From Narcine bancroftii (Eukaryota), in assembly GCF_036971445.1 (NCBI RefSeq), contig NC_091472.1:204538001-204602000 (forward strand): a stretch of DNA of 64,000 nt. Direction: 5' to 3'. A model generated the notes under the pieces. The model was not told the origin of the DNA. It ran no database searches and worked only from the letters and a program-made list of their open reading frames with translations. Positions 1 to 64,000 of the stretch are shown here, piece by piece. The first letter of the stretch is position 1. Every line of letters begins with the position of its first letter. The translations under genes and the position numbers were made by a program.

Positions 1-370
1 CTCTCTCTCTCTCTCTCTCTCTCAGAGACAACCACGACCCTCTTAGAACAGCCAACTGCACTCAGACAGATTGTGACTCTGGACCCAATCTTCCAAGTTC
101 GTTCATCTGTTGCTTTCCAAAACAATGATCCGTTACTCCACAGCATGTCCAATTAACACCTACTTGTGAAGTCCTTACAGGCATTCTTCAAAGTTTTTGC
201 AAAAGTGCCCGGAGCCTGGACTGTCTGGCTTGAGCCAAACTCTTGCATTTTAAATGAGGTCTGTTTGGAAGTGTTTGTATTTGTTTGTGATCTACACAAA
301 AAAACCTGCCACAATTTATCTCCTTTAAAACATATCTATAGACAATATAAAATATAACATAATCTGTCAC
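1..370 (-). mobile_element. Probable LTR fragment, truncated by the window start; contains (CT)n at 1-22
   Basis: Ends in ...ctgtcaca at 370 (TGTGACAG on - strand, an LTR-like start); no credible ORF. Confidence 0.3.
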
Positions 371-569
371 ACAATCATATTAAAAAGATTCCAGGCAGAA
401 TATAAGATTTATGATTCATAAAATATAAAATACACGCAAAGTAAGGTTGATTAAAATTGTCCCTTCATTTAATCCCTGCTTTAAAAAAAATCGGCAGGGA
501 TTAAATGAAACACTGGCACAATCTTCTAGAGCTCCAAAAATGCTATGCCTTTAGAAAAATTAATCGTGA

Positions 570-2500
570 TTATGTCCACAGGAGGGATAGACAGAATGGA
601 AAAGGAGTGGAGTAGCTCTGTTGGTTAGGGAAAAAGTGAATGCCATAGAAAGGAAGGACATCAGTGTTGAGGATGTGGAATCCATATGGGTAGAGCTGCG
701 AAACACAAAGGTGCAGAAGTTGCTAGTGGGAGTAGTGTACAGGCCGCCTAACAGTAGCAGTGAGGTTAGTGAAGGAGTCATGAAGGAAAATGGTAATGCG
801 TGCAACAAAGGGACAGCAGTTGTAATGGGTGACTTTAATCTACATGTAGATTGGATGAACCAAATTGGTAAGGGTAAGGTTGAACAAGATTTCTTAGAAT
901 GTATGTGGGATTGTTTTCTAAATCAGCATGTTGAGGAACCGACGAGGGAATGAGCCATTCTAGACTGGGTATTGAGTAATGGAGAAGGATTAATTAGCAA
1001 TCTTGTTGTGAGGAACCCCTTGGGCAAGAGTGACCACAATATAGTGGAATTCTTCATTAGGATGGAATGTGACAGAGTTGATATGGATACAAAGGTTTTG
1101 AACTTGAAGAGGGTTAACTTTGATGTTATGAGATGTGAATTGGCTAAAATAGATTGGCAAATGGTGCTTAAAGGACTAACGGTAGAAATGCAATGGCAAT
1201 CATTTAAGGATAGCTTGGAGCAAGTGCAGAAAATGTACATCCCAGTTTGTATGAAGAATAAATCGAGGAGGGTAGTGCATCCATGGCTAACAAGGGAGAT
1301 CTGAGAGAGTGTCAAATCCAAAGAAGGAGCTTACAAATTAGCCAAAAAGAATAATATCCCTGATGATTGGAAGAAATTCAGAGTTCTGCAGAGAAGGACA
1401 AAAGGATTAATTAAGAAAGGTAAAAGGGATTATGAGAGGAAGCTGGCAGGGACATAAAAAATAACTGTAAAAGCTTTTATAGATATGTTGAGAAAGAAGT
1501 TAGTTAAGACAAATGTGGGTCCGTTGCAGACAGAAACGGGTAAGTTGATCATGGGGAACAAGGGTATGGCAGACTGTTTGAATTACTATTTTAGTTCTGT
1601 CTTCACCAAGGAAGACATAACTAATCTACAGGAAATTATTGAGGATTGGAAATCTATTGTGATGGAGGGACTAGAGGAGAAGTTGTATTAGTTAAATTAC
1701 AGGGATTAAAGGCAGATAAATCCCCGGGGCCCGGATAGTCTGCATCCGAGATTGCTGAAGGAAGTAGCCCAGGAAATAGTGAATGCGTTGGATACTGGAT
1801 TAGTTCCTGAGGATTGGAGGGTGGCCAACGTAACCCCACTCTTTAAGAAGGGAGGGAGAGAGAAATCGGGAAACTACAGACCAGTTAGCCTGAAATCGGT
1901 AGTAGGGAAGGTGCTAGAATCAGTTATTAAAGATGAAATTGCAGTACATTTGGAAAGTAGTGGTATCATCGCACAGAGTCAGCATGGTTTTGTGAAGGGG
2001 AAATCATGTCTGATGAATCTATAGAGTTTTTTGAGGATGTAACCAGTAGAGTGGATAGGGGAGAACCAGTGGATGTGGTATATCTGGACTTTAGTAAGGT
2101 GTTTGATAAGGTTACACACAGAAGACTAGCGTATAAACTTAAAGAGTATGGTATAGGAGGTATGGATAGAGAATTGGTTGAGGGACAGGAAGCAAAGAGT
2201 AGGAATAAATGGATTATTTTCAGAATGGCAGCCAGTGATTAGTGGGGTACTGCAGGGCTCAGTGCTGGGTCCGCAGTTGTTTACGATATATATCAACGAC
2301 TTAGATGTGGGAATAGATCTCGAAATTTGCAGACGATATGAAATTGGGTGTCAGGGTTAGCATTGTGGAGGATGCTAGGAGAGTGCAGGGTGATTTGGTC
2401 AAGTTAGGTGAGTGGGCCAGGACGTGGCAGATGCAATATAATGTGGATAAATGCGAGGTTATCCACTTTAGAGGTAAGAACAGGAAAGAGGACTATTATC
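570..2500 (+). mobile_element. Degenerate CR1-clade LINE, endonuclease + reverse transcriptase fragments
   Basis: Broken ORFs with CR1 motifs GVVYRPPN, MGDFN, LGKSDHN, NYRPVSL, QHGFVKGKSC, YLDFSKVFDKV, QGSVLGPQLFTIYINDLD, WQMQYNVDKC. Confidence 0.92.
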
Positions 2501-4166
2501 TATTCTCACTGAACAGATTCTGCTTCACGCAGAACGGCGCGGCGTAAGGCTGTGCCCAGCAGCTAAACATTGTCCCTCAGCATCCCCTTTTTAACAGGAA
2601 ATTTACTTTCTCAAAGGAGAGTGGCAACCCGCTCCCCCAGAGGTGCACTTGATGGATCTAACCTCTCATCCCAACTAATGGGTGGTCCCAACAAAGACAG
2701 GGTATTGGCCAACATGCCAAACCCATCGCCTTTGGAAGTCCATTCCGGAATCAAGAACTGCTCAGGGCTCACCTCTTTCTTTTGGTGAAACATCTTGAGA
2801 CCAATCCTGCTCACAGCGCCAATTGTCCTGGGTAAAGTTGTACCTCTCACTTTGTTCGTTTTAGATTGGTCACAGTGTTTGAGCTACCGAAAGAAAACAG
2901 ACACACACACTGAGAGCACTTCAGTTTATACATATCTTTATTACTAAATCTAAAGCTGATTTCAAACTACAATATGCAAGCCGTTCCCAATTATACTTAT
3001 CAATGCCTGGACTGGTCCCATCTGCCGAAGTGAGGCAATGACCGCACACTTGTAGTAGGTTGTCGGGGTGCCAGTAGCAGTTTCTCCACCTCCCCCGACC
3101 GGGACATTGGTTGGACTCTAGAAGTTCTTCTTGTTGAGAGATGTTTCCACGCCTCAGAGAGTCTCAAACTTCAGCAGTGGGACCATATTGTGAGAGATGG
3201 GAAAACCGATCTAAAATTATGAACATGAAGGAAACTAAAATTCAGTACAAACAGGATGAGCTTGGGAATGGATGCAGGAAAGCAGAGTCAGCACGATTAA
3301 CATAAGAATCTTCTAGTCGCTGTGACCAGATCAATGAGCCACCATAAGACTAAGATAAGGAGTGGTAAGGAACAATACAATGTAGGAAGTTGAGGTAGTC
3401 TGGATCAGATAAGGGTCTCCTAGCCCTAGACAGAAGTACCAAGTTCTACATATCTAATTAGTTAACCTTACACAGGTTTACAAAGTTATACATATTAAAT
3501 TAGTCAACCCTAGACAGGATGAGCCAACTCTGCATACCAAGAGACTGTAGCTCCGAGAATCAGGAAGGTGTGAATAAGGACAATAACATGAAGGGACACC
3601 GACAGGATACCCCCTGGTCCTCCAAGTATACTGAAACTGCACGTAGGCAGGAAGGATTGCCTATGCCAAACCCATCCAGGGGGCAGAAGAATGTAAGGGG
3701 GAGGGTATTCTGATACTGAAATTTACTGTATAAAAGTTGGGTGAGTCCCAGTGTATGTGTGTATTCCCAGGGTAAGGGGAAGCACCCAACTTTGCATTGT
3801 TGTAATAAATGTTCTTTGTTCTCAATATTTGTCTCGAGCAATTTCTTTAAAGGTAATTCTGTTTCTAACAAAAGCTTATATTACCCAAAAATTGTTTACT
3901 CATAGCTTATCTCTTTGAATAAATGATTTAATTATCTTCAAGGTCTCCTGACAGTCTGCAACCAACAAAGGACAACTGCATCTCTGAGCCTCATGGTGGA
4001 AATTAGATAATGTCTACTGATTCATATGCATCCTGGGCCTCATAAGTGTAAATTAGATTATGTCTTCTGATTCAACTGGATCCCTAGACCCCATGGTGGA
4101 ATTTAGATTGTCTTCTGATGCAACTGCATCCCTTCTTGCATAAGCTGGTCTAAACCCTCCATTACA
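2500..4166 (-). mobile_element. Truncated LTR element: 5' LTR (~4166-2824, interrupted by a solo LTR), tRNA-Ser PBS, start of a gag-like leader
   Basis: + strand 2803-2821 AATCCTGCTCACAGCGCCA equals a tRNA-Ser 3' end with CCA, 2 nt from the LTR terminus at 2824; AATAAA on - strand near 2940; ~50-bp tandem repeats at 3970-4130 in the presumed U3. The 4166 boundary is a best guess. Confidence 0.65.
3189..3870 (+). mobile_element. Solo LTR nested in the opposite-strand LTR
   Basis: TGTGAGAG...TTTCTAACA termini, TATAAAA ~3729, AATAAA ~3804; no clean TSD. Confidence 0.6.
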
Positions 4167-4626
4167 CTTGGTATGGCCATTCACTGCAACAGAACTCCCA
4201 CCAGCCATCTTGGACCTCACCGTGCTGCTGAATCTAGAAGGGGAGTAGAGAGGGTGGGTCCGGACCTGTGAACCACCCCTACTCACCTAAATCCATTCTG
4301 TGGAGTGGGGTATCCTCATATGAAACCCCACCAACGTGGCCTGAAATGGCCTGTTACTGTGTTGTATGTCTAAATTAAAGATTGAAAATTAAAAGGTTGG
4401 CTACCCCTGCTTTAGGTCATGCACCGACTGAGTTGAGTCAGAATCCTGGAGGATCCTTGCCACATCATAACAGGAACATTTTCATCACTTTGTGGCATGG
4501 ACAATACATGGCAGTTCCATCAGTGATGTCCACACCACATTAATGATGGCAAAGACTTCTGAAGTAAACCATTACCATCTGAGAAGGTGCTTGAGATCTC
4601 CCTGGATCAGAAAGGATGCTATAAAT

Positions 4627-4999
4627 CAGTGGTTTTCAAACTGCCCCCCAAGCTCACATTCCACCTTAAGTATTCCCTCTGCCATCAGTACTCTGTGATT
4701 AGTAAGGGATTGCATAAGATGAGATGTGGGTGGGAAGAAAAAGTTTGAAAACCACTGTTTTAATCGTCCCTAATGCACTCGTTATGTGCATGTTTCAGAA
4801 CTCCAAAGGAAATGGGCCAAATGACAATATTTCTCAAGCAAAATATTTCAGTGACAATCGGGTCTAGAACAATGGTTCTCAACCTTCCCTTCCCACTCAC
4901 ATCCCACCTCAAGCAATCCCTTACTACTCACAGAGCACCATGGCATAAGGATTGCTTAAGGTGGAATGTGAGTTTAGGGGGGCAGTTTGAAAACCACAG
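4627..4999. mobile_element. hAT (Charlie-like) MITE, palindromic family, copy 1
   Basis: TIRs CAGTGGTTTTCAAACTGCCCCC / GGGGGCAGTTTGAAAACCACAG; 8-bp TSD CTATAAAT/CTGTAAAT (7/8). Confidence 0.85.
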
Positions 5000-7819
5000 C
5001 TGTAAATGAAAGGCTTTTTCTCTTCAAAGGCCAGGGATGAATTATGAGGTCAGAAGGATAAAAATTAAAGGCTCAGGTTCAGTTCTTAATTATTTTGGAG
5101 AAGCAGAATTTGATGATTACGGAGAGTGTTTCTCTCCCTCCACCTCCAAAACTGGTTGAGATGTAAGCAGAAAGCTGTTGAGTGTGTGTCAAAAATTATT
5201 TGTGTGGAATCATTTGTCTGGAAAGAGTCATAATATTGCTGAGCTTTTTTTCTCTTTTTAAAATATTTTTATTAATTTTAATAACAATAAATTCGTATAG
5301 TACAATTATGGAGTGTGCCACAGAAAAAAGATTTTAAAAACCCTGATCATACAAATGAATTCCACAGCACAGCCAGAATAAAGAAAGGACATAATAAATT
5401 TAAATTTTGCAAAACCCCTAAACCCCGGTTATATCTAAAATATAGTAATCAATGAAAATAAGAGAAAAAAATCTTTAATCAAAACCCCTTCCATTTGACA
5501 AGGCTATAAAAAGAACCCCTAGCTGGTGGGTATCGAGCGACGATCACTTGGAACCCGACAACACAACATCGAGGTTTAGAACAGTCTTCAAACTTTAGAT
5601 TGGGGCCCCATGTCTTTGAAATAAAATGACTACGTGAATCTTTGATGACGCACGCCAGTTTTTTTTTCTAACCTTAAACAAGACGCAATGTTGTGGCGGC
5701 TTACCCACGCGGCAAGCAACCCGACTCCGCAGCCAGCCGCATTCACAAGGGACTCTCAGTGCGGGGCAAAGCTTCGGCAACACTGCTCAACCCAGCGGGT
5801 TTCTTTCGCTTGACCCAGCCACAATATCATTGAACCGCCGGATGTGTGTGTGGAAGGGTTCAATGATATTAAGTCTGGTTTAAGCTTAGAAATGGAGTGC
5901 AATCTTTCCATTTGATCCATGGCTGGCTCTCAATGAAGTCAAAGATGAAATTTGGCTTCGAGATAAGTCGATCATCATCAGATAAACAGAGCATTTTTTA
6001 CACAAATATTAAAGAACTGAAAGAATGAAAAACATTCAGAACAAAGTGCCCCTTCTGACCAGCTCATTTAATTTATATTTTATGGAAGATGAAAGGTTGA
6101 CTTGCATTGTTGGATACTGTCCAAACTGGTCAAAGTGAGGATCTGCTCAGTGAGTTCAAAGACCCTCCGCCCTTTTGTGCATTTTCCCGTCTGGTCAGAG
6201 CAAGGGATGCAATGCCGTGAGATCGTTTTGTCTGCCCAAAAAAACCTTGAATTTGACAAACTTGGGTTGTTGTCCCTGAATCCCTGGAGCATCAGAGGCT
6301 GATAGAAGTTTATAAAATCTTGGGAGGCATTGACAAGGTCGGCAGTCAGAATGTGTTCCCATTCGATCAGATGCACAGGAGGGGACGTGGGGGTGAATTT
6401 GTAGACACAGCAGTGGTCAGTTCCTGGAACTGGATACCAGGCGTAGTGGTGGGAGAGGGGAGAGAGGAAGGTGGATGGGCAAGGGTGTGTATCATGTCCA
6501 AGCAGCCGCGTTTGACTTTTTTATATATAACATGGTTGGCGCAGAGAGCCGGTTCCTGCGCTGTGCTCTGTGTTCAGTCTCCCAACCGATCAACTGAAAA
6601 TTGCCACCATTGCCGAGAACTCGATTGGGGTTACTGCTTTCGTGCGGTTTCACACATGCACTGGGTGGGGCTGTAAACAAATGAGCTGTTTACGGCCACC
6701 TCGGCCCTTTATCAACTGCAGCAGTGTCCTCTCCCTGCTCCACGGTGACGCCTGAACGCGCTCAGACAAAACTGGAAGGAATCAGAGTTTTGGAATTATT
6801 TCGTTCGAAGGCCTTACATCTCGTTTTTTTTTAATTTCATTTTTCTAAAAAAAGCTGCTTCACTAGGACGTGAGACGAAGGTAATTAGGAAGTTTCATGA
6901 ATTAAGTTCGTTCACGAATAATGCTTGGTCCAGGTTTATGGGCAATTCTATTCCGTTTACGTTGCGGTCTTTCACTGTTTGTTCCGAGTGGTCCGTCGGG
7001 ATTTGCTGGGAGCTTCGTCCGTTGATGTTACGAAATCGATTTTTAAAGATTGATCATCGATTTCGGGACAATTGAGCGCCGAGTTTGGGGAAATGGTAAA
7101 GTCTGTCGGACACCATCGAGCCCCGAAGGAACGAATGTGGGGATCCGCCGGAATCCAGTCGCTCGACGCAGCGCAAACTCCCCGTGCGTTCACATCAACC
7201 CCGGGGGCGGGCGGGCGGGTGGGGGGTGGGGAGTGGAGAGAGTCCCAACGCGGCGTAAAGGGTCGAAAAGAGCAGATGAATGCAATATGCAAGCAGCTGC
7301 AGACTGGCTGTCAGGGGCCATTCTACCCACTATGAAACGATCTTTGTTCGGGTTTGGTATATACTTGTCCTGCATGCGTGCTGTCTGCTGTCCGGCTGCA
7401 TGTTGTTGTCCCGTGGAGCGGAGAACGCAGTTTCGTCGGGTTGTACATGTGCCATCGGGTGCCAATAAAGGTGACTAACTGAAAACAAGAACGGTGCATT
7501 TCTCTTGTGTGCGTTGGCCAGTGGAATCAGGTAAAAACCACAAACGCTGGAGAAACTCAAACAGCAAGGCCCAGGGACATTTCCAGTTTGAGCCATTCAT
7601 CCCTTGATGCCCGAATCGTTGGTTATGTATCTTTGCAGGCCTAATTTCTCCAGCCTTTTGCTTTACTTCAGTCACTGCCACTGCAGACTTTCGTGTTTCA
7701 CGCCTGAAATATGATAGGTCATTATGTTTCTCCCGTGCTGTAGCACTTTGGGTCACATATATGCCGTCATGTGCTGAGCGCAGTGCCCAAGTAATGCTTC
7801 ACCTCTCTTCTTTTTCGTG

Positions 7820-7950
7820 CGCCCACCCCTCTTCTCCAGGTGGCGACTGATAAGGAAGCAGCTGGGTTCTTGTTAGCAGAGTCCGGCTGCCTGACAGGGT
7901 GGTGGGAGCAGATGCAGCAGTGAAATCCGCCTGAGAAGGAAGGGTCAGTG
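7820..7950 (+). promoter_or_regulatory. GP1BB: Candidate GP1BB promoter or 5' exon with a thrombocyte-type motif cluster
   Basis: CACCC box ~7824, E-box CAGGTG 7837, GATA TGATAA 7848-7853 abutting ETS AGGAAG, E-box CAGCTG 7859; possible donor AGG|GTCAGT at 7943/7944. Confidence 0.5.
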
Positions 7951-8109
7951 AGGAAATCGCAGGGGCTCACGGTGCGTTGGCAAACTTTAAAAAAGAAGGC
8001 ACGGTTACGCTCGGCCGATTCGTTTCTTTCCACCCTGAATCGTTGTGATTCCGTTTGCTTCTAGCATCGTAAAGATCAATATCTTTCACCTCAGCCTCCA
8101 ATTCACGGT

Positions 8110-9290
8110 GTATCTATGGCAAAAGCTCTCCCCTTTCTCGGATTCTCTGACTCCATCTGGAGAAACAAGCTCTCTGCAGATTGTTTCTTCAAACCTCCCA
8201 ACTCCCACAGCCTTGAGGGCACCTCAGAACATTGTGGCTCCCGTAAGGATTCCATTCCTTTCTCTCTAACCCTTCACCTCCGTCCCACCTGCTCCAAGGA
8301 CAGGTCTTCCATTCCAGATTATCCAAAATGCCCCCCTTCTTCAAACGATGCGGTTTCCCATCTTCTGCCATCTCTTCAATTTCCCACACATCTTCTCTGA
8401 CCCTCTTTGCCCCGAGACCCACCAAGGTGAGGATTCCCCATGACCTCACCAGCCAACCCACCAGCTTCTGCTGCCAATATGATCCCACCTCCGTACACAT
8501 CTTACCCTCCCCTTCCCCTCTCTGCTTGCTTGCAGGCACTGCTCCCTCCCGGACTCCCCTTTCCGCTAATAGCCCCCCTCAGGATCTACTGCTGTGACCA
8601 CAAGAAATGCTACTCTTGTACCCCATCCCCTCCATCACCACCATTCGGGACCCTGAACAGCCTCCCAGGTGAAGCCACGCTTCACGTGAATTTGCAGGGG
8701 TCATCTACTGCATCTGGTGCTCCCATTGTGACCTCCTCTCTGTCTGAGAGGCTGCATGCAGTCAGGGAGATTGTTTAGTTGAGCACCTCTGTAGCAATAA
8801 CTGGGTCCTCCCAGTGGCCAACCATTGTACTTCCACACTCCATTCCCACACTGACATGTTCACTGCCTAATTGAGACTACCCATAAATTAGAAGAAAAAC
8901 GCCTAATACTCCCATCTGGCCACTCTGCAGCCATATGGTATTAATATCGACATTTCCAGTTTCCATTGCACCCCTCCCCTGAGTCCCTCTCTTTCCCCAC
9001 CCCTATGTCTTCTTTCTTCCCTCTCCCCACCCCTTCCCTTCCCTCTCCTTTCAGAGAGCAACACTCTCCCACATCATTTCTCAGCCTGTTTTACACTCCA
9101 CTCCACCCACCCACCCATGACCTGCACTTCTCTCCCTGCCCCTTCCTCCCTCTTCTACTCTCCACCACCTCCCTCCCCCCATTCCTCCTTTTTAGTCAGA
9201 TGCCCACCAACTCATTCCTTAAGGTTTCAGGCCTGAAACATTAGTTCCCCTTTGATGCTGCTGGGTTTGTCCAGGACCTTGGTGTACTGC
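8110..9290 (+). mobile_element. Penelope-like element fragment (RT C-terminus + GIY-YIG)
   Basis: LPFLG..., FKPPNSHS, KDSIPFS, FKRCGFP; GVIYCIWCSHC-type GIY-YIG remnant ~8700; pyrimidine-rich 3' end. Confidence 0.8.
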
Positions 9291-9664
9291 ATTGCAGGGT
9301 TTCCTGTTTAACTCCATAAGGTGGCAGCATCCAGGTTCCATCCTTCCTTTCCTCGAGAAAGAAGGAGCAATACCAATGGGTGTGTGCACAGGGATTACAA
9401 TTCATGGCATATGGTAAGTCCATGCTGTTAGATAGAAGCTGTTCTATAAACAGCAGGATTTGGAATAAAGGACTTGGATTTTAAGTGCAACCCTCCATGT
9501 CTAACTGATTGGCAGACCATCAAGAGCGCTTTTGAAATGTAGGGGGAGGGAGCAGGAAGTGAATGTCAGATTGTGTACGTCTATCTCCCACCAACAGCAA
9601 TGGTTTGTCCGTTTCAACACAAAACACAGTTGGCTCCTCAGCCCCTCGCACCATTCAAATGGAT

Positions 9665-10075
9665 CATGACTCCAAAGGAAATGGGCCAATGACAATTTTT
9701 CTCAAGCAAAATATTTCAGTAAAAATCGGGTCTAGAGCAGTGGTTCTCAACCTTTTTCTCTCCATTCTCATCCCACTGTAAGTAATCCCTCTGCCGTTCG
9801 GTGATCTGTGATTAGTAAGGGGTATGTGAGTGGGAAGGGAAGGTTGAGAATCACTGCTCTAGACCCGACTGTTACTGAAATGTTTTGCTTGAGAAAATTG
9901 TCATTGGCCCATTTCCTTTGGAGAAATGAAACCGTGCACATAATGAGTCAATCAAGTACAATTAAAACAGTTGTTTTCAAACTTTTTCTTCCCACCCACA
10001 TCCCATCTCAAGCAATCCTTTCATTATCACAGAATACCGATGGCACAAGTGTTACTTAAAATGGGATGTGAGGAC
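9665..10075. mobile_element. Palindromic hAT MITE family, partial copy just upstream of the GP1BB acceptor
   Basis: Shares CTCCAAAGGAAATGGGCCAATGACAATTTTTCTCAAGCAAAATATTTCAG and the hairpin module with other copies. Confidence 0.8.
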
Positions 10076-10146
10076 ATCCCCGCCTCCCAATCCGCCGCAC
10101 CGCCCTAACTCCCACTCTCTCTCCTGCCTCTTCCCAGGTTATAACA

Positions 10147-10704
10147 ATGGCGAGACGCCAAGGGTTGTTCCTTGTCCTTCTTTCCATGCTTCCGGCGGCG
10201 GTGTTCCAGTGTCCAGAAAGGTGCAGATGCTCGGGGACCATGGTAGACTGCAGCGGCCAGGAGTTGACTGCCAGCACGATTCCCCGGCGTTTCCCGCCCG
10301 CCACCCGCCAAATCCAACTGAGCCACAACAAACTCTCCACCATCCCCAACGGGCTCTTCGACTCGCTGCGTGACCTCGAGTCCGTGACCTTGGACAATAA
10401 CCCGTGGGCATGCGACTGTAATATTCAATACTTGAGATCGTGGCTTCTCAAGCAGGACGATAAGTCCCAATACAAACACCTAAACTGTTCCTCGCCCGCG
10501 GCGCTGCAGGACAGACGGATCTTGTATCTCACCGAGGACGAGGTTATCTCCACCTGCGATGGCTGGTACTGTAACTTTTTTCTAATATGTCAGACCTTAC
10601 TTTTTGTCTTAATCGTTATCCAGGGTATTGTTGTGATATTCATTGTGATGTATCTCCGGAGATTTGAGGCTATTTCGCAAGAGGCGATTCGACCAGCCAA
10701 GTAA
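10147..10704 (+). CDS. GP1BB: Glycoprotein Ib beta chain (185 aa), main coding exon
   Basis: Signal peptide; LRRNT CPERCRCSGTMVDCS; single LRR; LRRCT NPWACDC..YLRSWL; GP1BB-type YKHLNCSSPAALQDRRILYLTEDE..C....C; TM helix; branch point CCCTAAC ~10103 and acceptor TTCCCAG|G at 10137. Confidence 0.93.
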   Translation: MARRQGLFLVLLSMLPAAVFQCPERCRCSGTMVDCSGQELTASTIPRRFPPATRQIQLSHNKLSTIPNGLFDSLRDLESVTLDNNPWACDCNIQYLRSWLLKQDDKSQYKHLNCSSPAALQDRRILYLTEDEVISTCDGWYCNFFLICQTLLFVLIVIQGIVVIFIVMYLRRFEAISQEAIRPAK

Positions 10705-10757
10705 AGTCAGGCTCATGTGCAACTCTCTGAATTGAACACACGGAAGTTCTTCCTGGT

Positions 10758-10845
10758 ATCTCTCTCTCTCTCTCTCTCTCCTCCCCCCCCCCCCCCTCTC
10801 TCTCCCTCCCTCCCCCCCTCTCTCTCTCTCTCTCTCTCCCTCTCT
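10758..10845. repeat. (CT)n / poly-C microsatellite in the GP1BB 3' UTR
   Basis: Direct observation. Confidence 0.9.
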
Positions 10846-11762
10846 ATGCTCGTGTTTTAAATACGTCGATGGGGAATTACAGCAAGGTTGTTCCGTTGAT
10901 CACTTCCCCGGAAATTTCAAGCAGTTGCCAGCGTTCATGATGCAGGTGTGAAAAGCTGAAATCCACACTCTCGAGTTGCCATCGGGTACTTTAATGTTAC
11001 TACGTCGGTGAACGTCTTACTGCAGGTGAAAGACTTTAAAATTCAAGTTTCAAATAACTCGACGGTTAAGGAAGAGTTGGGACTTCGTTTAGTTCGACGA
11101 ATCCAAAGTGCATCGAGCTTTAGACAAGAAATCACGCCTGATGGATCTGAGAAAGATCTCAAGAATTAAGCTTCATTGTCGGAATGAAATTCCTTTGCGA
11201 AGAAACTAACATCGTGTGTCTTCTAAAGTTATCTAAAGCAGGATCAGTATTGAGATATCTTTATGTTAATCTCTCGAAATGAACAATAATAATCCGAAGC
11301 AACGATTCTTTCCTGTTGTGCTTAACCCAACAAAAATAAAAGGAAATTCACCGGAGACCTGCGTCTGTCTGTGGGGAGAAGCGGAGTTAAGGATTCAGGT
11401 CAATGGCAGTTGAGATGAACGTGCTCTCCCGCTTTGGCTGCTCGGGTGCAACCCAGCTTTTGCGGTTTTACTTCAGACATCCAACATCTGCATTTGTACC
11501 GAAATCATGACGTTGATTCTGTTGTTCAATATCAATAAAACCTCGTCATTTGGAAATGGAGACATTGTTCAATTATTGGGAACTATTGTAATTGCAGTGG
11601 GAAGACATTGATTAAAATACTTTAAAATCAATTAAATAAATTAAAATTGACTAAAGATCTAACGGTTTGCTGTGATTATTATGACTGGTTCGTGATAAAG
11701 CCAACCCCACTGCAGATAAAATTCACCTCACATAAAAACGAATCTCGATCAATACGATAGAC

Positions 11763-12130
11763 CAGGGGTTCTCAACCTTTTTCTCTCCACTCACGTCCCA
11801 CTTTAAGTCATCCTTCCGCCATCAGTGCTCTGTGATTAGTAAGGGATTGCTTAAGGTGGGATGTGGGTGGGAAGGGAAGGCTGAGAGCCACTGCTCTATT
11901 TCAGTTGTTACTGAAATATTTTGCATGAGAAAAATTGTCATTGGCCCATTTCCTTTGGAGTTCTGAAACCGGGCACATAACGAGTCAATGAGGGACGATG
12001 AAAACAGGTTTTTCAAACTTTTTCTTTCCACTCACATCCCACCTTAAGCAATCCTTTACTAATCCCAGAACACCTGTGCCATAGGGATTACTTAAAATGG
12101 GATGTGAGTGGAAATAAAATTTGAAAATAA
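11763..12130. mobile_element. Palindromic hAT MITE family copy
   Basis: Starts CAGGGGTTCTCAACC; same hairpin-spacer-hairpin modules. Confidence 0.8.
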
Positions 12131-24300: not shown

Positions 24301-26237
24301 GGCTGCTGGCTACTAACAGGATCTGGTGCTCACTCGGGGATGTGAGGAGAGCAAGGCGGTTGACTAACCCCTGGTCAATAAAACTTTCAGTGCTTCCACT
24401 ACCTATTAAGCAATTTACCCTCACATCATTAATTTTGATGCACACAGTGGATCAGATAAATTGTGTGGACTCGCCTGATTCATGCATAGGGAAGCAAATC
24501 TGGCGTGTCCTTCGAGTCCTTCCATCCGATAGTACTCAGTGTCATATTCATCTCCTGAAGACTGTGTCCTCTGCTCTGTAGCATTTGTCCAAGATGGCTG
24601 GCTGCACATGGCATTCTTCTTCTGTTTGTCTGTGGAGAAAGAAGAGCTTTCCCGCCTCTCATTAGCATGCAAATGGGCCTTGGGGCTTCTGCAGACTTTT
24701 GCATAATGCCCACGTTTTCCACAGTTGGAACAGATATTTTCTTTGGCAGGGCAGAGGGCTCTGAGGTGCTTTCTTTGTCCACAGAAAAAGCACTTGGGAC
24801 CCTCAAGGTGCTGCTGCTGCTGTGAATTCCTGTGAGGCAGCATATTTTTCTTTTCGTGGGGCAAGAGAGTCCAGCAGTGTGACGCTTGTCCCAGCCCCAG
24901 GGTCCTGTGAGTACTCCTCCAATTCTTTCCTGGTGCTTTCTAAAGCTTCTGCAATAATCTCTGTCTCATCTAGCCCCACCATTCCTTTCTCCAGCAATCG
25001 ATGACTCATCTCAGTGGACAGTATGCCAGCAACAATTCTGTCCCTAATAAGGTCCTCCGCATACTCCTGAGTTGATACTGCTTTAAAGTTGCAGCTTCTC
25101 GCCAGGTCTTTCAGAGAGTATAAGTCTCTGGCAGACTCCCCTACTTGTTGTGACTTGGTCATGAGTCTGTACCGGGAGTTCGCTATCCCCCTTACTGTAA
25201 TGCCTCTGTAAAATGCTCATTGCCTCTTGGTAGGTCCTGGCATCCTGTATAAAGGAGTAAGGGTGGTCTCCCAGCTGCACTAACAGCAACATTAATAGCT
25301 CTTTATCCAATGCCTCAGCACCCTCCACATAATTCAGAAAGCATCTTTGCCAGTGGCCGAAGTGCATGCCGGCTCCGTGATTTCTGGGGCCGAGCTCCAG
25401 CCTGTCTGGTCACAGCACATGGCTAAGCCACAGTCTCTGGTCCCTTAGGTGTAGCAAGGGTAGACCCTGGGGTACTGGGAGCTACTGGTAGAGCCTCTGT
25501 GGGGTTTGTGTCTGCTGGAGGAGTTACCTGGGTGTTTGGGGTTGTTGGCTGAGTCTCTGGCTTTGGGACACTTGCAGCAGCCTTAGGGAGAATCCCAGTG
25601 GTAGTGTCAGGATTCCGTGGTACTGGAGAAACTGCTGCTGGGGGAATGACAGTAGCAGTGTCTGCTTTCTCTGGCTCTGGAGTGGTTTGGAATTCTGCAC
25701 ATACATGGCGATCAGGAGCATGACTTGTGGAGATCCTTCCACCTGCGCTTGTAGTGGCTCCTTTCTGATTGGACTGGGGTTTAGGGTCAGCGGTGCCTGT
25801 ACCGGCGAACCCATGGGCAGGCAGGGCTCTTGGCCGTTTCCTTACCTGCCCTATAGTACTTCTGTGGTCTTCCCCATATTCCACCATGATTCCAGTACAG
25901 CAGTCCCTCGCCATCTCTGTCCTCGGATGCACGTGTGTGCTAGTCGTCCCCGGATTCCATTCCTCAGGAAGAGTCTCCAGGTTGTCGGGAATGCGCGTTG
26001 GAGCAGAAGCAGCTTTCATCCTAGTAGCTATCATATTAGTTTATTAAATTGTACTGACAATAACCACACCAGCCATGCGAGTATAAGACAGGTTTAAAAA
26101 ACTAATATGTACACTAAGAGGTCTTGTCTCTCTGCAAGACCAAACTGGAAGGCTAGACTGTGGCTCTGGACTGCTTTATATACAAGGACACCGGGGTGAC
26201 CCCTGGTGACCTAATGGTGTAATGACATATCACCACA
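21362..26237 (-). mobile_element. Full-length, degenerate Ty3/Gypsy LTR retrotransposon
   Basis: 188-bp LTRs 21362-21549 and 26050-26237 (TG..CA); 5-bp TSD AAACC; PPT next to the left LTR; gag (LxPDRLEL..FGHWQRCF, two CCHC knuckles), PR (LIGSGSTESFI), RT (FSTIDLKAAYHQ, YLDN), RH (DASD), IN (PFERLSLDFKG, IHTDRG); many stops and frameshifts. Confidence 0.95.
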
Positions 26238-26749
26238 AAACCATTCTGAAAACAACGGCCCTCCGTTTAGCAGAGCACTCGCAAGATCGACTTCCGCTGA
26301 ACATCCTTCCTCAAATGTGGCCACACTCGCCAAAGCGGAGCGCAGCGCCACAGAAATCCCCCCTGTGCGTATGACTCTGATCGGCGTCTTACAGGACAGG
26401 AAGCCGAACTCAGGCGGAGTTCATTCTTTTAAAATCATTTTTATGGAGGTTTACCCGAAAAAAAGCAGTAAATCAATTGCAATGAGATTTACAACTCATT
26501 ACATATGGTACAGTAGCAATGCGACTCAATTCTAAATCCAATAAATGGTAACACTTACAATATTGTAAGAGATAAGTCAGAACAAAAATGAAACGAAATC
26601 AAGCCCACGGCGATCACGGTTACAATTCATGTTGAGAGTCGTGTAAATCTGAACAAGCGACCTCAGGGGTTCCAAACAAGCCCGCCCAGTGACATTCATC
26701 ACCGCACCTGATCAGTCCGATGATGGAAGTGAGCTAGAAATGGGCCCCA

Positions 26750-27520
26750 CGTCTTACCGAAAGAAATCTTCATTTTCGTGACATTTGTGCCTAATTTTCT
26801 CTAGATTTAAAAAGGACATAATATCTAATATCCATTGATTATGTGCAGGTGGGAACTCGTCTTTCCATTTTAACAAGATTGTTCTTTTTACTAATAAAAT
26901 GGGGAATGGTATAACCTGTCTTTGGATAGAAGATAAATAATATTTTAAAAATTTAAATAAAAAAAATTAAAATGAAAAAAAAAAAATCTTTAGAAAAACC
27001 AAACAGGACAATTACCGGACATAGATCTGAAGTGATCCCAAATAGGGTTGAAAAAGTTCTAAAAATGTCGGTCCAATTTTATTATTGCAAGTTAGGGCAA
27101 GCCCAAAACACGTGTAGCAAAGAGGCATCGAATATTTCACCTTTGTCAGAAAGTGAATTCATATCAGAATAAATTTGAGCAGGTTTGACTTTGGAGAAAT
27201 GGACACGATGTGGCACTTTGAATCGAAAATACTCTGCCCAGCGCAAAATCATGAACCGTAAATCAGGCCCCATAACTGAAGTCCCTTCTTCCTCTGAGGA
27301 AGAGATATTCCGATCATTCTCCCATTCACCTTTAATTCCACTTCAATAGATTGCTTTCACATTCATTAGTTTATAAAGCAGATATCATGCCTTCATGAGA
27401 TTTCAACTCATAAATTGTTTCTGGACTGCGTTTTGTCGGACAAACCAATAAGTGTAAAACCATTTTGCCACATTTAAAAAAAAAATCATCAGATGCCCTT
27501 CTCTGGAAGAATTTGTTGTC
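26750..27520 (-). mobile_element. L1-clade LINE 3' fragment
   Basis: FKVPHRVHFSKVK...ASLLHVFWACPNLQ, the C-terminal cysteine-rich region. Confidence 0.7.
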
Positions 27521-27584
27521 GAATTAAATGATTCTTTAATTAAGTTATGACATTTATGGTGAAAAATTTAAAAATCGTTTCTCT

Positions 27585-27900
27585 TCAGAGAACAATTGAA
27601 CACTACAACACAGAAACAGGCCCTTCTGCCCTTTCAGACTGCACCCAGTGCTTAGCCCTCCCATTCACGTACCTGTCCAAATTCTTCTTAACTGGTAAAA
27701 TTGAGCCCGCATTCACTGCTTCAGCTAGCGGCTGGTTCCATACCCCTACCACTCTCTGCGTGAAAAAGTTTCCCCTACACTTTTCCCCTTTCACCTTTAA
27801 CCCATGTCCTCTGGTTTGTATCTCACATACCCTCAGTGGGGAAAAAGCTGATCTATATTTATCCTGTTTATTCCCCTCATAATTTTGTTTACCTCTGTCC
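27585..27900 (-). mobile_element. CR1 LINE 3' fragment
   Basis: TRGHGLKVKGE..RGNFFTQRVVGVWN. Confidence 0.85.
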
Positions 27901-28700
27901 ATATTTATGAAAATTTTTACTCTTCGTGGTTAATTATTTCTTAACTTGCTTAACGTGTTTTAGGCACCTGGGAAGCTGCCACAAGATTTTCATGTCATCC
28001 GTACATGGTGCTAATGTACATGACAACCAACTCTTCAGTCATTCAATCTTTAGACCATTCATTCAATCTATTGTCCAGTACATGTTATATGCCTCTCTGC
28101 CCAATGGATGCGGACGTTTTCGAGTCTGATGATGGGCCCTTTTCCTGGACAGCCCGAGAAAGGATTGGATTAAAGCCGTTGGAGCTGGGAGACAACTCAC
28201 CCCCACCCCAACCTCCCGTCCCGTCCCCTCATCACACGCCAAATATTTGCTACTTTAGTAGGACGCAAGAGACAGTCAGCAAAAAGTTTGCAGTGGTTCA
28301 GTGATTCTCCTGCCTCTCTGGACAAACTAATCTGTGTACTTCACCCGAATCGGTGGCATTATTATTTTAAATAAATAGAGAGAGAAAATCCTGGAAAACC
28401 GCAGCAGATCAGCGGACAGTTGAAACATTTCGGGTGCATTTGCAACTTCCTTTTCAGTGGGAGAGATGAAGCAAGACCGGGTGTGTCCTTTTATCCCTGT
28501 TGATCAATGTCGGCGTTTTAAAATTTTATTTCTGATATCCAAAATTGCTCTTTTATTTACCAGTTTTATCCGATTCCATTCAAGACATTCGCCTGCGCAC
28601 CAACGCGCGTGTCACTGCATTGATACATGGTCTCGTCTTCCATAATCAGATACAAATTTTCTCATTCAGGAGACCCCACTCCCTTCCAGAGCCTGTGGAT

Positions 28701-29078
28701 CAGTGGTTCCCAATTATTTTCTTCCCGCTCACATCCCACTGTAAGTAATCCCTGTGCCATCAGTGCTCTGTGATGAGTAAGGGATTGCTTAAGGTGCGAT
28801 GCGGATGGGAAGGGAAGGTTGAGAATCACTGCTCTAAACCCAATTTTTACTGAAATATTTTGTTTGAAAAAAATTGTCAATTGACCCATTTCCTTTGGAG
28901 GTATGAAACCGTGTACATAACGAGCCAATTAAGGACGATTAAAACAGGGGTTTTCAAACTTTTCCTTCCTACCCACATCCCACCTTAAGCAATCCCTTAC
29001 TAATCACAAAACACCGATGGCAGAGGGAATACTTAAGCTGGAATGTGAGCTGGGTGGGGGGCAGTTTGAAAACCACTG
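28701..29078. mobile_element. Palindromic hAT MITE family copy, just 3' of the IgL polyA signal
   Basis: CAGTGGTTCCCAA / TTTGAAAACCACTG termini; shared modules. Confidence 0.85.
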
Positions 29079-29201
29079 GTGTAGAATGTCACAATAATTA
29101 CAAAATTGAACAACTATATCCGATTTGGGAAATCGCCATTGATTGAAACAGAGGCATCTGCCAGAAAAGACGGGCAAATTCTGAGATAATGCAAAATGCA
29201 G

Positions 29202-29207
29202 TTTATT
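29202..29207 (-). terminator. Putative IgL polyadenylation signal AATAAA
   Basis: TTTATT on + strand ~210 nt past the CL stop codon. Confidence 0.65.
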
Positions 29208-29413
29208 ACTTGGTGTAATTGATCAAATCGCATCTAACCTTCGATGCATCTTGGAAGTCGTAGAACGCTAGTGAGCGGAATCAAGTAAGCAAAATACACA
29301 ATCTTGCTGATTTTATGGCTTTCGTTACAAAAATCACCAAACTGAAATTGCAAAATTTAAAAAAAAACAGTCACATGCTGACAAATATAACAGATCAGTA
29401 AAGGATCGTTGAC

Positions 29414-29736
29414 TCAGATACAGCTCGATTTCGCGATGTTTGTCTTCATCGGATTTGCCAGGGTCTCATGTTTAACCACACAAGAGTAAAGTTCGTGCGA
29501 GTTCCAGTCTGAGGCTGACAGAGTCAGATAACTGCTCGCACTGAACGTGTTGTCTGTCTCCTGTTGGACCGGGCTGGTCGCAGCGCCGTTCCTTACCTCA
29601 CTGCCGTCCACGGTCCACTCAATGTCCAAGGCGCCCGGAATAAACCCGCTCACCAAACACACTAGGGTGGCCGTGTCCTTCGTTGCGATCTCGACGGCTG
29701 AAGGTCGGAGGACGGACACCACGGGGGGCTGTGACA
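29414..29736 (-). CDS. Immunoglobulin light chain constant exon (type II/lambda)
   Basis: Acceptor TTTTTCAG at 29737; PPVVSVLRPS..EI..KDTATLVCLVSGF.PG...IEWTVDG...SSYLTL...W.SHELYSCVVKHE...SSCI*; both C1-set cysteines, Trp and the C-terminal interchain Cys present; phase 1. Confidence 0.97.
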
Positions 29737-30004
29737 CTGAAAAATAGAAACAAGTGTGTTTGAACATCCATTCGATCTTAGTCGCTTTGAAATTCGGAGA
29801 GGGACAAATTGTAGTTGTCGGCCCTTTGTCTCCTCGAGCCGATTTCGGCTTTTAGGAAGATCCTGATTGATCTTCTATTTCAGGAGAACTTTCCCGCACT
29901 GAGACAATATTCTTCAATTCCTTGAATACTCCAAATCTCTCTCGAATGAGAATCCAGAGACAATTCCAAAATTTCTCTCTACCCCAGTGGGCCTGCTTAT
30001 ATTT

Positions 30005-30212
30005 TGAAAATATTTTGCTTGAGAAAAATGATAATTGGCCCATTTCGTGTGTATAACGAGTCAATTAGGGACGATTAAAACAGTGGCTCTCAAACTTTTT
30101 ATTTCCACACACATCCCACCTTAAGCAATCTCATACTAATCACAGAGCACCGATAGCAGAGGGATTACTTACAGTGGGATGTGAGTGGAAAGGGAAAAGG
30201 TTGAGAACCACT
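30005..30212. mobile_element. Palindromic hAT MITE partial copy in the IgL J-C intron
   Basis: One spacer plus one hairpin module of the family. Confidence 0.8.
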
Positions 30213-30781
30213 TTCCCTTTTGTTGAAAATATTTATCGGCCGTCAACAGCCAACTTCTTTTTTTGAGACTGCGAGCTGTCAAGTGACGTGTCATCTACCC
30301 TGTCAACCCTATTAAAAATATTGCATGTTCCTCGGAAATCATTTTAAGGTACAGTCAACTTAATATCCCCAGTTTAATGGCCGGGCAATTCATCCCACGG
30401 AGCCCTCGCCCATTCCAACCTGATTCCCCGATGAAGCAAAGTGTAAAAAAAATGCTGTGATGTTCCCGGTCCTTTAACACAGAAGATTAAAAATCTGCAG
30501 CCCAGTGCAATCCCTTCGGCCCACAGTGCTCTGCCTTCTTTAAGAAGTGCCAGAAAATCCCCTGACGTCCATTTTTCTCAGAATAGTCTCTTAAAAGATT
30601 TTTAACATCCGCAGATATTAATATTTTTAATACGTCCAATGATGGTTTTTTTTCTGAAATCGTCAGATGAAAGAGATACAATTGATATCAAAATGCTTTA
30701 CGCAATGAATAATGCCTTGTTGAAATGAATGGAAAACGCTTAAATGAAACGATTAATTTAGATTGAATATAATTGACTTAC

Positions 30782-31111
30782 TGCCCAAATTCAGCTTCGT
30801 TCCTTTACCAAAGGTGCGCGCTGCAAAACAATAATAATCAATAGCGTCTTCGGGTTGCGCTCCGGTTATAGTTAAATGCATTTTGTTACTCGATCCGTCC
30901 ACTGAACCATCAAATCGATCTGGAATCTCCGAAGGTCTGCCGTTGCTCTCGGACCAGACAAGCCGTGGAACACCGCCGGGCCTCTGCCAGTACCAGCTGC
31001 AGTACCAATCGCTTATGCTGCCGCCTGACATGGTACAGCTGATCTTGATGGTTTCCCCCGGAGAGGCGGAGATGGAGTTTGGTTGGGTCAAAGTAGCATC
31101 CGCGTCTGTGC
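30782..31111 (-). CDS. Germline-joined V-J exon of the Ig light chain
   Basis: Acceptor CCAG|G at 31112/31111, donor A|GTAAGT at 30782/30781; DATLTQPNSISASPGETIKISCTMSGGSISDWYCSWYWQRPG...DYYCFAARTFGKGTKLNLG; continuous frame, no RSS between V and J. Confidence 0.97.
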
Positions 31112-31242
31112 CTGGCGGAAAATAAAAATCAATTTCAGACCATGGAATTCGGTGCGACCACGGAAACTGACTTCTGACGAGACGCACACAAGTCAGTTAA
31201 CCCGATCACTGCGCAAGCCCACACGTATTATACAGTACTTAC

Positions 31243-31291
31243 CATGGAGACAAAGGACCAGTCCGAAGAGAACTCCAACCCACGACCTCAT
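31243..31291 (-). CDS. Ig light chain leader exon (MRSWVGVLFGLVLCLH/G)
   Basis: ACCATG start at 31291, 49-nt exon, donor G|GTAAGT, phase 1 compatible with the V exon. Confidence 0.93.
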
Positions 31292-31390
31292 GGTGGGAAG
31301 GTTGCCCGAAGAATCGAGTCAGAATGGTTCTGAACTGCAACTTCTTCCACTCGCTCTTAAACGCGTTTTAAGACGGTCCGAACCTGCCAG

Positions 31391-31417
31391 TATATTTATG
31401 CTGTCATTCATGCAAAT
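31391..31417 (-). promoter_or_regulatory. Ig light-chain promoter: octamer + TATA-like box
   Basis: ATTTGCAT on the coding strand (31410-31417, light-chain orientation), then TAAATATA (31391-31398), ~100 nt upstream of the ATG. Confidence 0.9.
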
Positions 31418-32529
31418 ATGTTCTCATGTAGTCACGCCTCCTGGTCTTGTGACAAGTGGTATCCGCACCTCAGACACACTTTACAGTGGAAAAACAATAT
31501 GTCACAGCGTCATCCTGGTGTAAATGGAGGAAACTCGAGAACCACAATGGTTGTCGCTGTGAGAAAATGGGCATTCCAAGTTCTACAATTCTAAAGTTTT
31601 GTCGAGAGGGAATTCATGGAGAATAAAGAGATCCAAAAGTCCAGAAGAATCAATAAACCGTGGCTTGATTTTGTAAGATTCTATAATATTTAAAAGGAGA
31701 AGGGGGGGGGGGGTATAAATGGGAAAGGTTTCCGCCGATTCTCAAGTCTTCTCCCGCCATCAATTGGACCGTGTACCTCAACTCCAATTGCACTGGACAA
31801 CCAAGATTTTGCTTCCTGAACACTTCTGGGCATATTATAGGGATGTGGGGCTGTTGATCACGAAAATCGCCTGAAAGGTTTGCTCTCTTTTAGATACAAG
31901 CTATTATTGTGATTTCCTGTCATATTTCTAACATGCGCCGTTGAAAAATTCATTTCCTGCATTCGCCCTTGGACTTCGTCCCTCCTGACCTTGGTGGAGT
32001 CCGCGACGAACATTGCGACCATGGGAAAAGCGGTATTAGGGCGACTGCAATTCATCCAATGCTGGCCCACTGTTGTTGGACACTGACACGAAAATCGGCG
32101 GCAAAACATTTTTTAGGTCAGTTGAATTCACGCAATGTGTCCGCATCACGATACCATTATACAGCTACACTCAGTCAAAGTTAATTTAATATTTGTCCAA
32201 CCTCCTACGCGATACTGCAATCTAAAATCATCTTACGTGTTCGTAATCCTATTTTTTTTTTACCCCAAACGTTATGAAAAACAATGTTGTGCAATGTTAT
32301 TCGTCTTAGCGTAGGATGCAAGGCCGAAATGAAGGAAGTCATTTTTAAATGATGTAATCCATTATAGCGCAGAAAGAGAGATGGAGCCCCCTCAACAGCG
32401 ACTGATCGACCAGCCCTCTCCCGACTCACCGTCGATGATTTACCCTCAAATTCTGATAGGATTCGTTTTCGACAACCTGATTGGGTCTGTTTTCACCATC
32501 TTTCTCTGCGTTCCGAAATCATTAAGCCT

Positions 32530-34010
32530 CGGCTGTGCTTTCTCAATCTTTTTTTAATTGGTTTTAACATAGACAAACTATATGGGTATATGTGGTAATA
32601 ATAAAGTAAATTAATATCGAGTTACAAGAATCAAGTAACAATGAACAAGGTAACACAGAACCTATGTTATTAAATGGAAAATAGTAAACGAGAAAGAAAA
32701 ACAGTTTCCTACACTAAGAATCAAACTCATCCCCCACCGCCCACCATGAGGGCTGCTGGGTCGTAAAAAATCAGAGATAATTAATCTATAATTTTTGAAA
32801 GGAATTGAGAAAAGGACCACAAAGAGAAGGAAAGTTGAGATCCATTGCAGTAGCGGAACGCGTACATATTTTTTCACTCTAGAGACAGACATGCCATCAC
32901 ATGCAACATCCATTGAGTAGGAGTGGGAGGGACAAAATCTTTCCATCCCTGCAACATGGCGCTTCTAGTGATGAGGGAAACAAAAGCCAAGACACGGGGT
33001 TGTGACAAAATCAGTATTAAGTCCATTGGCCCCACTCACTCTCCAAAGACAGCAACAGGAGTCAATTGAAGAGACAAGGATATAGCCAAAACATATGCGA
33101 CAATGCGCCTTCCTCGGTTATGTATTTATCACATCGAGAGGTAATATTAGGATAAAATTTAGCTAACTGAACCATGTGCTCGATGGACGACTTTAAATTG
33201 AATTCATGAATGTCTTGCGCAGAGAAGATGAGTGAACACGTTTCAAAATAGTTTCAATGTAGTTTCGGCAAATGGTTGTTGACAGTCTGGTTTCAATATT
33301 TTCTTAATACCACCCAGGGAACTATCCCTAGATCTTGAGAACCGTTCATAAAGGGCAGAAGGGAATCTTTCGTGATTGGGTTTAAAACTGTATACATCCC
33401 AAATAAGTTTAAACATTTAAATCCTGGGGAAGCTTCAACGTTAAAGAATTTAAGAAGGTCCTAATCTGGAAAAAAAAGTGACGTTTAGGTATTTTAAATT
33501 TAACAGATAATTGTTGAAAAGCAAGCACGTTTTAGATCTAGAAAAGATTGGATACCCAAGCTCAGTCATTGAGTGTAACCGATATCTTGGACCGAAGGTT
33601 AAAAAGACGTTACGGAGAATAGGGCTAATCAATAAAGACCTACGGACACCAAAATGTTTTCTGAATTGAAGGCAAATTCTCAAAACGTGCCTGACTACAG
33701 AATTATCAGTTAACTTGGAAGCCACAAAAGGCAAGCATCGAAAGGAGAGGCTACCGTTTAGTAGACTAGGTCTAGGTCAAGACTCTAGGTCAAGTCATCT
33801 TGACATTACAAATAGTAATGCATCTAACATTCGTTTCCAGGTAATAAGATATAAATTAGTTCATGCCAAACCTCCATTTATTTTAGCACTTTGAAGGAAT
33901 TTCTTTTTGAGGAAGGGGCGCTTGTTTTTCCAAACAAAAGAGAATCTAATTATTTTTTTTAAAGGTATTTAGGAACAAAAACCAGTTAAGCTTGAAAAAT
34001 ATTTAAGAAT
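32530..34010 (-). mobile_element. Degenerate L1-clade LINE 3' region
   Basis: - strand reads as L1 ORF2 C-terminal remnants (GGLA.. ~33870, VVRHVLRI..QFRKHFG, QFK.VHRA ~33190) with an A-rich tail ~32550. Confidence 0.7.
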
Positions 34011-34712
34011 TATCTTCAGCTGTGCTTTTAAAAAAACGTATTTGAATACATGCCACCCATTCCCCTTTCTTTCTCCGTGCCTGGACCCGTCACGATTTTG
34101 CACCAGACACCAATCGCGCCCGCCCCAAGTGATATCGCCCAAACTCGGCATCCTTGGAATGAGAACGGATGGAATACAACGGGGAGGAGGGAGTTGCAGA
34201 TTCATTATACATAGGAGGGGCATTAATCTTCATTGAAATTCATCATCACACGGCGATATTTCTGCTCTAGAATCTTCAAATGCCCTGAGGAATTTCATTA
34301 ATACATTTGATTCATTCTTAAACGCACACACAGATGTGCACCAATCAAAATATAATTAATATTCAGAGCCATACTGAATAGAATTGGGTCATATGTTTGT
34401 TCGGACTGTGGGGACGGGCGGAAGAGTTGGTGCTCAGTCCCCAGCGAATTTGATGATCCAATGCACCTGCCATTCAGTGCAGTGGTTACAGCGTGTTGCA
34501 ATTAATTCATTGTCGCCACCCACCCATTCTCCAAAGAACAATGTTAAAGGTTGGGCATTTTGATAAGGTGCTTTAATGACGACAATCTTTAACTTATTTC
34601 AAATTATTTTCAATCGTGTGCGTTAAATATCTCCACTGATATTAAAAAATAAAGGCCCGCCGCGGAGTTCAGGCTGAGCTTTCCGATCTTTAATCGCTAC
34701 TTGAATTCCTCT

Positions 34713-36925
34713 CTGCCTCGCCGGCGAGTGGTGTCGCAGACCAGATCTGCCTCGCCGGGGAGTGGTGTCATTGACCAGATCTGCCTCGTTGGGGAGTGAG
34801 GTCACTGACCAGATCTGCCTCGCCGGGGAGTGGTGTCACTGACCAGATCTGCCTCGTTGGGGAGTGAGGTCATTGACCAGATCTGCCTCGTTGGGGAGTG
34901 AGGTCACTGACCAGATCTGCCTCGCCGGGGAGTGGTGTCACTGACCAGATCTGCCTCGTTGGGGAGTGAGGTCATTGACCAGATCTGCCTCGTTGGGGAG
35001 TGAGGTCACTGACCAGATCTGCCTCGCCGGGGAGTGGTGTCACTGACCAGATCTGCCTCGGCGGGGAGTGGTGTCACTGACCAGATCTGCCTCGCCGGGG
35101 AGTGGTGTCACTGACCAGATCTGCCTCGCCGGGGAGTGGTGTCACTGACCAGATCTGCCTCGCCGGGGAGTGGTGTCACTGACCAGATCTGCCTCGCCGG
35201 GGAGTGGTGTCACTGACCAGATCTGCCTCGCCGGGGAGTGGTGTCACTGACCAGATCTGCCTCGCCGGGGAGTGGTGTCACTGACCAGATCTGCCTCGCC
35301 AGCGAGTGGTGTCACCGACCAGATCTGCCTCGCCGGGGAGTGGTGTCACTGACCAGATCTGCCTCGTTGGGGAGTGAGGTCATTGACCAGATCTGCCTCA
35401 TTGGGCAGTGAGGTCACTGACCAGATCTGCCTCGCCGGGGAGTGGTGTCACTGACCAGATCTGCCTCGCCGGGGAGTGGTGTCACTGACCAGATCTGCCT
35501 CGTCGGGGAGTGGTGTCACTGACCAGATCTGCCTCGCCGGGGAGTGGTGTCACTGACCAGATCTGCCTCGCCGGGGAGTGGTGTCACTGACCAGATCTGC
35601 CTCGCCGGGGAGTGGTGTCACTGACCAGATCTGCCTCGCCGGGGAGTGGTGTCACTGACCAGATCTGCCTCGTTGGGGAGTGAGGTCATTGACCAGATCT
35701 GCCTCGTTGGGGAGTGAGGTCACTGACCAGATCTGCCTCGCCGGGGAGTGGTGTCACTGACCAGATCTGCCTCGTTGGGGAGTGAGGTCATTGACCAGAT
35801 CTGCCTCGTTGGGGAGTGAGGTCACTGACCAGATCTGCCTCGCCGGGGAGTGGTGTCACTGACCAGATCTGCCTCGGCGGGGAGTGGTGTCACTGACCAG
35901 ATCTGCCTCGCCGGGGAGTGGTGTCACTGACCAGATCTGCCTCGCCGGGGAGTGGTGTCACTGACCAGATCTGCCTCGCCGGGGAGTGGTGTCACTGACC
36001 AGATCTGCCTCGCCGGGGAGTGGTGTCACTGACCAGATCTGCCTCGCCGGGGAGTGGTGTCACTGACCAGATCTGCCTCGCCGGGGAGTGGTGTCACTGA
36101 CCAGATCTGCCTCGCCAGCGAGTGGTGTCACCGACCAGATCTGCCTCGCCGGGGAGTGGTGTCACTGACCAGATCTGCCTCGTTGGGGAGTGAGGTCATT
36201 GACCAGATCTGCCTCATTGGGCAGTGAGGTCACTGACCAGATCTGCCTCGCCGGGGAGTGGTGTCACTGACCAGATCTGCCTCGCCGGGGAGTGGTGTCA
36301 CTGACCAGATCTGCCTCGTCGGGGAGTGGTGTCACTGACCAGATCTGCCTCGCCGGGGAGTGGTGTCACTGACCAGATCTGCCTCGCCGGGGAGTGGTGT
36401 CACTGACCAGATCTGCCTCGCCGGGGAGTGGTGTCACTGACCAGATCTGCCTCGCCGGGGAGTGGTGTCACTGACCAGATCTGCCTCGCCAGCGAGTGGT
36501 GTCACCGACCAGATCTGCATCGCCGGGGAGTGGTGTCACCGACCAGATCTGCCTCTCCGGGGAGTGGTTCACTGACCAGATCTGCCTCGCCAGCGAGTGG
36601 TGTCACCGACCAGATCTGCCTCGTTGGGGAGTGAGGTCACTGACCAGATCTGCCTCGCCGGGGAGTGGTGTCACTGACCAGATCTGCCTCGTTGGGGAGT
36701 GAGGTCACTGACCAGATCTGCCTCGTTGGGGAGTGGGGTCACTGACCAGATCTGCCTCGTTGGGGAGTGGGGTCACTGACCAGATCTGCCTCGCCGGGGA
36801 GTGGTGTCACTGACCAGATCTGCCTCGTTGGGGAGTGAGGTCACTGACCAGATCTGCCTCGTTGGGGAGTGGGGTCACTGACCAGATCTGCCTCATTGGG
36901 GAGTGGGGTCACTGACCAGATCTTC
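34713..36925. repeat. 34-bp minisatellite, ~65 copies, consensus CTGACCAGATCTGCCTCGCCGGGGAGTGGTGTCA
   Basis: Period measured between CTGACCAG at 35043 and 35077; BglII site in each unit; several monomer variants. Confidence 0.98.
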
Positions 36926-39900
36926 CCAGTTGGGGGGAAAAAAAGAATCATGGCTGATCTTTGTTCTAGACAGTGGATATCGAGGGCCACGTGGTTCAGT
37001 GATTTTGTTTAAATTTCGAGAGACAGAGCGAGAACAGACCTCTTCGGTCTCCGAGTCCATGACGCCCAATTTACCCCAACTGACCTACAAACCCCGGTAC
37101 GTTTCGGGGGGAGGGGTAGGAAGAAATCGGAGCCCCCGGGGAAACCCCAGGCAGACACCTGGTTAGGCCTCCTGGGACCCGGATGAGATTACCGGGGCAA
37201 AGCACCTTTTAAATTGCAGAGGGATTGACCCATTACATCGCCAAGCCAGCGATTTAAGGGGAAACCCGCCCCCGCAATGACGCGACACGTAATCACCGGA
37301 AGTACTGCCGGATGTTCGGATGGTGGCTGCCCGGTGACGCACGCACGCAAACACTGACATCCCTGGAATAAGCAGCCCGGCCATTTTCCTGTTCAGATCG
37401 CCTGTGCACGCGACCTAGGTGGGGTTCTGACTACCTCTGAGGTTGGTCAGGATCCCTGTTGGGTTCCGACAGGGTTGACCCACCCCCCACCTTTGACAAG
37501 GCAGTGTGGCAGCGCACATTGATACGCAGGCAAACTGGCCCCAGGTGTCAGGGCCGTGATGGCGGGGCAGTTGCGTTCAGATGGCACCATCGGTTTTGGG
37601 AGCTGCCTCGTGGCCTGAGCCACAGCGCGCGCTTTTCGGCAGCGTGGTGAGATCAATGACGACATGGGGCGGGGCTTGCGCCTGACCTGAAAGGCGCGCG
37701 CAGACATTTGAATAAAAGCCGTTGAAACGGAAACGCACCCCGTCCCGCTACGTTGGTGACCCCGATGAGTCCAGACGGTTTTGGCCTCTCGATCATGGAC
37801 ACGGCAACAGTCCAACGGCCGCCCCCCGCCCGCCCACATGGTTCAGGCAGATAACCTCAGACTCAACGATGTTTTACCACGTGGTCAGCGCCCTCGACTA
37901 GGAAACGGCTACCAGAGTGGACGACCTGATCCACGAACCACCCGAAGAGGGTAAATGCCCCCAGTTCCTCAGCACGTTTGGCCTGTCCAGATGGCAGCGC
38001 ACCGCCAGGCTCATGCACCTGATTGGCTTAGGAGACAGATCGCGTCTGCCCTCATGGAGGAGATGCTTGTTCGAGCAGGCATTCCTAGAGCAGATACCAG
38101 ATGATATCCAGCTTCTATTGGCCGATTAAGACTTCTATGACCCACGCAAGATCGCAGCACAAGCAGGCATCCTATGACTCACAAAGTCGGAAAATGAGGC
38201 TGCCATGAGTTAGGTGACCTGCCCCGGACCCAGCACCAGCACTGGGGAGCCCAGACATGCAAGTGCAGGCACCTCGGCTCTTTCCATGGAAACAACCAGG
38301 CCAGCCGCCATTGATAGCTGCGACGGCTGGCCACACCAGACCGTTACCCCAACCCCCACATCCAGGACTTTACCACCAACCTGCACGACGTGAGGGTCTT
38401 TTCAAAGGACTACCATCAGATCCCATACACCCCGATGACATCGGCAAGACAGCCATCATCACCCTGTTCGGCCTGTTTGAATTCCTGCAATTGCCCTTCG
38501 GCCTCAAGAATGTGGCGTAAACATTCCAGCGACTGATGGACACAGTGGGCAAGAATTGGAACTTTGCATTCATGTATCTCGACGACATCCTCATCACCAG
38601 CCAAGATCATGATGAGCGCAAAGGCCCACCTCCGCACACTGTTTGCCTGCCTGGCAGAACTCGGCCTTGCTGTCAATGTGGCCAAATGCCAGTTCGGCAA
38701 GGATTCCGTGAAATTCTTGAGCCACACCATCACGGCAGACAGAGCCGCCCCATCGGCAGAGAAGGTCGAAGCAATCTGCCACTTCTCCCAACCCGACAGC
38801 CTCAAAGGCCTGCAGGAATTCACAGAAATGGTTAACTTTTATAATCGACTCATCCCAGGGACAGCCCGCATCATACGACCACCAAAAACTAGACCCTAGC
38901 GTGGATGGAGGAGGCCGAAATGGCTTTCATCGCTACAAACGACGCCCTGGCAAGTCCCACCCTACTGGCACACCCATGGTCCCACGCCTACACCACCCTC
39001 TCTGTGGACGCAGACGCATACTGGAGCAATCGGTGGAAGGTCAGTGGAGACCCGCGACATTCTTCAGCCAGCACCTGCCCCCCCACCGAACTCAAATATA
39101 ACACCTTTACCTGGCAATCAGACACTTCTGGTACTTCTTGGAGGTGGGCCTTTCACGGACTTCAAAGACCACATGCCCCTAACCGAAGCCCTAGCCATGC
39201 TAAGGACCACTGGTCAGCCCGCCAGCAAAGACATCTCTGACTTCACTATGAACATCCGGCACTTAGCGGGCAAAGAGAATGTCATGGCGAACGCTCTCTC
39301 ATGACCCATGATCCACACATTAGCCCCCGGCCTTGATTATGCTCAACTCTCACAGGCGCAAAAGGAGGATTAGCGAGATGCAGGCATTCCACACTGCCAT
39401 CACCAGCCTCTGCCTCGAAGACCTCAAGCGGTCAGACAGCTCTGACATGCAGCTATGCGACATCTCCACTGGCACACTGCATCCGGTTTGTGCCACAACA
39501 GTGGAGGCAGCAAGCTTTCAAAATGGTCCATGACCTGGCACACCTGTCTATCAAAACCTCGATGTGCATAGTGGTGGACCAATTTGTGTGGCATGGCTTC
39601 AAGAAGTAGGTTGCTCAGATGGCAGACAACTGCACCCAATGCCAGACCTCCAAAGTCCACTTCCATGTAAAGACCCCGGTGCAGCATTTCAACCCCCCCC
39701 CCCGGTGAAGTGTTTTGAGCACATCCACATAGACATTGTGGGCCCCCTGCCGATGTCCAGGAATGCTTGTTACCTGCTTACGGTGGTTGACCGCATGACG
39801 AGGTGGCCAGAAGCTATTCCCCTCAAAGTCACTTCTGAGTCCTGCACCAGGATGGTGCTTGCCCATTGGATCACGAGGTTCGGAGTTCCAGCACACATGA

Positions 39901-40993
39901 GCAGCGACAGCGGCGCCCAGTTTACATCTGCCCTCGAGACACAACTCGCCACCCTCCTGGGAATAAACCTGCATCATACCACCCCCAGCCCAATGGGCTC
40001 TGGAGCACTTCCACTGCCACCTCAAATTAGGTGTGGCTAGATGGTCCAACCTGGACGGATGAGCTCCCTGGGTCCTGTTGGGTATCAGGATGGCCCCCAA
40101 GGAGGATCTGCAACCATCCTCCACGGAACTGGTTTACGGTTGTAAGGTAAAAACATCATGAGATGGGACTGGAGAAGGAGTCACCCAGTACTAAGGAGTA
40201 ACAGAATGCAGATGTGACCTTGTACACTCAAGATAAGCTTTGCACTAACAAGAATGATGTGCAGCAGACTAACAGAGACGGGTAGCAACAGTTTATTCAT
40301 TGGACAATGTAATGGTATGATAATTTACTAAGTACGTATCCTGAGGTATAAAAAAAACACCACTTGCTGATAACGGCAGAATGCGCCTTCTCCAACTAAC
40401 ACTGTTAGTTGCAAGTGTTACAATCCGGTAATAAAGAACAAAGAACCTTGATTTCGACTCAGTCTGGTGTCTGACTCACTCATTCATGAACAAAGCAGAC
40501 CTAACAATTTGGTGACCCCGACGTGATGGGTGAGTGGACACTGGACGACGGTTTCTGTTTTTCTTGACAATCATCTCAGCCGGCTGATAAAAAGGTCCAG
40601 AGAAGCCTGTTTTAACAAAATTCTCTCTTTTAAAATCTTTATGATTATCAGTAAGAACTGGAGATCGGACAAATTAGACGACCATAATTGAAGGTCGTCA
40701 CCTGCCGGGATTGTATCACGTAAGTGGTTAAAGAGAGAAGAAAAGTCCTTAAGGTGGTTGAATGACATTTGATAAGTGCTTCGCCGACAAACAACTAGAG
40801 TTTAAAAAGTCTTTATTGTGTCGTTGCAAAGTCCAATAGAGTGAGAAGGTGGTCTATGAACAATTGGGGACCTGAGTTTTCTGTCCTAAACTGGTTATTA
40901 AGAGGAGAAATCTCCCACCTGAAGGTTGGGCTTTGAAAGAAAACGAAGGTTCAGGCTTATTGGTCTCAATTGTATAAAAAGACTCACTTATAA

Positions 40994-41356
40994 ATGTCCG
41001 GTAGGTATGATAATGTTTGTACACTTGAAAACTTAAGAATTTATTTCCCCAATTTGCCGTGGTGGAATACCACAGCGGACATTAGAGACCTTGAGACGAC
41101 AAAAAGAGTACTCAGGGACGCCTGCCTGGTGAACAAGGACGACGACGAAAGGCTGCAAAAGCTGTGTCCGGATCAGGTAGGAGATATCAATGAAAAAGTT
41201 GACAGAATCTTAAGAGACACCCGGTTTATTCGAAGTATTTTTGATAAGTTAAATGAGGGTATTCCCAGCATCACCAAGGAGATAAAGTTACGTAAATTCA
41301 TAGATTGGTACAGGGAAACTGGACAAAAATATAGCCCAAAAAATTTGGTTTCCTAG
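40994..41356 (+). CDS. ERV leader ORF of unknown function (120 aa)
   Basis: Uninterrupted ATG-initiated ORF between PBS and gag; globular, helical-looking composition. Confidence 0.5.
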   Translation: MSGRYDNVCTLENLRIYFPNLPWWNTTADIRDLETTKRVLRDACLVNKDDDERLQKLCPDQVGDINEKVDRILRDTRFIRSIFDKLNEGIPSITKEIKLRKFIDWYRETGQKYSPKNLVS

Positions 41357-42397
41357 TTGTAATTTAACTTTCAGACCTCTTTGGGAAAACAGAGAGTGGA
41401 AGACGAGCAATCAGAGTATACAGGACAGTCTGAGGTCCACTGGAGGACCAGACTTAGAGACTGTTTCACTAAAAATTTTTTTTGTCATCTGGCCTGCAAA
41501 GAGACATTTTTTAAAAGCGATTTTCGTTAACATAGATCCCCTAAACGGACAAGAACCTAAATTAAAAGAGGCATTAGGAAGCGACCCTGCAGCAATGGCT
41601 GCACAATTGTCTGCTAAGACCTTTGACCGAGTTATTAGGGAAATTAATCAGGAGTTAGGGAAGCGAAATATCAGTAATGTGGCATTGGAGAAACAAAAAA
41701 TTCTCTGAAAATGTGTAGATCGCTGGAGGAAGATGGGGTGGTTACCCGGGAGCGCTGAGATGTTCCTGACAGGTGAGGGAAACAAAATTCTAAAGCGTAG
41801 GGTCTTAGATAAGCTGGAAGAAACAAAACACAGAAGGGAAAGGAAAATTGCCTGTTTCCAGTTTCCAGCCACGAAGTGTCCGGGTTTGCTCTCTCCCTCC
41901 CTCCTTTCACCCTCCCCCCTCTCTCTTCTCTCCCCCTCTCTCTCTTCTCCCCCCCTCCTCTCTCACCCACTCCCCCTCCCAATCCCAATCTGTGGCGGTG
42001 CTGCCCTGAAATCCCCAGGTGGGGCAGGGCAGAGAAATACAATTTGGTTTTAATTTTGTGCCCACAATTCCAGCTCCGCATCAAATGGGATCCTGTTTTA
42101 TCCTCTCTCCCTCCCTCTTTCCCGCACCCCCACCATTGTGGGATCAGGGCAGACATTGTGGGCTGACGTGTAGCTCACTCGAGGTGGGAGGGAAGGAAGG
42201 AGTGATGGTTCCCAGTGGTGGGAGACCCAATCTGATCCAGACCAGTGATCACAAGATGAGAACCTTTTAAAGGTGTAACCATGAAACGAAAGTGTTAATC
42301 TGAAGACTTTTCTCCCAGTGGGGCCAGTGCAAGGCATTTTCTCTCTCTATCTCTCGTGCTCTGTGTATCTGCCTCTCTATCTCTTTCTCTAGCTATG

Positions 42398-42436
<39 letters not shown>

Positions 42437-42557
42437 TCTCTGGATGTGTGATGTCATGTATGTACTCTGACAATAAATCATTTATAAGTGAGTCTTATAC
42501 AATTATACAAACAGGACATAGAAAGGAAAATCTTTAATCGAGAGTGCACAAAAAAAG

Positions 42558-43841
42558 ATGAGAGACAAGGAGATGCAGTACCGCGATGTCCTAGCTATAT
42601 TCGAAGAATTTGGTCTCCCTGATAACCCACCTATTATGGCCCCTGTAGAAATAGCTTGTAGACCCCCGCCCTATGCATATGTGGAGTCACAAGGTACCCC
42701 TGACACCCCAGACGGGACCCAGGAGTCACGTCCCTTGTATCCAGATATTGAAACACTGGGACATGACAGGAACATTGGGAATAGGGACATGTCAGACAAG
42801 GTACAGGCCCCTTTACTAAAAATAGAAGGGGGAGTAATAGATGTCGAGACCCCCGCGGGATCCAAGAAAATAGAAAAAGACTTAGAGACGCAGAAAAGGA
42901 ACATGAAAAAGGTTCAGGATAACGTTAAAAACTTAAACAAAGATGTGATTGTGCTGGGGCAGACCAGCAAGGAACAAAAAGAATTAATGGTAGATGTATT
43001 GAAAGAAATGGAAAAGATAACTCCAACACTGTCAGCAGAACTCCAAGCTGGAGGAACAGTAATAGGAATAAAGGACGAAAAGTGTAGTACAGATGAGGAA
43101 ACGAGATATGACCCACCATGGGAGAAAAGTAGCATTAAAGAACTCAGGAGGGAGAAGAGTAGACATGCCCGCCTGGACATAGTTAGGACAAAAGAGAAAG
43201 ACGTGAAGCCACTAGACTCTAACCGAAAAAATTATCTTAGAGACGAGCGTGAACGATATACCTTTGACTCTGAGACATCAGAACCTGACGGGGACAGTGA
43301 CAGTAGTGACGAAGAGGTGTCTGAACAGGGTGGAATAAATACATGTATTCCAAGAGTAAAAAAGGAACAGAAATCCCCAAAATTGAGATATCAATGCCCA
43401 TTGCTGATCACGGGGCAGGGAAATCAAAAATATGTACCCTGGTCACGAATGGACTTAGAGAGTCTAATGAAAAAACTTCCTCCATTGAGTAATGGGGCTG
43501 GTTCATGGATCTCTTGTTTTGAGCGAGAAACTTGTCAAGAACAATTAGCACTCGCAGATGTCAGAACTATCATGATAAAAATAAAGGCAGAAGGGGCCCT
43601 GAAGCAAATAGAGAGAATCCTTAGAAGTAGTAAATTGGGGGATGAAATAGAATTTGACCCACTTCGAAATAGATTTTGGGAAGCACTTAGAGAAACATTC
43701 CCTACACCCTATAGTTTGGACGCCTTGGGTACCCTCCAACTAAAAGAAGGGAAGACAGAAATGATACATTGTCCATTTATCTTTGTGGGTAAGGAGGGAA
43801 TAGCTGCTATGGTTGTCATGACAGAAGAACAAATGGAGTAG
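42558..43841 (+). pseudogene. gag: ERV gag (late domains, coiled coil, capsid N-terminal part) fused by deletion to a pol-region remnant
   Basis: PPPY and LYPDI late-domain motifs; CPLL....Q.YVPWS..DL..L...LPPL..GA..WI..FE capsid signature; matrix-like segment upstream at ~41590-41860. Confidence 0.85.
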
Positions 43842-44132
43842 TTCTGCTTAGGAGTAGAAAGTGTGCCACATGTAACCTTGGGAATTGCCAAAGATCACCA
43901 CACCTGACAGTTGGGTCCGATGGTGAAGGAAGCGATGGGGTGTGAATACAGGCAGACAGAAATCCTGGGATATTCCACTTCGGAGGGAGGGAAATTTATC
44001 AGACTGAATATTGAAGCATGGGACCGGGTAATGAATGAGAAAGTAGAAAGAGACCGACCCATAAAAGGAGAAAATATTGATCACGGGGACTCAGACAAAT
44101 ATCTTTCTGATCTGAGTCCACAAATGTGGACA

Positions 44133-44676
44133 ATGCCGAGGGCCCTATGGGCATTCCTGTTGGTGGGTTGCCAAACAAGCCAACAGAGTAGTTCGGATCC
44201 ATGCGGGGCCAAAGTTATTCTGAAGATAGATAAAGACAAGGATAGCACCTTCCAGTTCGATCTATGCTGCACTTCTATCTCTAATAACACAGGGCAGATG
44301 GGTCACTCACTAAGGGGCTGACAAAACTTAAGCATTGGCGAAGGAATTAAAAGCCCAATCTGGAGTCTCTAAACCTGTTTTGTCCTGGTTACATGGAGTG
44401 TTTGGGAAATGGGGCACAATGTTGGGACAACTTTTCCTAGGATTGTTCATTTCTGTATCCATTTTTATCACTTGTGGCTGTTGTTGTATTCCATGCATTC
44501 GAATGCTGGTCACGAGGACCATTGAGAGAGCCTTTGCCAACCGCGATGATCTGCCTCCGAAATATCAAGCTCTACAAGCTACGGAGCGGGACTTTCTCAC
44601 GTCACAGGAGGCGTCAAATATTGCTGAGATCGATCCGGAGTCTGATGGAGAATGTGACGAGGAGGAGGGATTATAA
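44133..44676 (+). pseudogene. env: ERV env remnant: signal peptide/SU start joined to the TM C-terminus
   Basis: MPRALWAFLLVG..FQFDLC|C.SISNNT..DGSLTK (frameshifts)..ELKAQSG....W....FGKW..TM..CGCCCIPCIR. Confidence 0.85.
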
Positions 44677-46496
44677 AATAGATTGTAGCACGAATGTTAA
44701 CTTTTATCTTAACTAATTACTAATGCTTAGAAGGGATAGCTAGTTATTTGCTTGGGGGAAAACGGGGAGAAAACTTGTAAACGGGCAATGGGATCGGGGA
44801 AACGGATGGGGCGTATACGCTAAAGAGGGTTGGGGGGAGCCCTCGCCCACCAGCCAAAAAAACTCCATGAACAGAACCCGTATAGAGCTTGGCAATAGTA
44901 GGCGAACTAATGTAACGTGGTGGTAGCGTAGTCAGGGCAAGATTGTCCTCTAAAGAGGACAAAGGAGGGATTGTAAGGTAAAAACATCATGAGATGGGAC
45001 TGGAGAAGGAGTCGCCCAGTACTAAGGAGTAACAGAATGCAGATGTGACCTTGTACACTCAAGATAAGCTTTGCACTAACAAGAATGATGTGCAGCAGAC
45101 TAACAGAGAAGGGTAGCAACAGTTTATTCATTGGACAATGTAATGGTATGATAATTTACTAAGTACGTATCCTGAGGTATAAAAAAAACACCACTTGCTG
45201 ATAACGGCAGAATGCGCCTTCTCCAACTAACACTGTTAGTTGCAAGTGTTACAATCCGGTAATAAAGAACAAAGAACCTTGATTTCGACTCAGTCTGGTG
45301 TCTGACTCACTCATTCATGAACAAAGCAGACCTAACACGGTCCACCCCTTTCCCTACAGGTAAGTTTCTCTGCCCGGGCACAGACTCAGAAACAGGTCAA
45401 TGGACACTATTAATGGACTTGCGTTGGCCCCCCCCCCCCCCCACCACAGCATCCAGCCAGATTGATTCCCTAAGGATTTAGACACGACAGACTTTGTGTG
45501 TGTTTGACGAGGCCCACACCCAGCCCCACTCCAATGTCCCTACAAAGGACCTTACAAAGCCCTGAAATGAGCAGGCAAGACATTCACCCTAGACACTGGG
45601 GGCAGAGAAGAACTGTTGACGGCAGACAGGCTGAAAGCGGCACACTTAGACCCAGGCCAACCAGTGGTTACGGCTCAGTCCAAAAGACGTGGATGGCTGT
45701 CCAATGCGGCGAGACACTGGGGGTGGGGGTTGTGTGGCAGTGCACATTGATATGCAGATGAACCGGCCCCACGTTTCACGGCCGCTATAGCGGGGCAGCT
45801 GCTTTAAGATGGTGCCGTCGGGTGTGGGGAGTGCCTCATGGCCTCAGCAACAGCCCGCACTTTTCGGCAGTGTGGTGACGTCAATGTCGACGCGGGGTGG
45901 GGCTTGTGGCTGCCCTTGGAGGTGCACACGGACATTCAAATAGTCAGTTGGAACTGAAACTCACACGGACATGTGGTTTTCTTTCAATTACAGTTTGAAA
46001 GGGCCTATGGCGAGATTGTACCAAATCCTTACAGAGTTTGAACCTGGGTCGCCGGCAAGGTCACGGCGTTGCACTAACCCTTATGCTAACCGTGCCGCCA
46101 AGGAGATGATGGGTAGATTCCACTCTGGTTGCATGACTGTTCAGCCTGGCTGCACAGATAGTGAGCATTTAATTTTTGAAGAACTTAAGAGAGAGAGAGA
46201 GAAAGACATTTTCTTCAATAAGGAGACAAGCATGTCTGAAGCAAACAATTACATGGATCAATGCCTTTCTTAATGGAGATGATTCCCACCTCGCTCCAAC
46301 CCTTGCATCCATTCTGGAGGACGCTTCTGCCCATCTGTCTCTTCAGTTACATCAAAGTATCTATTTCTTTTCAATGAGAAATGAAATGTGTGCTGTGTCA
46401 TCAGTCTTATAACAACCATTTTTCATATTTTTAAAATCCCAGGGAAGACCCCTCACTTAGCTGCTCTAAATAAAGGCAATCAGATGTATCTTGAAA

Positions 46497-49400
46497 AGGT
46501 GGGCGTGGCAAGATGGCGTAGAGACTAGATGTGTAATCCCTGCCCTCTCTGGTCAGACTTTTAAGTGCCCGTTTTTTAACCCTTTAATTTTAAAACTTTA
46601 ATTTTCAGTTTGATATTTTGGTGAGCCATTATGGCTGCTAATGCAAAAAAAACTAAGCCTCGGTTACAAAAGAAAATACAGATTTGAAGTGCAGCGTAAA
46701 CAACTTGGAACAGCCTCGGATCCATTTTCAGCGATCCCCAAGCTTCAACGATCTTCAACAGCTACTCACCAGTCTCAAGATAGCGCTGGTTTGACCCGTT
46801 CTGCGGAGGAAGGATGGGCTCCCGAGAAGTCGGGCATGAGCCTGGAGGCTTGTTACAACGAACACCCCCATTGGAAGAGACGGGAGCATGGAAGAAGAGG
46901 ATTGTGACGGCAGATACGCAATCTACAGTGACTGTTGGCTTGGATGGCATCGTTAATTATGGAGAACTCTGTAATTTTATGAAAAAATGGTCTGCGGGTG
47001 GACAGCAGTGACGACCCCCTGACTTCCTCTTACTTTACTCTCCCACTGCACAAGAAATGGAAGAAGAGCTGGAAGAAAGTGAGTTACAACTTATGAAATC
47101 GGATCCTGCATTTCAAACTGCACCTCGGCCTGTTTACATGATGTTTGAAGGTATTGCTTCTTATTTGGATGTTATTACTGGTCAATTGAACCAGCTGGTT
47201 CAAATGAATACTGATATAATTTCAGACCTAACTGTGGTTAAGACAGAAGTTAAAGAAAATAGGGAAAACTTTGAAAAATTTGAAGCTTCTTTTTTTGAAT
47301 GTAAACAACAGGTACAATCTAATACAGAAACAATAGTAAAGGTTGAAAAATCAGTTAAAGATTTAGGAGCCTGGGAAAAAGAGTTAACCAAAAAAAAATG
47401 GACTATTTGGAAAATCAAAGCAGAAGAAATAATGTGAAAATTGTGGGTTTGCCAGAAGGTATAGAAGGTCAAGATCCTGTCAAATTTTAAAAAAATTGGA
47501 TTCCCCAGATTTTGGGGGAAGAGTCTTTTCCTGATGGATTGGTATTGGAAAGAGCACATAGAGCTTTAAGAAGACCACCCCTACCTGGTTAATCTCCAAG
47601 AGCTGTGTTAGTTCGTTGTTTGAATTGTTTGGACAATTCTTCGATGCAGTTCAAAATGCAAGACAAAGGCAAGCTCCAATGATAGTTCAGAATAGTAGAG
47701 TTTTCTTCTACCCTGATTTGAGTCAAGATATCATCAGATGCGGACGTGGATTGAATCCAGTTAAAGATGTTTTATGGCATAAAGGTTACAATTTTGCTTT
47801 TAGTTATCCTGCTGTGTTGAAAGTGTTTTATGAAAACTATCATTCTCAATTCTTTGAGAGTGAGCATGAAGCAAAGGTTTTTGCTAATGTCAGAGGACAA
47901 AGAAGAAGTTCACCATAATCTCCTAAAATAAAATCTGATGGGCTTGGAAATGGGCAAAATGGCAGAAGTGGAAAGAACGAGAATGAAAAGAGTTCACCAT
48001 CTGGACTGGAATCTCAAGGCTGAATTTTTTTGTAATATGTTAATATTTTTGATTGGCTGACTGGGGAGGAGGGGATTGCACTAACTTCTTTGTTAGTCAT
48101 CAGTCACTAGTGGGTAATCCATACCCAGTTTTTTTTAGGGAGTTACTACCGTTTGGTAGTTTTTTTTGTTGTTTTTCTTTTATTAACGAAAATTATTTTT
48201 ATTTGGAGGGCCTATATATTTTAATTTGAGGATCCGAAATAAAAAAATATTCTCTTTTTTTTTCTTTTTTATTAATTTTGTGCTTATTTTTTATATTTAG
48301 CAATTGTATTAGATATGTTGTATTTGAAATTTTCTACCTTTAATGTTCAGGGATTAAACAACCTGATCAAGCATAAGTGAGTTTTGGCTTACATTAAAAA
48401 GATGAAGATTGATATTGCTTTTTTACAGGAGACACATTTGAATGAAAAAGAAAGTATGAAATTGAAGAGGGACTGGATTGGACATGTTTTTTCTTCCTCA
48501 TTTAACTCCAAAGCTAAGGGAGTAGCAATTTTGATACATAAAAAATTATCTTTTGAATTACAATCAATGGAGATGAATGCAGGACGTATTCTTAAGTTGA
48601 ATTGTAAGATTTTTAATGAATTTTGGACTTTACTTAACATTTATGCACTGAATGTGGATGATGAAGCATTTATTTCGGATGCATTTCTGCTTCTGGGACA
48701 AGCTAATGAAAATGTTCTGGTTGGAGGAGATTTTAACTGTGTTTTGGAACCTTTATTAGATAAATCTCCAAAAAATGTTAAAAAATCTAAAATGGCAATT
48801 CAAATTCGAGCTTTGATGAAAGATTTTAATCTAATGGACATTTAGCGACGTCTTAACCCAACAGAGAAGGATTTCACTTTTTATTCATTTAGACATGAAT
48901 CTTTTTCTAGAATTGATTTTTTTTTTAGTATTGGCTCATTTACAGGGGAAAATACTGCAAACAGAATATAAAAGTAGGGTAATTTCAGATCACTCTGTTG
49001 TATTTTACTTATGAGAGTTCTGAAAAAGTTCATGCAGCTTCTCATTGGAGATTCAATACGATGTTATTAAAAAAACAGGAATTGAATTTTTTTAAAAACA
49101 AATTAATCTCCTTTTGGAAGAAAATGTTAACTCTGTTCAGAGTAAATTTATATTGTGGGATGCTATGAAAGCTTACGTGAGAGGTCAAATAATTAGTTAT
49201 ACCTCTAAAGTTAAAAAGAATTATCTGACCAAGAGCCTTGAATTAGAGAAACAGATTGATGAATTAGAAAAGGAATTTCAGAGAGATGTGACAGAAAATC
49301 AGAAGATAGAGTTGTCTAGATTGAAATTGAAATACAATATGTTGCAATCTTATCAATTTGAATGCTTGATTAATAGATCTAAACAATGGTATTATGAATG

Positions 49401-52400
49401 GGATGAGAAAGCACATAAGGTACTTGCATGGCAGTTAAAGAAAGAACAGGTATCAAGGGTTATTAATGCAGTCAGACGAAATTCGACTGTTACTTATAAA
49501 CCTCGTGAGATTAATTATGAGTTTCATTCATTTTATAAGAAATTATATACTTCTGAGGAAAAACAGGAGAGCGGATCGATTGACTCCTTTTTATCAGTGT
49601 TGAAATTACCGGTACTAGGAGAAGAAGACATATTGGAGCTGGAGGCTCCTTTTACTGATCTAGAAATTAAATCGGCTATGTTGGAAATGCCGAATGGAAA
49701 ATCACCTGGTGATGACGGGTTTTCAGTTGAATTTTATAAGGTATTTTATGATGATTTATCTACAGCAGGGGTGTCAAACTCAAATTCACAGAGGGCCAAA
49801 ATTAAAAACTTGGACTAAGTCGTGGGCCAAACTAAATATTTATTGAAAATTTTCAACAACATCTGCATGTTTTCTCTTCTTTCAACATATGTAATGTTAA
49901 ACTTTTTCTTATTAAAATAAATGTTTAATAATAGTTTTGGTTAAACTCTTTCCAGAAGAAGCATTAACAAATGAGAAATAAAATATTCAATAAATAATAT
50001 TTCTCTATAGCCTTTAAGCTCCTTTTAAATGTTTTTTTTTTCACAAGCCAATAAGTAAAAAAAAAAGCAACTTGCTTCAATGACAAACAGGTTTGTCTTT
50101 TAAAATGATGAACATATAGTCTGCCTCCCACCTGTCTTGAAAGGTCCTGTTTTCTGTCTTTCATTTGGCCATTTTTCGTAAAGGGTTTATTACATGTGAG
50201 TTAGGCGACAGGTCGCAGATGCTAATGAAAGTAAAGAGAGGAGGTGGGGGCAATTAGCGGGCTGACAGGCCGGCACCAACGCATTTGCAAAGCATTCTAG
50301 GATTTGTAGTATTAGCTGTGCATGCGCTATACTGGCACAGTGGCCAGCGGGCCAGCTCTAATACGTATTTGATATGATCTTGTGGGCCAAATATAATTAT
50401 ATCACGGGGCAAATTTGGCCCGCGGGCCTGAGTTTGACATGTGTGATCTACAGTGTTTGGAGATGTGTTACGACAGATTAATCAACATTATGATCTACCT
50501 GAATCATGCGCTAGTGCCTTAATTACTGTAATTCCTAAGAAGGATAGAGATCCGTTAAAGGTGTCTTCATGTAGACCAATTTCTTTGTTGAATGTAGACT
50601 ATAAAATAATAGCTAAAGTATTAGCGAATTGATTGGCTAAATTTTTACCTAAGTTGATACATGTTGATCAAACAGGTTTCATAAAGAATAGGTATGCTTC
50701 AGATAATATTTTTCGAGTGATTAGTTTGATTAATAAATATCGACAGTGCCCTGACCATCCGATGGTGATATCTCTTGATGCAGAAAAGGCTTTTGATAGA
50801 GTTGAGTGGAACTTTTTATTTTAAGTCTTAGAGAAATTTAAGTTTGGTCCTTCTTTTATTGGTTGGATTAAAGCTTTATACAATAAACCAATAGCCAGGG
50901 TATTGACAAATGGTCAGATCTTGGAACCTTTTAAATTAACTTGTTCAAGTTGACAAGGTTGTCCTTTGTCTCCAGCTTTGTTTGCGTTAGTAATTGAACC
51001 TTTAGCACAGTTGATTGCGACAAAATGCACAGATACAAGGTATGAGAGATTTAGATGAGGAGTATAAAATTAATCTATTTGCTGATGATGTACTGGTGTA
51101 TTTAACAAACCCAGCTCAGTCATTTTTACACTTGAAAGAGTGTTTAACACATTCTTTATATCCAGATCTTTGTCTGGATATAAAGTTAACTGGGAAAAAA
51201 GTGAAATTTTAGCGATAGGTGAAGGAGATTAGGTACTGTTATTAATTTGAAGTGGACTGATCGAATTAAATATTTGGGTATAAATGTGGATGTTGATTAT
51301 CAATCTTTATATAAATTAAATTATGTACCGTTAATGAAAAAGATCAAAGCTGATTTGATTAAGTGGAAGGATCTTCCTATAAATTTAATTGGAAGAATAA
51401 ATACAATGAAAATGAATATCTTTCCACATATACAATATTTGTTTCAGTCAATTCCGTGTTTACTTAAGAATTTTTTTTGAGATTTAAATAAAATTGTTAG
51501 GGATTTTTTATGGAAGGGTAAATTTCCAAGAGTAGCTTTGAATAAGTTAACCTGGAAATATGCATTAGGGGGATTACGTTTACCACATTTTCAAAATTAT
51601 TATGAGGCAGCTCAATTTAAATTTATTAGTTCATTAATGGATTTGGAATGGCCCCCTAGTTGGGCTAAAATTGAGATGGGAAATATTTCTGAATTTGAAA
51701 TACATCAATTTTTGTTTCGGTGGAATTTCAATTTATTACAACAATTTATTACAACAGTGCCTATACGAAAACATTTAATGAAGTTATGGATGAGGAAAAA
51801 TAGAACGATAGGTTCTAAGGGTAAATTATTGACTTCAACACCATTATATAATAATCAACTTATTCCTTTTTCAATGTATAATCAATGTTTATTACATTGG
51901 AAATCTAAAGGTATAAAAAACTTGGGGGATTGTTTTAAAGAAGGTGAATTTTTATTCTTTTATCAAATGAGGGAAGATTTTGGTATTAATGAGAATTTTT
52001 TTTGTTTATTATCAACTTTGATCCTTAGTAAAACAAATATTTGGTAGAGATATGATTTTACATAAATTGACTAAATTTGAATCTTGTAATTGCACCAAAG
52101 AAGGGATATATTTCATTGATGTACCAAATATTACAGGAAAGTATGGAAAAAAAGGGAAGGGATAGATATAAGATTAAATGGGAAAAGGATATTAATCTTA
52201 CTTTTTCCGAGGATGACTGGTTAGATATTTGTCATGATCGTGTTAATGGATTGATAAATGTTCGTTATGCAATGGTTAATTACAATTTTTTACATCAATT
52301 GTATTTAACACCTGAAAAGTTTTTAAAAATATGGTTTAGTGAATCAGACTCTTGTTTTAGATGTGGTAATTTGGTTGGAACTATTTTTTTCATGCTGTTT

Positions 52401-52949
52401 GGTTATGTGTACATATACAATCTTTTTGGAAAGCAATTCAATTGTTTTTGGAACATTTGTATAAGATCAAAATATTTCTGGATCTGACAATATTTTTGTT
52501 GGGTGAGTTGAAGCCTTTGAAAGATTTGGGATTAGACAAATTTCAGATTGCTTTTGTGTATTTAACTTTATCTGTAGCAAAAAAAATGTATAGCAAGTGC
52601 ATGGAAAAATGCTCATGTGATTGATATTAATAGATGGAATAATGAGATGAAAACTGGTTTGGTAATGGAAAAAAATCACATGTTTTACATGATAATTATT
52701 CTTTTTCTTAATAAGTGGTCTTTATATTCAGAATATTTACATTTAGATTTACTTTGATAAGATTTTAGTAAATATATTTTCAGTTTTTTTTTCTTTGGCT
52801 CTCCTAAAGAGAGTAGTCTGAGAGGAGGAGGGGGGGTGTTTCTTCTTTCTTTTTCTTTTTTATATATAATTTTTTTTTGTTCATATTATGTACTTTTTTT
52901 TACTGTATGTAATAACCTTGTTGGACGAGTAAATTAAGTTATTAAAAAA
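46497..52949 (+). mobile_element. Full-length degenerate L1-clade LINE
   Basis: 13-bp TSD ATGTATCTTGAAA (46484-46496; 52950-52962); 5' AAGATGGCG; ORF1 coiled coil, ERAHR, FFYPDLS; ORF2 from 48315: FLQETHL, GGDFN, GKSPGDDGF, SLDAEKAFDRVEW, LFADD, C-terminal CFRC; A tail. Confidence 0.95.
49766..50445. mobile_element. 680-bp hAT (Charlie-like) non-autonomous element inserted in L1 ORF2
   Basis: TIRs CAGGGGTGTCAAACTC / GAGTTTGACATGTGTG; perfect 8-bp TSD ATCTACAG. Confidence 0.93.
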
Positions 52950-54329
52950 ATGTATCTTGAAATAAGTTTAACACTAATAAAGTAGCAAATGAAAACTGTA
53001 GTAAACAGGATAAGATATAATCAGGTTATTCCTTTGGAGGTGTGTGGAGAAAACATGGGAAAAGGATACGTGCTCATGAGCTCAGCTCAGGGTGGCACCA
53101 AGCCTGCTGGTCAATAGAACGGCGGCGGATGGCAGGGGATTAGGGTGGGGACAAAAGGAAATGATTGCCAAAATTTCACTAACTGCTCAGCCTCACACTC
53201 CATGATACTTGAACACTGACACAAGCTCTGACAATGGGCGAGTTGAAAGAGGACTGCGGCAGAACTCATTTTGGTCATCTCTATGGTGATACTAAAGGCA
53301 CTGACCATTTTGGCACAGATGTATCCTATCAGTAATTTTATCTTGGAACGTTGTTCTTTTCCAAGGCAGCTCAATGCACATGGAAATAAATATTGCAGGG
53401 ACATCAATCAGGACAACAAGCAGCAAATCTCTTCACGAAACCAAATCTACACTTGCAATTTTCTCCCACATGTATGAAAACCATGATTGATGTGCCATAG
53501 ACATGGACCAGACAAGTGTTCTACTAATACTGGGCTTTTATTAACAGACTAGAACCACCACTAAACTGGCCAGTGGGAAAGCATCTCCATCTGTAATATC
53601 AGTAGGGTGGAGTATCTCTACAGCCATAGCCAATAGCAAGCAGTCAGTATAATACACCCTTCCCCCCCCCCCCCCATTACATCATCGCAATGATACATTG
53701 AAGTTAATTTAGTATAAAGCCCTGAAAGCAATGTAGAATTTACAAAACAATATTAATCATTCTGGAAATTAATTGCTGCAGTTTCTGTTAAAAAAACATA
53801 CTCATTTCAATCCAGTTCTGTTTGAAAGAGAGCAGTTTTTAAAACTGCAGATGCTGTAAATCTGAAATTAAAAAAAGAAAAAGCTGGAAATAGGCAGCAG
53901 TATCTGTCAGATGAGAAACAAAATGAATTTGGCAGGTGAACACTTTATAAAGGAATACTAAACAGCAAATTGTTTTTGCATCAATGGGGTTTGTTAGTTT
54001 AATTTTGATGACTACATGGGTTTTTGAGTTCAGCTGATTCACCCAACCAGAATCATTCAGCAGGCAAGTTGGAGATGAAAAAAAAACTCATATTGGGCTG
54101 TTATACAACTTTCAGTGATGTGTTTATATGTAACTATCTGCCATCAACTTTCAAGTTTCCAGTCTGGGTTGTGAAGGCACACTGCAGATTATGGCATAAT
54201 AAGATCTTCTACAAGCCCATCAGCATACAGTTTCCATGCTGACTAGCAAACACCAATCTATACTAATCCAATTTACTAGGTTATATGCATTTGGTACTTC
54301 AATTCAAGGCTCATCTGGATGATTTGTAA

Positions 54330-55440
54330 CAAGTATGAGAGAAACTGGCCCCTAACCCAGAACAAATTAATCCCTCTGTCTATGGGTAAGAAGATCCTGG
54401 ACACCTGGTGCCAGAATGCGATCAGGTATATTAAGGAATGCTATGAGAAGGACTTATGTTATTCGAGCAATTCAAAATCAAATTTGACTCATCAAACAAG
54501 ACCTTCTTGTGCTAGGTCCATCTATGGCCCTGCCACTGTGTAGTGACATGGAGGCTCTTAATTCGAAGGAGGATCACACTTAACTTCATTTTGGCTATGT
54601 ATCTCTTGTACCAATATGAGAGCCAGAAGCTTGGTCACCATAAAGTGAGGCAAAGATGGGAGTCAGATTTGGGAACAACAATTCCTGAGTGATGCTGGTC
54701 CGACCTCTGCCGGGCAGCATGAAGCCAGTTATTATTGCCAGATATAGGCTGGTGCAATACAACTTTTTGCACCAGCGATAGCTCACACTGCATAATTGCA
54801 TAAGGTCAAGCCAGAAATCTCAGATTTGTGTTTTAGATGTGGCGTAGAGACAAACTTTTGTGCATTCAACGTGGCTATGCACCAAGATGAGACCCTTCTG
54901 GGTAGAATTAGGGGACATTTTGGGAAAAATCACAGAGGTGGAGTATCTGCAGGATCCAGCGCTGTTCCTGCTGGGCGATATTATGGATGTGAGTCCGAGA
55001 TTGTCCAAACACAAAATTCAATTCATGAAGGTTGCCTTGGTAGTGGCCAGGAAATGCATAATGGAAATCTGACTACCAGCTAAACACAGCAAGATGGAAC
55101 ACGGAGATACAGAGCTGTGTTCCCCTGGAGAAAATTATAACTTAAGAGGGAGACTTGACACATTCATTGAGGTGTGGCGGCCATACCTGTGACACGTCGG
55201 CATGCAGGTGTGGTGTGATCAACGTTCCCAGGGCCTTTCTCACTAGGAATAACACAAGCCCTGAAATACTGAGAACGTGGAGACAACTTGGAAATCCTGC
55301 TGGCTCCCTCCCCTCTCCCTTTTTTTTTCTCTCATTGTTATATTTAATCATTGATTTTTATGCTTTTACCTGGGTTGAAGTGGGAGGGAGGGTGAAGAAT
55401 GGTGGGGGTGGGGGGGAGGCGGGAAGGGGGGAAGATTTCA
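54330..55440 (+). mobile_element. L1-clade 3' fragment
   Basis: QYNFLHQ, LCFRCG, HSTWLCTKMRPFW, ALVVARKCI. Confidence 0.8.
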
Positions 55441-56225
55441 AATGAAAAGAATATCAGTCAAATCCATTTGGCATGATGATGTTGGAAAGTTAGGCAAAGT
55501 ATTCAGACATTTCTAATTTGGAAGTATCTAAAAAATGTGGCTTAAGTATATTATATTTATTAGATAATTGTTCAAAAGACATTAAAGCTACCATTTACAA
55601 AAAAAATTCTGAAAAAAGAAATGATTCCTTTAACTTTGCAAAAAGAGAAATGTTGCGAGATAAAATAAAATGCTTTAAAACCAAAGAACTTCTGAAATTG
55701 AAACCAAAGCCATAATGTGTGTTTAAGTACTGGATTGAAGTGTAAAAGGAATAGTAAAGAGTCTACTGAATACCTCTGCTCGGAATTCAATTCCAGAACT
55801 ACCAAATACGGGTGTTCAAATTTATCAGAATATAGTAGATTCAGGAAATATAGCGGATGGTAACTGCCCAGTTATAGATCAGGTAAAGCCTTACCACCAT
55901 CTTTCTTTAATTTCTGCAGATGGAATTTACTCTATCTGGCATTCTTTTTATTCCAAATGTAAGATATTTTAGAATCAATGTTATCAAAAAAGGATTTTGG
56001 AATAAAAACTTGGACTGCTTGGACAAAAGTTTAGGTAGCATTTCAATAGCATTAATACGACCTATTAAAGATAAAGCCAAGAGAGGCCATTTAGAAAGAG
56101 ATTGTTTCACATAAACTATCAAAGAAAGAAAGTTAAATTTATATCGATCTTTAAATGTTTTGGTGATTTTTAACCCCAGGATAGGTAAAATGGTCTTTAA
56201 CCACTCTATAAAGTGTGCATGTTTA
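55440..56225 (-). mobile_element. L1-clade RT/C-terminal fragment
   Basis: LSKWPLLALSLIGRINAIEMLPKL; GGKALPDL..NWA. Confidence 0.75.
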
Positions 56226-56849
56226 TTGGGAGTAATTCGCTCTTATAAAGATTCAATTTATATCCAGAGAAGCGACCAATATTTGTCAAGTTTATATTGC
56301 GTGGCTAATTTTATTTAACCGTTGGAGAATTTTAGATGGTGTTCGTATTTCCACCACCCGACAGGTCCGCGAGGAGCCAGAAAACTGGAGTCAGAAACCT
56401 GAGGCAAGTATAAAGGACACTTTTCACGTGTAATTTATCCGCGGCTGCTCCCCGGATGAAGAAAATACCAGATCTACCTGCAAGTCATTGCAGCTGTTGT
56501 GCCCGAGACTCGAGCGGAGAACGAGCCGAGTCGTTGGTCCAAGGACAACAGTTAGGTCCAGGACTGTCACTTAGCGGTCGGGATCCGGGATTGCACCAAT
56601 AGCCTCTGCCACGTGGTGAAATGGTCAGGAATCGACGATATCGATCCTCTTCTCTGAGAGTCCGGTTTTTTTTCCATTTTCGTTATCCTTGCACTAATTC
56701 CAAGGTGATGTCATTAGGAAATACTCTTGGAGTTTCCCATATCGTCACGTCAAGTCTGATACCCTGTTTAATCCATGATATCAAAAGTCAAGGAGTTTCT
56801 CGTCGCTTCCCATGCCATCCACGCCAATTGAATTGAATGAATGGGCGGT

Positions 56850-57030
56850 CCGGTTGTGGGAGTGGTTACAGCGCCAGTGATCGGGACAGGGGCTCGAATC
56901 CCGCCCTATGTGTAAGGAGTTTGCACGTTCTCCCCGTGTCTGCGCGGGGTTTCTCCGGGAGCTTCGGTTTTCTCCCACCGTTCGAAACGTACCAATGTGA
57001 ATTGGGTGTAAATTGGGCGGCCATGGCGTC
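56850..57030 (+). mobile_element. tRNA-derived SINE
   Basis: AGTGGTTA A-box-like, GCTCGAATCC B-box, then TGTAAGGAGTTTGCACGTTCTCCCCGTG core. Confidence 0.75.
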
Positions 57031-57574
57031 ACGTTAACAATCTGTGTAAATATGGTGACAAATGAAGGTATTGCAACAGTAACATTAGCGTGATCTTATC
57101 AGTAATTGAGTATTCGTCCAATCTCAGCGATTAATTAATATTATTTCATACGTGATAGAATACTGCCATCTATCGCTGCCCAACGGCACGGAAACCAGAA
57201 TGAACTCCGGCAACAATTCGGATTTATCTGGGAGATATACATTTCTTGAATTAATACCAAGAAACGTGCATCTCCCAACGAAACATGTCGTGACGTTGCC
57301 GGTCAAGATTTACCATTGACTTCCGAACTTCCTGGAGTCGGGCAGTAGAGCGGGACACTGCCGAATTCCCCAGCAGTGACGCCGAGGAATGCGCCCGGGT
57401 GAAGCTGAACTGGGCAGAATCATCGAGTCCATACCCAAGGCCTTCCACGCGTACGCGAAGAAGGATGACGAGACGGGGTGGGGCCGAAAAGGGATTAAAA
57501 GGGGGATCAAAGTAAAGACTTTGCATTCATGTGGTCACTGGGAAGCGGGACCTTGGTTAAGGCGTGGTCAGTTC

Positions 57575-58800
57575 GTTTGCAGATGACACGAAGTTTAGAG
57601 GTGTTATGGATGATGTGAAAGGTTGCCATAGGTTACAACTGGATACAGACAGGGTGCGTAGTTGGAGAGGGAAGAAGTAACAGATGGAGTTCAATTCGAA
57701 TTAGCGTGAAGTGATGCGCTTTGGAAGATCAAATTTGAAGGCGGATTACGTGGTTATTAACAGCGTGGGGGACCAGAGGGGTCCAAGTCCATCCACCCCT
57801 CGAGGTTGCCACACATATGGTGCAGTCGCCTTCGGTCGTCGGGGGTTGTGTTCAAGATTCCTAAAGTTATATTTTATAAAACCCGAGTTAAATCATCATT
57901 TCAATATTGCGTTCACTTCTGGACACCTCATTACAGTTTAATACACAAATGTTTGGAGAAACTCAGCAGGTCACACAGCGTCCAAAGCATGTAGCAGTGG
58001 TTCTCAACCTTTTTCTTTCCACTCACATACCCTAAGTGCTCTGTGATTAGTAAGGGTTGCTTAAGGTGATATGTGAGTGGGAAGAAAACGTTTGAAAACC
58101 ACTTTAATTGTACCCAATTGACTCGTTATGTGAATGTTTTCATATCTCCAAAGGAAAAGGGTCAATGACAATTTTTCTCCAGCAAGATATTTCAGTAACA
58201 ATTGGGTCTGGAGCAGTGATTTTAAGCAATCCCTTACTAATCACAGAGCACCGATGGCAGAGGGATTACTTAAAGTGGGACGTGAGTGGAAAGAAAAAGG
58301 TTGAGAACCACTGATGTAGAGATATATAAGCAACATTTCGGACCTGAGCTCTTGGTCAAGGTAACAGGAAAGACGTAGAAGCTTAAAAGAGGTTGCTGAG
58401 ATTTGCCAGGATGTTGGCTGGACTGGCGAACCTTATGAAACAAGGTTGACAGAGCTGGGTTTTTGTTCTTTGCGCTAAGAAGGATGAGAGCAGAATTTAT
58501 AGAAATATTTAAGATTAGGACGGGTATAGAGAGAGCGGACAGCCAGCTTGTTCTTCCCAGAGAAATAGTAATAAATACCAGAGGACATCAGTTTGAGGTG
58601 AGTGGAGGACATTTTGGGGGAGATACCAGAGAGTGGTGGATGCCTGGAATAAATTGCCCGAGGTGGTTGTGGAGGCTGGTACAAAAGGTACATATAAAAG
58701 ATTCTGAGCTACACAGGGACATGGGTGTCAGAAAATAAGAGAGTTAAGGGTGTGAGGGAAGAAGGATTAAATTGTTGAGGGGTGTGTGTATACTGAGTGT
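57575..58800 (+). mobile_element. CR1 fragment containing a Penelope-like end (57940-58380), itself containing a hAT MITE (57995-58313)
   Basis: FADDTK and YCVHFWTPHY before, RRMRAEFIEIFKI after; MITE TIRs CAGTGGTTCTCAACC / GGTTGAGAACCACTG. Confidence 0.75.
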
Positions 58801-58939
58801 TCCATATCGCTGGCCTGGCAGCCCTCTCGAGGCAGCGTCTTGGATAGATGCTTGCAGTCAACGGCGGGTCAGTGGCCGCGATAGGCTTCGCTAAGTTTGG
58901 CACTTTTTTTCGCCTTCTGTATTAAGTTTCCATGAGTTT

Positions 58940-59150
58940 CCAAACGAGACTGATGCAATCAGTAAGTACACGCCAAATCTCCGCTCTTTTGGAAGGTACA
59001 AGCGCAGGCGTGCCTTCTTCGTGGTTGCTTTAATGTATTGGGTCCACGTGAGATCCTCTGATAAATGGACCTCAGGAAATTGAAGGTACTCACCCTCTCT
59101 ACCGCGATCCCATCAATACGATAAGCGAAAAATCTCTTCCACAATAAGCT
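58940..59150 (-). mobile_element. Rex1/L2-type LINE fragment
   Basis: KTKELIV..., IDGIAVERVSTFNFL.., IKATTKKARLRLY motifs. Confidence 0.6.
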
Positions 59151-59929
59151 CTTTAGTCTTGTCCAGAGGTGGCCAAAATGCGGCTCGTGATACACGTGTA
59201 ATGTACAGCTCTCGAAAATGTTGGCTTGAGAAGGTACCAGGGCTCCCCAAGCCGCCCCGGATACTCCAGGACCCTGAAGCCAGACCAGGGTGTCCCTTGA
59301 CGGTCAAGGCCCGGGCTTCGTGACAAGAAGGAGAGGGCAGCGGAGGAATGGCCCCGAGAGAGGAGCGGAGCGAGCAGCGCACGCCGGAGTCGGGTTCTCC
59401 CCGCTGGGGCAGAGCAACACCAGAGCAGAGGGTGAAGCTGAGGGTCCTCCGTAGGGAGCGGCCGCAGATGTCCGGAAGCCGGGTCTGGGCCAGGAGAGTT
59501 CCGATGAGGCCTGGCCTTTCCCAGAGGTGGGGGTGTCTGTCTGAGACACGCACTCTTGCAGGGGGAAGCGATGTGAAGGAAACGGGGAGGAGAGGCAGGA
59601 GAGGGTCCCCATGAAGACGCCAAGCCAGGACAGAGCTGAACCTGGCAGCAGCTGTGAAGGTCCTATCAGTGGCCTCAACAATTTAATCCTTCCCTCCCTC
59701 ATTTGCTGGCCCCACCAGATGGAGAGTCAGCACCAGGCAGCGCAGAGGTCAGATCGCTTCAACCTCCGCTCCCAGCAGCCACTCCTCCCATCCCGCCAGC
59801 GACTGGGAAGAGAGGAGCGGGGGTGGGATGAGAAGGAGCAGAGCTGTGTGCCCCCTGGCCTCGCCCTGCCGCAGGAGGAAACTTTGCACCGGTTCGCTTC
59901 CCGGTTCCAGAGTACTTGGAGGCACTTGT

Positions 59930-61060
59930 CAGGATAGGACAAACCGGCATTGGGTTCCTGAAGGCAATCTTTGAGGAAGTGACCAGCAGACTGGATCAGC
60001 GACGTGCAGAGGATCTTGTGTATTTGGATTTTCAAAATGCATTTTACAAGGGTCATGAGGCTACTTAATAAGTTGAGAGCCCATCTTCTATCAAGAAACA
60101 TACTAGCGCGGGGCTGATTGGCAGGAAGCAGAGAGGGGGAATACATGGATCAGATTGGCTGCAAGTTGCTAGCGGTGTTCCGCAGGGGTCGCTGTTAGGG
60201 GCACTCAGTTTTATTTTGTATATTAAATGATTTATGGGATGAATGGCGAAATTTGCTGACGATGCAAAGGGAGGTGAGGAAACATGAATGCGCCAGGAGG
60301 ATTTAGACAGATGAGGAGAGATGTAGCAAATGAAGTATAATGTCGGAAACTGTCGTCATGTTCGAAAAAATAAAGAAGCAGACTGATTCTTCTAATGGGG
60401 ATAAAATTATAAATGCCCAAATGCAAAGGGACATGGGGGTCCTCATATAGGATAGCTGAATGTAAACTTGCATGTGGAGGAAAATGCAATGTGGCATTCA
60501 TTTCAAGGGAGACACAATGTAAGAGCAGGGATTTGATGTTGAGGCTTTATAAGGCACTAGTTAGACTTCACCTGGTGTACTGTGAACAGTTTTGAGCTCC
60601 TCGTTTAAGAAAGCATGTGCTGATGTTGGAAACCGTTCAAAGGAGGTTCACGAGGATAATTCCAGGAATGAAGGTGTTAACATAAGAGGAGCATTTGACG
60701 TCTTTTGGCCTGTATTGGTTTGAATTTAGGAGAATGAGGGGGCGGGATTTCATTGAACTATATCAAATGCTGAAAGGCGTGGACAGAGAAGATGTAGAAA
60801 GTTTGTTTACATGGTGCGAGATCTAGGACAAGAGGGCACAACTTCAGGATTAAAGGACATCACCTTTGAACCGTAATGTGTTGGATTTTCTTCAGCCGGA
60901 GGGTGGTAATTGCCACGGCCGGTTGTGGAGGCCAGGTCAATGGTTGCATTTAAGGGAGAGATGTGTTCTTGTTTGGCCAAGGTATTAAAGGTTATGGGGA
61001 GAAGGCCAGGCAATGGGGCTGTGGGAAAATGATGAAATAGTCCCTCTGTCTTATTGTCCT
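59930..61060 (+). mobile_element. Degenerate CR1 LINE RT/3' fragment
   Basis: VYLDFQNAF, SGVPQGSLLG, KFADDAK, LYKALVRLHLVYCEQF, VQRRFTR. Confidence 0.85.
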
Positions 61061-61739
61061 AAGGGTGCTGCAGAGAGCCTATCTATTTCAGAATGTTTCT
61101 CAGCACTTAAGGGGACAGAAATGGGTCCAATGGCAGAGTCAGTTCCAATACTCCAAGATGGCAATTTCTGATGGGTGCTCACTATTGCAACAATGGTATC
61201 ACAACACTTGGCCATGCCAAGATGATGAGCGCTGCAAAGCTAGATTCAACAGGGACTCATGAAACTTTTCCTGTGGCCACTTCCCTTGGTCTCCACAACC
61301 GAAGTGAAGAACCATGAAGGAATTCCATAGTAGGTCCAGTCATGGGTTGATACTTGCCGTTTGGAGAACTTATAGTCATAAATTCAGTATAAAATGGACA
61401 TAATAAATGATGGAACTCGGATCGCAGTATTTAAACCATGGATTCCGATCAACAACCAGCAACATCCATCAGGAAAGATGGTTGCTGAATTGTTTCAATC
61501 ACTTATTCTCACTTTGCTCTCAGTACAAATATCACTATTCTCTTTCCTTGGCTCCCATCGATGGGGATCGAAACTCGAGACTAGAATCCAAACGTGGCCA
61601 GAAAACATTTCCATCTGAAAGAGCAGAATTATTATCCAACACAGGTTCTTGTCGCCACATTGGGCTCAGTCATAGAGATGGCCCAGCCTGGCATAGCGGT
61701 TAGAGCCACGCTTTTCACAGCACCAGCAAACAGGACTTG

Positions 61740-64000
61740 GGAGTGGTGAGATGGCGTAGGAAGAAGATGTGTAATTCCACCTCTCCCCAGTTGAACTATC
61801 TAAAGCCCGAATTGAAAAGTCAGAAAAGTTTTTTTTTAAAGTTTCTGAAGACAGAAGATAGAAAATGGCTACAAATGTGAAGAAGGCAAAGGCTCAATTA
61901 CAAAAGAAATGACCTTATAAAAGTGCTGAAGAATTGAGGCCTACTCACCAGGCAGAAGCCACGGAATCGATTGGCTCTGCTCCTAAAGCCCAACGAACTC
62001 CTGGACGGATGAGTATAATGCTGGCGCCCAACCTGCAACCGGAAGATGGTGCCAGCATTGATACCTGCCCAGCTAACTCTAAAATGCATGCCCGAGCAAG
62101 GCAGCCAAGTGGCGTCTCACGACACTAGTGTGCGGCTCCACTACTGTGCCTGGCAGCTCAGCGATGCACAGTGGTGTGTCAGAAGATGCACCTTTGCGAT
62201 CGACAGCGATGCTGGGCATGCACAGAAGTGCACATGTGCGCGAATTGCTGGGAAAGGTCTGGATGGGGGGGGGTGGGGGGGTGGGGGGGGGAACCTGAAT
62301 AGCACTGAGCTGAGGAAGCCAACCTGACGTTGGCGGGGATCCAAACCCGCAGTCAAATGGCCTGAACAGCAGTAAGTACAGGTGAAGCAGAAGCAGAAAG
62401 CCCTGTACTGTTAGGGATACAAGAACATGAGGAATTAACTACACTAACTATAGTTAAAGAAGGTAGGCCTCAGGAGGTGGAATGGGGGAATCAGGAATTG
62501 GAGATGATTTTACTGTTTTAGAAGACATTGCTCAACAAATGGAAAATATCTCATCATAGATGATTTCTCAGATGAATCAGGGATTTATGGACATGAAAGT
62601 CAGAATGAATAATATCTGTGAAGAAATGTCGTCTGTAAAAAAAAAAAAAAAAAAGGATGTCTGTGGTCAAGGACGATGTTAATAAATGTTTGAAAGTGGT
62701 GGATACAGTACAGGATAGTTTTAAACAAATTGAAGAAGTGTTTCATGAATGTAGAGACCAAGTGGAACAGAATAGAGAAAAAATGGAGAAAGTGGAAGAT
62801 TCATTTGTTGGATGGGAAATTCAGAAGAGAGAATTGTGGAAAAAGATTGACTCTCTGGAAAACCAAGGTTGACATAATAGTTTGAAAATTGTAGGACTTC
62901 CGGAAGATATTGAAGGCTCAGATCTGATGATATTTTTTTTTAAAATGGATCCCAGATGTGCTGGATGTTGAATTTTTCCCAAATGGTCTGGAATTGAACA
63001 GAGCACACAGGGCATTGAGTAAAAAACCTTACCTGGGTCAGCCACCTTGAGCTGTTTCAATGCTTGAGATATCAGGATAGAGAGATGATTTTGTGGATAG
63101 CTGTCCAGAAAGCTCGTAAAGATCAAGCTCTAATGATGGTTCAGGTTAGTAAGATATTTTTCTATGCTGACCTGAGTCAGCAGATAATTAAGAGGCATAA
63201 GGAATTTAATTCGGCTAAAGAGGTGTTGTGGAGAAAAGGGTACAAGTTTACTGTCTTGAAATTTTTTATGGGAATTATCAATCTCAGTTTTTTGAGAATG
63301 ATCATGATGCATTTAATTTTTGCAAATTCTTTGCTAGACGTGCGGGGATCTGATCGACCACAATCAGCTAAGAGGAGAGTATCTAACAAGAGGAATGGGA
63401 ATGGGAATGGAAAGAAGGGGGAATTGATGCAAAACCTGCTTGATATCGAGGATCCAGAACAATCTTTGGGATTGGAATCAGTTGGAATAATGAGATTATT
63501 AACTGTGGAGATGTTTGGCGAGGGGGGGGGGGCAGTGGATGACTCTGATACTTTAGAAAGTCATCTGCCACTAGTGGGGTTATCTACACCCAGTTCATTG
63601 GGGAGGTACTACATTGGTGTAGTTTTGGGAAGAATTTTTTTGTATTATTTTTGAAGGTTTTTTTTGTATTTTTATGAAAGGGAAGATTTTTTTTATTGTT
63701 TAAGCAAGAGGAGGATTTTTTTTTACAATTGTTGACTGTGAGTTCTGAGGAGTTTTTTAGTAAAGTATGACTAATTTCAATTTTGCGACTTTTAATGTGC
63801 AGGGTCTTAATAACTCCATTAAGTGTAAGTGTGTGTCAGCTTATATTAAAAAGATGAAGGTTGATATTGCTTTTTTACATTTAACTGAGAAAATGAAAAG
63901 AGATTGGATAGGTCATGTAGTTGCCTCTTCTGTTAATTCCAAGGTGCGAGGAGTGGCGATTTTGGTTCAAAAGAAGATACCGTTTGAATTGAAAACATTT
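61740..64000 (+). mobile_element. 5' part of a second L1-clade LINE related to the 46.5-kb copy; runs off the window end
   Basis: Start GAGATGGCGTAG; ORF1 KIDSLENQ, KIVGLPEDIEG, FFYADLSQ; ORF2 start MTNFNFATFNVQGLN at 63767. Confidence 0.9.

Follow-up and report, generated by a model that had tools for sequence, protein, structure and literature searches.

To our knowledge, self-priming of reverse transcription has been shown experimentally only for the fission-yeast element Tf1, and elsewhere it has been guessed from complementarity. In the accessible parts of the respective reports, Tf1 primes with the first 11 bases of its RNA, which is cut between bases 11 and 12 by RNase H (PMC7175516), about half of Tf1 cDNAs retain a copy of the primer-binding site (PBS; PMC11042837), and the Tf1/sushi elements, which are chromoviruses, have a leader built of three duplexes (10.1101/2022.12.06.519325). 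For the plant lineages Tcn1 (Gypsy) and TAR/Houba/Osr-1 (Copia), self-priming is predicted, in the available sections of PMC6317226, from an LTR complement of at least 10 nt just after the 5′ LTR. The Mag lineage (A, B and C clades), Cigr-1 and MolGy are characterized in excerpts of two further sources by short LTRs, a CCHC Gag, no chromodomain and a wide animal range, and these excerpts mention no self-priming (PMC3601003, PMC6238403).

The element analysed here shares with Tf1/Tf2 (Schizosaccharomyces pombe), Tj1 and the Tf1/sushi group, as partially available sources describe them, the Ty3/Gypsy order, a PBS that complements the element's own 5′ RNA and the absence of a tRNA. Unlike in Tf1, with its 11-nt primer at the RNA start, the paired block would lie ~37-43 nt after the start and ends in the poly(A) hexamer, the putative primer being 52-59 nt long; and unlike the chromodomain-bearing Tf1/sushi group, it has no chromodomain. 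The element works like Tf1 but lacks two features of membership, namely a primer made of the first ~11 nt and a chromodomain. The LTR complement adjoining the 5′ LTR is shared with Tcn1 and TAR/Houba/Osr-1, yet these belong to other lineages and hosts, are known from prediction only, and are described in the sections available without a poly(A) link or run-on products (PMC6317226). The short LTR, the CCHC Gag and the lack of a chromodomain are shared with Mag, Cigr-1 and MolGy, a likeness drawn by description and not by tree placement. In retroviruses, a 5′ poly(A) hairpin buries the hexamer in a stem, and over-copying of the tRNA at the second strand transfer leaves primer sequence beyond the PBS in deleted proviruses. 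A hexamer in a (predicted) 5′ stem and over-copied primer sequence are found here as well; however, retroviruses are primed by tRNA, whereas here the strand opposite the hexamer is the PBS, and it is R of the element itself that has been over-copied. Such an arrangement is not described in the portions available of PMC3601003, PMC6238403, PMC6934838, PMC12471100 and PMC8220671, and a literature search, with most subscription papers and Repbase outside its range, found no paper on self-priming or palindromic products of this clade.

Structure of the element

A 4.9-kb LTR element occupies positions 26237-21362, on the minus strand, of the window (the whole 64,000-nt stretch of DNA analysed). The host genome is 3.3 Gb, and the nearest named proteins are those of sharks and rays (64-68% identity). 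The features of the element are as follows:

26238..26242, minus strand: left copy of a 5-bp target-site duplication (TSD), GGTTT
26050..26237, minus strand: 5′ LTR, 188 bp, TG...CA ends, identical to the 3′ LTR at 172 of 188 positions
26032..26049, minus strand: one-base spacer A plus self-complementary PBS (16-17 nt, no TGG)
21803..26019, minus strand: gag-pol, decayed, with many stops and frameshifts and no chromodomain
21550..21562, minus strand: polypurine tract, just before the 3′ LTR
21362..21549, minus strand: 3′ LTR, 188 bp
21357..21361, minus strand: right copy of the 5-bp TSD

The TG...CA LTR ends, the short TSD, the polypurine tract and the domain order (zinc knuckle, protease, RT, RNase H and integrase, that is, gag-PR-RT-RH-IN) are those of Ty3/Gypsy, and Ty3 is the nearest solved relative. 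The initial annotation had seen no chromodomain, and none was found in any of the five proteins checked at E values up to 1. To the initial annotation the Gag and RT motifs also looked Mag-like; the combination of CCHC Gag, short LTR and missing chromodomain agrees with the Mag lineage but is not diagnostic alone, so that a Mag affinity is at most possible. A 205-codon Pro/Thr-rich frame without a Pfam match (25423-26040, minus strand) precedes the Gag core, and relatives, judged by coordinates only, have no leader region as long as this. Elsewhere in the window are a 34-bp tandem array (34678-34983) and a pair of ~140-bp repeats with inverted copies (28701-30197), which are probably small transposons.

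A primer-binding site complementary to the LTR

On the minus strand, the 5′ LTR ends in ...GTACA and is followed by A (26049) and then by TTTAATAAACTAATATG (26048-26032), which complements 21421-21405 in the 3′ LTR without a mismatch (17/17). It matches the corresponding block of the 5′ LTR, 26109-26093, at 16/17 because TTTAAA stands there instead of ATTAAA. With no TGG after the LTR, the initial annotation was right in proposing that a 17-nt complement of the element's own LTR takes the place of a tRNA PBS; its placement of TATATAAA at ~21487-21494 was likewise borne out. Within the LTR, the relevant features are as follows:

26093..26109, minus strand: LTR block 129-145 in the 5′ LTR, putative 3′ end of the self-primer, hexamer with one substitution
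21405..21421, minus strand: LTR block 129-145 in the 3′ LTR, intact ATTAAA, predicted poly(A) signal
26175..26182, minus strand: TATA box, TATATAAA, LTR 56-63 (21494-21487 in the 3′ LTR)

Shuffling the LTR 2000 times never produced a complement as long as 14 nt. Other copies carry the complement as well: it was present in 30 of 30, with a perfect run of at least 16 nt in 24 and one mismatch in six, these 30 being the top of 41 matches ranked by likeness to a leader-containing query and thus a biased sample. Genome-wide, 421 exact matches to LTR end, PBS and leader were found, versus none for the reversed control. A local inverted duplication was rejected on these counts. The conserved duplex is 16 bp, since position 17 varies (G/C/T). 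Rfam returned no meaningful match at this site.

Covariation among relatives

Using the natural open frame of another copy as query, 1290 relatives were found among 7990 scored candidates. From metagenome loci and the young sister family in the same genome, 14 LTR/PBS sets were drawn, two pairs of which are close kin. Among 80 metagenome loci, those below 3.5 kb were set aside, and an LTR pair was missing from most of the rest; a TG-starting LTR was present in 18, of which 12 were scored and six omitted as near copies of L143 or L155, and for some of the loci LTR ends were set by eye. The 10 loci obtained from genome contigs all lacked a usable LTR pair, and no relatives were found among viral contigs. 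Several contigs of bacterial metagenome-assembled genomes (L338-L342) carry the clade's pol at 44-59% identity, likely as animal contamination.

Within a set, 12-16 of the 16 PBS positions pair with the LTR (mean 14.6), versus a mean of 10.6 and a maximum of 14 across sets, and the own LTR is strictly the best partner in 11 of the 14; the sets L153 and L155 differ by one compensatory pair. For TGG-type Gypsy copies of the same genome (n=8), the score against the LTR was only 8-10 of 16. Covariation between the PBS and the LTR, for which the initial annotation had suggested looking, was therefore found. The register is fixed: the LTR ends in ...CA and is followed by one purine and then by TTT (TGT in one set), which pairs with an LTR block ending TAAA, then GC or AC. 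The distance from this block to the LTR end is 34-65 nt. A canonical hexamer (AATAAA or ATTAAA) ends the block in eight of the 14 sets, and the other six pair without it; a TGG-type PBS occurs in none. In a quick tree, unrooted and without named references (L152, L189 and L183 were dropped as too short), the 13 self-complementary rows all lay together on the same side of a branch that had an SH-aLRT of 100. RT-RH identity between the self-complementary clade and the genome's TGG-type Gypsy families was 23-31%. Judged from these copies and sets, the self-complementary PBS is both family-wide and clade-wide.

Run-on insertions and the tRNA-primed control

In one copy (L035), the first such case, the PBS was seen to continue as the reverse complement of the LTR. 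A total of 154 such run-ons versus 421 normal 5′ ends were found for the window family, and 239 (111 + 128, for two LTR variants) versus 766 for a sister family, the reversed control being zero in both. The sister family (L221-L228) is young, as its LTR pairs are 99-100% identical, with long single open frames and at least 766 normal 5′ ends.

A TGG-type Gypsy family of the same genome, serving as control, had 88 non-standard continuations. At nine of nine distinct loci, chosen for showing a tRNA continuation, its run-ons follow the host tRNA-Ser(GCT) gene for 44-51 nt, to the anticodon loop. ARAGORN recognised the intact tRNA-Ser(GCT) gene, and Rfam missed the truncated tRNA run-ons. One tRNA-Ser run-on variant recurs often on contig C23 and on small contigs, probably through later duplication. 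Since the run-ons of this tRNA-primed family are tRNA, over-copying reveals the primer in this genome. For the self-complementary families, in contrast, the continuations were leader or LTR in 22 of 22 cases and, by eye, in 98 of the first 100 of 308, both patterns sampling only part of the possible continuations; no recurring foreign RNA was present among these 22 and 100.

The site was also compared with host tRNAs, as had been proposed at the outset: among 29 distinct ones, an incomplete set, the longest match to the PBS was 6-7 nt, versus 14 nt for the control family. With this best match and no TGG in 14 of 14 sets, a tRNA-primed identity was rejected. A related reading is that the hairpin merely masks the 5′ poly(A) signal, while a tRNA fragment or some other cellular RNA is the primer. 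Full pairing of the hexamer in the predicted 5′ fold would suit it, and half-tRNA primers do exist in Copia lineages, according to the sections available of PMC6317226. Yet a PBS has to adjoin the LTR, and here its letters vary in step with the LTR of each family, the host tRNAs match so poorly, the sampled run-ons are LTR and never a recurring foreign RNA, and six of 14 sets pair without a canonical hexamer; this reading is largely refuted and extremely improbable. The claim of tRNA-independent self-priming is supported by the covariation, by run-ons that reach back to the predicted start and by the tRNA-primed control, and the primer almost certainly derives from the element's own RNA. What is new here is that fossil errors of reverse transcription record the primer, with a tRNA-primed family as internal control; run-on insertions should allow the primer and the start site of any LTR family to be read from the genome alone.

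Palindromic insertions

For the window family, 96 of the 100 inserts listed were analysed: 77 reach LTR 1-4, and 47 have both ends whole, 42 of these full palindromes having a TSD at 4-5 of 5 positions. For the sister family, 76 of 98 analysed in a first set reach LTR 1-4 and 29 have both ends whole (23 with a TSD at 4-5 of 5), while in a second set of 30 sampled, seven were whole, three of them with an exact TSD. The palindromic inserts consist of LTR + A + reverse-complement LTR, with a length of ~334 bp in the window family and ~433 bp in the sister family, and are flanked by 5-bp TSDs. Such palindromes (L051-L140, L232-L337 and L385-L414) would be annotated as MITEs.

Indeed, with their TG...CA inverted ends and 5-bp TSD they resemble a MITE, and they might be an independent MITE-like family or later DNA-level rearrangements, uninformative on priming. 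The arms in the old window family are only slightly more alike within an insert (difference 0.072) than random pairs are (0.085). In the young sister family, however, the arms differ by 0.0125 within an insert versus 0.032 between inserts, with 15 right-arm haplotypes among 23; because arms match within inserts and haplotypes are so many, the palindromes are read as repeated by-products rather than one spreading MITE. They moreover arise in two families, from several LTR haplotypes and always in the same register, and related products carry internal pieces and diverse junctions, with TSDs in 7/8 and 3/3. Descent from one master MITE was rejected given the several LTR haplotypes, the arms matched within inserts and the two families involved, and a MITE-like or rearranged origin is very improbable. 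A class of MITE-looking palindromes would thus be explained as retrotransposon by-products. If this is true, about one run-on product has arisen per three normal 5′ ends, and long inverted repeats in a vertebrate genome would have a source that had escaped notice. Palindromes are known to make genomes unstable.

Products with a truncated left LTR were also found: in the young sister family, 45 of 48 join element sequence, 41 of them antisense, and a TSD is present in seven of the eight with both ends in view, while in the window family only nine of 32 could be assigned. An inverted-U5 class (L232, L238, L241, L254, L261, L313 and others) consists of U3-R up to the hexamer, U5 in backward orientation, internal sequence and a 3′ LTR, with a TSD in seven of eight.

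Run-on ends and the putative transcription start

The spacing of transcription starts downstream of a TATA box is an established rule, and together with the run-on ends it delimits the putative start and primer:

26148..26151, minus strand: putative transcription start, LTR 87-90, from TATA spacing and run-on ends at 87-91
26093..26151, minus strand: putative self-primer, cap to hexamer, ~59 nt, from run-on stops

If the primer is the RNA from cap to hexamer and is copied by plus-strand strong-stop DNA, run-ons that leave early should not enter U3. Of 20 distinct sister-family junctions at which the run-on rejoins the element, 19 lie at LTR 137-171 and one, an exception, at 103; ten of the 20 fall at 137-145 and none at 128-136 (windows picked after the first 15 junctions had been seen), and an Inr A is predicted at 141. 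In the first set, 14 of 15 distinct junctions were at 137-164 and one at 103, whereas a later separate sample of 30 gave five more, all of which fit, at 138-171 (out-of-sample p ~5e-4; uniform-null p ~3e-12 for the two samples together). Three of the 19 fitting junctions run past the predicted start to 137-138, which 3-nt microhomology accounts for in two and only 1 nt in one; for L301 no microhomology partner was found by script. Outside the 20 are four sister run-ons that join unidentified DNA (131 and 118) or the LTR end (80 and 14). In the window family, the junction intervals are 87-93 (three copies, one junction), 87-90 and 88-91; other run-ons end at 87 (one or two more), at 108 (one) and at 52 (one), the last being an exception to the start-site stop. 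The junction at 87-93 is not independent of structure, as it was made at a leader hexamer whose predicted partner is the very start of the RNA.

The block would thus lie 37-43 nt after the start, as indicated by TATA/Inr and run-on ends, in support of the initial placement ~40 nt inside the transcript. The element is also covered by contigs of four runs of one study, taken by guess as RNA, which cannot show starts or ends and were not used; in those of two runs, LTR position 90 is joined to the LTR end with one extra base (window 21460 to 21362), near the putative start.

The run-ons are proof of a template whose beginning is the start site, but not of its being the covalently attached primer. 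The primer could be the 14-17-nt block only, with cuts on both sides or a true start at the block, and run-ons to LTR 87 or 141 would then come from a plus-strand end that jumps onto the R of a second RNA and copies that RNA up to the cap. Such a primer is closer to the 11 nt of Tf1, any plus-sense R could pair with the plus-strand PBS end, and nine sister-family junctions (at 146-171) stop before reaching 145. However, the window family lacks a TATA-like element 30 nt upstream of the block, a second cut would be required, and the control family readily over-copies attached primers for ~50 nt in the same genome; the short primer is quite improbable. Because the run-ons copy the LTR back to the start and the control run-ons are tRNA, the primer is most likely a capped self fragment of ~52-59 nt. 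We assign a probability of roughly two in three to its being the element's own capped 5′ fragment of this length, cut in cis after the TAAA of the hexamer, with start and cut both putative. A long primer, from cap to hexamer, best resolves the puzzle of a block that is not at the start site, and the genome record points to a primer five times longer than that of Tf1 and tied to the poly(A) signal.

RNA folding and the poly(A) signal

Two further features are predicted to take part in the fold:

26120..26145, minus strand: predicted hairpin inside R, LTR 93-118, with a recurrent template switch at LTR 112
26013..26031, minus strand: leader with predicted additional pairing to LTR 119-128, overlapping the gag ATG (26019)

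The predicted cis fold of R with the PBS is at −47.4 and −32.2 kcal/mol, with an unpaired probability of the hexamer of at most 0.04. The leader pairing was folded on copy L003, from which the window copy has one change there; in most copies, the predicted pairing of the leader also takes in the first six RNA bases. Both families are predicted to form several flanking duplexes, arranged differently from those of the Tf1/sushi 'pretzel' leader. In four inserts (L078, L080, L081 and L123), the run-on reverses direction at the R hairpin (LTR 112), with tandem R-U5 repeats as the result.

The initial annotation had further suggested that the duplex hides the 5′ poly(A) signal. One part of this stands, as the hexamer is paired in the predicted 5′ fold; on the other side, it is also partly paired in the predicted 3′-end fold without the leader, and it is canonical in only eight of 14 sets. 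Masking of the 5′ poly(A) signal by the predicted R-PBS duplex is no more than plausible.

The fold also bears on whether priming is in cis. In trans, a separate short transcript of any LTR, from the cap to just past the hexamer, would bind the PBS of a genomic RNA that is itself uncut, and would be trimmed to where the duplex ends. This explains the covariation and the start-site stop equally well, makes the primer end coincide with a 3′-processing signal and offers longer homology for the first jump. Of the inverted-U5 junctions, 37/48 lie at LTR 182-202, around the predicted cut at 192/193; many reach up to 11 nt past the cut, as priming in trans would allow, yet they cluster there, and 192 was the commonest position in a second sample. 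The cis fold is moreover so strongly favoured in prediction that the PBS would already be occupied. Priming in trans is thus rather unlikely.

Proposed priming mechanism

For the capped fragment cut in cis, the following course is proposed. Transcription would begin ~31 nt after the TATA box, and R would pair with the PBS in cis, thereby also hiding the 5′ poly(A) signal. The cut after the hexamer, which would free a 3′-OH, would be made by a nuclease, presumably RNase H of the element if Tf1 is a guide. The strong-stop DNA would then be only ~44-49 nt long and would jump via the short stretch between the hexamer and the poly(A) site. Often the primer would be left attached, so that plus-strand strong-stop DNA copies it towards the cap. 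In Tf1, too, the primer is retained and copied into cDNA ends, as stated in the available parts of PMC7175516, PMC11042837 and 10.1101/2022.12.06.519325; here, the insertions point to it.

The over-long, self-complementary end may mis-jump into the element body at 0-7 nt of microhomology, or alternatively snap back on the LTR and be extended to the U3 end, which would give a palindrome with two U3 ends. Integrase would insert such palindromes with a 5-bp duplication.

More broadly, an animal-wide, non-chromoviral Gypsy clade may have evolved self-priming independently of Tf1, with a capped primer of 50-60 nt ending in the poly(A) hexamer. One duplex would both block premature 3′-end processing and set the primer cut, possibly with the host 3′-end machinery, at the price of a routine stream of palindromic LTR dimers. 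We consider this wider proposal an even bet. The origin of tRNA versus hairpin priming becomes testable in a second lineage.

Pairing of two snap-back strands would give a two-ended integrase substrate, with the U5 loop left as a bubble, and this fits palindrome centres with both loop orientations. Among L056/L057, L074 and L105, the U5 loop at the palindrome centre occurs in either orientation, which is what repair of such a bubble between two strands should produce.
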